Under the pieces are notes generated by a model, which saw only the letters and a program-made list of their open reading frames with translations, did not search any database and was not told the origin of the DNA. Below, piece by piece: positions 1-64,000 of a stretch of 64,000 nt of DNA. This stretch comes from Phycisphaerae bacterium (GTDB lineage: Bacteria > Planctomycetota > Phycisphaerae > UBA1845). Location of the stretch: assembly GCA_963666835.2 (NCBI GenBank), contig CAXXGO010000006.1, positions 512,001-576,000 on the forward strand, written 5' to 3'. The translations under genes were made by a program, and so were the position numbers. Every line of letters begins with the position of its first letter. Positions within the stretch are counted from its first letter, which is position 1.

Positions 1-195
1 TCGGTTGGCACGGGCGTTAAGTTCGGCCTCTCCGGCGTCTTGACGGCCGCCGGGGACATCGTCTACGTGATCGAAGGCACAACCACATTGACCGCCGGAT
101 ACTCCGTGGACGCGACGGCCGGTCAACAGGGCATTACGTTCACCAACGCGCCGAACACCGCACGAAATTACACCGTCGTCTTCCGAGCCCGCTAA
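1..195 (+). CDS. 3' end of a gene entering the window (beta-rich, probably secreted protein)
   Basis: Frame 1 is open from base 1 (SVGTGVKFGLSG...NYTVVFRAR) to TAA at 193-195. Confidence 0.6.
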   Translation, partial: SVGTGVKFGLSGVLTAAGDIVYVIEGTTTLTAGYSVDATAGQQGITFTNAPNTARNYTVVFRAR

Positions 196-279
196 TCCGA
201 GCCGCACCCGCGGCGGGTGACATGGGCCAACTTGCTGGCCCGTGAGGTGGCATGATGATGTCATGTTCTCGCGTAATGT

Positions 280-457
280 GCCGGGTGCCATGGTCCACGC
301 TTGCGTGGCCATGGAGGTTTGCTGATTTCGTAGGGCACGGTCGAGGTACGAGACCTGCCGGGTGCCATGGTCCACGCTTGCGCCGCCATGGAGGTTTGCT
401 AATTTCGTAGGGCACGGTCGAGGTACGAGACCTGCCGCAACGGCGCATGACGCGCGA
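280..457. repeat. REP-like mosaic: two tandem 77-bp units of palindrome A (GCCGGGTGCCATGGTCCACGCTTGCGTGGCCATG) plus GTAG-led element B (GTAGGGCAYGGTCGAGGYACGAGACCTGCCG)
   Basis: The same A and B motifs recur at about 6591, 9278, 9565, 12094, 21409 and 61133. Confidence 0.85.
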
Positions 458-471
458 ACCGAACGGCTTTC

Positions 472-583
472 TTCAACCCGCTTCGGGGTTGGGGTGGGAG
501 AGGGCTTGTGACCCAGGGTGGCACTGAAGCGGCTACGCCGCTTCGTTTACCCTGGGCTTTGTTGTGAAACGCCTTCGGCGTAA
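472..583. repeat. REP-like palindromic element (ACCCAGGGT...ACCCTGGGCTTTGTTGTGAAACGCCTTCGGCGT)
   Basis: Nested inverted repeats; a related partial copy lies at about 12177-12223. Confidence 0.55.
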
Positions 584-748
584 GTGCGGAGCGCGCGTCG
601 CGCGAAGGTCTGCTGTCCGCAAGGGATCTGCCACTGGGGGGTGTGCTACTGCTTTCGATCAGTGCAGAATTGCCGTTAACGCATGACACCCGAGTGGTGC
701 CAGCCGTAGGGGATGGTCGAGGCCCGATACCTGGCGAAACGCCCGTAG

Positions 749-2014
749 CTACGACTTCTGCCAGAATACGGCGATGCGGTCGATCTTCTGAATCTCGTCG
801 GTGATTCCGCGCGCCTGGCGATACTCCTCTACCGCCCGCTTGCAGTCCGGGTAGGCGTTATAGTCATCGATAATGCAAAAACCGCCCGCAGACAGCTTGG
901 GATAGAGCAGCGTGAGAGCGTCCCGGGTACTCTCGTACGTATCGCCGTCCAGCCGAATGACCGCCGCTTCCTTCAACGGCGCCGTCGGAAGCGTGTCCGC
1001 AAAGAAACCCTGGAGAAAGACGACCTGGTCATCAAGAAGACCATAACGGGCGAAACACGATTTGACTTCATCCAGACTGGTTCCGCCTTCCGTCAGAATA
1101 CCCGCCGGGTTCCGCAAATGCCACATGACAAAGTCGACCAGGTCGTCACTGGGATCCTCGCACACCGGGAAACTGCTCTGCTCGGAGAGAAGTCGCTGCA
1201 ACAAATGGAAGCACTTCCGCCGCCACCAGCGGCTTGGAACCGAACCGATCCCCTGCATGAACGGCACAACGAGCCAATGCGGCTTGGCCGGGGCGATCGG
1301 AGTGAATGTATCGCACGCGTAAACACATCGATCGGCAATCCCGTGGGCCTTCAGCACCGCGCGCATGAAGATGGCCGCCCCTCCGCGAAAGACCCCGGCC
1401 TCCACCAGATCGCCGGGGACCCCGTCGCGGATCACGCTCTCAATGCAGAACTGCACATTCTCGAGCCGGCGGATACCGATCATCGTGTGCGAATACGTCG
1501 GCGCGTCCTCGCCCATAACCCGCCGGCTGAGATCGAACCTGCGAGCTAGGATCGGCTTCCGCTTATCATCATAGAAGATCAGCGGCTTATCCTGATAGAG
1601 AATGTTCGCAACGGCCCGCTTCATGAGATCGAGATACAGCTCCGGGGCGGTCCCGTCGGCCGCCACCGGACCGAGCCCGTGGGCCTCATATTCGCCGGCC
1701 CCGATCGCCGGTGCGCAAGATCGCGCCGCATACGCCAGACCCGCTCCGTGCCGAAACGCAATGCGCAGGCACAGCCACAACATTACGACCACAAGACCGA
1801 TGCCTACCAGGATCATCCCCCAACCCGGCAGCCCCCCGGCCTCGGCCCAGCCGCCCTTACTACAGAGGAGAAACAATAGTGACACAGTACCGGCACCAAA
1901 GAGCGCAAGCCACACCACGACGACCCGGCGGCTCGGCTCATTGAAAGAAGCCGGGTCGCCTCGAGATTCCGCAGCCCGGGCGCTAAGATCGTTGTTCATT
2001 GCTACATCCGACAT
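749..2014 (-). CDS. TylF/MycF/NovP-family O-methyltransferase with two N-terminal transmembrane helices
   Basis: Motifs GDLVEAGVFRGG, GFFADTL, IRLDGDTYEST and GGFCIIDDY; two hydrophobic stretches at the N-terminus. Start is ATG 2014 or 1999. Confidence 0.85.
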   Translation of the reverse strand: MSDVAMNNDLSARAAESRGDPASFNEPSRRVVVVWLALFGAGTVSLLFLLCSKGGWAEAGGLPGWGMILVGIGLVVVMLWLCLRIAFRHGAGLAYAARSCAPAIGAGEYEAHGLGPVAADGTAPELYLDLMKRAVANILYQDKPLIFYDDKRKPILARRFDLSRRVMGEDAPTYSHTMIGIRRLENVQFCIESVIRDGVPGDLVEAGVFRGGAAIFMRAVLKAHGIADRCVYACDTFTPIAPAKPHWLVVPFMQGIGSVPSRWWRRKCFHLLQRLLSEQSSFPVCEDPSDDLVDFVMWHLRNPAGILTEGGTSLDEVKSCFARYGLLDDQVVFLQGFFADTLPTAPLKEAAVIRLDGDTYESTRDALTLLYPKLSAGGFCIIDDYNAYPDCKRAVEEYRQARGITDEIQKIDRIAVFWQKS

Positions 2015-2031
2015 TTGGCAGCACTCGATTG

Positions 2032-5000
2032 TCAAGAATCCGTTTCCGGCCCGCGAAACAGCCGCACCGCGTCCTGAACGATACAGTACACCGCGGGCAC
2101 GATAAACAGCGTGACGATCGTCGCAAAAGTCAGCCCCCAAACGAAGCTGGAGGCGAAAGGCGACCAGATTCGGCTTTTGCCTCCCAACCCCACCGCCAGC
2201 GGAAGCAGACCGAAGACCGTCGTAATCGTAGTCAGCAGTACGGGCCGGAGCCGCTGGCAGCAGGCCGCCCGCACCGCCTCAAACAGGTTCTCGTGCTCGG
2301 GCCTTTTGGCGTTGGCGCAGTCCACCAGCAGGATCGAGTCGTTGACGACCACGCCGGACATTCCCACGATGGCAATGAAGGTCATTATCGTGAACGGATA
2401 CCCCCCCACCATCAGTCCGCCGACCACTCCGATGCAGGCGAACGGGGCGGTAGCGATGATCACCAGCGGCTGTAGGTAACTGCGGAACTGGGTGGCCAGC
2501 AGGAAGTAGATCAGGACCAGCGCCACGATATACGCCCGGCGCAGCCCGGAAAACGAGGAGGCCGTCTCCGCGAATTGCCCCCCGTACGTGACCCGCGCCT
2601 GGGGCGTGGTGGCCAGAGTCGGCGCGAACTGGCGGATAAGCTGATCGTTAACCTCCTGGGCCGTAGCCTGGCTGGTGTCGACCTCCGCACTGACGATAAC
2701 CACGCGCTGTCCGTTGTAGTGTGGGATCCCGGCATAGCCCTGCTTAACCTCGACGTCAGCGATCTGACGCACCTGGATGATCTCCCTGCTAATAGAGCGG
2801 ATATCGAGATCCATCAGATCCTCGACCTGCCGGCAGAAGCGCTCGGCCATGCGCAGCCGCACATCCAGATCCTCGCCCGAGTTCGTGTCCTTGAACGTCG
2901 AAACCACCAGGCCGTCGTTGGCCGTCCGCAGCACCGAAGCCAGCGATAGAAAAGTCAGCCCGTGTACCGAAGCGCTGTCCTCGTCAATTGTCAGGTTGAT
3001 CTGCTGCCGGCCGAATTCGAGGTTGTCCTTGATGCCGAAAACTCCGTCCATCTTCGCCAAGGTCGCCTTGTATCGCTCAGCCAGCAGCTTCGAAGTTCTA
3101 AAGTCCGGGCACTCGATCCGGATATATACCGGCTTGCCGACCGGAGGGCCCGAACGGGGAGCCCAGATGCGAAACGAGCGCACACCACTGGCCGGGTTGT
3201 CTGCAAGATATTCGCCGATACGTTCCCGGAGCGTCGTAATCACGGCCGTGGGATCGGCATCGACCTGGCTCGTACGGGCGAGCTGAACGTGCATCTGGGC
3301 CACATTGTTGCGGAGTTTCACGGCGTTCTCGTCCGTGATCATCAGGCCATAGCTGGTAAGCACTCCGGATACCTGGTCGGTAAGGGACAGCACGATCCGT
3401 TCTAGTTCGTGGACGACCTCTCCAGTCTGATCCAGCGATGATTCGTCCGCTGTCTGAACATCCAAGAAGAAGGTGCCCTGATCGGAGGGGAACAACTCGA
3501 CGTCCACCAGGGGTAATGCGGCATACGCCAAGTAAGCCAAAGCGAGCAACGGAATGGGTACAAGATAACGATGGCGGAGCGTCACGGCCAGGCATCGATC
3601 GTACAGGGCCTTGCCCCACGTCAAACCCTCGCCGGACTCCCGCAGGTTCTCCTTGACTTCCTTCCTCACCAAGCCCGCCCGACGGCGATAGCCGAAATCC
3701 AGGTAGTGTACCGGCAGGATCAGCAGGCATTCGAACAACGAGGCCAGCAGCACGACCGCCACGGTCTTGGGGATTATCGCGAAGAACTCGCCCAATACGC
3801 CCGACATGAGCAGCAGCGGCAGGAACGCCGCGACGGTCGTTGCCGACGACGACACCACCGGCCAGAACACCTCGCCGGCCCCCTGGATGATGGCCTGAAG
3901 CAGTCCGCGGGGATCGTCACGGGTGATCCCGCGCTCTTCGACGTGCCGGTAGATGCTCTCGAGCACCACGATTGCGTCATCGACGATCATCCCGGCGCAC
4001 AGCACCAACCCGATAAGCGAGATCGCATTGATCGTAACGTCCAGCGCGTGCATGCAGATCAGTGCGCAGCCGAAGGAAAACGGGATTCCGATGATCGCCA
4101 GCAGAGAGTTACGCAGCCCCAGCGCCACCAGCAGCACGATGAAGACGAGCACGACGCCGCTGATGAGGTTGTTAGTGAGAACGTGCAATCGGCTACTGAT
4201 GATGTCGCTGGCGTCGTTATAGATCTTGAGTTCGACCCCCGGAGGCAGCGAGGCCTCAAAGGCGGGCAGCGCCTCGCGGACCCGTTGGGCGACTATGCGG
4301 GAGTCCGCTTCGTCGCTCTTGGCGATTCCCAGTGCCAGACACTCGTTGAGATCGCAACGCGCAAAGAACGTCTTGCGGGCGAAGCCGGTCTCGATTGACG
4401 CGACGTCGCGCAGGTAGACATGCCCGCCGCTGGGGTTCTTCAGTACGACGATTGAGCCGAGCTCTTCCGGGGATAACACTCCGCCTTGCGCTCGAATGCT
4501 CAACTCGCTTTCGGTCTGCTGAATGGTCCCCGAAGGCAGGTCACGATTGTACTGCTGGAGTATCTCCGCCAGATCGTGCAGAACCAGACCGTGCTTGCGA
4601 ATGGCGTCACGGTCGATCTTGATGTGGATCTCCCGATCGCGGACGAGCATGTCGTCCACCTTGGCGACCCCGGGTATCTCGCGCAGCATCGGCTTCAGGC
4701 GCAAGGCTACGTCGTGCAAAACTTCCTCGCCCACCCCGCCCACGTCGACCACGGATACCCACTGCAGGAAGAACACCTCGGCCATGGACAGTTTGGTGAC
4801 GATCGGTTCTTCCGCATCCTCGGGGAGATCGGCTACTTGATCGACGGCGGCCCGCAGTTCGCGCATCGCCGCGTCGAGCCCGCTGGGCGAGAGGTTCTCT
4901 CTGAACTTCACGCGGATCAGCGACGCGTCCGGCTTGGAATCCGAGACAATCCAGGAAATCCCGCGATTGTCCAGAATCTCATCCTCGATCCGATCGGTAA

Positions 5001-5214
5001 TCAGCCGCTCCACGTCCTCGGCCGACGCCCCCAGCCAGATCGTATCGATGGTCGCCTCTCCCAACGACAAATCGGGGTAGACATCGACCGGCATGGCGTT
5101 GATTACGAGGAACCCGACGACGACTAGCACGATGAAGAGCAGATTCATCGGCACGACATTGTCGAGCGCAAAGGCCGTGATACTTGCCCCGGAACCTTTC
5201 AGTGGGTTACTCAT
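2032..5214 (-). CDS. RND efflux transporter permease (AcrB/AcrD/AcrF family)
   Basis: 1060 aa; GMIVDDAIVVLESI, GVVVNDSILLVD and RLRPVLLTTITT motifs; two TM blocks and two large periplasmic loops. Confidence 0.95.
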   Translation of the reverse strand: MSNPLKGSGASITAFALDNVVPMNLLFIVLVVVGFLVINAMPVDVYPDLSLGEATIDTIWLGASAEDVERLITDRIEDEILDNRGISWIVSDSKPDASLIRVKFRENLSPSGLDAAMRELRAAVDQVADLPEDAEEPIVTKLSMAEVFFLQWVSVVDVGGVGEEVLHDVALRLKPMLREIPGVAKVDDMLVRDREIHIKIDRDAIRKHGLVLHDLAEILQQYNRDLPSGTIQQTESELSIRAQGGVLSPEELGSIVVLKNPSGGHVYLRDVASIETGFARKTFFARCDLNECLALGIAKSDEADSRIVAQRVREALPAFEASLPPGVELKIYNDASDIISSRLHVLTNNLISGVVLVFIVLLVALGLRNSLLAIIGIPFSFGCALICMHALDVTINAISLIGLVLCAGMIVDDAIVVLESIYRHVEERGITRDDPRGLLQAIIQGAGEVFWPVVSSSATTVAAFLPLLLMSGVLGEFFAIIPKTVAVVLLASLFECLLILPVHYLDFGYRRRAGLVRKEVKENLRESGEGLTWGKALYDRCLAVTLRHRYLVPIPLLALAYLAYAALPLVDVELFPSDQGTFFLDVQTADESSLDQTGEVVHELERIVLSLTDQVSGVLTSYGLMITDENAVKLRNNVAQMHVQLARTSQVDADPTAVITTLRERIGEYLADNPASGVRSFRIWAPRSGPPVGKPVYIRIECPDFRTSKLLAERYKATLAKMDGVFGIKDNLEFGRQQINLTIDEDSASVHGLTFLSLASVLRTANDGLVVSTFKDTNSGEDLDVRLRMAERFCRQVEDLMDLDIRSISREIIQVRQIADVEVKQGYAGIPHYNGQRVVIVSAEVDTSQATAQEVNDQLIRQFAPTLATTPQARVTYGGQFAETASSFSGLRRAYIVALVLIYFLLATQFRSYLQPLVIIATAPFACIGVVGGLMVGGYPFTIMTFIAIVGMSGVVVNDSILLVDCANAKRPEHENLFEAVRAACCQRLRPVLLTTITTVFGLLPLAVGLGGKSRIWSPFASSFVWGLTFATIVTLFIVPAVYCIVQDAVRLFRGPETDS

Positions 5215-5223
5215 GGTCGCGGG

Positions 5224-6414
5224 TCAGTCCTCGAGACGAACTTCGGTTTGCTCGGAAAGATGCTGCAATCCCTTGGTCACCACCATGGCACCCTCCTCCA
5301 CGCCGCTGACCACCCGGTAGGACCGCGGGTCCGACAGGACGGGCAGAACGTCTATCGCAACGCGCCGGGCCAGAAAAATCCCGCCGGCCGAGTCTCCGCC
5401 CGGATCACGCGGCTGAACGACGTAGCAGAATGTTTGGCCGAACAGCTCCACCACCGCCTCCCGCGGGATGGCCAGGATGTGGTGAGCGACCGTGTCGACT
5501 CCGGCCCCAGGTGCTCGCGTGATCGTTCCATCCATGAAGAACCCGGGGTGCAGCCGGCGACCCGGGTTGGGCAACTCGATCTCCACGTCGAACTTGCGAC
5601 TCGTAAGCACCGCCTGCGGATGAACGCGCCGAACCACTCCTTCGAAACTCTCCCCAGGCAGCGCTTTCGTGGTGAGAACCGCCGGCTGGCCGACCTCTAT
5701 CCAGACCACGTTACGGTCCTCGACCTCGGCCAACAGCTTCAACCGATCGACTTCGATCACCTCGGCTAACGGGTGCCCCGGCTGGGCGTACTCCCCGCGG
5801 CGCAGGTGAATCCGCGATACCACCCCGTCTATGGGTGACGTAACCGTCGTGCGGTCCAGCATGAGCGCCGCCAGACGAACCGCCGCCTCCGCCTGGTGCT
5901 TGCGCGCCTTGGCGGCGAGATACTTGATCTCGCCCTGCTTTCGCTCGATCAGAGCGGTCTGCTGTTCGTCCAGCCCTTTGAGCCGATCCCAGTTCGTCTT
6001 GGCCAGTTCGCAGTCCTGCTCCGCCTGGTCCAACATAGCCAGGGCCTCGTCGTGTTCGATCGTCCGCACGGCGTCGTCGATTTTGAACATCGCCTTGCCG
6101 CGTTCGAGCTCGTCCGCCACATCCACCCACTGCTCCACGATCTCGCCCGGAACATCCGCCGAAACTGCCAGCGCAACATAAGGGGTGAGGAACCCGTGGA
6201 TGGCGGCTTGATCGAGCAGGACCCGCCGTTCGACCTGCACAACTCGAACCGGAGCCGCAACCTGCGTAGCGCCCCGGGCCGACTTCTCCCGGTCCAACCC
6301 CCTGACGTGTCTCTGGACGAGCACCCCAACCGCGATCAGCAAGGCACTGGCCACCAACACCAGAATAACGAATAAAGGAGAGCCTCTTCTGTCTTTGCTC
6401 ACAGATGCCATCAT
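5224..6414 (-). CDS. RND periplasmic adaptor (membrane fusion protein)
   Basis: N-terminal TM anchor, coiled hairpin, TTVTSPIDGVV motif; directly upstream of the RND permease. Confidence 0.9.
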   Translation of the reverse strand: MMASVSKDRRGSPLFVILVLVASALLIAVGVLVQRHVRGLDREKSARGATQVAAPVRVVQVERRVLLDQAAIHGFLTPYVALAVSADVPGEIVEQWVDVADELERGKAMFKIDDAVRTIEHDEALAMLDQAEQDCELAKTNWDRLKGLDEQQTALIERKQGEIKYLAAKARKHQAEAAVRLAALMLDRTTVTSPIDGVVSRIHLRRGEYAQPGHPLAEVIEVDRLKLLAEVEDRNVVWIEVGQPAVLTTKALPGESFEGVVRRVHPQAVLTSRKFDVEIELPNPGRRLHPGFFMDGTITRAPGAGVDTVAHHILAIPREAVVELFGQTFCYVVQPRDPGGDSAGGIFLARRVAIDVLPVLSDPRSYRVVSGVEEGAMVVTKGLQHLSEQTEVRLED

Positions 6415-6590
6415 CAACTCGTCATCAGGTAAGGTCCGCTTCGCCGACCAGGCGACACATTCAAACACACGCGGTCCGCACAGCGCAATGGTACTAACCT
6501 TGATCGAAAAGGCGAGAGAGCAGGTGGGGTCCGCTCCGCAGACCAGGCGACTCGAGTATCCTACACGGGCTTAGGCAACCGATCATCTGT

Positions 6591-7031
6591 GCCGGGTGGT
6601 CCACGCTTGCGTGGCCGTGAAGATCCGCAGCCCCGTAGGGCATGGTCGAGGCACGAGACCTGCCGCAACGGCGCCTGTCGCGCGACGACTGATTGCGAAA
6701 GAGGACTACCTCTTGCGCTTCCATCCGTCCCCCACCCATTCCGGCGGGGAACCGGCGCGGCTGTCCCGAACCAGCAGACGCCGGAATGGACGGGGCACCC
6801 GCGCCGGAATGGCCGGGGCACCCACGCCGGCGGTGGGCTAAAGAAACCGCACGACAACCTCGTAGGGCATGGTCGAGGCACGAGACCTGCCGCAACGGCG
6901 CATGTCGCGCGAAGACCGACTGCGGAAGAGGACTACCTCTCGGGTGTCCATCCGTCCCCCACCCATTCCGGCGGGGAACCGGCGCGGCCGTTCGAGCCCA
7001 GCAGACGCCGGAATGGACGGGGCACCCGCGC
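6591..7031. repeat. REP-like mosaic: A, then two 227-bp-period units of B plus palindrome D (CCGTCCCCCACCCATTCCGGCG...CGCCGGAATGGACGGGGCACCC)
   Basis: GTAGGGCATGG starts at 6635 and 6862. D arms are inverted repeats and recur at about 21500, 43942 and 46783. Confidence 0.85.
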
Positions 7032-7036
7032 GATAC

Positions 7037-7747
7037 TCAGTTGCTCGCAGATGTATCGGCCGGTTCCGGACGCGGCGCGGCCGTGCGGGGCGCGGGTGCA
7101 ATGGCCGGCTCGCTTGCGCGATGTCCGCCCGGCACGAGAGTCGGCTCCGATCCCGGCGCCGGGCGGCCCATCCCGCGTCGCTCCGTCCTGGTCAGGATCC
7201 GCTCGCCGGCTTCGCGATCGGGCACGGCCGAGAACTCCCCGACCAACAGCACGGCCTTGTTCGAACCCCAGTCGGTCAGCACCGAGTACGCCTGCTGCTT
7301 GGCGGTAATGCGGAACCGTCCGCGGATCACCCGGCTGCCGTAGTCCCACACAGTCGCGATCCCCGAAAGCGAGGCCGCCCGCAGATGCGTGTAGCCGGCA
7401 CTGTATCGCATCCGCAGAGTCCGCCGGCTCACCGGATAATCGCGCGACGTGTCAGCGGGCAGCCCCTCCAAAACCAGCGACAGCAAGTGCTCGCTGCTGT
7501 GCCGCTTCCCCAACAGGGACCGCTTATGCCGGCGCATGGCGATGCACAGCTCATTGCGATCGTTCACCCAATAGTAACACTCGTTCGGTTTGATCTCCTG
7601 CACCAGCGGAGCGGTGGCACTAATCTTGCGCCCGCCCATTTGGATCTTGCTAATCGACGCATGCCCCGTGCAGCCCAACCCCGGCAAGAGCGTTAGCACC
7701 GCCGCGCCGAGCACAAACCGGCACCTCGTCAACCGGGCACACCTCAA
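7037..7747 (-). CDS. Hypothetical lipoprotein
   Basis: Hydrophobic leader ending in lipobox-like LGC; same strand as glyA and the RND genes. Confidence 0.65.
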   Translation of the reverse strand: MRCARLTRCRFVLGAAVLTLLPGLGCTGHASISKIQMGGRKISATAPLVQEIKPNECYYWVNDRNELCIAMRRHKRSLLGKRHSSEHLLSLVLEGLPADTSRDYPVSRRTLRMRYSAGYTHLRAASLSGIATVWDYGSRVIRGRFRITAKQQAYSVLTDWGSNKAVLLVGEFSAVPDREAGERILTRTERRGMGRPAPGSEPTLVPGGHRASEPAIAPAPRTAAPRPEPADTSASN

Positions 7748-7770
7748 GACGAATCCCTCAAACCAAGAAC

Positions 7771-7806
7771 AACCTCCCGCGACCCCTCCTTAGTTAAGGA
7801 GGGGAG
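7771..7806. repeat. Short palindrome CCCCTCCTTAGTTAAGGAGGGG (REP-like or terminator-like hairpin downstream of glyA)
   Basis: Perfect inverted-repeat arms CCCCTCCTTA / TAAGGAGGGG. Confidence 0.5.
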
Positions 7807-7889
7807 GACGAGAAACCTCTACGAGCAAGCGCTATCGGCAACTGCCGGAGAAACGGCTGACGCCCGATCCCTACACTGCCAACGGCCTG

Positions 7890-9155
7890 TCAGCCATACA
7901 ACGGAAACTGATCACATATCGCCTGCACTTCGCCGGACACGCTCTTGATCGTGGCCGGATCGCCCTGAGAGCAGAGTACCCGGTCGATCAGCTCGGCGAT
8001 CTTCGTCATCTCGCCCTCTTTCATACCACGCGTGGTCAGCGCCGGGGTCCCCATCCGCAGACCGCTGGTATGTACCGGCTTACGCTCGTCGAACGGGATC
8101 ATGTTCTTGTTGACCACGATTCCCGTCTCGCCCAGCCACTCTTCGGCCTGCTTGCCGGTCACGTCCGGATACGCCGGCCGCAGATCGAGCAGCATCAGAT
8201 GGTTGTCCGTCCCGCCCGAGACCAACCGGTTACCCTTGGCAACCAACCCCTCGGCCAACGCCTGGGCATTTCTGAGAATCTGTTCCTGGTACGTCTTGAA
8301 CTCGGGTTTGAGAGCTTCGCCGAAGGCGACGGCCTTGGCGGCAATGCAGTGCATCAGCGGCCCGCCCTGGCTGCCGGGGAAGATCCGCGAGTCGATCTTC
8401 TTGGCGTGCTCTTCCTTGCACATGATGATGCCACCGCGCGGCCCGCGCAGAGTCTTGTGCGTGGTCGACGTAACGACCCCGGCCGACGGCACCGGGCTGG
8501 GATGCAGCCCCGTCGCGACCATCCCGGCGATATGGGCGATGTCCGCCATGTGGATCGCCCCGACCTCGTCCGCGATCTCCGAGAACTTGTTGAAGTCGAT
8601 CGTCCGCGGATAGGCCGACGCCCCGGAGATGATCAACTTCGGCTTGTGCTCTTGGGCGAGTTTGCGGATCTCGGCGAAATCGAACTGCTCCGTCTTGGCA
8701 TCCACGCCGTACGAGACGATGTTGTACAGCAGCCCGGTCATATGGACCTTCAGACCGTGCGACAAGTGCCCGCCGTGGGCCAAGCTCAGAGACAGAATCG
8801 TGTCGCCCGGCTGCAACGCATAGAGGTACACGGCCGCGTTGGCCGACGCCCCCGAGTGCGGCTGCACATTGGCGTGGTCACAGGCAAACAGCTTCTTGAC
8901 CCGCTCGCGAGCTAAGTCCTCGACGCCGTCCATGTTCTCGCAGCCGCCGTAATACCGCTTGCCGGGGTAGCCTTCGGCGTACTTGTTGGTGAACACGGAT
9001 CCCAGCGCCTCGAGCACGGCCTGGGATACGTGGTTCTCCGACGCGATCAACTCGATAGTGTTCTGCTGCCGGTCGACCTCCGCCTGCATGATGGGGAAGA
9101 CCTCCGGATCCGCCGCGGCGATCGCCTTGAAGGCAGCCTTGGTTGCAACGCTCAT
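7890..9155 (-). CDS. glyA: Serine hydroxymethyltransferase
   Basis: [30 protein letters not shown] and PLP-lysine motif [12 protein letters not shown]. Confidence 0.98.
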
Positions 9156-9274
9156 AACATCACCTCAATTCAGGGTTTAACGGAATACTGCCGATCGGCA
9201 CCACAATATTACCGCCGGCCCGGAAAATCAATCCGGTCGACAGGCCCAAGCCGCGGCCAGCGCGGCCACCCCAC

Positions 9275-9945
9275 GTAGCCGGGTGCCATGGTCCACGCTT
9301 GCGTGGCCATGAAGGTCTGCCGGGTGCCGGGTGCCATGGTCCACGCTTGCGTGGCCATGAAGGTCTGCAATCCCGTAGGGCACGGTCGAGGCACAAGACC
9401 TGCCGCAACGGCGCATGTCGCGCGAAGACCTATCGTCGTTGGGCAACCACGCGGTAAATCGTCCCGGCATTAGGGACGCAGGCATGTAGCCACGGGTGGA
9501 GCTAACCGGAACCGGTGGGCCGCTTCGGCCCCAACGTGTTCCCGTCCCGAAGGGCCGGCGGAGGGCCGGGTGCCATGGTCCACGCTTGCGTGGCCATGAA
9601 GGTCTGCAATCCCGTAGGGCACGGTCGAGGCACGAGACCTGCCGCAACGGCGCATGTCGCGCGAAGACCTATCGTCGTTGGGCAACCACGCGGTAAACCG
9701 TCTCGGCATTAGGGACGCAGGCATGTAGCCACGGGTGGAGCGAAGCGGAACCGGTGGGCCGCTTCGGCCCCAACGTGTTCCCGTCCCGAAGGGCCAGCGG
9801 AGGGCAGCTCTCGGGGCAGGCTGGAAGCCTACGCTGCGGGGCGTCCCGAAGGATGGTTAACGGGATCGCGCGAAGGCGGGCTGCAGGCAGGATGCCCGCG
9901 TTACGCGAAGACCGCGGCAGGTCTCGTACCTCGACCATGCCCTAC
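9275..9945. repeat. REP-like mosaic with an ~239-bp tandem duplication (A-B-C units), closed by an inverted B
   Basis: B starts at 9375 and 9614; C (GTAGCCACGGGTGGAGC...CCCGAAGGGCC) is duplicated; reverse B at 9916-9945. Confidence 0.85.
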
Positions 9946-10204
9946 ACCCGCCGATGCTGCCCTGTGAAGGGTCCACGCAATCAGTACGGCGAGCGTCAGC
10001 GACCCGCCCTTGAGCGATACGCGGCGTCTGGTTGGCGGGCCACCGCGCGCCAACGCGCCGATGCTGCCCAACACCCGGCGGTCCATCTCGTTGCAGGAGG
10101 CGGCAAGACCAGGGTGGATCCCTGGATTCGGCCTCCTGCCGGCTGAAAGCGCGGAGCACCCACGCGTGTTCCGACCAGACTCATCAATATAGGACGAAAA
10201 ATCC

Positions 10205-10234
10205 TTGCATTGGGGTATTCACTTGTGTTAAATT
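10205..10234 (+). promoter_or_regulatory. Putative sigma70 promoter TTGCAT-N18-TAAATT with extended -10 TG
   Basis: Consensus match in an AT-rich patch about 295 bp upstream of the IPTL-CTERM gene. Confidence 0.4.
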
Positions 10235-10528
10235 GAAGCTTGCCGTGGTTGCTTGAGGCTTTTTCATCTGCGGAGCATTGCAGCTTGGCCGCGGGCGAGC
10301 CTGAGCCTACGCGGCTGCGGAGAACTACGCCGGAGCCCCGCATTACCGCCGCGGGGCGCCCGGGCAGCTTGGTGCGACGTCACAACCGGGTCTTCGGGTG
10401 TGCCACTGCTCTTGAGCAGTGCGGGCATGGAACACGGTTCAGATTGAACCCGGGTCTTTGAGCGTTGTAACGCACTAGTCGGCTATGCAGGTCGCGCCGC
10501 GCCGGCGCAGAAACGAAGGAGGGCAGTC

Positions 10529-11602
10529 ATGCGAATCTCAACTTCTGCAGAACGTGGGTTGGTCGTACTGGCCGTGGTGGTCGGTCTGGTTGCGAATGCG
10601 CCTGACACAAACGCAGGCCCCGAAATTCGCTGGCAACCGGTGGGCGCTTCGGGTTTTCATACGATTGTTGACACTACCGGCAATGAGGGCGTCCCGTCGG
10701 TAATCGGCCTGCCGGCCGGCGGGGTGACGGTGGAGCTTGAGCTACGCGTGAGCGCGTGGGCGGACTGGCCTGGACAATCTCCGCTTGCCGTCTATCAGGC
10801 CACCCTTGACTCCACAAGCTACTCGACCGGTTCTGGGGCGCCTATTGGCCCGCTTAACCCCCTCACCGAGGACGGTTGCTTCATCGACGTCGACCGGCCG
10901 GACTTTGCGTTCTACGGCCTGACCCCGATAGCCGCAGTATTCACCGGCACTCTGGACTACGAATTGGGCTCCACATGCATGGGAACATACCCCGCGGACG
11001 ATGGGACAATCAAATACGGCGGGACGCTCATTCTTGATATCCCTCCTGACGCCGCCGGTGATTATGAGATCCAGTTCGTGCACGATCCGTCAAAGACATT
11101 TGTGGATCCTGGCCACTGTGAGATGGCGCCCGGCCTGATACGAACAGCAGCTATCATCTCCGTTGGCGACTGTCAGGCTAACGGCATTGACGACGTCGAC
11201 GACATTGCCGGTGGGACGAGCGTGGACTGCAACGGCGATTTGATTCCCGACGAATGCCAGCCGGAGCTTGATTACGACGGCGACGGGGTGCTGGATGCGT
11301 GCGATCCTTGCCCGCTGGATAATCCCGACGATACGGACGGAGATGGGGCGTGTGATTCCGACGACGTCTGCCCCGGCCTGGACGACTTCGCCGATGCGGA
11401 CGGTGACACCGTGCCCGATTGCCTCGATCAGTGCCCGGAAGACGACGACAGTATCGATTTCGATGAAGACGGCATCCCCGATTGCCTCCAGGCCATCCCG
11501 ACGACTTCGCAATGGGGCCTGGTGGTTCTGGCTCTGCTGCTCCTGGTGGCCGGGAAGGTCTATTTCGGAACCCGACCCCAGAGCACGGTCGACGCCGGCT
11601 GA
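10529..11602 (+). CDS. Secreted protein with cohesin-like N-terminal domain, Ca-binding thrombospondin type-3-like repeats and IPTL-CTERM sorting signal
   Basis: RBS AAGGAGG; signal peptide; DxDGDG..DxCD repeats; C-terminal AIPTTSQWGLVVLALLLLVAG. Confidence 0.85.
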   Translation: MRISTSAERGLVVLAVVVGLVANAPDTNAGPEIRWQPVGASGFHTIVDTTGNEGVPSVIGLPAGGVTVELELRVSAWADWPGQSPLAVYQATLDSTSYSTGSGAPIGPLNPLTEDGCFIDVDRPDFAFYGLTPIAAVFTGTLDYELGSTCMGTYPADDGTIKYGGTLILDIPPDAAGDYEIQFVHDPSKTFVDPGHCEMAPGLIRTAAIISVGDCQANGIDDVDDIAGGTSVDCNGDLIPDECQPELDYDGDGVLDACDPCPLDNPDDTDGDGACDSDDVCPGLDDFADADGDTVPDCLDQCPEDDDSIDFDEDGIPDCLQAIPTTSQWGLVVLALLLLVAGKVYFGTRPQSTVDAG

Positions 11603-11767
11603 GCTACATAGGGTTGGTAGCTCGCCTCTTTGGTACGGCAGGTCGGGCTCTGCCCAACGGTACTAACCTTGTCAGACGAGACGAGCGAGTTCTCTCTGAT
11701 GTGTGGACTGCGTCCCGTCCGAGTACGCCAACCGCGTTGCGTCCTCCAGCCCGAAGGGCTCAGATGA

Positions 11768-12024
11768 AGTAGCCGGGGGCAAGGCCGCGCAGCGGCCGCC
11801 GCCCCCGGACTCGGTCCCCGCAACCTCCATGACCCTGGTAGGGGTCAAACAGCCCCGGTAAATGTGCTTCGCCATTGACTTTTGACGCGTTCTCAAAGAG
11901 GCCCGGCAGCCGAAACGGACGCGCGGTTCATCGGCACCGTCTCTTTCACCCTGTCAGGGTGATTGGGATTGTTGGAACCCCATCCGGGGGCGGCGGCCGC
12001 TGCGCGGCCTTGCCCCCGGCTACT
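11768..12024. repeat. REPIN-like element: 42-bp perfect inverted repeat with GTAG ends
   Basis: 11768-11809 AGTAGCCGGGGGCAAGGCCGCGCAGCGGCCGCCGCCCCCGGA is the reverse complement of 11983-12024. Confidence 0.85.
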
Positions 12025-12093
12025 ATCTTGCAGGCTTTCAGCCTGAACACCGAGCCGGCTTGACACCGTTCGCTGAAAAGGAAGCCGCGCCTT

Positions 12094-12284
12094 GCCGGGT
12101 GCCATGGTCCACGCTTGCGTGGCCATGAAGGTCTGCAGCCCCGTAGGGCATGGTCGAGGCACGAGACCCTCAAAGACCGCTTCGTTTACCCGGCGCTTTG
12201 CTGTTGAACGCCCTTGGCGTAAGTTGGAAAGGGGTGTGTTTCGTAAGAACCAACGGCAGGTCTCGTTCCTCGACCATGCCCTAC
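12094..12284. repeat. REP-like mosaic A-B...inverted B
   Basis: A at 12094, B at 12143, reverse-complement B at 12254-12284. Confidence 0.8.
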
Positions 12285-12468
12285 ACCGGCCAGCGCTGCC
12301 CTACCTACACGGCTGGCGTTGTCCGACATACTGCAGGCAGGATGCGTGCGCTTCGCGAGGGGCGGCCCCCGGCATACCTTGTTCGCGAAACGCGAATACG
12401 AAAGTGGCCGGCGCCACCGCCGGCCACTTCAGGGAATTCGTCAGTTGTTCCCGCGTCGCGGGATGCAG

Positions 12469-15189
12469 TTAGCCAAGCCCCAGTGCCGCGCTGATCTGCG
12501 GAGCGAACTTGACCACCAACCCGGCGAACACCACGCTGACCATGCTCATCAGCTTGATCAGGATGTTCAGACTCGGGCCGGAAGTGTCCTTGAACGGATC
12601 GCCGACCGTATCACCGACAATCGTGGCCTTGTGGGCTTCACTGCCCTTGCCGCCGTGGTGGCCCTTCTCGACGTATTTCTTGGCGTTGTCCCAGGCTCCA
12701 CCGGCGTTGGCCATGAAGATGGCAACGGCGAAACCGCTGGTCAGACCACCGGCCAGCAAGCCCATCACCCCGGGTACCCCAAACACCAGCCCCACCACCA
12801 CCGGCACAATAATCGCCAGAAGGGACGGGAAGATCATCTCCTTCTGTGCGCCTTTGGTCGAGATATCCACGCAGCGGGCGTAGTCAGGCACTTTGTGGCC
12901 CTGGAACTCCACCTGACCGCGCGGCCAGTTCTCGGAGTCCATCGCCTCCGCTTCGGACATGTTCTTCTCGGCCATCAGATACGACGCAACCGTTTTGAAC
13001 TGCTCGCGGCACTCCAGCATCATCTGATACGCGGCGCGCCCAACCGCTTGCATAGTCAAAGCGCAGAAAAGGAACGCCAACAACACACCGGAGAACATTC
13101 CGCACAGCACCTTGGGGTTCATGAGCGTGACTTTGTAGAAGTCCATGAACTGCTCCAAAGATGCCTTGCGCGACGAAACGATCTGGATTTCATGCGCGTT
13201 ACCGTCGGCGTCTTTGATTGTCGTCGTACGCACATAATCGGCTTCGCGACGAGCCGGCGGGAGGCTTGGCAACTTGACGCCGTTGCGTCCTTCGGCTTCC
13301 AGCTTACTGTCGAGGACCTCACGCGCTTGCCCGCTCAGCAGCATGTGCCCCGTGTAGTTCGCCTCTGCCGTCCCGGGTTCGAACTTCTCCGCGAACTTGC
13401 CATGACCCATATAGTAGATGTCGCCGACCGCCGCCCCGGCGCTGTCCTTCGCAGCACCGTCGACTACGTGGACGTAGGCCATAGCCTCACGCACCTGTCC
13501 GATACGCACTTCCTCAACGTATGCGGCCAGTAACGCCAAGGCGGTCAAAGCAGCCGAGCCGATCGCGAACCCCTTACCCGTCGCCGCGGTAGTGTTACCG
13601 AGCGAATCGAGGGCGTCCGTCCGCTCCCGGACCTCCGGAGCCTGGGCGGTCATCTCGGCGTTACCGCCGGCGTTATCCGCAATAGGACCGTAGGCATCAG
13701 TAGCAAGCGTGAAGCCCAGTGTGGCCAGCATGCCTACCGCGGCAAGGCCGACGCCGTAGAGCCCGAGCATGAAGGTGTCGCCGCCACCGGCGAAGTTGAA
13801 CGCCAGCAGAATGGCCAGAATGATGATCGCCAATGCCGCCCACGTGCTCTTCATCCCCTCGGCCACGCCGGCAATGATTACCGTCGCAGGTCCGGTCTTG
13901 GCCTGCTCGGCGATTCGCTTGGTTGGCCCGTAATCGTAGCTCGTATAACGCTCGGTTGCCTGCCCGATGAGATACCCGGCCACAAGTCCAACAACCACCG
14001 AAGAGGCCACGCCCGTCCATTCCACACCTGGGATTCCACCAAGCAATAGCCCGCAGACAGCATAGGTCGCCGCCAGAATGACAACGCTCGAGATCAGCAG
14101 CCCTCGATTAAGCGCGGACATGAGCTGGGCCATCGAGGCCCCTTCTTCGGTCTTCACCAAGTTAATGCCGCACCAGATGCTGGCGAGGATCCCCATTCCG
14201 GCCACGACCATCGGGACGGCCAAAAACGCCATCGCGTCACTCGCGATGTTCGTGTTGCCGAGCGCGTGGGCCGCGGCCACGCCGAGGGCGGCGGTAGCCA
14301 GGATCGACCCGGCGTACGACTCGTAAAGGTCGGCACCCATTCCGGCAACGTCGCCGACGTTATCGCCGACGTTGTCCGCGATAGCCGCAGGGTTACGCGG
14401 GTCGTCTTCGGGAATCTCGGCTTCCACCTTGCCGACGAGGTCTGCTCCCACGTCAGCCGCTTTTGTGTAGATTCCGCCGCCGACTCGAGCGAAAAGCGCC
14501 TGCGTACTGGCTCCCATGCCGAACGTCAGCATAACCACGGTAATCTCGTGCAGCGGCATGTTCGTGAACATGCGGAGTCCGAAGAACCAGAACGTAATAT
14601 CGATGACGGCAAAGCCGACGACGACGAGCCCCATAACCGCCCCTGCGCGGAAGGAAACGCGAAGCCCCTCGTTGAGGCTCTTGCGGGCGCCGGCGGTAGT
14701 TCGGTGTGCCGCAATGGTCGCGGTCCGCATCCCGATGTAACCGCACAATCCGCTGAAGAAACCGCCTGTAAGGAAGGCGAATGGCACGAGTCCGTGCTGC
14801 ACGTGCAGCCCAAACGCCATCCAGGCCAACACGACGATCAGCAGCAGGAACACGATGGCCACGATGCGGTACTGCCGGAACAGATACGCCATCGCCCCCT
14901 CGCGAACGTAGCCGGCGATTCGGATCATGTCCTCGTCGCCCTCGTCGGAGTCGATGACCTCCTGGTAGTACTTCCTAGCCATGAAGAGGGCAACGATCCC
15001 GCAGATCGGGGCCAAGTACCACAACAGCGGAATGCCGGCGGTCTCCGCTTGGGCGCCGGCAACGTCCCCGGTCACTTGTGGAACCGGCTCCATGACTTCC
15101 TGACCAAACACGGTGGAAGTTGCGAAGAGCCCGACGCTCCCTACAACCAAGACCACCGACAGAATGCCGAATCGCGTTGCCTTAGACAC
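12469..15189 (-). CDS. hppA: Membrane-bound K+-dependent Na+(/H+)-translocating pyrophosphatase
   Basis: [41 protein letters not shown] motifs; GTG start after GGAAGGAG RBS. Confidence 0.95.
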
Positions 15190-15635
15190 AGGTTCTCCTT
15201 CCGATTTCATTCGAGGTGTTGTGATTCGCAGGGTGTTCGTCCGACGCTCACGCACAGCGCCGCCGCGAGCGGACACGCGAGGCATAACCACCTTCGTACC
15301 ATTATGTTGAGAAATCCAAGCCAAAACGAACCACGCCGTCGTTCCGGCTGGAGCGCGGGACTATAGCAAAACGGCCGATCCGTGCCAAACTCCCCCGTTT
15401 CCCGCAGGGGTACCCCCGACCGACCCCGCTTCGGTGTAGATCGACCGAGCCGACATTCTAATGCAGTTCGGCCCGTTGTCACGCAGGCGACCGAGCACCG
15501 GACGTGCGTCGGCAGGGAAGACACCACTTCACCAACAAGCACGCGGCGTAACCGCAGGTAGGGTTTGCCTGGGGTGCCGGCACTCTGAAACGAGGTGGAA
15601 AACGGTCCGAGCCTGCGGGGGCAGGAGCCTTAAGA

Positions 15636-16652
15636 TTAGTATAGGGATTGCGTGGCCCGGACCAGGGCGGCCCGCATCCGGGGGTCGCCACCTCCATGTC
15701 CGGCGGACTCCACGAACACCAACTCTGATTTCGGCAAGGCTTGATGTAGGCGGAACGCGGATTTCGGCGTGCAAATCACGTCGTATCGCCCGTGGACGAT
15801 CACCGTCGGAATAGACGCGATCTTGTGAGCGTTGCGGAGAAGCTGCCCTTCTTCAAGAAAGCAGCCGTTTGCCATGTAGTGGTTCTCGATCAGCGAGAAA
15901 TCGTACGGGTCCCAGGTCAGAAATGCGGCCTCGACCTCTTCGTCCGATCGCTCCAAGGCCACTATCTTCATCTCATACCTCGCCCAAGCCAAAGAGGCCC
16001 GGCGGCGCACTTCTGTGTTCTCGCTTTGCAGCATGGCCAGGAGTTGACGGGGGTAGTCGTGCCGATCGGGCTTCGGAATGACCTCCTGAAACCGGGCGTA
16101 GACCTCCGGGAAGTGGGTGGCGACGCCGCCGTGGTAGAAGTGGTCTATCTCCGCCGCGGTCGCGGTAAACACGCCTCGCAGGACAAGCGACCTGATATTA
16201 TCGGGGTATGCCTCAGCGTAGGCCAACGCCAACGTCGAACCCCAGGACCCTCCGAAGACGTGGCAGCGCCCGAGTTTCAGGTGCTCTCGTAGCCGCTCGA
16301 TGTCGCCCACCAGCGCCGGCGTGTTGTTGTCCTTCAGCTCGCAGAACGGCTTACTTCTTCCCGCACCCCGCTGGTCATGAAGGACGATCAGGTACTTCTC
16401 CGGATCATGAAAGCGGCGGAGGGAGGGGTAGCTCCCGCCGCCCGGGCCACCGTGGAGGACCAACACCGGCACACCCTCCGGGTTGCCACAGAGCTCGTAG
16501 TAGATCTCGTGGATGTCAGATACCCGCAAATACCCCGTCTCGAACGGCTCGGGGATGGGGTACCAATCCAGCGGATCGATCGCGCTCGACGGCGCGGCGA
16601 GGTCGAGGACCGGCAGCACGGCCAGCAGGCAGGCTAGGCTACGAATGGGCAT
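15636..16652 (-). CDS. pip: Proline iminopeptidase (S33) with predicted signal peptide
   Basis: LHGGPGGG, DQRGAGRS, GGSWGSTL, GRYDVIC and AGH motifs. Confidence 0.9.
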   Translation of the reverse strand: MPIRSLACLLAVLPVLDLAAPSSAIDPLDWYPIPEPFETGYLRVSDIHEIYYELCGNPEGVPVLVLHGGPGGGSYPSLRRFHDPEKYLIVLHDQRGAGRSKPFCELKDNNTPALVGDIERLREHLKLGRCHVFGGSWGSTLALAYAEAYPDNIRSLVLRGVFTATAAEIDHFYHGGVATHFPEVYARFQEVIPKPDRHDYPRQLLAMLQSENTEVRRRASLAWARYEMKIVALERSDEEVEAAFLTWDPYDFSLIENHYMANGCFLEEGQLLRNAHKIASIPTVIVHGRYDVICTPKSAFRLHQALPKSELVFVESAGHGGGDPRMRAALVRATQSLY

Positions 16653-16992
16653 CGGTCGGGCTCCTTCTTGGCCAGGTTGTTATTCAGACCGCTGACTTTT
16701 TTGCTCACTCGGGGCAGGCTGGAAGCCGGCGCTACCGAGCCGGCCTCTGATTCGGCTCTTGGCACCTCACCCGTTGCAGCGGCTAACGACAGAATCGCCA
16801 CTGGCGGGTCGAGTGCAAGCCGCGGGAATCTGCCAAACTGGCAGCAGGAGCGCAGCGGTGGTCCCGAAATGACAGCCGCGGTGGGCGTGCAGGGCGGGCG
16901 ACGTTTCTGTCACAGGCGGGGCTTGATTCATAACTTGTTTTTTAGCAAGGGCTTAGAGAATGCAAGCGATATCCCGCCTGTTCTCCTTGCTC

Positions 16993-17008
16993 TGGCATCG
17001 CCCATGCT
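16993..17008 (+). promoter_or_regulatory. Putative sigma54 -24/-12 promoter TGGCATCGCCCATGCT
   Basis: GG at 16994-95 and GC at 17006-07 have canonical spacing; lies upstream of the receiver-groES-groEL run. Confidence 0.45.
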
Positions 17009-17049
17009 GTTTACCCCGTTGGGAATGTCTAGGGTGTGAGGGCTGTGTC

Positions 17050-17469
17050 GTGACGAATCTGCCGTCCTGGGGCTGCACCGAGAGCCGGAAAGTGCTTTTG
17101 TCGCACGGTGGGGCTTGGACGCGCAACGCCTGGCTGGGCGGAGTGGACGACGTATTGCGGCCATCCGGGTTCGTGGTGTGCCGGGCTCACACTGGTGCGG
17201 ACACGATCCGCCAGGTCGAGGAAGGCGGGTTGGCCGGGGCCGTTCTGGTAGAGGACCGGGAGCGGATCGACGGGCTGTCGCTGTTGAGGATCATCCGGTC
17301 GATCGACCGGCACCTGCCTTGCTGGCTGGTAACGGAGAGAGCGAATCGGCGTACGCTGGAAGTCGCTCTTTCGCTGAGGGTGGTCAGCGTGATGGCTCAG
17401 CCGCTTGATTTAAGTGAACTCACACGGACGCTCACCGGTTTTCTGAGCGACCGTGCAAACGGCAACTGA
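17050..17469 (+). CDS. Stand-alone atypical (pseudo-)receiver domain protein
   Basis: CheY-like pattern (DGLSLLRIIRSIDRHLPCWLVT...QPLDLSEL); acidic pocket and Lys are not conserved; start uncertain. Confidence 0.65.
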   Translation: MTNLPSWGCTESRKVLLSHGGAWTRNAWLGGVDDVLRPSGFVVCRAHTGADTIRQVEEGGLAGAVLVEDRERIDGLSLLRIIRSIDRHLPCWLVTERANRRTLEVALSLRVVSVMAQPLDLSELTRTLTGFLSDRANGN

Positions 17470-17521
17470 AATGAGGCCCGTCGGGGCCTACGTCTGGTAG
17501 ACGAAAGGAGTGCATACGAAG

Positions 17522-17818
17522 ATGGCAAAGCTGAACATCAAACCGCTCGGCGATAAGGTGATCGTCAAGCGCGTCGAGGCTGAGGAGACAACTGCCGGCG
17601 GTATCGTCCTTCCGGATTCGGCTAAGGAAAAGCCGAAGCGCGGAATCGTGCTGGCGGTGGGCAGCGGTCGCCTGCTGGACGACGGAACCCGTAGCGAAAT
17701 GCAGGTCAAGAAGAACGACGAAGTGCTCTTCTCCAGTTATGCCGGGACCGAGATCAAAGTCGGGCCGGAAGAGTACATGATAATGGACGAGACGGACATC
17801 CTGGGGATCATCGGCTAG
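17522..17818 (+). CDS. groES: Co-chaperonin GroES
   Basis: IKPLGDKVIVK, TAGGIVLPDSAKEKP motifs. Confidence 0.98.
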   Translation: MAKLNIKPLGDKVIVKRVEAEETTAGGIVLPDSAKEKPKRGIVLAVGSGRLLDDGTRSEMQVKKNDEVLFSSYAGTEIKVGPEEYMIMDETDILGIIG

Positions 17819-17938
17819 CGAGCGGCGGACCGAACAAGGCGAAAGGTCAGCGGCGCGTCCGCGGCCGGCGGCTCGATCGAGCCGTTCTTCGCCGTTTCAG
17901 GTTTGCCTTTCCGACAAGACAAGGGGAGGTATCAGAAT

Positions 17939-19606
<1,668 letters not shown>

Positions 19607-19754
19607 GAGCGCCGTGACCTCGGCTATTCAAAGTCGCGGGCGGCGCAGCGCCGCCCGGAACGGAATAAGCAGGCGAAGTTGGTCGCCCTCGCCGAGGCCG
19701 ACTGCGGAGCCTGTCCAGGAGACCGATGATTGGCCCACGGTCGATGATCAAACG

Positions 19755-19794
19755 ACACCCCGCCGACACTCTCCGGTCGGCGGGGTGTTTGTTT
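19755..19794 (+). terminator. Rho-independent terminator after groEL
   Basis: 13-bp stem ACACCCCGCCGAC / GTCGGCGGGGTGT followed by TTGTTT. Confidence 0.75.
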
Positions 19795-19954
19795 GCGCTC
19801 GCGGTGACCGGTGGCCGATCCAGAGATGTAGTCCGGCGCAGTCGCCGAACGGAGGTTTTCGCTTTGATGGTGGTTGTGTTGCCCCATCAGGCGAGTTACC
19901 GTTCCCGCCTGTGCTGGTGTGGTTTGACCTGCAAAATCAAGAAAGAGGGGTACT

Positions 19955-21322
19955 ATGACCATCGCGCGCCGGTTGGCTGAATGGGCCGACAATCTGAAAT
20001 ACGAAGATCTCCCGGAAAAGACCGTTCATGAAGTAAAACGCCGCATGGTCGACTCGCTGGGCACGGCGTTGGGAGCCTATCGCTGCCAGCCGCCTCGTAT
20101 TGTGCGGGCTCGCGCCAAGGCGGTCAGCGATATGCCGCCGGCCTCGACCGTTTGGGGCAGCCGCCATTTCGTACCCCCGCAACGTGCCGCTTTCGCCAAC
20201 GGCACTATGGTCCGATATCTCGATTACAACGACACGTACATAAGCCTGGAATCGGCTCATCCTTCGGACAATATTCCCGCAGCGGTGGCCGTCACCCAGG
20301 TAACCGGGGGCACGGGGAAAGACCTGATCGTCGCCACCGTCCTCGGCTATGAGATCCAGTGCCGCATGTGTGACGCCGCAAGCTTGCGGGCCGGCGGTTG
20401 GGATCACGTGATCTACGGAGCAATATCCACCGCGCTGCTGGCCGCTAAGCTCTGGGGCGCAACCGTAGAGCAGATGGAGCACGCCCTGGGCATCGCCGGA
20501 GTGTGCAATATCTCCATCCGCCAGACGCTTACCGGTCAGCTCGCGGATTGGAAGGGTTGCGCCTTTGCCAACGCGGCGCGGAACGGCATTTGCGCCGCCG
20601 ATCTCGCCCGCCGGGGCTTGTCCGGCCCGAACGAGATCTTCGAAGGGCCCCGCGGACTGATCAGACAGCTCAACGTACCGGGTCTGGCGGAAATCGTCCT
20701 CGGTGGCAAAGGCGATTTCATGATCGACAAGACCTACGTCAAGTACTGGCCGGCCGAGTACCACTCGCAATCGGCTATTGAAGCCGTCTTGGCGCTGCGG
20801 CCGCAGATCGAAGGCAAAGAGATCAACGAGGTTTTCATCAAGACCAGCGCTGCCGCGGCCGGGGTCATCGGCAACGAGGCCGACAAACGCCGGCCGACCT
20901 CGCGGGAGACCGCGGATCACTCGATGCCCTATTGCTGTGCGGCCGCCCTGCTTGATGGTGACGTTACCCTGGCAGCGTTCGCAGAAGAACGTCTCACCGA
21001 TCCCAAGCTCTTGGCCTTAACGGACAAGGTCAAGATCGTCGAAGACGATGGACTCAGCAAGGAGTATCCGAAGAAGATCGCCAGCGACGTTACGATCACC
21101 TGCACCGACGGCACGAAGGTCAACAAACGGGTGGATTACCCGCGCGGTCACGCCGAGAACCCGATGACCGACGACGAGATCGTGGCCAAGTTCAACCGGC
21201 TGGCCGATGGCGTGATCAGCAGCGATACGGCGGATCTGATTCTCGAGCAGGTTTGGAAGCTCGATGAACTGCAGAAGGTGACTCCCTTGTTTGCTTTCAA
21301 GATCCTCGGGAAGAAGAGTTAA
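19955..21322 (+). CDS. prpD: MmgE/PrpD family protein (2-methylcitrate dehydratase)
   Basis: NGTMVRYLDYNDT, HPSDN, GWDHV, KYWPAEYHSQSA and ETADHS motifs. Confidence 0.9.
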   Translation: MTIARRLAEWADNLKYEDLPEKTVHEVKRRMVDSLGTALGAYRCQPPRIVRARAKAVSDMPPASTVWGSRHFVPPQRAAFANGTMVRYLDYNDTYISLESAHPSDNIPAAVAVTQVTGGTGKDLIVATVLGYEIQCRMCDAASLRAGGWDHVIYGAISTALLAAKLWGATVEQMEHALGIAGVCNISIRQTLTGQLADWKGCAFANAARNGICAADLARRGLSGPNEIFEGPRGLIRQLNVPGLAEIVLGGKGDFMIDKTYVKYWPAEYHSQSAIEAVLALRPQIEGKEINEVFIKTSAAAAGVIGNEADKRRPTSRETADHSMPYCCAAALLDGDVTLAAFAEERLTDPKLLALTDKVKIVEDDGLSKEYPKKIASDVTITCTDGTKVNKRVDYPRGHAENPMTDDEIVAKFNRLADGVISSDTADLILEQVWKLDELQKVTPLFAFKILGKKS

Positions 21323-21408
21323 CCGGACAAGCCGGCGGGGTCTCCAATAAACAGTGCCCCGTCCTTCTGGCGTAAATAGCAGTTAACGAAAAGCCTCGTA
21401 CACAGCTT

Positions 21409-21655
21409 GTAGGGCATGGTCGAGGCACGAGACCTGCCGAAACGGCGCGCACCCTGCGAAGACTGATTGCGGAAGAGGACTACGTCGGGGCTTTCCGTCG
21501 GTCCCCCACCCATTCCGGCCGTGGGTGGACGCAACAGTCCCAGCTCGACAAACGCCGGTATGGGGCACCCGCGCGTAGCGCAGGCTTCCAGCCTGCTGGA
21601 TGGGCGGTGGGCTAACGGCACGTTTGAAGATGCAGACAGGATGTCTGCGTTACGA
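21409..21655. repeat. REP-like mosaic: B + D + REPIN (GTAGCGCAGGCTTCCAGCCTGC...GCAGACAGGATGTCTGCGTTAC)
   Basis: Same B-D order as 6635-7031; related GCAGGCTGGAAGCC motifs at about 9816 and 16714. Confidence 0.75.
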
Positions 21656-21664
21656 GCGACAACC

Positions 21665-22237
21665 ATGCTGACGCGGATTCTGTTTGAAAGCCTGTGGCTG
21701 CTTGCGGCCGTGTGGGTCGGCGGGCAGTTTCTGCTGATCGCGCTGTGGTCCTGGCGACGAAGTCGCCTAACCGCCCGGATGGTCTGGGCCGGATTCGCCG
21801 CCGGGCCCTTGCTGTGGGTGATGTCCGCCCTGGTGGTCACGCCACGCGAGCGGATAGTCGAGCAGTGCGAAGAGTTGGCGGATTACGTCGATCAGGGTGA
21901 CATTGCGGCCATAACGCGTCATCTGCACGACGACTTCGCCGTAGCCGACTTCGACCGCGAATCGTTCGCCGACCGCCTCGAGCAGATGCTCACCCGGCAC
22001 CGCATCGACCGACCGCGTTTGCGCAGTTTCGATGTGGAGTTCTCGAAAGATGGAAACGCCGTAGCCGAGTTCAACGCCAGCGCCCTGGTTCGCGTGCCTG
22101 ACCTGTTCAGCGACCGCGTGGACTCGCATTGGCGGGTCATCTTCCGGCAAGACGGTGACCGCTGGCTGATTACCAAAATCGAAGGCCGCCCGGCCGCCCC
22201 GTTCGAGGGGCCCAACTTCGCCGGCTGGTTGCGTTAA
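21665..22237 (+). CDS. Membrane protein with C-terminal NTF2-like domain
   Basis: Two N-terminal TM helices; GDIAAI..LHDDF and DGDRWLITKI pattern. Confidence 0.7.
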   Translation: MLTRILFESLWLLAAVWVGGQFLLIALWSWRRSRLTARMVWAGFAAGPLLWVMSALVVTPRERIVEQCEELADYVDQGDIAAITRHLHDDFAVADFDRESFADRLEQMLTRHRIDRPRLRSFDVEFSKDGNAVAEFNASALVRVPDLFSDRVDSHWRVIFRQDGDRWLITKIEGRPAAPFEGPNFAGWLR

Positions 22238-22440
22238 CCGAATAGGCGGCAGGCTGGAGGCCAGGCCAGAACGGACCGTGCCCCGTTGGGTCCTTTAGCA
22301 GGTGCGAATCCCGCACTATCGCAAGACCCGGCGCGCCGCAGGGCAAGGAAACCGTTGGGGAGGCGTGGTCGGCCACCTGATTCGCGCGTATACTGGGGGG
22401 TTTGCGGGAACAAGGGCTTTTCGAGATTGAGGAGGCTCCC

Positions 22441-23496
22441 GTGTCCGGAACCAAACGCGCGTTTACGCTGATAGAATTGCTGGCCGTGATTGCGATCATC
22501 GGTCTGTTGGTTGGGTTGGTGCTTCCGTCCCTGAGCCGGGCTCGGCTGCAGGGTCGTTCGGTGGTCTGCCTCGCCCACCTCGGTGAGTTCGCCAAGGGCT
22601 GGCAGATGTACGCGGACGATAACGAGAGCATCATCCTTCCGGCCCGGATGTACGACAAGCCCGGGGGCAAAACCAACCGTGAGAACTGGTACGACGTAGG
22701 CAACGGCAAGAAGTACCGCCCTCGCTGGCCGGCGATAATCGGCGTATACGTCGGGGTCCCGGCCTTCAACGAGCCTCTGACCAAGGACAAGGACGGCATC
22801 CGTGCCGATTGGCAGGACTACGATAACGAGCTCTATTCGTGCCCCACGGAAGGAACCTGGATCAATGAGCGGAACTTCGCCTACGGCTACAACTACCAGT
22901 TCCTCGGCAACGCTCGCCAGACCAACGATACATACCATCGGTTCCCGGTGGCCATGCACCGGATCAAAGCCCCCAGCAAGACCGTGGTGTTCGGAGATTG
23001 CCTGGGAACGGCCGCCGGTTACCGCGCTTCGTCGCGGTCGAGCTATAACCGGCTTGGCACGTCGTTCACCAGTATGGGGAACCATGGTTTCACGTTGGAT
23101 CCGCCTCGATTGACCGAAGACTCGGATCGCGGATCGGGCAGCGCGGACTCCACGCGTACGGCGGTGGCGGCGCGCCATCAGGAGAAGGCGAACGTCGTTT
23201 TCGCCGACGGGCACGGCGAGGGCATGCCTCCTCGTGAGCTGGGCTATCGTACAAACCGTTTCGGGCGTTTCGTGGACCACGATCCGGCCGATGAGAGCGA
23301 GCCCAGCCCTGGTGAGGACCCTGCGACCGGAGTAGCCGATGCCGGCGACTGGTTCACAGGGCGCGCCAAGACGTGTAGCGTTCTTGCCGAGTTGGATCCG
23401 GATGATGAGGTCGAGGACGGCGCTCACAACCGGTTGTTCTCCGGGACGGGCCGTGATGAGGATCCGCCCGAAATACCGCAATATGTAGAGGAATAG
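22441..23496 (+). CDS. Prepilin-type N-terminal cleavage/methylation protein (DUF1559/H-X9-DG type)
   Basis: AFTLIELLAVIAII...LPSLSRAR; RHQEKANVVFADGH; GAGGAGG RBS before GTG. Confidence 0.9.
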   Translation: MSGTKRAFTLIELLAVIAIIGLLVGLVLPSLSRARLQGRSVVCLAHLGEFAKGWQMYADDNESIILPARMYDKPGGKTNRENWYDVGNGKKYRPRWPAIIGVYVGVPAFNEPLTKDKDGIRADWQDYDNELYSCPTEGTWINERNFAYGYNYQFLGNARQTNDTYHRFPVAMHRIKAPSKTVVFGDCLGTAAGYRASSRSSYNRLGTSFTSMGNHGFTLDPPRLTEDSDRGSGSADSTRTAVAARHQEKANVVFADGHGEGMPPRELGYRTNRFGRFVDHDPADESEPSPGEDPATGVADAGDWFTGRAKTCSVLAELDPDDEVEDGAHNRLFSGTGRDEDPPEIPQYVEE

Positions 23497-23998
23497 GGCG
23501 CGTCCAACGGCGCTTTCAGGCAGGTCGAGCGTACAACTCCGCCGGTCTTGGCAACATGTGGTATCGCAGCCACGGGCGTTAACAGGGCTGAGAAGGGCCA
23601 TACACATCGTATTCGGCGGTTGGTGACGGGCGGTGTTTGCGCGTAAGATGTTGTCTGAATGTGTGATCAGCATCCGGTCCTGCCGAATGCCGTGGTAGAC
23701 TCGGGCAATACCGAATAGACGCGCCGGTATCGGATCGAAGGGCTTTCGGAGGGGAGCAGCTATCGCCGCGGTGCGGGCGTCGCGACCTCCAAAGGCATTA
23801 CCGGGATCTGCCGATTTACGATTAGAGTCTATGCGGTTTGGGACATAGACGTTTCTGAGCGAAAAGCGTCCTCTCACCTGGCTCGCGCGGTCAGGCGACC
23901 GAGGAAAGCCACTCGGCAGGCGCAACAGGTGGTGGGCTGAAGGCCGCGGGGCCTTTCCGATCAAGTAGAAGTTTCGCAAACAAGAAGGAGTGTGTTTG

Positions 23999-25804
23999 AT
24001 GAGATGTAAACTCGCCGTATTCGTACTGGGATTGAGTCTGGTGCTGTCGGGGTCCGCGTCGGCCGGCGACGTCATGAAGGAGGCGCTGGCGGGTATTCCG
24101 CAGGACGCTATCGGGTTCATCTGCGTTCCCAGTCTCAAACAACTGGATACCGACTACGCTCAGGCGATTGAAGATCTGCAGTTGGGGATGTTCGTACCGC
24201 CGCCTATGAATTCGATTGTAGAGATCCTCAAACAGCAACTGCCGATGCTGGAGGGAATCGACGGCGAAGGCTCTCTCAGTGTGGTCTTCATGCCGGCCGC
24301 GACGTTGATGGAGTTGCAGAACAGCCAGGTGTTGCTCATTCCCACGAAAGACCCCAAAGCCATGGCCGAGGCTATGGGCGGGCAGGTCGGCGAAGGAGGC
24401 ATCTGGAACATCAACATGATGGGGCAGCCGGCATTCGCGGTGTTGGGTGAGAAGCGGCTGGTAGTGGCGGCCGGCGCCGAGACGGCTAAGGCCGTCAAGG
24501 AGAGCAAAGCCGGTATCAAGGACAAACTCAAGTCCTCCGACCTCGAGGCGCTGGCCGGTTTGGACGTAGCCGTCTGGCTCGACGGCGAGAAACTCCTCAC
24601 CCTGGCCAGGCCCATGATCGACGGGCTGCTGGGTCCGGTGATGGCGATGCAGGGCGCGGCCGGTGGCTTGGATGCCAAGGCGGCCGAAATGAACAAGAAG
24701 CGGATGGAGATGTTCATGGACGGCGTCCTGTCAGTCAGCTTCGGGCTCGCGTTGGACAAGGCCGGTTTGGGGCTGCGCGGGGCGTGGACGTCCAAACCCG
24801 GCAGTGAATTGACCAAGCAGACCAAGGTCCGGCCGACAACCGATTCGCTGCTACAGGGACTCTCCGGATCGAAGTACATGTTGGCCTTCGGGCAGACCGC
24901 AGATCCGGACACGTCGCGGGCTTCTGTGGATCAACTCGATCCGTTCTTCGAAATCGGCGAGGACGTCGAGGGAATCGACCCCGCTAAGTTGACGAAGCTG
25001 AAGGGGTTGGTCAAGGAATTGGCGCCGATGACTACGGCCATGCGAGGCAGTGTTGTGTCATTGGCTCCCGGTAGCGATGGATTGGTCGGCGCAACGGTGG
25101 TCTTCGAGACGACCGACAGCAAGCGCCATTTCGAGCTGTTCGGGAAACTGTTCGACCTCGGCAAGGAGATGGCGAGCGATGCCGCCAAGATCGAAGGCGC
25201 CGACGAAGAAGAGATCAAGATGTTCGTCGATGCCGCGACCTATAAGACCGAGGCGGAGGACATCGAAGGAGTCAAAGTCCATCAGTTGAGCTTCGACCTC
25301 TCCAAGATTGAGGATTTGGAGGACGAGGACTGGCTTGAGGATCTGGCCAACATCATCGGAAAAGACGGACTCATGGTGCGCATGGCTCCGATTGATGCCA
25401 AGACCGTCGTGATCGGCTTCGGCGGTGGGAAAGACCACATGGCTTCGGCCATCAAGCATGCCGGTACGAAGAAGGCCGCCTTGGACGAAGACGCCGGAAT
25501 CAAGAAGGTGGCGGCGGTCCTACCGAAAGAGCGTGCGGCGATCTTCTGTCTTGCGATTGACCAGATTCTGATCGGGATCGACAACATCATGAAAGCCCTG
25601 GAAGAGGAAGAGGGCTTGCCGGTGAAAATGCCGATCATCGATGCCCCGATTGCCATGCAGGTCACCGGAGGTGATGGATGGGGACGCGGCGATTTGTTCC
25701 TGCCGACCGAGCTGTTGGTGGCTGGGAAGAACGCCGGAATGATGATGATGGGATCGATGATGGCGCCGCCCGAAACGCCTCCGGCGCAGCCGGAGCAACC
25801 GTAG
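23999..25804 (+). CDS. Secreted hypothetical protein (DUF3352-like architecture, tentative)
   Basis: AAGGAG RBS, signal peptide ending SASA, ~600 aa with coding-like codon use. Confidence 0.75.
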   Translation: MRCKLAVFVLGLSLVLSGSASAGDVMKEALAGIPQDAIGFICVPSLKQLDTDYAQAIEDLQLGMFVPPPMNSIVEILKQQLPMLEGIDGEGSLSVVFMPAATLMELQNSQVLLIPTKDPKAMAEAMGGQVGEGGIWNINMMGQPAFAVLGEKRLVVAAGAETAKAVKESKAGIKDKLKSSDLEALAGLDVAVWLDGEKLLTLARPMIDGLLGPVMAMQGAAGGLDAKAAEMNKKRMEMFMDGVLSVSFGLALDKAGLGLRGAWTSKPGSELTKQTKVRPTTDSLLQGLSGSKYMLAFGQTADPDTSRASVDQLDPFFEIGEDVEGIDPAKLTKLKGLVKELAPMTTAMRGSVVSLAPGSDGLVGATVVFETTDSKRHFELFGKLFDLGKEMASDAAKIEGADEEEIKMFVDAATYKTEAEDIEGVKVHQLSFDLSKIEDLEDEDWLEDLANIIGKDGLMVRMAPIDAKTVVIGFGGGKDHMASAIKHAGTKKAALDEDAGIKKVAAVLPKERAAIFCLAIDQILIGIDNIMKALEEEEGLPVKMPIIDAPIAMQVTGGDGWGRGDLFLPTELLVAGKNAGMMMMGSMMAPPETPPAQPEQP

Positions 25805-25870
25805 ATTCTGCAGGTGGATGTCTGACGCGATGGCGGCACTTGCGCCATCACGAGATTGGAGGGAGAGACT

Positions 25871-28117
25871 ATGGGAAGGACCATTGTGTTCAGGTCAGTG
25901 ATTCTCCCGGCGGTGTTGTTGGTCGGCTTCGCGGCCGCCGCGCTCTGCCGGGCGCAGACTCCGAAGGCGGCGCCCACTCCACCGCCGGCGACAGCCGAGC
26001 CGGCCGAGACCGCTCCACCGCCGGCAACAGCCGAGCCGGTTGAGACCACGCCACCGCCTGCGGAAGCCGAGCCGGTTGAGAGTGCGGCGGCACCGGTGGT
26101 GGCCGAGGCTGCCCCGGCCGATACAGAGCCGGAACTCAAACCGCGCTTCGAACTGTACGTTCCGTCGGCCCGGAAGTTGGCGTCGGAGCTTCAGCGATCG
26201 CGGAGCGGCAAGTTCGCAAGCCTGCTGAGCCGGATGATGTTGGAACTGGCCGATTCCTCTGCGGAGGGCGTGGATGTCGGCGAGGCCACGGCTCTGGCGC
26301 AGCGGATCGGCGACTGGCCGGATTCCGCGATTGTCGTCAGCGTGTTCGCGCCGGATACCGAAGGCCGGCTGCGCTGGGCGGCGCGGTTCGATTGGTCCGT
26401 CGAGGATCTCGGCAAGCGGATCGAGGCCTTGATCAAGCTCGAAGCGGCCTCGGAGATGTTCGAAGGGCTTTCGCTGAAGGGCTGCGGTGAGAGCGGTTAT
26501 GAGCTGGTCCTGCGGGATACGCCGCTGGGCATTCTGGCTTCGGCCGGCGACGCTCAGGCGTATGTGCAGTCGCATGCGGATCTTCCCCTGCCGGATAAGC
26601 CGTTTACCGGCACGGAAGAGACGACTAAGGACGGTGCTCCGCTGGTGGTCTGCCGGTTGAACCTGGCCGGTACGGAGAAGGACAGCGGTGCCACATTCAT
26701 GTCATCGTTCAGCATTGTGACCGACGTAGTCTACGCCGGTCGGGTTGCGGAGGACGGCGGCTGGGCCGAGGAGGTTTACGTTCACTGGCCGCCGATTGCC
26801 GGGATGGGGGCCAAAGCCATGTTCGGCAAGGTCAAACAGACCTTCTTCGTTCCCCAAGAGGCTTTCGCCGCCGCGGCCTTCAAGACCGTGGCGGCTCCCG
26901 GAATACTCGAGCAGATGGCCGGCCTGGGGCAGCAGGTTATTATGGAATCTCCGGGACAGATCACCGTTATGGGAGATCCAGCGCCCGGACCGCTGGTCGC
27001 GGCGGTCGGAACGGAACTTTGTGTTACGCTCATGCCGGGTACCGGTTTTCTGCCGGCGCCGGATATCGTCGTGCAGGCGAAGATCAAGGACCCCGAAGAG
27101 CTGATGGAGGATCTCGAGCTCGCTGCGGAGGACGTGAATGACGAACTGCGAGAGCGCGAGCAGCCGGCGGCGTGGCGCAAGGCTACCGTGCGCGAGCGGA
27201 CGGTGATCTGGAGCGACGGCACCGGGCACGTTCCCGGGGCGTACTTGCCGTTCATCATGCGGCCGGTGTTGTTTGCCACTACCGAGACCGACGCGTTGGG
27301 CAAAGACAAGAACTTCCTGGTCATGGGTTGGACCACTACCAGCCCGAGGAACTTCGTTCGGCGGTGGCTGGATCAGCCGCGGCAAGATCCGCGTCATCTG
27401 CCGTTGAAGAAGAAGACAAACGGGCAGATGTGGGTCAATTGGGGGCAGGTCTACAAGTGGATCGCCCCCTATGCCAATACCGCGCTCAGTGCGGTCGTGC
27501 GAGACAGCCTGTTACCGAGTGCCGATGATATGGCAGCCGACCTTACGGACGGCCTGGTCACCATGAAGACCAGATATTCCGGCTTGCGCGTGGCCCATAC
27601 GGGACCGTTGCCGGTGGGGGCCTTTGTCGTGCCGTTGCTGGCCGGGATATCGGCGGCGCCGGACGAGTCCGGCGAGAGCGATTTGGCCCGCGAGCGACTG
27701 GCCAGTCAACGTCTGAAGGTGCTTTATCACCATTCCAAGCTGTTTCACAAGGATGTGGGGCGCTGGCCGGCGGAGGTGGCGGAACTCGAGGGCTATGTGG
27801 ATTTCGCCGGAAACCCCGGGTTGCTCCACCTGGAGCTATCCTCGCGCAAGGCGCGGAGCAACTGGTTCGAAGGGTTATTCGAGGTTGAAGACGAAGAGGA
27901 ACTGGAGGAAGAAGAGGAAGAAGGCGGGGTCGGCGTGGGTATCGACGACGATTTGTACGTAATCGAATGGGGCCGGGACTCCTGGCGCTTGGGGTTGGCT
28001 CCCGACACGCTCGAACACCTCGAGAAGCTATACATCGACCAGGACGGCGAAGTCCACCGGGTCGTGAAGACGGAAACGGAAGAGGGAAAGCAGGAATCCG
28101 AGGGCGGAGAGGTTTGA
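25871..28117 (+). CDS. Secreted hypothetical protein with Pro/Ala N-terminal repeats and a C-terminal pilin-like segment
   Basis: Signal peptide; three 36-bp repeats at about 25979-26086; C-terminal ARERLASQRLKVLYHHSKLFHKDVGRWP. Confidence 0.75.
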   Translation: MGRTIVFRSVILPAVLLVGFAAAALCRAQTPKAAPTPPPATAEPAETAPPPATAEPVETTPPPAEAEPVESAAAPVVAEAAPADTEPELKPRFELYVPSARKLASELQRSRSGKFASLLSRMMLELADSSAEGVDVGEATALAQRIGDWPDSAIVVSVFAPDTEGRLRWAARFDWSVEDLGKRIEALIKLEAASEMFEGLSLKGCGESGYELVLRDTPLGILASAGDAQAYVQSHADLPLPDKPFTGTEETTKDGAPLVVCRLNLAGTEKDSGATFMSSFSIVTDVVYAGRVAEDGGWAEEVYVHWPPIAGMGAKAMFGKVKQTFFVPQEAFAAAAFKTVAAPGILEQMAGLGQQVIMESPGQITVMGDPAPGPLVAAVGTELCVTLMPGTGFLPAPDIVVQAKIKDPEELMEDLELAAEDVNDELREREQPAAWRKATVRERTVIWSDGTGHVPGAYLPFIMRPVLFATTETDALGKDKNFLVMGWTTTSPRNFVRRWLDQPRQDPRHLPLKKKTNGQMWVNWGQVYKWIAPYANTALSAVVRDSLLPSADDMAADLTDGLVTMKTRYSGLRVAHTGPLPVGAFVVPLLAGISAAPDESGESDLARERLASQRLKVLYHHSKLFHKDVGRWPAEVAELEGYVDFAGNPGLLHLELSSRKARSNWFEGLFEVEDEEELEEEEEEGGVGVGIDDDLYVIEWGRDSWRLGLAPDTLEHLEKLYIDQDGEVHRVVKTETEEGKQESEGGEV

Positions 28118-28215
28118 TCGATTGACGAGCCGAGCGGTCCTTTGCAGACGGACAGCGGAGGACGACGGGCGGAATCAATCGAGAACCTTGCGAACTTAAC
28201 AAAGGAGTTGCTCCT

Positions 28216-30087
28216 ATGAAACGTTGGGCGAGTGTAATGCTGTTGGGGTTGGTGATGGTCGTTCCGGCTATCGCCGCTGACAAGCCGGCGGCTACGGAAG
28301 AGGACGCCGAGAAGACGGTAGAGAATCCTATTCTCCGGCTGGCGGAGTTGCGGCTGGACGAATACGTCGTACCCGCGCGGATGGTGAACTTGCCGTTGCC
28401 GGGTAGGACGCGGACGCTGCAGGACGTTCTCGACCGGTTCGAAGAGTGGGCCGAGGACGATAAGATCGGCGCGATCTTGCTGGATGTCGGGTCGCTGTCG
28501 TTGCCGCTGCCGGATGTGGAAGAACTCCGCACCGGTATTATGAAGCTTCGCGAGGCGGACAAACACGTCTTGGCCTATCTCAATTCGAGCAGCCCCGGCG
28601 GCTATCTGCTGGCTTGCGCGGCGGATGAGGTGGCGATGGGTCCGACCGGCGGCCTGATGATCCCGGGGCTCGGCGGCGTAGTGCCGTTCATGAAGGGCTA
28701 TTACCAGATGCGCGGGATCGAGTACGAAGTGATCACCGCCGGGAAATACAAATACGGCGGAATGGTAAACAACCGCCAGCCCAACGAGTACTTCCTCGAA
28801 GAATACAATGCCATCTTCGACAGCATGTTCGGCGACTACAAACGAATGATCGCCGAAGGACGGGACCTTACCGAGGAAGCCGTTGAAGATGCCATTGATA
28901 TGGCCCTGTTCGACGCCGATCAGGCGCTGCAGCACGGGCTGGTCGATACCTTGGCCTATTACGACGAGTACCGCGATCGGGTCCTGCGCCGCGAGAAGAT
29001 GAAGCGGATGCGCGGGGATGACGACGACCTGGCCAACGTGAACTCGATCCAGGACTTGATGGAGTTGGTCAACGATGCGATGCAGGAAGCCGCCGAGGCC
29101 CAGAAGGCGGTCGGGCCGAAGATCGCGGTGCTCCACGCCCGCGGGCCGATCATCGACGTGAATCTGGGGTCCGCCTACGCCTCCACGCTGATTTGCCGGG
29201 ACGATTTCGGTAAGGTGGTCGACGAGCTGCGCAAGAACAAGTCGATCAAGGCCGTGGTAATGCGGATCGATTCGCCCGGCGGTTCCGGCTATGCCTCCGA
29301 CGTGATCTGGCGCAAACTGCGTCAGCTTGACGAGGAGAAGCCGTTGGTGGTCAGTCAGGGGCAGGTGGCCGCGTCCGGCGGTTACTATCTGTCTTGCCCG
29401 GCGCGGCGCATCTTTGCTCAACCGACGACCATTACCGGCTCCATCGGGGTCATCGGAATGGTCCAGTGTGCGTGGTCGCTCTACAACCGCATGGACGTCG
29501 AGATGGCCGAAGTGGCCCGCGGCGAGCGGGCCCTGTTCGGCAGACCTCACCGCGAGCTGTCCAAAACGGACCGGGAGTTCCTTCAGAAGTATATGGACAA
29601 CTTCTACGATGTGTTCGTGGGCCGCGTAGCTGCAACCCGCAAGATGCCCGCCGACGAAGTACGCAAGATCGCCGGGGGGCGGATCTGGAGCGGGCGCGAT
29701 GCGCTGGAGATCGGCTTGGTAGATGAGCTGGGCGGCCTGGCGGAAGCGATTGAGTCGGCTCGGAGCCTGGCCAACATCCCGCCGAGCGCCGAGTTGAAGA
29801 TCGTGCACTACCCGCGGGCGGGTAGCCTGGGCGAGTTGCTCGCGGGCTTTACGTCGGTCGGCGTCTCTCAGGTGATGGAGTCGTTCTCGAACGGCATTAA
29901 TGCGGCTGAGCCGGTTTCGTTTGAGCGGCAGCTCCAGTTCTTCTCGCAGCGGCTGATGCCGTTGTGCTGGCTGCCGATGCCGGGTCTGGTGAACAACCCG
30001 CAGCCGGCGCTGGGCATGCAGATGCTCCAGCCGTCCGGGGCGGTTCCGGCGGCCGATTTTGGCATGCTGCCGGGAATGAGCCGGTAG
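28216..30087 (+). CDS. sppA: Signal peptide peptidase SppA, two-domain type (S49)
   Basis: RIDSPGGS, VAASGGYY, TITGSIGV, AGGRIWSG, GLVDELGG and AGKYK motifs. Confidence 0.92.
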   Translation: MKRWASVMLLGLVMVVPAIAADKPAATEEDAEKTVENPILRLAELRLDEYVVPARMVNLPLPGRTRTLQDVLDRFEEWAEDDKIGAILLDVGSLSLPLPDVEELRTGIMKLREADKHVLAYLNSSSPGGYLLACAADEVAMGPTGGLMIPGLGGVVPFMKGYYQMRGIEYEVITAGKYKYGGMVNNRQPNEYFLEEYNAIFDSMFGDYKRMIAEGRDLTEEAVEDAIDMALFDADQALQHGLVDTLAYYDEYRDRVLRREKMKRMRGDDDDLANVNSIQDLMELVNDAMQEAAEAQKAVGPKIAVLHARGPIIDVNLGSAYASTLICRDDFGKVVDELRKNKSIKAVVMRIDSPGGSGYASDVIWRKLRQLDEEKPLVVSQGQVAASGGYYLSCPARRIFAQPTTITGSIGVIGMVQCAWSLYNRMDVEMAEVARGERALFGRPHRELSKTDREFLQKYMDNFYDVFVGRVAATRKMPADEVRKIAGGRIWSGRDALEIGLVDELGGLAEAIESARSLANIPPSAELKIVHYPRAGSLGELLAGFTSVGVSQVMESFSNGINAAEPVSFERQLQFFSQRLMPLCWLPMPGLVNNPQPALGMQMLQPSGAVPAADFGMLPGMSR

Positions 30088-30119
30088 ACCTGCGGCGCCA
30101 GAAATGTCTCGAACAATCG

Positions 30120-30153
30120 AGGGCGAGCCCGAAACCCGGGCTCGCCCTTTTCT
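30120..30153 (+). terminator. Rho-independent terminator after sppA
   Basis: Stem AGGGCGAGCCCG / CGGGCTCGCCCT followed by a T-run. Confidence 0.8.
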
Positions 30154-30466
30154 TATGCGGCATGCACGGCCTCAGGGGCCGCAACCGGTTCACGCGGGGT
30201 CCGCGGGATACGCCGTGCGAGGCGCGGAAAGACCCGAGAGCTGATCTGTTGACGTTATAGGACGTTGACACCCCCGTTGTCCGGGGTGATGGCACCTACG
30301 TCTGGTTGCACCAAAGCGCGTTTCGCCTGCCCGATACTACTTATTATGGGCCGGTCTGAAGTGGCGTTGCTTTCCGGTCGACAAGCTATCGGAGCTTCTT
30401 CCTTGGGCGCGCAGTCCCCGCCCGCACCCGGCGTGCGGACGGGCGAGGCGGGCTCAGAGACGCCGT

Positions 30467-31822
30467 ATGTGGCCATTCAGGACCATTCTGTACTTCCTGT
30501 GCTTCTGGCTCGGGTGTTTCGCCGCCCTGGTGAATCCGATCTGGGGGGTCGTCAATTATGTGATGGCCTACCAGATGAACCCACCGATTACCTGGTGGGG
30601 CACTCCGCTGGTGAACATCGGGATGCGGTTCTCGATGCTCGCGATCGGGTTCACGCTTCTGGGGCTCATCACCGGTCGGCGGCACGTGCCCGACGCCAGG
30701 CCGCGGGGGAGCATGTGGGAACTCGGCGTGTTGGGCCTGATCGCCATCGCGGTCCTGGCTATCCCCCTGGGAATCGGGTACTCCGGGACCGCCCAATACG
30801 CCTTCGAGAAGTTCTGGAAGCTGCAGGTGTTTGTGCTGATTCTCGTGCGGCTGGTGACCACCCGGCGTAATCTGAAGCTGCTGATCTGGGCGATTGTCGG
30901 GGGCAGCTTCTATCTCGGTTATGACGCGTTCACGGCACCGTACCGTTCGTTCCTGCTCGGCCGCCTGGAAGCGTTCGGCGGTCCGGACATCTCCACGTCG
31001 TCCGGAGCCTCCGCGCATCTCGTCGCTATGCTCCCGATCATCGGGATCGCCTTTTTGATTTCCAAGCAGTGGAAATGGAAGATCGCCGCGGCGATTACCG
31101 GTGGGTTCACCTTCAATGCCGTCGTGCTGTGCCGGACCCGCTCGGCATTCGTCGGGCTCCTTTGCGGTCTTATCGCGGCGGTGTTGATGGCCCCGCGAAC
31201 GCGTCGATACCGGATCTACTCGCTGCTGGCAGTGGGCTCGGTGGTCGCCTTTTCGCTGACCGACTCCAACTTCCGCGAACGAATGAACACATTGACCACG
31301 CGCGAAACCCTCGACAAGGACGAGGCGGTGGTCGCCCGCGTGGACATTGTCCGGGCGGCTACGGAAATGCTCAGCGACCACCCGATGGGCGTGGGTCTGG
31401 GCAACTTCTCGCGAATCATCGGCCAGTACGACTCCCGGCATCGCAACCGGTCCCCCCACAACACTTTGGTAATGGCGTTCTGTGAGCTCGGTATTCTCGG
31501 CGGGCTTCTGTTCATGGCCATCTGCGCGGAGTCCGTTCGGCTCATATACAAATGCTCCCGGCTGGCCAACCAGACCGGCGCTCCGCTTGAAACGAAGCTA
31601 ATCGCCTACGGCCTGCTCGTTTCCGTGGTCAGCTATCTGGTCGCCGGGTTGGGTACCGAGCGTTTCTCGTGCGAGTCGTTCTGGTGGGTGCTGGCGCTAC
31701 CTTTGTGTCTGTATCGCATCGTCTATCAGGAGATCCACGTACCGGTATCGGAGCCGGTTCCGGCGCTGCAGCCGGCACTGGCGGAGCACGTCCCCGCTTG
31801 GCGGAGCCCGCAGTATGGATGA
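30467..31822 (+). CDS. O-antigen ligase/polymerase (Wzy_C) family protein
   Basis: Multi-TM protein; TRSAFVGL, HPMGVGLGNF, PHNTLV..ELGILG motifs. Confidence 0.88.
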   Translation: MWPFRTILYFLCFWLGCFAALVNPIWGVVNYVMAYQMNPPITWWGTPLVNIGMRFSMLAIGFTLLGLITGRRHVPDARPRGSMWELGVLGLIAIAVLAIPLGIGYSGTAQYAFEKFWKLQVFVLILVRLVTTRRNLKLLIWAIVGGSFYLGYDAFTAPYRSFLLGRLEAFGGPDISTSSGASAHLVAMLPIIGIAFLISKQWKWKIAAAITGGFTFNAVVLCRTRSAFVGLLCGLIAAVLMAPRTRRYRIYSLLAVGSVVAFSLTDSNFRERMNTLTTRETLDKDEAVVARVDIVRAATEMLSDHPMGVGLGNFSRIIGQYDSRHRNRSPHNTLVMAFCELGILGGLLFMAICAESVRLIYKCSRLANQTGAPLETKLIAYGLLVSVVSYLVAGLGTERFSCESFWWVLALPLCLYRIVYQEIHVPVSEPVPALQPALAEHVPAWRSPQYG

Positions 31823-33014
31823 TAACCGGCCGGGCTTGGTAGCGCACGTGCTCGAGTCGCTTGAAGGCGGCGGAACGGAGCGGACCCTCACGGCTCTGCT
31901 GGCCGCGTTCGATCCACGCAGGCTGCGCCACGAGATCGTAACCCTGCGGAAAGCGGGCCGGCTCGCCGAGCGTTTGCCGGATCACGCGGCTTGCCGACCG
32001 CTTGAAGCGCAGGGGCGTGCGCGGCTGACCGGGTTACGGCTGGCCCGGGTCCTTCGAAAAAGCGGCGCAGAGATCGTCCACGCCCGCAATACGTGCTGCT
32101 GGGCCGACGCGCTGCTTGCCCGGTTGTTTCTTCCGGGTATCCGTCTTGTTCTGGGGTTCCATGGACTGGACAACGGTGAACTGTTCTCTGTTCGGCAACG
32201 GCGGCTGGCCCGTTGGGGTATACGCCTGGGGGCACGGTTCACCAGCGTTTCCGAAGCCGGTCGGCGGCAGTTGCAGGACCAAGCAGGGGTCCCCCCCCAC
32301 CTTGTCGAAGTGATCGCCAACGGAGTGGATCTGACGCGATTCTCTGTACCCCAATCCACCGCCCGGCGTCGTGTGCGGCGAGTTCTGCGCTTTGGCGAAT
32401 CGGATCTCGCGGTAGGGATCGTCGGCTCCCTGAGCGCGGTCAAAGGCCACAAGGTGCTCTTGGATGCTCTGGTTCGAGCTTCGGCGGCGGTGCCTTCGCT
32501 TACGGCCTGCATCGTCGGCGACGGTCCGCAGCGTTCATCCCTCCAAGAGAAGGCCCATTCCGCGGGTTTAGCTGATCGGGTCCGATTCACCGGTTGGCGC
32601 GAAGGCGTTGCGAGGTTGTTGCCGGCTATGGACCTCTATGTGTGCAGCAGCCTGTCCGAGGGGATGAACAACGCCTTGCTGGAGGCTATGGCCTCGGGAC
32701 TTCCGGTCGTAGCGACGGACGTGGGAGACAATGCCCGCGTCATCCGCGACGAGGTGGACGGCCTGATCGCGGCACCCGGTTCCATCGAGTCGCTGGCAGT
32801 TGCAATAGTGAGACTTGCCCGGGACTCCGGCACACGCCGGGAGTTCGCCGTGGCCGCCCGCCGGCGGGTCGAGAGCTTCGATTTCCGGCAAACCGTCGCC
32901 GCGTATGAGCGTTACTACGGGGACCTCCTCAATCCCCGGGGAGCGCTAGAGGGTGAGGCACCGACCGGCACGCCGGATAGAAGCGGTCCCAAGAGCCTCT
33001 CGTTGGCAAGATGA
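31815..33014 (+). CDS. Glycosyltransferase family 4
   Basis: GGTER, NGVD, KGH and EGMNNALLEAMASGLPVVATDVG motifs. Confidence 0.92.
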   Translation: MDDNRPGLVAHVLESLEGGGTERTLTALLAAFDPRRLRHEIVTLRKAGRLAERLPDHAACRPLEAQGRARLTGLRLARVLRKSGAEIVHARNTCCWADALLARLFLPGIRLVLGFHGLDNGELFSVRQRRLARWGIRLGARFTSVSEAGRRQLQDQAGVPPHLVEVIANGVDLTRFSVPQSTARRRVRRVLRFGESDLAVGIVGSLSAVKGHKVLLDALVRASAAVPSLTACIVGDGPQRSSLQEKAHSAGLADRVRFTGWREGVARLLPAMDLYVCSSLSEGMNNALLEAMASGLPVVATDVGDNARVIRDEVDGLIAAPGSIESLAVAIVRLARDSGTRREFAVAARRRVESFDFRQTVAAYERYYGDLLNPRGALEGEAPTGTPDRSGPKSLSLAR

Positions 33015-33444
33015 TCAAGCGACGTCCGTCCCGGCGAAGGTTATGGGACCATTTCCCTGGGGAATCACCTCACTGCGGTGGCGGGGGGTGTTTCGAATAT
33101 AGGGACCATCACCTGCCGTTCGGCGAGCCCACCCGCTGAGTCGGCTGTGGGGATCCCATCGGTAGGGAGGGCGCTCGGAGGGTCCGGTAATGCAACCTGT
33201 AATTTGGTCCGTGCGGTCCACCTGCAAGACCGTCCGTCCTTAAGCCTCAAGCGCCCCTCGTTCGCGTCCGAAAAGACAAGTGTACGCGGTTTCTCCGCGC
33301 GGACTGCGCGGGGAGTTACGCGCTGTCGGCTGGCCCGATATGAGCCTTCTGCTGAAAGGTGGGAACCTCGACGGCAGTGTAGTTAGCGCGGGTTATCGGC
33401 GCCGCGACGGCGCATCCGTTTCTCTGGAAGAGACAGGATAAGCA

Positions 33445-35319
33445 GTGACAAAGCTAGGGCATATATCAGACCCTACCCGTGGGCAGGATGGCGGAGTGCC
33501 ACCGCAAACGGAGCGTGCACAGGAAGACGATCGTCCATTTGCGGAGATACGGCGCAACCTGCAAGATGGGTTGCGGATGTTGTCTCTGCACCGTTGGACG
33601 TTCTTCATCCCGTTTTGCATCGTGACCAGTGGAGCGTTCATCTTAAGCCTCTACTACCCGCGAACCTACTCGGCCAAGACAAGTTTCGAGCGGCGCAATG
33701 ATCCGATTCTTGCGGATCTGTCTCTGTCTCAGGGAGCCGCTACGTTTAAGCTGTTTAGAACGACTATCGGACGGGATCTTACTTCGACGGAGCACATGAT
33801 CGAAGTCGTCGAGAACCTGGGGCTCACCAAGGATTTCGAACGTGACGAAAACGGAGAGCTTACTCCCGCGTCAATACGCCAGCGGACCGGTTTGGCCCAC
33901 ACCCTTGGAAGCGGGATCCGAATCACCACGCGAACGCCCAACGAACACACCGACATCGTCAACATCAAATACACCGGTCCCGATCCGAAGATCGGGAAGA
34001 AGCTCCTCGACGAGGTGAAGGCCACTTACATTCGCCGCACGATGGAATGGGTCCAGCAACATCTCGAAGGTCTGCGGGATTACTACGTCGCGGAGGCCGC
34101 TGAAGCACTGAAGAACTTGCGAGCTGCAGAAGCCGCCCAAACGCAATTGCGACTCGACAATCCGTTCTTGAACCCCCAGAACCCCGGAGCCATTTCGGGG
34201 AGAATCTCCCAGCTTGAACTAACCAAAAGCGAGCTGGTTCGCCGCCGCCGCGAGTACATGGCGGACTTGGAAGCGCAGCGTCAGATGCTCGCATCGGTGG
34301 AGTCTCAAATCGAGGCTCAAGGGGCCAAGATCGAGCGAGACCGGGAACCCGTTGAGGTGGTCCACTACAGTCCGCAGGCTCGGCGCCTCTTGGAAGAGAT
34401 CGCCGAGATCGACTCGAAAATCGACGAACTCAAAGTCACTCGGGGAATGACCGACGCCCACCCGGAGATCCAAGAGATGCTGACCTCTCGGCGATGGCGG
34501 GAGGCCGAGCTAAGCGAGCAGCAGGTTCACGACCACGAAACGGCGGTCACCAACGTCGGTTTGGACGCGGTATCGGCGGGGACAGCCGAAGCGGTGATCG
34601 AATTGACGGGTCCTTGGCAGAGCGATCGCGCCCGCATCCTTGCGCAGATTGCCGCCCAGGAAGCCAAGATCAAGGAAACCGACATTAGTATCGAGTCCAA
34701 CAAGCAGGAGACGGATCAGCTCAATGATGCAATGGCCCGGATTTTCGATCTTCAGGAGGCGTTTGCCGACGCCGCAGACCGGGTTTCCGATACCCGCCGA
34801 GAGCACTCCAACGTGACCTCGATTCTCGCCCGAATCGAGCCGGCTATAAAAGCCAACGAGCAGGACAGGCTACTGCACTGGTCGATAGGGGAGCCGGCGC
34901 AGGGGGGGATCGTGCCCGTCAACCCCAAGGCTCGAACGGTGGTTCTGCTGGCGCTGCTTGCCGGAATCGCCGCCGGGGTCCTGTTTGTTGTTCTGGCGGA
35001 AGTGCTCGATCACGTCTACCGCAGTTCCGGACAGGTGCTCCGCTCGCTCGGTTTGCCCATTCTCGACGCTGTTGACGAGATCGTGACATCGCAGGATCGC
35101 CGCCGAATCCTCGTTCGCAGAACGGTGATTACACCGTTGTTGTTGGTTTCTTGCCTCGGGTTCACCGGGGCCGCAGGAGCCATGGCCTACCTGAGCATCC
35201 AGCGACCACAGACTTACGGTCGAGTTCAGGAGATCCCGCGCGCGGCGCTCGACGCTCTGGTTGGGGAGACCCAGGTGAACCCCGTGACGTCGGAAGCTCC
35301 GGGAACCACGCCGCCGTAA
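33445..35319 (+). CDS. Polysaccharide chain-length determinant (Wzz/GumC-like, no kinase domain)
   Basis: N-terminal TM followed by YSA, long coiled coil with HPEI motif, Pro-rich segment before the C-terminal TMs. Confidence 0.85.
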   Translation: MTKLGHISDPTRGQDGGVPPQTERAQEDDRPFAEIRRNLQDGLRMLSLHRWTFFIPFCIVTSGAFILSLYYPRTYSAKTSFERRNDPILADLSLSQGAATFKLFRTTIGRDLTSTEHMIEVVENLGLTKDFERDENGELTPASIRQRTGLAHTLGSGIRITTRTPNEHTDIVNIKYTGPDPKIGKKLLDEVKATYIRRTMEWVQQHLEGLRDYYVAEAAEALKNLRAAEAAQTQLRLDNPFLNPQNPGAISGRISQLELTKSELVRRRREYMADLEAQRQMLASVESQIEAQGAKIERDREPVEVVHYSPQARRLLEEIAEIDSKIDELKVTRGMTDAHPEIQEMLTSRRWREAELSEQQVHDHETAVTNVGLDAVSAGTAEAVIELTGPWQSDRARILAQIAAQEAKIKETDISIESNKQETDQLNDAMARIFDLQEAFADAADRVSDTRREHSNVTSILARIEPAIKANEQDRLLHWSIGEPAQGGIVPVNPKARTVVLLALLAGIAAGVLFVVLAEVLDHVYRSSGQVLRSLGLPILDAVDEIVTSQDRRRILVRRTVITPLLLVSCLGFTGAAGAMAYLSIQRPQTYGRVQEIPRAALDALVGETQVNPVTSEAPGTTPP

Positions 35320-35378
35320 CCGGTGTCGGTTGTCAAACCGCTTGCCCCTGCGCCGACCCGCGTATGGACGGAAAACCC

Positions 35379-36962
35379 TCAGACGGACTCAGCTTCGTCG
35401 GCCTTCTGGGAGGCGGGGAAGAACACTCGTACAACGGTCCCCTTGCCGACGGCGGATTCCACCAGAGCATGCGCATGGTGCTGGCGCAAGATACCGTGGA
35501 CCGCGGCGAGCCCGAGGCCGTGCCCTTCCACCTTCGTTGTGAAGAACGGGTCGAAGACGCGCTGGATGGTGGATTCGTCCATTCCGCAGCCGTTATCTGC
35601 GACGGCCAGCTCGACATAGCGCCCTGCTTTGGCACCGTGCGGAGTGCATCGCAACGCTTGTGCCGCGGTAAGGTCCGTCAGTTGGGTCGTGATGCAGATT
35701 ATTCCCTTTCCGGAAATCGCGTGGTAGGCGTTGAGGCACAGGTTCAGCAGGATCTGTTCGACTTGGCCCTTATCGGCGAGGATCGGGGGGAGCCCCTCCG
35801 CGAGCTGCAGGTCAAGCTGGTCCCTTCCGCCAATAGACGAGCAGATCAGCTTGAGGGCATCGTACACTATGGCGTTCAATCCGGCGGGAAGAGGATTGTA
35901 GCGCCCGGTTCGAGCGTATCGGAGCAGGTGGCCGATGAAGTCCCGAGCCTGAAAACCGGCGTCTTCGATGGACTCCAATAGTGCCAGCGCTTCGTCAGAG
36001 AGCCCGTCTACCGAGCGCAGCAACGCCGCATTGCCGAGGATTACCGCGAGTGAGCTGTTGAAATCGTGAGCGACCCCGCTGGCCAGCACTCCGAGACTCT
36101 CGAGCTTCTGCGACATGCGCAACTGCAGTTCCATAGCCTCGCGAGCCGAGACGTCTACGGCCATAGAGCAAACTCGCTGAATCCGACCGTCCGCGTCGAC
36201 CAGACGCGCTATGAACCACTCACAGGTTAATCTCGTGCCGTCTTGCCGCACATTATCGGCAACAAAGCGGTTCGACCCTGTGCCCGTAGCCAAGCCGGCC
36301 CACACCGTGCCGGGCGCCGACGCTTCTTCTGCCGGAACGATCAACTCGTTCGGCGTCTTACCGAGCGCCTCAGCACGGCTGTAGCCGAAGAGCTGCTCCG
36401 CCTCCGGGCCCCATTCCATGACGCGGCAATCGCCACCCCAGACAATGTGCGCCAACGGCATCTCATCAGTGCGAGTCTGCAGGTTGCCAAGGACCTTGTG
36501 GGGACGATCGCCCGCCTGCCGCAGATCTGCCTTCCTCTCTATCCCGTCGGAGACGTCCCGCAGCGAGATTATGATATGACCGTCACCAAGGTCTGCGGCC
36601 CGCGCCTCGACGGTAATCCGTCCCCCGTCTTTGCGGGTTATAGGAACCTCTACCGCCCGCAGTTTATCGGCCGTCGAGTCCCCGGGCCCTCCCGCCGCGC
36701 TCCAAAACGGTGTCGACGGAGTCAGATCGGAAAGCCGTTGGCCGAGCAGCTCCTCCTGTGAATATCCGAGCAGCTCGCGTGCGGCTTGGTTGGCCATAAC
36801 GAGACGGCCCGCAGTGTCGGCGATCAGGATCGCTTCGCCGAGCCGCTCGAAAGCCAGGCAAAGGTCCAACCCGCTCGGCACAGCAGGCGATTCCACCGGC
36901 TCTGCAGTGCCGCTCGGCCTGCCCGGTCCCTGTGAGCTCTTAGCCGGTTGGGGAGTGTCCAT
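35379..36962 (-). CDS. PAS-PAS sensor histidine kinase
   Basis: GVAHDFN H-box, NLCLNA N-box, DNGCGM, FDPFFTTK, GLGLA. Confidence 0.92.
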   Translation of the reverse strand: MDTPQPAKSSQGPGRPSGTAEPVESPAVPSGLDLCLAFERLGEAILIADTAGRLVMANQAARELLGYSQEELLGQRLSDLTPSTPFWSAAGGPGDSTADKLRAVEVPITRKDGGRITVEARAADLGDGHIIISLRDVSDGIERKADLRQAGDRPHKVLGNLQTRTDEMPLAHIVWGGDCRVMEWGPEAEQLFGYSRAEALGKTPNELIVPAEEASAPGTVWAGLATGTGSNRFVADNVRQDGTRLTCEWFIARLVDADGRIQRVCSMAVDVSAREAMELQLRMSQKLESLGVLASGVAHDFNSSLAVILGNAALLRSVDGLSDEALALLESIEDAGFQARDFIGHLLRYARTGRYNPLPAGLNAIVYDALKLICSSIGGRDQLDLQLAEGLPPILADKGQVEQILLNLCLNAYHAISGKGIICITTQLTDLTAAQALRCTPHGAKAGRYVELAVADNGCGMDESTIQRVFDPFFTTKVEGHGLGLAAVHGILRQHHAHALVESAVGKGTVVRVFFPASQKADEAESV

Positions 36963-37088
36963 AACCCCATCATACCAACCCGCGTAACGCTTGCGACCGC
37001 ACAAGCGGGGCACCTGGAGTTTGTGCCTCGTCCGGCCGATTGAACGGCAAGTTTCACCGTACAATCGGTCATTTCCCGGTCAATTTCC

Positions 37089-37117
37089 TTGACCGGCTGG
37101 AGCAGAATCACTATTCT
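37089..37117 (+). promoter_or_regulatory. Putative sigma70 promoter TTGACC-N17-TATTCT
   Basis: Close consensus match with 17-bp spacer, ~350 bp upstream of the C25 gene. Confidence 0.5.
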
Positions 37118-37470
37118 GGTAGTTCTCGACGAGGAGGGTGTTATGCGCGCCGGGGTCGTTGGGAAGCGGGTCGGCGCGGTTTGTACGGCGATGCCGCACG
37201 GGCGGCGGGCTCGTACGAGGGGTGTGGGTATGAACAACGGTTGTCACGGTCATTCCGGCGGAGTGTTCCGCGATGGTCGGTTCTACCCCGCAAGCGCCCT
37301 TTCTTGTCCCACCTCAGCACTTTCATCTGCAGTATCGGTGCCGCATACGCGTCAGGGGGGACGGCGGCTTGGGAGGATGTTATCGACGCAGTCGTCAATT
37401 CAGGCCGATGTCGGATCGGCACCAGGGCGGCTAACACTAGACCAGGATTCAACACCTGAGGGAGGGACAC

Positions 37471-40400
37471 ATGCGCTCGTTTAGATCGAGCCTCGGTTTG
37501 GCCTTATGTGCATTGGCGATCGCGCTGCTCGGTGGCAGCCCCGTCGCCGGCGCGGTTTGGGTCGGCATGGCTAGCGATGGATCAGCCGTCGTGGAAGAAC
37601 TGGCCGTTTCCGAATCGCCGGCAGTAACCGTGCGCGGGTACGACGACAGCGGGATCGACGTAGCCATAGCGATTCCAGGAATTGCGTTCTCCGCCGAGAA
37701 GACCAAGGGCGGGGAGTTCGTCAACGTGGATTGGACGGAAGCCCCCCTGACGGGTGAGGTTGGTACGCCCGGTCTGCCCGTCGTTCGGCGGCTATTCGTG
37801 GTGCCGAATGGAATGACGGCGACCCTCGAGGTATTCACCGGCGAGAGCCTGGTTATCGATGCGGACGTCACGGGAATTGCGCTGCCGGTCAAGCCGGTCC
37901 AGCCGCCCATTCCGAAGCTCCCGGGCGCCCGGGAGAACGCGGTCTTCGTCATGGACGCCGCATCGTACGCGGCCGGTGCCAACATGCTCCCCGAGCGCGC
38001 GGTCATCCAGGACCTGGGTATCGTCCGCGGGCAGCATCTTATGCTTCTCGAAGTACGCCCGGTCGACTACACCCCGGCAGCCAATGTGCTGACGTTCTGG
38101 CCGGACCTGCAGGTCGAGATCAACTTTGAGGGTGAAGCGGCTCCGGCCAGCGCCTTGTCGGCTATGCCCGGGCTGAACCGCATCGTGCTCAACCCGCAGC
38201 AGGCTCAAGGCGGTACTCGCGGCGACGGCAATTACCTGATTATAACCGGGACGAACTTCGAGACGGATATCGCCGGTTTTGCAGCGGCCAAGGCCGCCCA
38301 GGGATTCACCGTGACCACTCATGCCGTATCCCCGGGAACCTCAAGCAGCACCATTAAGTCCTACATCCAGGGATTGTGGGGCACGGCCGACGCTCCCGAG
38401 TACGTTCTGCTCGTGGGTGATACTGAGACGATCCCGGCGTGGACGGGTTCCGGAACCGGAAGCCCGGACACGGACATCCAATACGGATGCATGGACGGGA
38501 GCAGCGATTGGTATCCCGACATCGCCATCGGGCGTTTCCCGGTGGATAACGCCACGGAGTTGCAGACCATCGTCGACAAGACTCTGTATTACGAGAACGG
38601 TCCGCTGGCCGACCCCACGTACAAGAAACGCGCCGTTTTCATGGCTTCGGTGGACAACTACTCGATTTCCGAGGGGACCCACAATTACGTGATCAACACG
38701 CACCTGGATCCGAACGGTTTCGTGTCAGATAAGCTATACCAGGTAACGTACGGCGCGGACACGGACGACGTCATCAACTCCTTCAACGACGGACGTTTCT
38801 TCGGCGTCTACAGCGGGCACGGTGGAACGTACTCTTGGGGTGATGGCCCGCCGCTGAGCCAGACTCAGGTAAGAGATCTGACCAACGCGAACATGTACGC
38901 GTTCATCTGCAGTTTTGCCTGCATCACGGGGACCTACACCGTGGACGAGTGCTTCATGGAGACCTGGGTCCTGACCGATAACGGCGCCGTCACGGCCTGC
39001 GGTTCCTCGGTCAACAGTTGGTGGGATGAGGACGACATCCTGGAGAAGCGCCTATTCGATGCCATCTTCGACAACGCGGATGCGGTGAAAACGGAAGCGG
39101 GTCCGGTGTACAACGAAGCCAAGCTGCGCTTCCTCGCTCACTTTGGCGCCGATTCGGATACCCGGCGGTACTTCGAGATGTATAACCTGATGGGTGACCC
39201 GGCATTGGGTCTTCCGGCGGCCTGTTCGGACGCCGGCGAGCTGCAGGTGGGGCAAAGCAGTTATGCATGTGAAGATACCGTCGAAATCGAGCTGACGGAC
39301 TGCGGTCTGAATCTCGACGACGGCGTGGTTGACACCGTTGATGTGACGATCTCTTCGGATTCGGAAGCAGCGGGCGAAGTGGTCACGTTGACCGAGACCG
39401 ACGGGGCTTCGGCGCAGTTCCAAGGCTCCATCGCGGTCAGTGTGACGGACAGTGCCGGCGTGCTGCTCATCGCCGAGAACGACACGATAACGGTGACCTA
39501 CATCGATGCTGATGACGGTCAGGGCGGAACCAATGTGGTGGTGACCGCTACGGCGGGGGTCGACTGTACGCCGCCGGACATCTCGAACGTACGTACCACG
39601 GTGGTGGAGCCGCGTGACGCTACGGTGGCCTTAGATGCTAATGAGCCCGTGCGGGGGACAGTCAATTACGGCTACACCTGCGCCAATCTTGCGTGGTCCG
39701 CCTCCGGCAGTGGCTACTCTCTGTTCCCGACCGTTAACCTCTCGGGTCTGCAGGATGACCGGACGTACTACTACGCCGTCGAGGCGGAGGACCAAGCCGG
39801 CAACTCGGTTAGCGATGACGCCGGCGGGTCATGCTATTCGTTCACTACTCCCGAGGTACCCGATTTCTTCACCGAACTGTTCGATGACACCGAGTTTGAC
39901 TTGGCGAACATGTCGGTGGAGTTCGCTCCCAACGGCTCGACCGATTTCTACGATGCCTGCATGGAGGAAGACGTCTTCTCCCTGCCGACCGATCCGGCCG
40001 GGGGCACCACGGTGACGTGGACTTCCGGAACAGACGACGACGGCTATAGCACTATCACCTTGAGCGGTGGCGCCACCGTGTCGATCTACGGAACCGCTTA
40101 CTCGACGTTCTACATCGGTACGAACGGATATATCACCTTTGTTCACGGTGAGACCGGTACGACGGAATCTCTGAGCGTTCACCTCTCCGGTATCCCGCGG
40201 ATCTCCGGCCTGTTCGACGATCTGGACCCCGGCGAAGGCGGAAGCGTGACCTGGAAGCAGCTTGGCGATCGGGCGGTCGTTACCTGGGAGAACGTGCCGG
40301 AGTACAACACCAGCAACTCCAACACGTTCCAGATCGAGATGTACTTCGATGGCACGATCAGGCTCAGCTATTTGGCGATTGCTGTGGAGGACGGTCTGGT

Positions 40401-41199
40401 CGGGCTCTCCGAGGGTGTGGGCATCGATCCGGACTTCATCGAGTCGGACCTTTCCGAGCTGGGCCCCTGTGCCCCGCCGGGCGACTGTGATGATGACGGC
40501 GACACCGACGAGGACGATTTCGCTGTTCTTTGGGACTGCTTCTCCGGTACGGATGGGGGAGTCGGAACCGGCTGCGGCTGCGTCAACCTGGATCGTGACA
40601 ACGACGTTGACTGCAAGGACTGGAACGAGTTTAGGAATCTGTGGACATACGGTGATCCGCCGACGTTCCCGCCGTGCGTTCGCCCGACGGCCGCGGCGGC
40701 AGGTTCGCGGTTCCTGGCGGTGACCCTCACTGAAGGACTCGACCCGGCGGCCATCTTGATTACCGGCGACTCCGCCGATCCGGCCGTAGCGTGTCTGTCG
40801 GTGTACGTACAGACGGATGGAACGCTTGGGCCCGACCCGGTCTTCCAGCTACCGAGCGAATGGGGCACTATCAGTGTCACAGGCCCCCAGATCGGTCCGA
40901 ACACGCAATACGCGGTTCAGGGAGACTACGGGACCGTAGGTAGCCCGATGCTGTCTCAGGAGGAGGAAGTAACCACCTGGCTCTGGGCTGATACCGACCA
41001 CAACCTCGTGGTCAGCATCGCCGACGTGCAGTCTTTGGTTCTGGAGTTCCAGAGTCCCGGCGGAATACCGATCGAGGCGGCGGACCAAGCTAACTGCATA
41101 CCGGATGGGGTCATCAACATGACCGACATCCAGTGGGCGGTCAGTTCGTTCCAGGGCAGCACTTTCTGGGGCGGGCAATGTGCCGCACCGTGCCCGTAA
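37471..41199 (+). CDS. Secreted C25 (gingipain-like) cysteine peptidase with propeptide, Fn3-like, nidogen-like and dockerin-like modules
   Basis: Signal peptide; GTPGLP propeptide; YVLLVGD, IGRFP, YSGHG (His), SFAC (Cys), YNLMGDP; GDCDDDGDTDEDDF. Confidence 0.88.
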   Translation: MRSFRSSLGLALCALAIALLGGSPVAGAVWVGMASDGSAVVEELAVSESPAVTVRGYDDSGIDVAIAIPGIAFSAEKTKGGEFVNVDWTEAPLTGEVGTPGLPVVRRLFVVPNGMTATLEVFTGESLVIDADVTGIALPVKPVQPPIPKLPGARENAVFVMDAASYAAGANMLPERAVIQDLGIVRGQHLMLLEVRPVDYTPAANVLTFWPDLQVEINFEGEAAPASALSAMPGLNRIVLNPQQAQGGTRGDGNYLIITGTNFETDIAGFAAAKAAQGFTVTTHAVSPGTSSSTIKSYIQGLWGTADAPEYVLLVGDTETIPAWTGSGTGSPDTDIQYGCMDGSSDWYPDIAIGRFPVDNATELQTIVDKTLYYENGPLADPTYKKRAVFMASVDNYSISEGTHNYVINTHLDPNGFVSDKLYQVTYGADTDDVINSFNDGRFFGVYSGHGGTYSWGDGPPLSQTQVRDLTNANMYAFICSFACITGTYTVDECFMETWVLTDNGAVTACGSSVNSWWDEDDILEKRLFDAIFDNADAVKTEAGPVYNEAKLRFLAHFGADSDTRRYFEMYNLMGDPALGLPAACSDAGELQVGQSSYACEDTVEIELTDCGLNLDDGVVDTVDVTISSDSEAAGEVVTLTETDGASAQFQGSIAVSVTDSAGVLLIAENDTITVTYIDADDGQGGTNVVVTATAGVDCTPPDISNVRTTVVEPRDATVALDANEPVRGTVNYGYTCANLAWSASGSGYSLFPTVNLSGLQDDRTYYYAVEAEDQAGNSVSDDAGGSCYSFTTPEVPDFFTELFDDTEFDLANMSVEFAPNGSTDFYDACMEEDVFSLPTDPAGGTTVTWTSGTDDDGYSTITLSGGATVSIYGTAYSTFYIGTNGYITFVHGETGTTESLSVHLSGIPRISGLFDDLDPGEGGSVTWKQLGDRAVVTWENVPEYNTSNSNTFQIEMYFDGTIRLSYLAIAVEDGLVGLSEGVGIDPDFIESDLSELGPCAPPGDCDDDGDTDEDDFAVLWDCFSGTDGGVGTGCGCVNLDRDNDVDCKDWNEFRNLWTYGDPPTFPPCVRPTAAAAGSRFLAVTLTEGLDPAAILITGDSADPAVACLSVYVQTDGTLGPDPVFQLPSEWGTISVTGPQIGPNTQYAVQGDYGTVGSPMLSQEEEVTTWLWADTDHNLVVSIADVQSLVLEFQSPGGIPIEAADQANCIPDGVINMTDIQWAVSSFQGSTFWGGQCAAPCP

Positions 41200-41228
41200 T
41201 CGAGCCGGTTGCGGTTGTCTGAATAGCC

Positions 41229-41264
41229 GAAGGGCCGGGGGAGAATCAACTTCCCCGGCCCTTC
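41229..41264 (+). terminator. Stem-loop after the C25 gene
   Basis: GAAGGGCCGGGG / CCCCGGCCCTTC stem; weak T-tail. Confidence 0.55.
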
Positions 41265-41592
41265 CTCTATGGAAAGCGAGGATCAATGGACGGTCAAGTG
41301 GGCAGGCGGAACACCGGCACCGCTTTGCCGAATACCGAACTCCCATCTGTCGATGCCCCGCCCGCCAAGCGGAACTTCTTAATTAATCGGCAGAGACCGC
41401 GCCACGCAACATGGACAATAGACTGCATATTGGGCTTGTTCGGCGGGATGCACGAAAACCCGGCAATTTGTCAGCCTATGTCGATGTTGTTACAATACGG
41501 TGCTGGTTTTGGTGCCCCTGCCGATTCACCCAGATCGACAGGGCTTGCGCAAGTCGACAATTCGCAACGATGAGAGATTGAGGGGAACGCCC

Positions 41593-43881
41593 ATGACTAC
41601 TTCCGAGAACAGTTGCCGATGTGGTGACAGCGCGTGCAACGTGGGATCCGAACAACCGCCGCGCCGATCTCGGTTCGGACCGTGGCGGGCCGCGGTGTTG
41701 TCGCTGGTCATCTTGCTCATCCTGGTTCACATGGGGCACTTCCTGATCGCCGGTTGGACCTTAACGGTCTTCGACCCGGCGGAGCTGATGAGCTTCCTCG
41801 AAATGGGGCTGATCAACGTCGGGGTCGTCTTCACGGTTGTCCTGATCATCGTAAGCCTGCTCTTCGGACGGTTCTTCTGCGGTTGGGCATGCCACATCAT
41901 GGCCTTCGAGGACGCCACCGCGTGGCTGCTTCGCAAGATTGGTATCACCGTCAAGCCCTTTAGATCACGACTCCTTTGGATCGCGCCGTTTATCGTGATG
42001 ATCTACATGTACGTGTGGCCGCAGGTAGTCCGATTGTGGAAAGGCGAGGGCTTCCCCGCGATCTACACTGAATGGACCACGACGGCGGTATGGGCGGCCA
42101 ACCCCGGCTGGATTGTCTCGGTACTGACACTTCTGACGTGCAGCATTCTCATCGTCTACATCCTGGGCTCGCGCGGGTTCTGTGCCTATGCCTGTCCGTA
42201 CGGGGCGGGCTTCAGCCTGCTGCAGAGGGTGGCTCCGTGGCGGGTGCGGCTTACCGGCGATTGCCACGAGTGCGGACATTGCACGGCGGCCTGCCCGTCG
42301 GACATACGAGTGCACGAGGAGATTCGCGAGCACGGTCAGGTGGTGAGCGGATCATGTGTGCGGGGTCTGACTTGTGTTGGCGTTTGCCCCAACGATGCGA
42401 TCACCCTGAGTGCCGGAGTTCCGAACGTCTTGGGCCGATCTTCGTCGCCGGCAGTTCCGCGGGAGCGCGTTTCGTACGATTACTCCTGGGGTGAAGAGCT
42501 TCTGCTCGCCTTAGCGTTTTGCGGGAGCCTGTTCGCCCTTCGCTCGCACGCCAAGGGCGGTCTATACGATCAAGTCCCGTTTCTGATGGCTCTGGGCTGC
42601 GCGGCGATCTCCGCGGTGATGGCGGTCAAGCTCCTCCGGTTGCTCTACCGCCGCGATGAGGGCGTTCAGAATCTTCGACTCAAGGTCGCCGGCCGGATGA
42701 AGGCGGCCGGGTGGGGCTATGCGGTCTGCGCCGCGGCTGTGGTCATCTTCATGGTACACAGCGGAATGTGGCAGTACCACCGATTGCAGGGCGAGCGTCA
42801 CTTCGCTGCGGTTCCGTGGGACGCGGTCGAGACTTTCGACTCGGAAGCGATAGCCGAAGATGTTGAGAGCGGTATTGCTCATTTCGAGTTCTGCGATCGC
42901 TGGGGCTTGGTTCCGACCTCGCTGGTCAACCTGAAGCTGGCCGGTCTGTACACCTGGGCGGGCCGCCCGGAAGACGCCGAACGGCAGTACGCCCGCGCTA
43001 TGGAGCTTGCCCCCGAAAGCGCTGAGGCGCGATATCACTTCGCCGGCCTGCGGTTAGAGCAGCGGCGTTTCGCCGAAGCGGAGGGACTGCTGCGTGAAGC
43101 GGTTGCCCTGCGACCCGATTTCGCGGAAGCGCATCTGAGGCTCAGCGAGACGCTATACGGACTAGGGGCCGGTGAAGAGGCCGCCGAGGCCTTTGCGGAG
43201 GCGGCTCGTTTTTCCCCGGACGATCCCGCGTTCCGTTTCAAGCTCGGTCTGGTGCTGATGACGCGGGGCGATATGCCCGGCGCCACCGTTGAAATGCAGA
43301 CGGTGGTGGATCTCGACCCCAACCACGCGGGAGCGCACGGCAACCTCGGGCTGCTGTTGATGGGACAAGGGCGCGTCACTGAAGCTCTGGAGCAATACCA
43401 GGCCGCGGTGCAAGCCGCTCCGGATTCCCCGATGGTGCGGTACAACTACGGCAAGGCTCTCGCCGGCGTTAACCGGCTGCCCGAAGCCCTGACCCAGTTC
43501 GAGCAGGCTATTGCCGCCCTTCCCGATTTCGCTGAAGCCCTGCACGATTGCGGCTCCGTGCTGTTTGCGATGGGTCGGGTCGAGGAGGCCGCGGAGCGTT
43601 TCCGCGAGGCTCTGAACATCAATGCCGAAGCTCCGCACACTCACAATGCTCTGGGCTTCGCCCTGACCACCCTGGGGCAGCGGGAAGAGGCGATCGATCA
43701 TTTCCGACAGGCCGTGCGAATCTACCCGGACTTCGCGGAGGCGCATTTTCACCTGTCGGTAGCTCTTCTGCGCGAGAACGACCGAGAGGCCGCCCAAGAG
43801 AGTCTCGCCCAAGCGCACCGGATCGAGCCGATGTACCCGGGGTCGCTCACCGAACTAACCGCCCGGCTATCCGGCGAGTAA
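41593..43881 (+). CDS. NapH/CcoG-like membrane 4Fe-4S protein fused to a TPR array
   Basis: GRFFCGWACH, FCAYACPYG, CHECGHCTAACP, CVRGLTCVGVCP; multiple TPRs (PDFAEAH). Confidence 0.88.
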   Translation: MTTSENSCRCGDSACNVGSEQPPRRSRFGPWRAAVLSLVILLILVHMGHFLIAGWTLTVFDPAELMSFLEMGLINVGVVFTVVLIIVSLLFGRFFCGWACHIMAFEDATAWLLRKIGITVKPFRSRLLWIAPFIVMIYMYVWPQVVRLWKGEGFPAIYTEWTTTAVWAANPGWIVSVLTLLTCSILIVYILGSRGFCAYACPYGAGFSLLQRVAPWRVRLTGDCHECGHCTAACPSDIRVHEEIREHGQVVSGSCVRGLTCVGVCPNDAITLSAGVPNVLGRSSSPAVPRERVSYDYSWGEELLLALAFCGSLFALRSHAKGGLYDQVPFLMALGCAAISAVMAVKLLRLLYRRDEGVQNLRLKVAGRMKAAGWGYAVCAAAVVIFMVHSGMWQYHRLQGERHFAAVPWDAVETFDSEAIAEDVESGIAHFEFCDRWGLVPTSLVNLKLAGLYTWAGRPEDAERQYARAMELAPESAEARYHFAGLRLEQRRFAEAEGLLREAVALRPDFAEAHLRLSETLYGLGAGEEAAEAFAEAARFSPDDPAFRFKLGLVLMTRGDMPGATVEMQTVVDLDPNHAGAHGNLGLLLMGQGRVTEALEQYQAAVQAAPDSPMVRYNYGKALAGVNRLPEALTQFEQAIAALPDFAEALHDCGSVLFAMGRVEEAAERFREALNINAEAPHTHNALGFALTTLGQREEAIDHFRQAVRIYPDFAEAHFHLSVALLRENDREAAQESLAQAHRIEPMYPGSLTELTARLSGE

Positions 43882-43941
43882 GTTTTCGGCGAGGGACCAT
43901 GTCGGGAATAGACCGTGAGGAACGGTTGTAAGGAGATGCGA

Positions 43942-44013
43942 GGGTGCCCCATCCATCCCGGCGTTTGCGGGGCTGGGACGGTGGTGCCGACTCGCCGCCG
44001 GGATGGGTGGGGG
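43942..44013. repeat. Palindrome D copy forming the 5' exon of the group II intron
   Basis: Matches 46783-46853; the match resumes after the intron at 45941, corresponding to 46854 onward. Confidence 0.9.
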
Positions 44014-45940
44014 GAAAGCGCCGGTAAGCCGGTGAGGAGTAGTGGATGAGAGAGCCATACGGTGAAGGAATAGCGAACCACACCGACCCCGAGTCATACT
44101 GTGGTGTCCGCAAGGGCATGGCGGGAGCGTTGACAGGGGCACGTGCGGGCCGGCCATTGAGCCGTGAAAGCCTTTTACTCCGGAGTGCCGACGCCGTCCC
44201 CCAAGGCGGAAGGCAACACCGGAGGGCGTCGTTAACGCGAGACGCCTTTCGGACTCCGCGCGGTCTTAGAACCCGAGCACGCACGGAAACTCCTCACGCG
44301 GAACCCGGGAGATCCCGCGTTCGGCCTCGAACATGGCATCGAGGTCCGCAGTGTGAATCCATAGGAGCACGACACTGATGCACGGGCGCGGGAAGTCGGA
44401 CAGGCCCATAGTACCGAAGAAGACTGCGAACAACGGTGATCCCCCGGCGGGGAGGTCGTCCGCGGAGCAGTTGGAGGAAAGGGGCCTGGCCAAGGGCAAC
44501 TCGATTCGACACGACAGGCACCGTACGCAGAGCCGGGATCGTCTGCAAAGCGGGTTGGATCGGGTACGACAGGCAGCGGTAAAGGATAAGGATTTACAGT
44601 TCACCACGCTTTGGCACCATGTCTATGATGTCGCTCGCCTCCGGGAGGCGTACTTGAGCCTCAAGCATGCTTCGGCACCGGGGATGGACGGCATGACATG
44701 GGAGGCGTACGGCAGGGACCTAGAAGAACACCTCTTGGATCTGTCGGCACGTCTACAGCGCGGAGCGTACCGAGCGAGGCCGGTCAAGCGGGTCTACATT
44801 CCGAAACCCGATGGACGGCAGAGACCAATAGGGATTCCCGTGTTGGAAGACAAGATCGTCCAACGGGCGATGACCGATGTGCTCTCGGCTGTCTACGAGG
44901 CAGACTTCCTCGGGTTCTCCTACGGATTTCGACCAGGACGGGACGCCCATCAGGCGTTAAGTGCCCTGACTGTCGGCATCGAGAGGAAGAAGGTGAATTG
45001 GGTGCTGGATGCAGACATTCGTGGATTCTTCGATGCCATAGACCACGATTGGCTGATCAAGTTCGTCGAGCACCGGATCGCAGACCAGCGTGTCGTGCGT
45101 CACGTGAAGAAGTGGCTGAACGCCGGCGTGCTGGAGGACGGGTGTCGAAGGGACACGGAGACGGGGACGCCGCAGGGGGGCAGTATCAGCCCGCTATTGG
45201 CGAACATCTATCTCCATTACGCCTTCGACTTGTGGGCCCGCCAATGGCGACGGACGCAAGCTCACGGAGATGTGATTATCGTGAGATATGCGGACGACTT
45301 CGTGGTGGGATTTCAACAGCGAGAGGATGCCGAGCGGTTTCGGGATGAGCTGACGGATCGCCTCCGGAAGTTCAAGCTGGAGCTACATGCGGACAAGACT
45401 CGTCTGATTGAGTTCGGCCGTTTTGCGTCGACCAATCGCAAGCGAGAAGGCCGCGGCAAACCGGCGACCTTCGAGTTTCTGGGTTTTCGCCACATCTGTG
45501 GCAAGACCCGGCGTGGGAGGTTCACGGTACTACGGCAGACTGTCGCGAAACGACGGCGTGCGAAGCTCAAAGCGATTAAGCAAGAGCTTCGGCGACGTAT
45601 GCATGCCCCCGTCCGAGAGGTGGGCGCGTATTTGCGGGCGGTGGTTCGCGGGTACTATCAGTATTATGCGGTACCGCGGAACTACCCGGCCTTAACGGCA
45701 TTTCGGGATGAGGTTGTCCGTCTTTGGCGCTGGACGCTCCGGCGTCGCAGCGAGAAGACTCGGATTACCTGGGCCCGCATGAACCGTTTGGCCAAGCAGT
45801 GGATACCTGCTCCCAAAATCCTACATCCTTACCCCGACCGACACCTGGCCGTTATGACCCAAGGCAGGAGCCCAGTGCGGTAGTCCCGCACGCTGGGATC
45901 TGTGGAGGGGGTCCCGGGTAACCGGGATTCCTACTCCGAC
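44014..45940 (+). mobile_element. Group II intron (ribozyme plus RT ORF)
   Basis: Domain V GAGCCCAGTGCGGTAGTCCCGCACGCTGGGATC, domain VI ending CCTACTCCGAC; boundaries fixed by the empty site at 46853/46854; EBS1 CCCCCA at 44198-44203. Confidence 0.93.
44378..45883 (+). CDS. ltrA: Group II intron reverse transcriptase/maturase (no endonuclease domain evident)
   Basis: APGMDG, RVYIPK..RPIGIP, SYGFRPGR, GTPQGG.ISPLLAN, RYADD, FEFLGF and maturase domain X. Confidence 0.97.
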   Translation: MHGRGKSDRPIVPKKTANNGDPPAGRSSAEQLEERGLAKGNSIRHDRHRTQSRDRLQSGLDRVRQAAVKDKDLQFTTLWHHVYDVARLREAYLSLKHASAPGMDGMTWEAYGRDLEEHLLDLSARLQRGAYRARPVKRVYIPKPDGRQRPIGIPVLEDKIVQRAMTDVLSAVYEADFLGFSYGFRPGRDAHQALSALTVGIERKKVNWVLDADIRGFFDAIDHDWLIKFVEHRIADQRVVRHVKKWLNAGVLEDGCRRDTETGTPQGGSISPLLANIYLHYAFDLWARQWRRTQAHGDVIIVRYADDFVVGFQQREDAERFRDELTDRLRKFKLELHADKTRLIEFGRFASTNRKREGRGKPATFEFLGFRHICGKTRRGRFTVLRQTVAKRRRAKLKAIKQELRRRMHAPVREVGAYLRAVVRGYYQYYAVPRNYPALTAFRDEVVRLWRWTLRRRSEKTRITWARMNRLAKQWIPAPKILHPYPDRHLAVMTQGRSPVR

Positions 45941-46138
45941 ACGGACGAGGATTCGAGAGGGACTCGCGTTTCAATCAGTCCCCCACCCTTCGCCTGGAGC
46001 ATGGTACAAATGATGTAACGGCATCGATATAGGGACGTGATGCTTGCTAGGGAACAACACAGGGCGAAGGATGGGGCACCCGCGCGTTATCCAGTTGGGA
46101 AAATCTCAAGGGCACACAACTAACGGAGGTCGGGCGAA

Positions 46139-46666
46139 ATGGCTGAGAATTACCGGCGAGTTTGCGGCTGTTTAATGGCGTGCGTGGGTTTCTCCACATG
46201 TGGGTGTTTCTTTGCTTCCTACCCCGACGTGTATGATGCTTCCGACTTCGAGGAATTCGAGTTTCGCATAGAGACTGATCCGCCATGTCTGGAGGGCACC
46301 CCTCGGTCCGGCTACTCCCCACTCTGTGAAGCCACGATCAAGCGCGACGCAAGTGGTGGATATGTAGTTGTGTTGGGGGTTCAGACCGAAGAGCAATCCG
46401 ACTCGTCCTACTTACCGGAGCGCGCCCTGACAGAGCAAGAGGCGGAATACATGCTTGCGCTGTTTGACGAGCTACATATCAACCTACATCCTCAGCCGTT
46501 CTGTACGATTCCAAGACTTGGTTCCATGTCGGGCGAGACTGTCTTTCGGTGGGATGATTTTGAGCTGGTTGAGGAGGACTGCGATCGTGCGCGACTGGAC
46601 TGGGGAGACGCTCGCGATATCCACTACTTTCTGTCCAGTCTCCAACCTGATTGGGGTTGCGGGTAG
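46139..46666 (+). CDS. Small Cys-containing secreted or lipoprotein-like hypothetical protein
   Basis: GGAGG RBS, hydrophobic leader with CGC, lower GC than neighbours. Confidence 0.6.
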   Translation: MAENYRRVCGCLMACVGFSTCGCFFASYPDVYDASDFEEFEFRIETDPPCLEGTPRSGYSPLCEATIKRDASGGYVVVLGVQTEEQSDSSYLPERALTEQEAEYMLALFDELHINLHPQPFCTIPRLGSMSGETVFRWDDFELVEEDCDRARLDWGDARDIHYFLSSLQPDWGCG

Positions 46667-46741
46667 GCGGAGGGGGTCGTTGCTGCGCAGGTTGAAACGG
46701 ATTAGGACTTCTTGCGGCAGGCCAGAGTATAAGCGAGCCGC

Positions 46742-47013
46742 CGGTGCCATCCATCCCGGCGTTTGCCGGGCTGGCGCACGTGGGTGCCCCATCCATCCCG
46801 GCGTCTGCCGGGCTGGGACGGTGGTACCCGCTCGCCGCCGGGATGGGTGGGGGACGGACGAGGATTCGAGAGGGACTCGCGTTTCAATCAGTCCCCCACC
46901 CTTCGCCCGGACCATCGTACCAATGATGTACCGGCGTTAGTATTGGGGATTGATGAATATTGTGGCATAACAAAGGGCGAAGAATGGGGCACCCGCGCGA
47001 AGGATGGGGCACC
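46742..47013. repeat. Uninterrupted palindrome-D composite (empty intron target)
   Basis: Near-identical to 43942-44013 joined to 45941-46025; GGATGGGGCACCC tails also occur at about 46068. Confidence 0.9.
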
Positions 47014-47044
47014 CCCTTCGACGTCGGAATGCGAGGAACCAGCG

Positions 47045-47848
47045 ATGGGTTATGATCTGAAAGACCGCGTTGTGTTGATTACCGGGGCGTCCGGTGGTAT
47101 TGGGCGGGCGTGTGCGGTTGAGTATCACCGGGCGGGTGCGCGGGTGGTGGCCACGGCGCGGTCGCTCGATAAGCTCGAAGCCCTGGCCGCCGAGATCGGC
47201 GGCGACCGCATCGCAGCTTTTCCTTTGGACGTTACCAAGCCGGCCGAGCGCGAGGCGGCCGTGCGGTTCGTCGAAGAGCGGTTCGGCCCAGTCGAGGTCC
47301 TGGTCAACAATGCGGGGTGGGCGAGTTTCAGCTCGGTAGCATGCACGCCGCCGGAGCACATCGAACAGATGGTCCAACTCAACTTCGTCGGCCCGATCGC
47401 GCTAACCCAAATGGTGCTGCCCCGGATGCTCTCACGTCGAAGCGGCCAGATCGTCAACATCTCGTCGGTGGTGGGGAACCAGACCATTCCACGGATGAGC
47501 ATATACAGTGCCACCAAAGCGGCATTAACGTCTCTGAGTACCGGGTTGCGGATGGAATTACGCGGCAGCGGGGTGGACGTAATCAACGTGGCCCCGGGCT
47601 CAACCAATACCGATTTCTTCGACGCGGCCGGCAACGTAAATGTCAAGGCGGTCCGGTTCGCACGTTCGCAATACACGCCGCAGCGCGTTGCCCGCGCGGT
47701 GGTCAGCTCCTCACGCCGCCGCCGGCGCGAGGTGACGCTAACCGCCGAGGGCAAGACCATCTCCGCGATCCGCCGCGTTTCGCACCGGCTGGCCGACCTG
47801 ATCATGTATCACACGGCCAAGCACGCGATGCCGCCGGATAAGAGCTAG
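47045..47848 (+). CDS. SDR family NAD(P)-dependent oxidoreductase
   Basis: TGASGGIG, VNNAG, NISS and YSATK motifs. Confidence 0.93.
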   Translation: MGYDLKDRVVLITGASGGIGRACAVEYHRAGARVVATARSLDKLEALAAEIGGDRIAAFPLDVTKPAEREAAVRFVEERFGPVEVLVNNAGWASFSSVACTPPEHIEQMVQLNFVGPIALTQMVLPRMLSRRSGQIVNISSVVGNQTIPRMSIYSATKAALTSLSTGLRMELRGSGVDVINVAPGSTNTDFFDAAGNVNVKAVRFARSQYTPQRVARAVVSSSRRRRREVTLTAEGKTISAIRRVSHRLADLIMYHTAKHAMPPDKS

Positions 47849-47936
47849 GGCCGCACCCGGTTTGTCGGCACAGCGCGTGTCAACTACAATCCCGCTCGGG
47901 AGTGCCAACGGCAAGCCGAACAGCGGCCGGTAAGCG

Positions 47937-49367
47937 ATGATGAACCGAAAAACCGTCTACCTCGAGACCATGGGCTGCCAGATGAACGTGCTCGACAGCG
48001 AGCTCGTTATGGGACTGCTGCGCAAAGCCGATTACGAAGCGACCGACGACATGACCACCGCCGACTTGGTGCTGCTCAACACGTGCAGTGTGCGCGATCA
48101 CGCGGAGCAGAAAGCCTTTTCTCGCTTGGGCAGTCTGCGCCGGCCCAAGCTCGCCAAGCCGGACATGGTCATCGGGGTTATCGGATGTATGGGTGAGCGC
48201 GATCCCGACGGGATCTTCGAGAAGATGCCGCATGTGAATCTGGTGTGCGGGCCGGCCGAGCTGAACAAGCTGCCGGCCATGATCGAAGAGGCCCGCACCG
48301 GGGGCAAACGGCTGATAGCCCTGTCGCAGGCATGGTCGCGTAAGAGTACCCCGCTGCAGCGGGCTTTGGAGTTCGACTCGGTGGAGGCGCTCGATCAGTC
48401 GCGGGCCCCCGCTTTGCCGGATAGGGTGAGTCAGTCTTATGTTCGCGTTCAACGCGGGTGCGACAAGTTCTGCTCGTTTTGCGTGGTCCCGTATACCCGA
48501 GGTCCGGAGCGGAGCCGCCCGCCGCAGCAGATCATCGATGAGGTGAAGTCCCTGGCCGATCATGGTGCCAAAGAAGTGACGCTTCTGGGGCAGACTGTCA
48601 ATAGCTACGTGCATCAGGAGAGCGGGCGTCCGGTTCGGTTCGCGGAACTGCTGGCCCGGGTCAGCGAGGTGTGGGGCATTGAGCGGGTTCGGTTTGTCAC
48701 CAGCTATCCGGGTGATTTCACGGACGACATTCTCGAAGCGATGCGTGATCTCCCCAACGTGTGCGAGTATTTGCACCTTCCGGTGCAGAGCGGCAGTGAC
48801 GCGGTGCTCAAACGCATGCACCGCCAATATACCGTTGGTGAATACGACGATCTGATCGCTCGTGCGAGGCAGTATGTGCCGAACATCACCATTGCCAGCG
48901 ATTTCATCGTCGGCTTCTGCGACGAGACGGATGAGGAGCATGACGCCTCCGTGGCACTTATCGAGCGGTCGCGTTTCAAGAACATCTTCGTGTTCAAGTA
49001 TTCGGAACGACCCGGTACGGTGGCCGGCCGGCGGATTCCGGACAACGTCCCGGACGAGGTGAAGAGGCGGCGCAATGTGGAGCTTCTTGCGGTTCAGGAA
49101 CGAATCTCCGCCGCCCACAATCAGACCCTGATCGGCGACACGGTGGAGGTACTTGTCGAGGGTTTCAGCAAGGCGGCGATGAAAGCCCAGGAGGCGGAAC
49201 AGTCGCGTGGCGCGGAGATCGGCTGGCGCCAATCCGACCAGCTAATCGGCCGCACGCGCGGTGATCAGATCGTTGTCTTCCCCGGCGCGACCAACCACAT
49301 CGGCAGTCTCGCAACCGTTCTGATCACCGATGCCACCGCCCTGACCCTCCACGGCACTTTGCAGTAA
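47937..49367 (+). CDS. miaB: tRNA-i6A37 methylthiotransferase
   Basis: TMGCQMNVLDSE, NTCSVRDHAEQK, GCDKFCSFCVVPYTRG, LLGQTVNSY and C-terminal TRAM domain. Confidence 0.96.
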   Translation: MMNRKTVYLETMGCQMNVLDSELVMGLLRKADYEATDDMTTADLVLLNTCSVRDHAEQKAFSRLGSLRRPKLAKPDMVIGVIGCMGERDPDGIFEKMPHVNLVCGPAELNKLPAMIEEARTGGKRLIALSQAWSRKSTPLQRALEFDSVEALDQSRAPALPDRVSQSYVRVQRGCDKFCSFCVVPYTRGPERSRPPQQIIDEVKSLADHGAKEVTLLGQTVNSYVHQESGRPVRFAELLARVSEVWGIERVRFVTSYPGDFTDDILEAMRDLPNVCEYLHLPVQSGSDAVLKRMHRQYTVGEYDDLIARARQYVPNITIASDFIVGFCDETDEEHDASVALIERSRFKNIFVFKYSERPGTVAGRRIPDNVPDEVKRRRNVELLAVQERISAAHNQTLIGDTVEVLVEGFSKAAMKAQEAEQSRGAEIGWRQSDQLIGRTRGDQIVVFPGATNHIGSLATVLITDATALTLHGTLQ

Positions 49368-49495
49368 AAAGGGGTCGGGAGTCTTTTTTGGGGCATTTGC
49401 CGGCGGTGGGGACTTCTGTTGACGCCGCGAAGACGTTTGATAAGGCTCCGCAACGAGAAACGTGCCCAAAAAAGACTCCCGACCCCTTTTTACTG
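49362..49495. repeat. REPIN-like element: 31-bp perfect inverted repeat (CAGTAAAAAGGGGTCGGGAGTCTTTTTTGGG)
   Basis: 49362-49392 is the reverse complement of 49465-49495; a single arm recurs at 54347-54372. Confidence 0.85.
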
Positions 49496-49628
49496 TTGAC
49501 GCTGGCGGGGCCGGTGAGTACGATCCCGGCCCTATTCCGTTCGATTCGGGGGGTAGCTTGGCAGAGCGCCGCTCCGACGAGTTCAGTTGCAAACGTCTCT
49601 TGGTCCCGGCATGAAAGGGCCCAGCATT

Positions 49629-50933
49629 ATGTTCAAAGACCTCACGCCGCCATCGGACGGCTCCCGCATCACCATGACCGCCCAAGGTCTCGACGTCCCC
49701 AACCGGCCAATCCTCCCGTTCATCGAGGGGGACGGGACCGGACGCGACATCTGGCGGTCGGCCGTGGCGGTTCTCGACGCCGCCGTGAAACTGGCCTACG
49801 GAAACGAACGCAGCGTAGCCTGGTTCGAGGTCTTCGCCGGACAGAAATCATACGACCGCTTCGGTACCTGGCTGCCGGATGACACAGTACAGGCATTTCG
49901 GGACTATCTGGTCGGAATCAAAGGGCCGTTAACCACCCCCGTCGGCGGCGGGATTCGGTCTTTGAATGTGGCCCTGCGGCAGATGCTCGACCTGTACGTC
50001 TGTCTGCGCCCGGTACGCTACTTCACCGGCGTACCTTCCCCGGTGCGCCGTCCGGAACTCGTGGATATGGTCATCTTCCGCGAGAACACCGAGGACATCT
50101 ACTCCGGCATCGAATGGGCTGCGGAAACGCCCGATGCCAGGAAGGTCATCGCGTTCCTGCAAGATGCCATGGGCGTAGACAGAATCCGCTTCCCCGAGAC
50201 GAGCGCAATCGGGATCAAGCCGGTCAGCAGGGAAGGCAGCAAACGCCTGATCCGCGCGGCTATTAACTACGCCATCGCCAACAACCGCAGAAGCGTAACC
50301 CTCATGCACAAAGGCAATATCATGAAGTTCACCGAGGGGGCCTTCCGCGATTGGGGTTATGAACTGGCCGAAGGGGAGTTCGCCGAGCGAACCTACACCT
50401 GGCTGCACTGGGAGCGAACCAGGCAAGACCAGGGCGAAGAGGCCGCCAACACCGAACAAGAGCAAGCCCTCGCCGCCGGCCGGGTCCTCATCAAAGACGC
50501 CATCGCCGATATAACCCTGCAACAGGTGCTCACCCGCCCCAGTGAGTTCGACGTGATCGCGACCTTGAACCTCAACGGCGACTACGTCTCCGATGCTCTG
50601 GCCGCTCAGGTCGGCGGGATCGGCATCGCCCCCGGCGGGAACATCAACTACGACACGGGCCACGCCATCTTCGAAGCCACCCACGGCACCGCTCCCAAAT
50701 ATGCCGACCTGGACAAGGTCAACCCCGGCAGCGTGATCCTGTCGGGCGAGCTGATGTTTCGCTATCTGGGCTGGACCGAAGCAGCCGACCTGATCATCAA
50801 GGGCATGGACGGAGCCATCGGCGCCCGCGAAGTCACCTACGATTTCGAGCGCCTCATGCGCGCCGAAGGCATAAGCGCTACCCTGCTCAAATGCAGTGAG
50901 TTCGGTCAGGCGGTTATCAAGCACATGAGCTGA
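49629..50933 (+). CDS. icd: NADP-dependent isocitrate dehydrogenase
   Basis: [40 protein letters not shown] and [11 protein letters not shown] motifs. Confidence 0.97.
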
Positions 50934-50975
50934 ATAACATCCGGTAGAGACGCCCCTCGCTGCGGCAATGCCCGG

Positions 50976-52391
50976 CTATCGTGACACTTGTACGCCCGGC
51001 AGTTCGGTTATTAAGAACCGGGCGATTCGTTCAGCGACAACCTCGTGTCCGTCCGGGGTCCAGTGTTGATCGTACGTGAAGTAGGTTTGCCTGCCTCCGG
51101 CAACTGCGGTACGTAGCGGAGCGGTCACGCTAAGAAACGGAATGGACTCCCGTCGGCACCATTCTTCGATTACCGCCTCCCGGGCATCGAGGCGCTGACG
51201 CAGGTTGGCCAGAAACTCCGCTGCTTCCGGCAGGTCCTTTTTATATCGCAGTTTCATGAACGCCCGGACCTTGGCCGCATCCAGCCGGTCCGCCACCAGC
51301 GGCAGCGCAACGTGCGCTTTCAGCGGGGCAAACGCGACGATGAACTGAATGCCGGCGTCTTGGCACAACTTGTTCATCTGGGCGAGCTGCCCGCGCGGAT
51401 TGTACCAGTGTTTGTCGCTTTCGAATTCCGCCCGGCTCTCGTAGAGATCGCGAAGCTGCTTCGGCGCAAAGGCGTAGTGCTTGGCTTCGGGCCCTTCCGG
51501 GATGGCCAGCGGCAGCCAGTCCAGCACCTCCACCCCGCGAACCGGACCGTCCCGGTTGATCGGACCGAACGTATCGATCATGAACCGGTCGGCGGCCTGC
51601 AGGATAACCGAACGCTCGACGTATTCCTTCAGCCGCTTCGACACACTGGGCGACCGCCGCTTCCGATCGCTCTTGGCCGATCGGAAATCGTTGCCCTCGT
51701 ACAGCAAACATACCACGTATCGCGGCTTCAGCGCCAGACCATGTTCCTTCAACGATTCCAGATAGTGAAACGGGTCGTAGCCGGACATGCCGAGGTTGTA
51801 TACCCTCAGCCCGCTCCGCCGCCCCAGCTCGACCGGCCAGACGTGATCGTCGGACACGCCCGATCCCTCGGCAAAGGAATCACCGAGCACCACTACATCG
51901 TACTGCTCTTCGACATCCCGATTACGGTAGCCGCGCTCGTCGGTGTGCAGTTGGCAATCGACTTTACCGTACCCGGGCGGGGCGTTCGGGTACGTTCGGC
52001 TGGCCTGCGGCTTATCCTCGAACACCACGTGGAATTCCCCGTTGGGTGGGCGATGGTAGGCCACGCTGTCACGGACGTAGTGCTCGGTTGCCGGCTTGCG
52101 TAGAAGGAAATCCACCAGGACCAACGCCGGCAGCAGAACCAGCAAGGTCGCTACGACCTGGAACCACCGCTTTTTGTACGTCGCTCCCGTGGACCAATCG
52201 ACGTAGAAGCTGATCAGCGAAACGATGAACACGCCCACAATCCAGGTGAAGTGCGTTCTCGAGTACCGCCCCAGCATCACGTGCCGGTCGCGGGCGATCT
52301 GTTCGACGACGTCGCTGGGAATGATCCACAGCGCCAGGTTCGTAACGATGACGATGGCCAGCCAGATCTTCTGTCGGGGAATCAGCTTCAT
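50976..52391 (-). CDS. Membrane-anchored SGNH/AlgX-like O-acetyl esterase or transferase
   Basis: Three N-terminal TMs; LGDSFAEG, NLGMSG, GND and DQHWTPDGH motifs. Confidence 0.85.
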   Translation of the reverse strand: MKLIPRQKIWLAIVIVTNLALWIIPSDVVEQIARDRHVMLGRYSRTHFTWIVGVFIVSLISFYVDWSTGATYKKRWFQVVATLLVLLPALVLVDFLLRKPATEHYVRDSVAYHRPPNGEFHVVFEDKPQASRTYPNAPPGYGKVDCQLHTDERGYRNRDVEEQYDVVVLGDSFAEGSGVSDDHVWPVELGRRSGLRVYNLGMSGYDPFHYLESLKEHGLALKPRYVVCLLYEGNDFRSAKSDRKRRSPSVSKRLKEYVERSVILQAADRFMIDTFGPINRDGPVRGVEVLDWLPLAIPEGPEAKHYAFAPKQLRDLYESRAEFESDKHWYNPRGQLAQMNKLCQDAGIQFIVAFAPLKAHVALPLVADRLDAAKVRAFMKLRYKKDLPEAAEFLANLRQRLDAREAVIEEWCRRESIPFLSVTAPLRTAVAGGRQTYFTYDQHWTPDGHEVVAERIARFLITELPGVQVSR

Positions 52392-52734
52392 GTCTCGGTC
52401 CGTCTGTCGAAGCGCGATGCGGCCTCGCCCCTGTCGGCGGACCGGCCGCATTCCGCAGAGCACTCTGCGGAAAACCGACCCCGGCCCATCAGCGGCTCAC
52501 AATCGCATCCGGCGCCCGCACGGACGACCCAGAGGCCGGGTCCGCTGCTTCAGGCCGCGATACTAACTTACCGTTAAGTTCGCGACAAACGCCCCACAGG
52601 TCCGCACCCGGCGGTATCGATCTTGCGAGGCTCGTGGATACCGCAAAGAGCGGGAGGGCGTTATGATAGGGCTCTCCGGCCGGATGGCCGGGGTGAGGAA
52701 TCTATCTTCAGACTGTTTCGTGAGTTAGCAGTCC

Positions 52735-52820
52735 GTTGAAAAAGGGTACAGGCACCTCGCCGAGGGCGCTTCACGGTACGGTAAGTCGGCATCGGCTCGG
52801 AGCCAGTCCCCCTTTTCAAC
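52735..52820. repeat. REP-like element GTTGAAAAAGGG...CCCCTTTTCAAC in the gltX leader
   Basis: Terminal inverted repeats; GGAGCCAGTCCCC inner motif. Confidence 0.6.
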
Positions 52821-52843
52821 AGCCTCTTACGCGAGGGTTTGCC

Positions 52844-54349
52844 GTGGCTGACAATGTTACCGACACCGTTCGAGTGCGGTTCGCTCCTTCTCCGACGGGT
52901 TATCTGCACATCGGCGGAGCCCGCACGGTGCTGTTCAACTGGCTGGTCGCGCGCCAAACCGGCGGGACGTTCGTCCTGCGCATAGAGGACACCGACCGGA
53001 CCCGCCACGTCGAGGACTCCGTCGGGAAGATCCTCGACGATCTGCAGTGGCTCGGCCTCAACTGGGACGAAGGACCGAACGTCGGCGGGGACTGCGGACC
53101 ATACTTCCAAAGCGAACGGCTCGACCTTTACAACAAGTACCTTCAGCAACTGCTGGAATCCGGCGAAGCGTACTATGCCCTGGAGACACCGGAGCAGCTT
53201 GAGGCCATGCGCGAACAGGCCCGGCGCGAGAAGCGCAACGTCAACTACACCCGCCCGGATCCGGTCCCGACCATTGCCCAAGGACTCGCCGCGAAGGAGC
53301 AGGGACACCCGGTAGTCATTCGGCTGAAGATGCCGGGCACGGCCATCACGGTTGTTGATGAGATCCTCGGCGAAGTGACCCTGGAGGCGGACCAACTCGA
53401 GGACTTCGTAATCCAAAAGAGCGACGGATATCCGACCTATCATTTCGCGTGTGTGGTCGATGACGCGCTGATGAGGATCACGCACGTGCTCCGCGGGCAA
53501 GAGCATCTTATGAACACGCCCAAGCACATCGCCATCCAGCGGGCGTTGGGCTTTGCCACTCCGCATTACGGTCACATGCCGGTCATCTTCAACATGGACG
53601 GCAGCAAGATGAGCAAGCGGGACAAGGAAAAGGCGCTCAAAGAAGGGCGCCAACCGCCGGAGATAGACGTACACGATTTCCGCGAGTCCGGTTACCTGCC
53701 CGAGGCTTTGTTGAACTTCATCTCGCTGTTGGGCTGGTCCACCGGCGACGATCAGGAGCAGATCGACGTAGCCGAGACCATCAAACGATTCCGCATCGAG
53801 CGGATCGGCAAAACCAACGCCAAGTTCGATCGCGAGAAGCTTCTGTCGTTCAATACGGACTGGGCGGCGCGGCTTTCATCGGAGCGACTGTTGGAGGCCT
53901 TCAAGGACTTCCTTTCTATCAACCCGAATGTTCCCGCGAATATGACCACGGCCGACGATGCGGTGCTGCCGCGCGTTCTCGAAGTGTGCGCCGGGTTCCG
54001 GACCTTTGTTGACGTTGTCAAGAAGGCCGGGTTCCTTTTCGTGGACGACGACGCTATTGAATACGATCCCAAGGCGGTCAAGAAGGTCCTGGCTAAGAAT
54101 GACGGCGAAGGTTACGCCGTGCTAGAGGCTCTGATACCGAAGCTGGAGGCCGTGACCGACTGGTCGGCCGGTCCTCTGGAGGAGCTGATCAATGGGGTTG
54201 TTGTGGAACGTCAGACCAAGCTCGGCAAGATCGCTCAACCGATTCGGGTCGCCGTCAGCGGCAGTACGATAAGCCCGTCGATCCACGACACGCTTGTTCT
54301 GCTCGGCAAGCCGCGAACGCTGACCCGACTGAAGCAGTGTATGCGCTAA
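52844..54349 (+). CDS. gltX: Glutamate--tRNA ligase
   Basis: RFAPSPTGYLHIGG, LRIEDTD, ITHVLRG and KMSKR motifs. Confidence 0.97.
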   Translation: MADNVTDTVRVRFAPSPTGYLHIGGARTVLFNWLVARQTGGTFVLRIEDTDRTRHVEDSVGKILDDLQWLGLNWDEGPNVGGDCGPYFQSERLDLYNKYLQQLLESGEAYYALETPEQLEAMREQARREKRNVNYTRPDPVPTIAQGLAAKEQGHPVVIRLKMPGTAITVVDEILGEVTLEADQLEDFVIQKSDGYPTYHFACVVDDALMRITHVLRGQEHLMNTPKHIAIQRALGFATPHYGHMPVIFNMDGSKMSKRDKEKALKEGRQPPEIDVHDFRESGYLPEALLNFISLLGWSTGDDQEQIDVAETIKRFRIERIGKTNAKFDREKLLSFNTDWAARLSSERLLEAFKDFLSINPNVPANMTTADDAVLPRVLEVCAGFRTFVDVVKKAGFLFVDDDAIEYDPKAVKKVLAKNDGEGYAVLEALIPKLEAVTDWSAGPLEELINGVVVERQTKLGKIAQPIRVAVSGSTISPSIHDTLVLLGKPRTLTRLKQCMR

Positions 54350-54489
54350 AAAAGGGGTCGGGAGTCTTTTTTGACAAAACCGGGACAAAACCGGGGACGA
54401 CAAAACCGGGACAAAACCGGGGACAGTCACCTATTTACCGGGTCCTTCCGGCATGACCGTCGTATCTTCTCCGCTGACAAAACCCGGAC

Positions 54490-54928
54490 AAAACCCGGGA
54501 CAGTCACCTATTTACCGGGTCCTTTCGGCATGACCGTCGTATCTTCTCCGCTGGCGCGTGGCGTCCTAAGGCGGCCCACGGGTAGCGGGCGGAGCCGACG
54601 GTTCAGCTTATGTTCGAGCTTACTCGAAGAACGAGTCGGTGGCCAGCGGTCGTCCGCGGTGCGTGCATGTGCGCAGCTTGGCGGAGTCGTCCGGGTCGTC
54701 GGGCTCACGCAGGGTTTCCCGCCAACTCTCCGGCTTCCATTCCCTGGCCCAGGCGGTCAGATCGAGTTGGCCGCTGGGGTCCGGCTCGCCGACGTGGGCG
54801 GGCGCGCTTGACCACGAATATCGCCACGGCATGCGAGCCACCTTCGCCCGGACCGGGTTCCGCTCGCCGTACCGCAACGCCCGCCACAGGTGCAACTCGC
54901 AGATAAATAGGTGACTGTCCCCGGTTTT
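54490..54928 (-). mobile_element. 439-bp non-autonomous element, copy 1 (RAYT/Y1 transposase 3' fragment between ~25-bp inverted repeats); partial duplicate and stutter at 54374-54489
   Basis: Ends AAAACC(C/G)GGGACAGTCACCTATTTA and TAAATAGGTGACTGTCCCCGGTTTT; minus-strand translation RALRYGERNPVRA...WSSA...GRPL. Confidence 0.85.
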
Positions 54929-55375
54929 GTCCCTTCGTATCTCCCATGGAATCCGACGCCGATCCCTGGGCCAGGAGATTGGCTCCGGCTCTCCCGAAGC
55001 CGCTTTGTTCCGGGTGGAGATGACAGGATGTCCCACGTTCCTGGGGGACCCTCGTGTGTACATGCCCTGCTCTTAGACCCCGGTGGGATCGGATACGCCC
55101 AACCGATCAAGGCGATCCGATGCTGCCTTCCGTACGGTGTGGACGACGTCGGCTCCCACGAATAGCCCTCTTTCGAGGCTCAATCACACGGCCTGCACAC
55201 TCGCGGTCTACGCTTCGCAGTGCAGGTTACCCGTACACCACGCAAGACTCCCTTCCGGCTGTCGGTCTACTTTGCCGGGCAGGATTGAGTACCCGCCGGG
55301 TCCCGGCGAAAGGTTTCATGCTGTCATCAAGGATCCATGTCGCAATCCTCCTACCCCAGGCTTTCCGTGGCGCAC
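54929..55375 (-). mobile_element. 5' fragment of a second group II intron (domain I to about II/III; no ORF or domain V)
   Basis: Minus strand starts GTGCGCCACGGAAAGCC; motifs parallel intron 1 (TGAGCC..GAAA, GCCGACG-loop-GGAAGGC, GGAAC...GGGA); cut off by element copy 1. Confidence 0.8.
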
Positions 55376-55905
55376 CCGCATTCCGGGCATACGCCCGATA
55401 CGTTTCCGGTAAGATCATATCCGCAGCCAGCGCAGAGGCCACGTTTGCGCCGATGGCGACGGCGAAGTGGGCCGCGGATGAACGTGACGGCCGGGTAGGC
55501 CGCCAGAAGACACGCAATAACCCAAAGGCACCTGGGCGATACATAAGCGGACAGACCCCATTCACAAGACGGACCCTTTGGGTAGGTGACGTTGAGACCA
55601 ATCACTCGCTCAAAACGCGATCCCTCGCCGAGACCTTCAGATGCCATCCTCGGAGGATAAGCACAGTACGAAAGTGCGTCGTACTGGCATACAGTAACAT
55701 CGAAGTACACCACACCGTTTTCCAAGAGGGAGGCGTCGCACCACCACGGAATGGTTGTCCATCCCTCCACGCTAAACCACGACCCATAGTACCGCCCCAA
55801 CGATCCATAAGACAGACACACTCCGACAAATGCCGTCGACACCGCCCCCAACGTCAACCCAACAATAATGGCAGCGCGCAGCATGCTGAGAATCTCGCGA
55901 ATCAT
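55351..55905 (-). CDS. Membrane protein with C-terminal zinc ribbon (CAGCGYDLTGNVSGVCPECG); last codons supplied by the intron
   Basis: AAGGAG RBS; two hydrophobic segments; basic run followed by CxxC...CxxC. Confidence 0.8.
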   Translation of the reverse strand: MIREILSMLRAAIIVGLTLGAVSTAFVGVCLSYGSLGRYYGSWFSVEGWTTIPWWCDASLLENGVVYFDVTVCQYDALSYCAYPPRMASEGLGEGSRFERVIGLNVTYPKGPSCEWGLSAYVSPRCLWVIACLLAAYPAVTFIRGPLRRRHRRKRGLCAGCGYDLTGNVSGVCPECGCATESLG

Positions 55906-55973
55906 GGCGTGATCTCCTTGCCACGTTGCGGACAGGCACCAGTAATGGCCACCCCCGTGAAGTCGTACTGGGC

Positions 55974-56412
55974 AAAACCGGGGACAGTCACCTATTTACC
56001 GGGTCCTTTCGGCATGGCCGTCGTGTCTTCTCCGCTGGCGCGTGGCGTCCTAAGGCGGCCCGCGGGTAGCGGGCGGAGCCGACGGTTCAGCTCATGTTCG
56101 AGCTTACTCCAAGAACGAGTCGGTGGCCAGCGGTCGTCCGCGGTGCGTGCATGTGCGCAGCTTGGCGGAGTCGTCCGGGTCGTCGGGCTCACGCAGGGTT
56201 TCCCGCCAACTCTCCGGCTTCCATTCCCTGGCCCAGGCGGTCAGATCGAGTTGGCCGCTGGGGTCCGGCTCGCCGACGTGGGCGGGCGCGCTCGACCACG
56301 AATATCGCCACGGCACGCGAACGACCTTCGCCCGGACCGGGTTCCGCTCGACGTACCGCAACGCCCGCCACAGGTGCAACTCGCAGATAAATAGGTGACT
56401 GTCCCCGGTTTT
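55974..56412 (-). mobile_element. 439-bp element, copy 2; right terminal repeat reiterated to 56487
   Basis: Near-identical to copies 1 and 3; translation LRYVERNPVRAKVVRVPWRYSWSSA. Confidence 0.85.
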
Positions 56413-57042
56413 TCGCCAATAGGTGACTGTCCCCGGTTTTTCGCCGGTTTTTCCGGTTTTCCCGAATAGGTGATTGTCCCCGGTTTTCCCTCAATCCAGT
56501 AACGCGCGCAATCCGCCCTCCAACGCAGGGAACGACGGTGCGTCCTGCCTGCGGAGTGGGACCCTATCGGTCGGCGCCTACACCACCGGAGGGCGGGCGG
56601 AACGGACCAGGCGACGGACGATCGAGTGGGCCGCAGACGGCCCTGTAAGGCAGTCCCCAAAGACCCGGAGTATCCGGCTGAAGGCAGGCACGGCTAGGCC
56701 GGGGGATACAATCCCCGCGCCTGTTCTTGCGACGGTCTTCTTGAGGCCGCAATAAGGGATCCCTACGCGACCGGTTGCGTGGCAATCCCGAGTCATGCGG
56801 GTACCTCCCTCGCTCGGACAGAGCGGAGCGGGCCTCGCCCTCGCGCCGCATCCATCAAGAGGCATAAGCCCGCGGGATCGCCAGTTTTACCCCGACATGG
56901 AATGCCGCTCAGTGCATTCAGCAGGGCCGGGACCGGTGGTTATCTGGGTCGACGGGAGAGGTCCCCGACAGTACGATGATAAACTGGTGAACATCGTCTT
57001 TGTTCAAGGCTCCCGACATATGCGATCCACAGGAATTAGCCC

Positions 57043-58281
57043 ATGGCCACCATCCTCATCCTCGAAGACGAAACCGGCTGGAATGACGTGGTCACCGCAG
57101 CGATCAGGAATGGCAGCCTGCCGGATTGTTCGGTTCACATCGCACAGACGTACGGACAGGCAGCTAGCCTAATTGAACAACACGGATTCGACATCGCGCT
57201 ATTGGACTACGCACTTCAGCGTTCGAGCCCCGAGAGTGACGGGGCGGGTCTCGACGTGGCGCGCAAGCTTCGGTCTGTATCGCCTGTTGCACTCGTACTC
57301 CTGGTATCCAAGGTCGCCCCTGACAACCTACGTGCGGAGTGTGAGCGACTGGGCGTAACTCTGATCGAGAAGGGGCGACGGGATCTTGTGGATGAGCTCC
57401 TGCGACAGATCCGCAATCGATTACAGCTGGACCAGAAGACCCTGAACAGCCAATGGCTACCGGAGGAGGATACGAACCTGCCGGGAGCATTCGCCGACAT
57501 AGTCTCCAAGAAGGTGATGGCAGAATACTCAGTGTTGCGCAAGGAGCTGCAGGAGCTGCGACTCGCACACGCAGTGTTGGGCGTTCAGCATGACGTCAAG
57601 AGTGTCCTGTGGCTCCCTCGATTTTTCGAGGGTGTCGAAGGCATGCGTGACTCCATCTCCGCTCAGCTCGAACGCCTGCGTACCATGTTCGATCGGTCTT
57701 GTACCGCTGCTAGGGTGGTAAGTAATTCGTACGTGTTCTCGCGCAGAGCGACGTGTGATGTGGCGGGCGTGCTGCGCGAGTTCTTCCCTCCGCAGGCACC
57801 TGGCGAGGTCCAGTACTTATCTCCGCTCATGGAGTGTCGCGCAAACGTGCTCTTAAGAACTGCCGGCATTTCTGATGAGCCCTTGGAAGTACAATGCGAT
57901 AAGAAGCTGATCGAGTTGGCGATTCTGGTTCTTCCCGTCCTGGTTTACCATCTCACGGATATCCGCCTAACTGACGATCACCGGCCCATTGAAGCCATCA
58001 TATCATGCGCAGGGACGCGGACTCGTCGCATGCAGATGACCATAGTCGTGGCGGCCTCAACAACCAGTCTGTCAAACAAGAGCAAGGAGTGCGATTTGGC
58101 CTCGCACTACGTTCACTATACGAATCTGCTGTGTGGCCCCGTTATTCCTTGGGAGGCGTTCGTAAAGGCCTTCAAATACTACGGAGCAGCAGTCTCGTTC
58201 AAGCGGCTAGACAGAGCCACATATATCGAAATCGAACTAGAGGCCGCGTCGGGAAAGGAGAAGTCAGGTGCTCCACTTTAG
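57043..58281 (+). CDS. Receiver domain fused to a degenerate histidine-kinase-like region
   Basis: ILILEDE, IALLDY, GLDVARKLR, IEKG; later HDVKS (H-box-like) without clear G-boxes; atypical codon usage. Confidence 0.7.
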   Translation: MATILILEDETGWNDVVTAAIRNGSLPDCSVHIAQTYGQAASLIEQHGFDIALLDYALQRSSPESDGAGLDVARKLRSVSPVALVLLVSKVAPDNLRAECERLGVTLIEKGRRDLVDELLRQIRNRLQLDQKTLNSQWLPEEDTNLPGAFADIVSKKVMAEYSVLRKELQELRLAHAVLGVQHDVKSVLWLPRFFEGVEGMRDSISAQLERLRTMFDRSCTAARVVSNSYVFSRRATCDVAGVLREFFPPQAPGEVQYLSPLMECRANVLLRTAGISDEPLEVQCDKKLIELAILVLPVLVYHLTDIRLTDDHRPIEAIISCAGTRTRRMQMTIVVAASTTSLSNKSKECDLASHYVHYTNLLCGPVIPWEAFVKAFKYYGAAVSFKRLDRATYIEIELEAASGKEKSGAPL

Positions 58282-58578
58282 TGCGGAAGCGAGCCATTCT
58301 GCGAGATCCGTACCCCTGCCGGCGTCAGCCTGTCTCGTGGAGGACATTCCAGGTGGTAGTCTCAAGGTTAGCCGGGGTATCCTGTGGTTTGCCACTAGCG
58401 ATAGCTCGAGGGAGATGGTCGCGAGTCCTTCGACGCCCTGAAGCCACGACGGACGATTATGTCAGGTTTCGACGAGCACCTTATCATGAGCGTGATCTGG
58501 ATCTCCCGGATCTCTAGCACGCGAATGGTTCTGACGCTAAACTGGAGCATCAACGGGCACAGTTGAGGAGGCCAGGCG

Positions 58579-59970
58579 GTGGACGTCTTGCTAGGCGCAT
58601 GGGGATTAGGTGACTGGGCACACGCGCGCGGTGGTCCGCGGGGTAATCGCACTCCTGAGCGATCTCGAGTCAATCTGGGGATTCCTCCAATGTCCGCGCG
58701 GTACCCAGGCTGCGTAGAACTGTTCCCATTTCTCCTTTTTGATCATGTCTTCGTGGACAAGCGTTCCTATCAATCCTTGTTGGCTGATGCTGTCCTAGGC
58801 TTTCGAATCTCGAGCAGGAGTAAGGAGATCCTCCAGGAGTTTCACCGGGACGGCATCTTGGTGACTGTGGATTATCTAGATATCCTCTCCGGTGAAGTGG
58901 ACAGGATAGTTGAAGGTGCGGAGGCCGATTTGGACGCGGTTGACCTTGCGGAGTCGATCAGAGAGTCTCGCCGCCTTTGGAGCCAGTTCCTCACTAGCCC
59001 GGGTGGGAAGTTCCATCCCAGACGAGAAGCGGAACTGGACGGTACCCGTTTTGAACTGAGATTGCTGGGGATCCCGCTCGACAAAGCCGAGTTGCGGCGT
59101 AGATCAGCACACGATGTGTACGATGTGAACACGATGGTGGTTCTGTCTACAAAGCTGAGTGCGGCTGTATGTGATTGGCAGATGTATCGACCTTTCTATG
59201 ATCAGAAGATGGTGACTTCGTTCCGCGGGCCGTCATCAGGTACTCGTGCGAACGCCGACATCCTACACGAGAATTTGGACGTCTACTTACCGATGCCTGC
59301 GAGCGCCGAGCTTGAGTCCCTCTATCGAATTCGTGAAGAGAGCGTCTTGAGAGCTTTCCGAGACTACGCAGCGTTTCTCAGGCGTTCGGAAACGGAGTTC
59401 ACACCACAGGCTTTCATCGAATTACGCCGACGACTTCTCGAACTTGGCGAAGGTCCAATATCCCAGATAAGTGTGTTTTCAACTTCGGCTCCCAGCGCGT
59501 CTGTATTCTCCGAGGAGACAGTACGGATGATTGTCAGGGAGGAGGTGGAAAGGCGCCTACAGGAGCAGAGCCATGAGGCCACGCCTCTGCGCCAGCTGTT
59601 TCAGATCATTGGGAGCATACACATGGGCGATACGTACAAAGCGGTACAGGCTGGAACAATGGGCCCGCATACTGGGACGAGCAATGCCTCGTTACAGCAA
59701 ACGTGGATCCAACTACAGGAGCAGATCGACCTGGCGTCCTTGCCGGAGGAGCTCTCCCTGCTACGGACTGCGATGCGAAAGAGGGCCAGCGCGCCAGAGC
59801 ATGACGTTTCAACTGGTGAGATCGGCGCCGCCGAGCGAGCTGCAGAATCCGGCGATGGTGCAAAGGTATTAGAACACCTGCGAAGTGCTGGAAGGTGGGC
59901 TTTTGATTGTGCACGTGAGATTGGGGTGAGCGTAGCCTCCGAAGCACTTAAGAAGTCCCTGGGACTGTAG
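58579..59970 (+). CDS. Hypothetical protein with C-terminal MGDTY..QAG..GP segment and helical domain
   Basis: 463-codon ORF with atypical codon usage; start may be GTG 58579 (after GAGGAGG) or ATG 58690. Confidence 0.7.
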   Translation: MDVLLGAWGLGDWAHARGGPRGNRTPERSRVNLGIPPMSARYPGCVELFPFLLFDHVFVDKRSYQSLLADAVLGFRISSRSKEILQEFHRDGILVTVDYLDILSGEVDRIVEGAEADLDAVDLAESIRESRRLWSQFLTSPGGKFHPRREAELDGTRFELRLLGIPLDKAELRRRSAHDVYDVNTMVVLSTKLSAAVCDWQMYRPFYDQKMVTSFRGPSSGTRANADILHENLDVYLPMPASAELESLYRIREESVLRAFRDYAAFLRRSETEFTPQAFIELRRRLLELGEGPISQISVFSTSAPSASVFSEETVRMIVREEVERRLQEQSHEATPLRQLFQIIGSIHMGDTYKAVQAGTMGPHTGTSNASLQQTWIQLQEQIDLASLPEELSLLRTAMRKRASAPEHDVSTGEIGAAERAAESGDGAKVLEHLRSAGRWAFDCAREIGVSVASEALKKSLGL

Positions 59971-60243
59971 CGCAGGGACCGGCATTCGACAGATATGCTG
60001 TGGAAGGCTGCCTGCTTGCCAACGGATGTTACGTGTTCAATTCCGTGTGCAGGCGGATCAGCGCGCGGGCGCTGCTGCTCTTCTCGCACACATGGCATTC
60101 CTTTTTCACCGAGGTTTCTGGGAGGGCGGAACGACGCCTCGCCAAGCACGCACGTGCGCCTGTACGCGACGTAAGCGGAGTGGATTCCGTTCACGGGTCA
60201 AACACGCTACGAAAACCCGAGCCGAAGAGTTGGCAAAACCCGG

Positions 60244-60682
60244 AAAACCCGGGACAGTCACCTATTTACCGGGTCCTTTCTGCATGACCGTCGTATCTTC
60301 TCCGCTGGCGCGTGGCGTCCTAAGGCGGCCCACGGGTAGCGGGCGGAGCCGACAGTTCAGCTCATGTTCGAGCTTACTCCAAGAACGAGTCGGTGGCCAG
60401 CGGTCGTCCGCGGTGCGTGCATGTGCGCAGCTTGGCGGAGTCGTCCGGGTCGTCGGGCTCACGCAGGGTTTCCCGCCAACTCTCCGACTTCCATTCCCTG
60501 GCCCAGGCGGTCAGATCGAGTTGGCCGCTGGGGTCCGGCTCGCCCACGTGGGCGGGCGCGCTTGACCACGAATATCGCCACGGCACGCGAGCCACCTTCG
60601 CCCGGACCGGGTTCCGCTCGACGTACCGCAACGCCCGCCACAGGGGCAACTCGCAGATAAATAGGTGACTGTCCCCGGTTTT
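60244..60682 (-). mobile_element. 439-bp element, copy 3
   Basis: Same length, termini, orientation and frameshift as copies 1 and 2. Confidence 0.85.
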
Positions 60683-60684
60683 AA

Positions 60685-60867
60685 CTAAGCCACACGCGCA
60701 CTCTGGCTCCCGCCAATGCACTGCGGGGGGATATGCTCACTGGTTCCCTGCAACGCCCTGCTCGAGTTCATCAAACTCTCGCCAGTGTAGATACAGCGAT
60801 CGAGCTCGCGCGCTTGCTGAGGAATCTCCGGTATCAAAACGTCCGGCTGCCATTCCGATGTGTCCAT
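60685..60867 (-). pseudogene. Possible N-terminal stub of an HNH-type endonuclease
   Basis: CIYTG...SEHIPPQCIGG resembles the CIYCG...EHIIP..LGG start of HNH proteins; the ORF stops next to element copy 3. Confidence 0.35.
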
Positions 60868-61132
60868 ACTTCGTATTATGTGCAGATTGCCATTCATCTC
60901 AACATGCACACCGCGCGTCTTCGAATCTAGAGGGAAAGAGGTGGGCTTTTCGCGGGAGGTTCCATCGTACGACCGCGTCATTTCAGAATCGACGCCCATC
61001 CAGCCTCAGGATGCGCTCAGCCAGACCCACTTGTGCCGGCACCGCGCAGACGCGCCTGCCCACCTCTTCCGGGCAGGGGGGCACGGCAGAGGGACGAAAT
61101 GTGCGACAAAGACGCACATCGTTTAAAGATCG

Positions 61133-61163
61133 CGGCAGGTCTCGTTCCTCGACGCTGCCCTAC
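61133..61163. repeat. Single inverted REP B copy
   Basis: CGGCAGGTCTCGTTCCTCGACGCTGCCCTAC. Confidence 0.65.
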
Positions 61164-61425
61164 ATGGGCGTCGCCTTTTCTCCAACGTTACTCAGTCGCA
61201 GTCCGCAAGTGCATCCTCGTACCGGTGCGCGGAGCAACGGCGGCCTGGCGCGGGCGCGCACTGGCAATAATCCGGGCTCGGGGCTACAAATAGGCGGGCG
61301 TGCCGGGCGATCTTGACCAGTGTCGCGCCGCGAGGGTGGACAATGGTCAAGTTAGCAGGCTCGCGACGGTAACCGCCCCGGTGGACCGGGTCGGGCGAAA
61401 ACGCTGACTGTGGAGCAGAAGGGCC

Positions 61426-63039
61426 GTGGCCAACTTGTGCATCACCCTCACGGACGGGCGGATGATTCGCCACACGCTCGGCGGCGGGGTCGAGGTTATC
61501 GGGCGGGACCCCACCTGCGAGATTCCGGTGGATGACCCCAGCACGTCGCGCCGGCACGCTCGGTTCACCCCGGCCGCGGGCGGGTATGTCGTGGACGATC
61601 TCGGCAGTAAGAACGGCACGCTCGTCAACGACACGCCCAGCAAATCGCAAATGCTGCGCGACGGAGACGAGATTCTGATCGGCTCGGTACTCGTGGTCTA
61701 CTCCGATTCGCAGCCCGATCCGGCCAGCTCGATCGTGATTTCCAGGGAAAGCGTCAGCCCGGCCACCCGCTACATCACCCGCGACCAGAAACTGAACCTG
61801 CCGCAGCAGCGGCTGGAGATGATCTACGAACTGAGCGAGAGGCTCACCACGCTGCAAGACCGCGAGTCGTTGCTCGATAACGCGATGGACATCTGCTTCG
61901 AGACGCTCCGCTTCGAACGCGGGGCGATCGGAGTGCGGCGGCGGGACGGGCGAATGCTCGACTGGCCCGTTGTTCGCAACCTCCGCGGCAGCGAGGGTGA
62001 GCTGACCATCAGCCATACGCTCCTAAACCGGGCCCTCCAACACGGAGAGCGCGCGATCCTCGCCGATACCGGCGCGGGCAACACCGACCCGACCGTAAGC
62101 ATGGTGCAGCACGGGATCCGCTCGGCCATGTGCGTACCGCTTCACCACCGCAGCGATACGATCGGAGTGATCTACGGCGACCGGATCAGTACGTCCACTA
62201 CGTACTCGACCGAAGACATAGACTTCCTCGCCGGCATTGCTCAGCAGGTAAGCGTTGGACTAATCAACTGCCGACTGCTCGATGAACAACGCGAGACCGC
62301 CCGGCTCCAGCGCGATATCGACCTGGCCCGCACAATCCAGAAAGGGCTGCTCCCGGCATCTCTGCCCCGAACGAATAACCTGCGAATCGCCGCCCTCAAC
62401 GAACCCGGGTTACGCGTCAGCGGCGACTATTACGACGTAATCGAACTCGACGACGGCCGCGTGTGGTGCCTGGTGGCGGACGTTACGGGAGAAGGCCCGG
62501 CCGCGGCGTTGCTCATGGCGAACTTGCAGGCGGCGGTCCGCGTGACGGCCACCGATACGGATGACCCCGCCGAGCTGCTATCACGGTGGAACCACTTGGT
62601 ATATCGCAACACCGATTCGTCCAAGTTCATCACGTGCGTGCTTGCCTTGGTCGAGCCGGATTCGCGCAGAATCAACTTCGCGGCCGCGGGGCACTGCCCG
62701 CCGCTGCTGGTCCGCAGCAAGGACGGCGCGCAAGTCGAGGAGGTCGATACCGAAGCGACTTTCCCGCTGGGCATCGTGGACGACGCGCATTACACAACGA
62801 CTTCGCTGGAGATCGGTCCGGACCCGGCTCTGTTCTTCTGCTATACAGACGGCGTGGTTGAGGCGCTCGAGCCGCAGGGGGGAACGTACGGGTTGGAGCG
62901 CCTGGTCGAGGTTCTCGGCAGCCGGTCTGATCTCAGCGCCGACGGGCTCGTCAAACAGGTCCGTAAGAGCGTCGCCGGGTTCGCCGGAAGCGCCCCGCAG
63001 AGCGATGACATCACCATCTTAGCCGCCCGGATCGGCTGA
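61426..63039 (+). CDS. FHA-GAF-SpoIIE (PP2C) protein phosphatase
   Basis: IGR...SRRHA...SKNGT (FHA); SAMCVPL (GAF); SGDYYD, ADVTG, YTDG, DDIT (SpoIIE). Confidence 0.93.
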   Translation: MANLCITLTDGRMIRHTLGGGVEVIGRDPTCEIPVDDPSTSRRHARFTPAAGGYVVDDLGSKNGTLVNDTPSKSQMLRDGDEILIGSVLVVYSDSQPDPASSIVISRESVSPATRYITRDQKLNLPQQRLEMIYELSERLTTLQDRESLLDNAMDICFETLRFERGAIGVRRRDGRMLDWPVVRNLRGSEGELTISHTLLNRALQHGERAILADTGAGNTDPTVSMVQHGIRSAMCVPLHHRSDTIGVIYGDRISTSTTYSTEDIDFLAGIAQQVSVGLINCRLLDEQRETARLQRDIDLARTIQKGLLPASLPRTNNLRIAALNEPGLRVSGDYYDVIELDDGRVWCLVADVTGEGPAAALLMANLQAAVRVTATDTDDPAELLSRWNHLVYRNTDSSKFITCVLALVEPDSRRINFAAAGHCPPLLVRSKDGAQVEEVDTEATFPLGIVDDAHYTTTSLEIGPDPALFFCYTDGVVEALEPQGGTYGLERLVEVLGSRSDLSADGLVKQVRKSVAGFAGSAPQSDDITILAARIG

Positions 63040-63209
63040 TAGACCCCGTTCCCAGTACTGAAAACGCCGTCCCGCGGCTCCTCGCACGCCGGGCTAATCA
63101 TTGTAGTCGCGTCATCGGTCTCCGTGCCAAAGACCCGACGAATCTCAGCCGATAACTCTGGCGGTGTCTACAACGCCAGGTCAAGTGCCATTGAATGAGG
63201 GCAGGTTTG

Positions 63210-64000
63210 ATGAATCTACGCGTACCCTTCACCACCGGGCTGATTGCGGTGGCTACCATCACGGTCGTTTGCACGGGCGTCGCGATTAACGGATGCCGCG
63301 TGGATTACGGGGGCCTTTCCGACTCCGACGATTTCCTTGCAACGGGTCGGACCCTGAGCCACTTCACTGCGCTTCAGATAGACCCGCCCAGTGAGGACTC
63401 CGCAGGGCCGCAGTTCGTTGTGGCCGAGGACCTCAACGAGGACGGCATGCTCGATCTCGTCTCTGCGTGGAACCAATCGCAACCCGTGCAGGTACATCTC
63501 CAGCAACGCTCCGCGGAGGGGGAGATTACCTTCGAGACGCTGACGCTCGCCGGCAGCATCCCGGCCGTGGCGGTTGCGGGATTGGCCGTGGCCGACTTCG
63601 ACCAGGACGACCACGTCGACATAGCCGTGCTTCTGAAGGAGACGCTACTGACCGGCCCGCAGTGCATCGACGCCGAGCAACCGGAGGAAGGACTTTCCGG
63701 GCTGATCCTGCTGTACCTCGGTCCGGACGATCCCGCGACCGCCAACCAGGCGCTGGCGTGGGAGGAGATCGAGGTCGGCGCGGCCTTCCTGCAAGGGGCG
63801 GGCAGTGCTACGGAGAGCCCCGAGACCGGAGGCTATACGGCCATGGCTGTCGGGGACATCGATTTGGACGGTGACATGGACATCGTTGCGGCATGGAACT
63901 CCTCATGTGGGGACGACGGTTCGACGGACGTGGTCATATTCACTAACGGCGGGCCGGCGGCGATCTACGATCGGACCTGGACCGCTGAGCGGATTCCGGA
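63210..64000 (+). CDS. FG-GAP/VCBS repeat lipoprotein (runs off the window)
   Basis: MNLRVPFTTGLIAVATITVVCTGVAINGC lipobox; EDLNEDGMLDLV, ADFDQDDHVDIA, GDIDLDGDMDIV repeats. Confidence 0.85.
   Translation, partial: MNLRVPFTTGLIAVATITVVCTGVAINGCRVDYGGLSDSDDFLATGRTLSHFTALQIDPPSEDSAGPQFVVAEDLNEDGMLDLVSAWNQSQPVQVHLQQRSAEGEITFETLTLAGSIPAVAVAGLAVADFDQDDHVDIAVLLKETLLTGPQCIDAEQPEEGLSGLILLYLGPDDPATANQALAWEEIEVGAAFLQGAGSATESPETGGYTAMAVGDIDLDGDMDIVAAWNSSCGDDGSTDVVIFTNGGPAAIYDRTWTAERIP

Follow-up and report, generated by a model that had tools for sequence, protein, structure and literature searches.

Introduction

TIRYTs are a kind of HUH/Y1 transposase described in 2013 (Di Nocera et al., PMC3733652). 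In the excerpts of later accounts they correspond to group 1 of the RAYTs (Bertels et al., 2017, PMC5581495) and to subclass 2.1 of the Y1 proteins, the second-largest group, present in 14.9% of species (Quentin et al., 2018, PMC6006769). A C-terminal helix–turn–helix (HTH) is present in every one of the 20 subclass-2.1 TIRYTs of the last study and is variable in subgroup 2.1.2. The excerpts of PMC3733652 and PMC6006769 report no test of TIRYT activity. No report of cargo or arrays made by TIRYTs was found in the literature searched, in which subscription papers are thinly covered.

Two better described systems offer a comparison. For E. coli TnpA-REP a scheme of nicking, extension and resealing has been proposed (Ton-Hoang et al., 2012, PMC3333891, Fig. 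7B legend and model section), and the same paper suggests, as an unproven proposal, that enzymes of this class may capture neighbouring genes or parts of them. IS26 forms translocatable units and pseudo-compound arrays, with direct copies around and between unique segments and no target duplication (Harmer et al., 2014, excerpts of PMC4196232).

Three copies of a TIRtron derivative

The window, i.e. the whole 64,000-nucleotide stretch of DNA analysed (Phycisphaerae bacterium, contig CAXXGO010000006.1, positions 512,001 to 576,000), contains three direct copies of a 439-bp element.

54490-54928, minus strand: copy 1 of the 439-bp TIRtron derivative, with 25-bp inverted ends, transposase codons ~110-238 and a +1 frameshift
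55974-56412, minus strand: copy 2 of the derivative
60244-60682, minus strand: copy 3 of the derivative

The copies differ pairwise at 9, 11 and 12 bases (97-98% identity), and a search with the 439-mer found no other full copy in the whole 6.02-Mb assembly; all three lie inside 6.2 kb. A preliminary description of this DNA had placed the copies at these coordinates, with terminal inverted repeats (TIRs) of ~25 bp, the 3′ part of a Y1 transposase gene and a common frameshift. Sequence comparison bears this out: the repeats measure 25 bp at all three copies, the gene part lies on the minus strand in each, and the frameshift is one extra base at a common position, which is absent from an intact relative (see below) and from two other fragments. 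Its view of the unit as non-autonomous and of the insertions as leaving no target-site duplication also stands. The unit has neither the promoter nor the first ~109 transposase codons, including the HUH motif, and was therefore dead already before the frameshift. The exact match between left and right flanks is 0 in each of the nine pairings (target duplication in 0/9), and the best flank word with slack is 3-5 nt, against 3-6 nt in 484/500 random pairs. Four of the six ends match GGGGACAG exactly and two with one mismatch; none folds stably beyond shuffles (z -0.96 to +1.0; 41-nt end windows).

Finding an intact parent transposase had been proposed as a check on this picture, and the genome does encode, at another place, an intact 238-aa TIRYT relative; its ends are the same, and it is 89-91% identical to the copies over ~404 nt. 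Y1_Tnp is its sole Pfam match at E <= 0.01 (E 3.9e-14), and against NF047646 it scores 66.8 bits, under the cut-off of 80. Its motifs (NHLH at 59, WQ at 99 and YVERNP at 119) agree with the subclass table of PMC6006769. Both terminal ends are present, as at 42/71 scorable homologous loci, and the downstream one folds (z -3.3), unlike the six ends in the window. A direct fragment lies 9 kb from the intact relative, with DNA in between.

By its motifs and TIRs the 439-bp unit is derived by deletion from a TIRtron (TIRYT, HUH/Y1 subclass 2.1), and it is non-autonomous. Judged by its sequence it is not derived from a REP-type RAYT, the parentage first proposed, because terminal inverted repeats mark the parent as a TIRYT, the end consensus lacks the GTAG tag and the window ends are unfolded. 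The likeness to TIRtrons in the excerpts of PMC3733652, PMC6006769 and PMC5581495 extends to a 238-aa HUH/Y1 protein with Y---NP between GGGGWSAS TIRs, and to the orphan, dimeric and clustered ends found in the genome. Unlike the subclass-2.1 TIRYTs published in these excerpts, the intact relative has no detectable C-terminal HTH. The same TIRtron accounts, as excerpted, also differ from the present genome in that here there are non-autonomous derivatives bearing gene fragments, stacked part-copies of ends, cut neighbours and direct spacer arrays.

The unit is short, TIR-bounded, non-coding and multi-copy, as a MITE is, but it shows no target-site duplication. A 439-bp MITE of Acinetobacter (PMC3934969) is reportedly found in MITE-flanked composite structures, in which small non-coding TIR elements likewise truncate and bracket foreign DNA. 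The two are likened by description only and the equal length is taken as coincidence; unlike that MITE, the present unit comes from a Y1 transposase gene and lacks a target duplication.

Stacked part-copies at the ends

Ends of copies 1, 2 and 3 are extended outwards by part-copies of the end itself, here termed stutters.

54374..54489, plus strand: stacked part-copies of copy 1's left end, which share GACAAAACC as their starting point; one of them, a unit of 77 nt, extends into the element
56413..56492, minus strand: stacked part-copies at the right end of copy 2
60232..60243, plus strand: one stacked part-copy at the left end of copy 3

Outer part-copies occur at 69/212 end clusters and have a fixed start and a variable stop. 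Their 5′ limit lies at -7 to -10 in 62 of the 69, the -7 floor being built into the search anchor, and their 3′ limit ranges from -1 to +301. A simpler stutter test was positive at 23/109 ends, against 18/5000 random positions. This pattern would fit a cycle of nicking, extension and resealing. In run X3, from another study of a strain about 1% diverged, the junction between cargo 1 and copy 2 has no substitution, but is longer by 11 letters and has one more stacked unit, so that the end of a dead copy has changed between strains. The putative reaction resembles the amplification of BIMEs by TnpA-REP as modelled in the excerpts of PMC3333891, where a tandem unit is gained through nicking, extension from the 3′-OH and an attack on the 5′ end that is linked to the tyrosine. 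In contrast to the REPs described there, which are hairpins tagged with GTAG, the present ends lack GTAG and are mostly unfolded, and the stacked units reach 310 nt.

Spacers and flanking genes

The remaining features of the region are as follows.

52835..54349, plus strand: gltX (glutamyl-tRNA synthetase; Pfam tRNA-synt_1c, E 1e-97), left chromosomal flank
54349..54373, plus strand: orphan end from another, second family of TIRtrons (GGGGTCGGGAGTC type), which adjoins the first stutter; 19 other genome matches
54933..55375, minus strand: group II intron, first 443 nt of 2029 (Rfam RF02005, E 1e-37), truncated at copy 1's right end
55351..55905, minus strand: membrane protein gene with a C-terminal zinc-ribbon motif, 80.9% identical in nucleotides to C5:38080-38638; the intron is inserted at its CPECG codons
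55902..55970, minus strand: remnant of an upstream zinc-ribbon paralogue, consisting of its last ~22 codons and truncated by the left end of copy 2 (translation compared with the tandem paralogues on contig C5 by eye)
56493..56648, plus strand: 3′ tail, ~50 codons long, from an island gene of 524 aa that is truncated by the right end of copy 2
57043..58281, plus strand: fusion of a receiver domain with the C-terminal ~290 aa of a ~800-aa GAF-containing protein; the fused parts are separate genes in other proteins
58579..59970, plus strand: hypothetical protein with one full-length homologue (50%) and a C-terminal module in common with a TIR-like protein
60685..60999, minus strand: 104-aa ORF, ending at the right end of copy 3
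61079..61164, minus strand: high-copy 86-bp repeat with a GTAG foot, a separate REP family (about 500 BLAST hits; very high contig depth)
61426..63039, plus strand: FHA-GAF-SpoIIE phosphatase (Pfam), right chromosomal flank

The second TIRtron family has its parent on contig C1, where an intact 232-aa transposase gene lies between two GGGGTCGGGAGTC-type ends. In spacer 1 the intron stub is 95.7% identical to an intact sister intron (C6:1065006-1067034), which is the only place in the assembly searched where the rest of the cut intron occurs. The stub itself was correctly recognised at the outset, but its end is at 54933 and not at 54929; the four bases between belong to the stacked end sequence. 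That the flanks do not rejoin across the copies is confirmed. The zinc-ribbon membrane protein has no Pfam match and belongs to a large paralogue family, with 50 such motifs in the genome. The island gene is present in this assembly as its tail only, which is 74% identical to genome G017 over 109 bases (E 6.7e-12). An atlas lead places genes resembling HTH proteins or replication initiators beside the island gene.

PADLOC, NCBIfam and the atlas assigned no function to the spacer-2 proteins. Homologue searches found no relative of the 104-aa ORF, which has, by resemblance, what we take to be an HNH-like motif. Codon adaptation of the spacer genes is 0.55-0.61, under the 1st percentile (0.646) of a training set of 696 long ORFs, which had been filtered to keep those with typical codon use, in agreement with the foreign codon usage noted earlier.

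Recognisable features are cut mid-sequence at three of the six outer junctions (the group II intron, the zinc-ribbon paralogue and the island gene), and elsewhere in this genome a further end truncates a resolvase gene (profile 2-81 of 145). The earlier proposal that the element marks joints between unrelated DNA is upheld. The spacers are best read as scraps of a zinc-ribbon gene array and a mobile island, not as cassettes.

Distribution of the ends

End sites are clustered in this genome, with 11/30 having another site within 7 kb (mean in simulations 1.9; 0/5000), a count that takes in two probably spurious sites on contig C1 and one cluster that IS insertions have split. IS insertions into ends account in part for the C1:366-375 kb cluster. 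The element pieces on contig C6, at four loci, are all on the minus strand.

Across the family, neighbouring transposase pieces are direct in 12/12 cases. Of 30 adjacent end pairs, 18 face outward, 12 face the same direction and none encloses DNA, foreign DNA lying outside the pair in 18/30 and inside in 0/30; these counts are biased towards loci picked around intact TIRtrons and hand-picked clusters. A scan of JGI metagenomes gave 0 hits for the right junction of the 439-bp unit and, for the general end pattern, 21 loci, none with three such copies. In the family loci compared gltX is not adjacent to the phosphatase gene, and no end was seen beside this genome's orthologues of their usual neighbours.

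Origin of the array

We put at slightly better than even the chance that the three-copy array arose by duplication in place and adjacent deletion, through the putative activity of a TIRYT in trans. The intact TIRYT elsewhere in the genome would act on the ends of the 439-bp unit, nicking about 8-10 nt outside the GGGACAG core and keeping its tyrosine bound to the 5′ end on the element side. Both HUH chemistry and the pattern of the stutters suggest that a free 3′-OH would then be joined to this 5′ end. Were the 3′-OH that of a strand extended a short way past the nick, a stutter would result; a strand extended through the element into the flank would give a direct duplication of element and flank; and a 3′-OH in distant DNA would lead to loss of the DNA between and a cut neighbour. 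Repeated duplication and adjacent deletion would leave three direct copies with ragged leftovers and no target duplication, from which homologous recombination between the 97-98% identical copies could remove one element and one spacer.

Several observations were counted in favour of duplication and deletion in place: the intact relative with the same ends, the cut features and the cut resolvase gene, the fixed-start part-copies together with the altered end in X3, and the proximity of the three copies, the clustered ends and the relative's direct fragment. As no spacer is duplicated, this scheme needs a later deletion after each duplication. Mobilisation in trans, as first suggested, agrees with the intact relative, although the agent would be a TIRYT instead of the RAYT of a REP/REPIN system.

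A wider claim is tentative and rather doubtful: TIRYT ends may accept any free 3′-OH, such that stutters, cut neighbours and arrays would be one reaction at three scales, stacking units outside a resident end with a fixed start and a free stop. Dead derivatives would then be joints carrying genes between loci and species, an IS26-like route with single-strand chemistry across Planctomycetes and other phyla. The footprints (stutters, cut neighbours and direct arrays) point to what a TIRYT does, and the locus supplies a testable substrate in its 25-bp end, with a predicted nick 8-10 nt outside the core, for which the same genome holds the matching intact enzyme. If units travel with cargo this would be a new gene-shuffling route, and if not, still a source of local deletions.

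The main alternative, possible if rather unlikely, is that the array was assembled from distant pieces. Element and adjacent DNA would leave another site as a circle or strand and be added beside a copy already in place, either through the TIRYT acting at an end or through RecA acting across 439 bp, and repeats of this would build the array. A layout of direct copies separated by unique DNA, free of target duplication, matches the IS26 model (Harmer et al., 2014, excerpts of PMC4196232), and the direct pieces and the lack of enclosing end pairs across the family agree with it, although those counts carry the bias of locus choice. A GH46 chitosanase gene lies between outward-facing ends in genome G066 and is 96.6% identical to a copy in the congener G067, the backbones being 78-79% identical; one edge of the G067 copy abuts an end of another TIRtron family. 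So tightly bracketed, the gene looks moved, not left behind, which speaks against duplication in place. Two more distant chitosanase homologues, however, have no end in the flanks examined, the bracketed spacers at L167, L171, L166 and L156 have no near-identical copy in congeners, and that at L165 matched congeners only in an IS-like part. The depth of the spacer-2 contig in run X3 (1-5, against 10-14 in the flanks) is only a hint in favour of moved units. No donor scar was found, and the missing parts of the intron and the island gene are absent elsewhere in the assembly (92% complete), apart from the sister intron. IS26 also differs in being a DDE transposase of the IS6 family where the present enzyme is HUH/Y1 (Y1_Tnp), and in the excerpts of PMC4196232 its high frequency needs intact genes in both copies, whereas the 439-bp copies are, as read from their sequence, dead.

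Independent strand-biased insertion into a patchy region or into existing breaks, with truncations of other origin, is improbable. The minus-strand orientation of all C6 pieces means that such insertion could also give direct copies, but three full copies then fell within 6.2 kb of 6 Mb, with three cuts right at their ends.

A mis-join of the assembly across the 439-bp repeat is very improbable. No contig listed from four runs spans a whole copy, and the junction of copy 1 and the intron is absent among the run pieces listed. Against this, the copies are distinguishable at 9-12 bases, the assembly consists of 7 contigs for 6.0 Mb, and four of the six junctions are reproduced without difference by runs X1 and X2 (one sample, perhaps the source of the assembly) and a fifth by X3. 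X1 and X2 give spacer 2 as a single piece of 3898 nt that is bounded left and right by ends. Joining scattered single insertions cannot yield a spacer bounded in this way; only its order could be wrong. Three candidate observations were set aside. A read joint at 56066-60573, which looks like loss of spacer 2, matches an internally deleted derivative at C6:2263 kb; an opposite-strand joint at 60477 matches a derivative at C6:1424.8 kb; and a gltX-linked copy without the frameshift in X3 was not counted, as that row can come from another locus.

An integron-like system, suggested in the preliminary description and here taken to mean precise cassettes recombined at the 439-bp unit, is scarcely credible in spite of the repeat-spacer-repeat layout and atypical codon use of the spacer genes: an integrase gene is absent among 8 ORFs scanned in the region, the ends form no stable hairpin, and the idea is already largely refuted by the ragged spacer edges, which cut genes and the intron.

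Identity of the 439-bp repeats

Three copies of a 439-bp unit, all in the same orientation and each bounded by 25-bp inverted ends as the preliminary description had it, lie in the window between gltX and an FHA-GAF-SpoIIE phosphatase gene, with two further coding features placed here among them:

54490-54928, copy 1
55974-56412, copy 2
57043-58281, in-frame fusion of a receiver gene with the C-terminal ~290 aa of a GAF protein of ~800 aa
59620-59970, C-terminal module that bears the motif GDTY-x-AxQAG and recurs in the TIR-like protein P0003
60244-60682, copy 3

The source assembly, G000 (6.02 Mb, 7 contigs), in which the window occupies C6:512001-576000, contains no other full copy; the three differ pairwise at 9, 11 and 12 bases. 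The common frameshift noted earlier is confirmed: in all three, one extra base throws the reading out of frame past TDSF, a base missing from an intact relative and from two fragments on C6 (1369 kb and 1424.8 kb). The reported lack of a target-site duplication also holds, in all nine flank pairings. The intact relative, recovered by tblastn at C6:1415081-1415797, is a 238-aa HUH/Y1 gene inside the same inverted ends. It shares 89-91% identity with the copies over ~404 nt. At this distance the copies descend directly from a sister allele, of which no intact form was observed. The copies retain codons ~110-238, including the catalytic tyrosine (119), and lack the HUH motif (59) and the TTGAC promoter box adjoining the upstream end. 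A C-terminal HTH was not detected in the relative's transposase. The best matches of the window transposase are mostly from Phycisphaerae and other Planctomycetes.

Among 80 homologous loci the end is present upstream in 54 of 73 scorable cases, downstream in 54 of 78 and on both sides in 42 of 71. Its conservation spans about -6 to +16 around GGGACAG, and 58 of the 100 family genomes carry the pattern. TIRtrons have this arrangement with GGGGWSAS ends (Di Nocera et al., PMC3733652), and Quentin et al. (PMC6006769) equate them with subclass 2.1. Ends and motifs together show the unit to be a TIRtron derivative that has lost coding capacity, and the earlier assignment to a RAYT/REPIN system is rejected. 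The element family is known and barely studied; the literature covered, with most subscription papers outside its scope, held no account of non-autonomous units derived from the TIRtron transposase (TIRYT) in direct arrays or cutting neighbours.

The intact relative (1415-1425 kb on C6) heads its own direct array. Stacked part-copies there measure 51-310 nt, and the array also includes a chemoreceptor gene, an orphan end with a 264-bp duplication, and another deletion derivative of a different kind.

Spacers and junctions

Both edges of spacer 1 (about 1.04 kb) are cuts. Inside are a zinc-ribbon gene, the final ~22 codons of an upstream paralogue of it, and the stub of a group II intron, nt 1-443 out of 2029; as already noted, this stub does not resume across copy 1, its remainder being found only in an intact sister intron. 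The intron family targets CPECG/CPKCG codons of the zinc-ribbon motif in a large paralogue family, and all four copies, one intact and three truncated, occupy such sites (window 55375; G000:C6:1065006, C7:26526, C1:1692576). Spacer 2 (about 3.74 kb) opens with the 3' tail, ~50 codons long, of an island gene that encodes 524 aa in comparison genome G017; the receiver fusion and a hypothetical gene follow. An unfused two-gene receiver/GAF form adjoins an AbiE pair at G000:C1:620-623 kb. The GDTY-x-AxQAG module may resemble signalling amyloid motifs.

Outside the array, a 104-aa ORF past copy 3, for which homology searches found no homologues, stops at the element end. To the left of copy 1, immediately beyond the gltX stop, is an orphan end that belongs to a second TIRtron family. 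Demonstrably, three of the six outer junctions cut features. Elsewhere in the genome a resolvase gene is cut by an end.

Stacked part-copies at TIRtron ends

Stacked part-copies lie outside 69 of 212 end clusters (source assembly and extracted loci, six duplicates dropped). Their 5' limit falls at -7 to -10 in 62 of the 69, the -7 floor being built into the search anchor, and their 3' limit is spread from -1 to +301. Nicking, extension and resealing onto the tyrosine-linked 5' end would give such units a fixed start and a free stop, and the geometry fits the scheme of this kind drawn for E. coli TnpA-REP (PMC3333891). Run X3 comes from a different study, and its flanks are about 1% diverged. 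Its spacer-1/copy-2 junction is free of substitutions but longer by 11 letters, and one more stacked unit is present. That the end of a dead copy differs between the two strains suggests an enzyme acting in trans.

Origin of the array

Ragged spacer edges, absence of target duplication, the stacked geometry and the strain difference at an end are all observed. By a slight preference, we consider that the array was built by duplication and deletion in place, which would leave all copies together in one orientation. TIRYT would nick at the element ends, acting in trans on those of dead copies, and long duplications with adjacent deletions would follow in place. The array works like a pseudo-compound IS array.

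Movement of element-plus-spacer units, as outlined for IS26 (PMC4196232), is a possible though less probable origin that accounts for the same layout and also for a GH46 chitosanase gene in two congeneric species (L159:5036-6029, L177:1501-2497). Its G066 and G067 copies share 96.6% identity, where the backbone shares 78-79%; these TIRtron ends flank one copy, and the other adjoins a stuttered end of a different TIRtron family. The gene looks recently moved and is the one such case among the six bracketed spacers that were compared with congeners; no copy of this kind turned up for the other five, and the match of one was confined to an IS-like part. That dead TIRtron derivatives serve as joints, carrying genes between loci and species in IS26-like fashion, is likewise a tentative proposal.

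Across the family, all 12 pairs of neighbouring transposase pieces up to 12 kb apart are in direct orientation. Adjacent ends separated by 0.6-10 kb, leaving out pairs mostly filled by transposase, make 30 pairs: 18 outward, 12 same-direction and none inward. The loci were selected for an intact element or picked by hand as clusters, a choice that forbids many inward pairs. Since the loci were selected and all pieces on C6 lie on one strand, lagging-strand bias of the kind described for IS200/IS605 is an alternative source of the direct geometry. As an origin of the array, independent biased insertions fit less well and are improbable. End sites in the source genome have another within 7 kb in 11 of 30 cases (simulated mean 1.9; two sites probably spurious).

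A mis-join also fits less well, and we think it very unlikely. Four runs from three samples and two studies, all in short contigs, were compared; X1 and X2 are one sample, perhaps the source of the assembly. They match 50669-54441, 56383-60280 and 60653-61156 without difference, covering four of the six junctions, and X3 supplies the fifth; the copy-1/intron junction was not found among the contig pieces listed. None of these pieces spans a copy, so the array order rests on the assembly. Over spacer 2, contig depth matches that of the flanks in X1 and X2, but in X3 it is 1-5 against 10-14 in the flanks, a hint of a strain without spacer 2. Least probable of all is the integron-like cassette array first proposed: with ragged edges and cut features, the spacers are scraps, not cassettes.

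Other repeats and insertions

Ends of the second TIRtron family lie between window genes at 54349-54373, 49366-49390 and 49467-49491, with about 35 genome-wide, and a third family, with its own stutters, flanks C6:1520.3-1521.0 kb. An IS4-like DDE element is inserted in a TIRtron end, with its 12-bp core duplicated, at four loci (L004, at G000:C1:368218-369733, L159, L162 and L191), and an ISL3 element lies in the same cluster as such an insertion. At window 61079-61164 lies a GTAG-footed repeat of 86 bp, present in high copy number with hundreds of matches across the genome.
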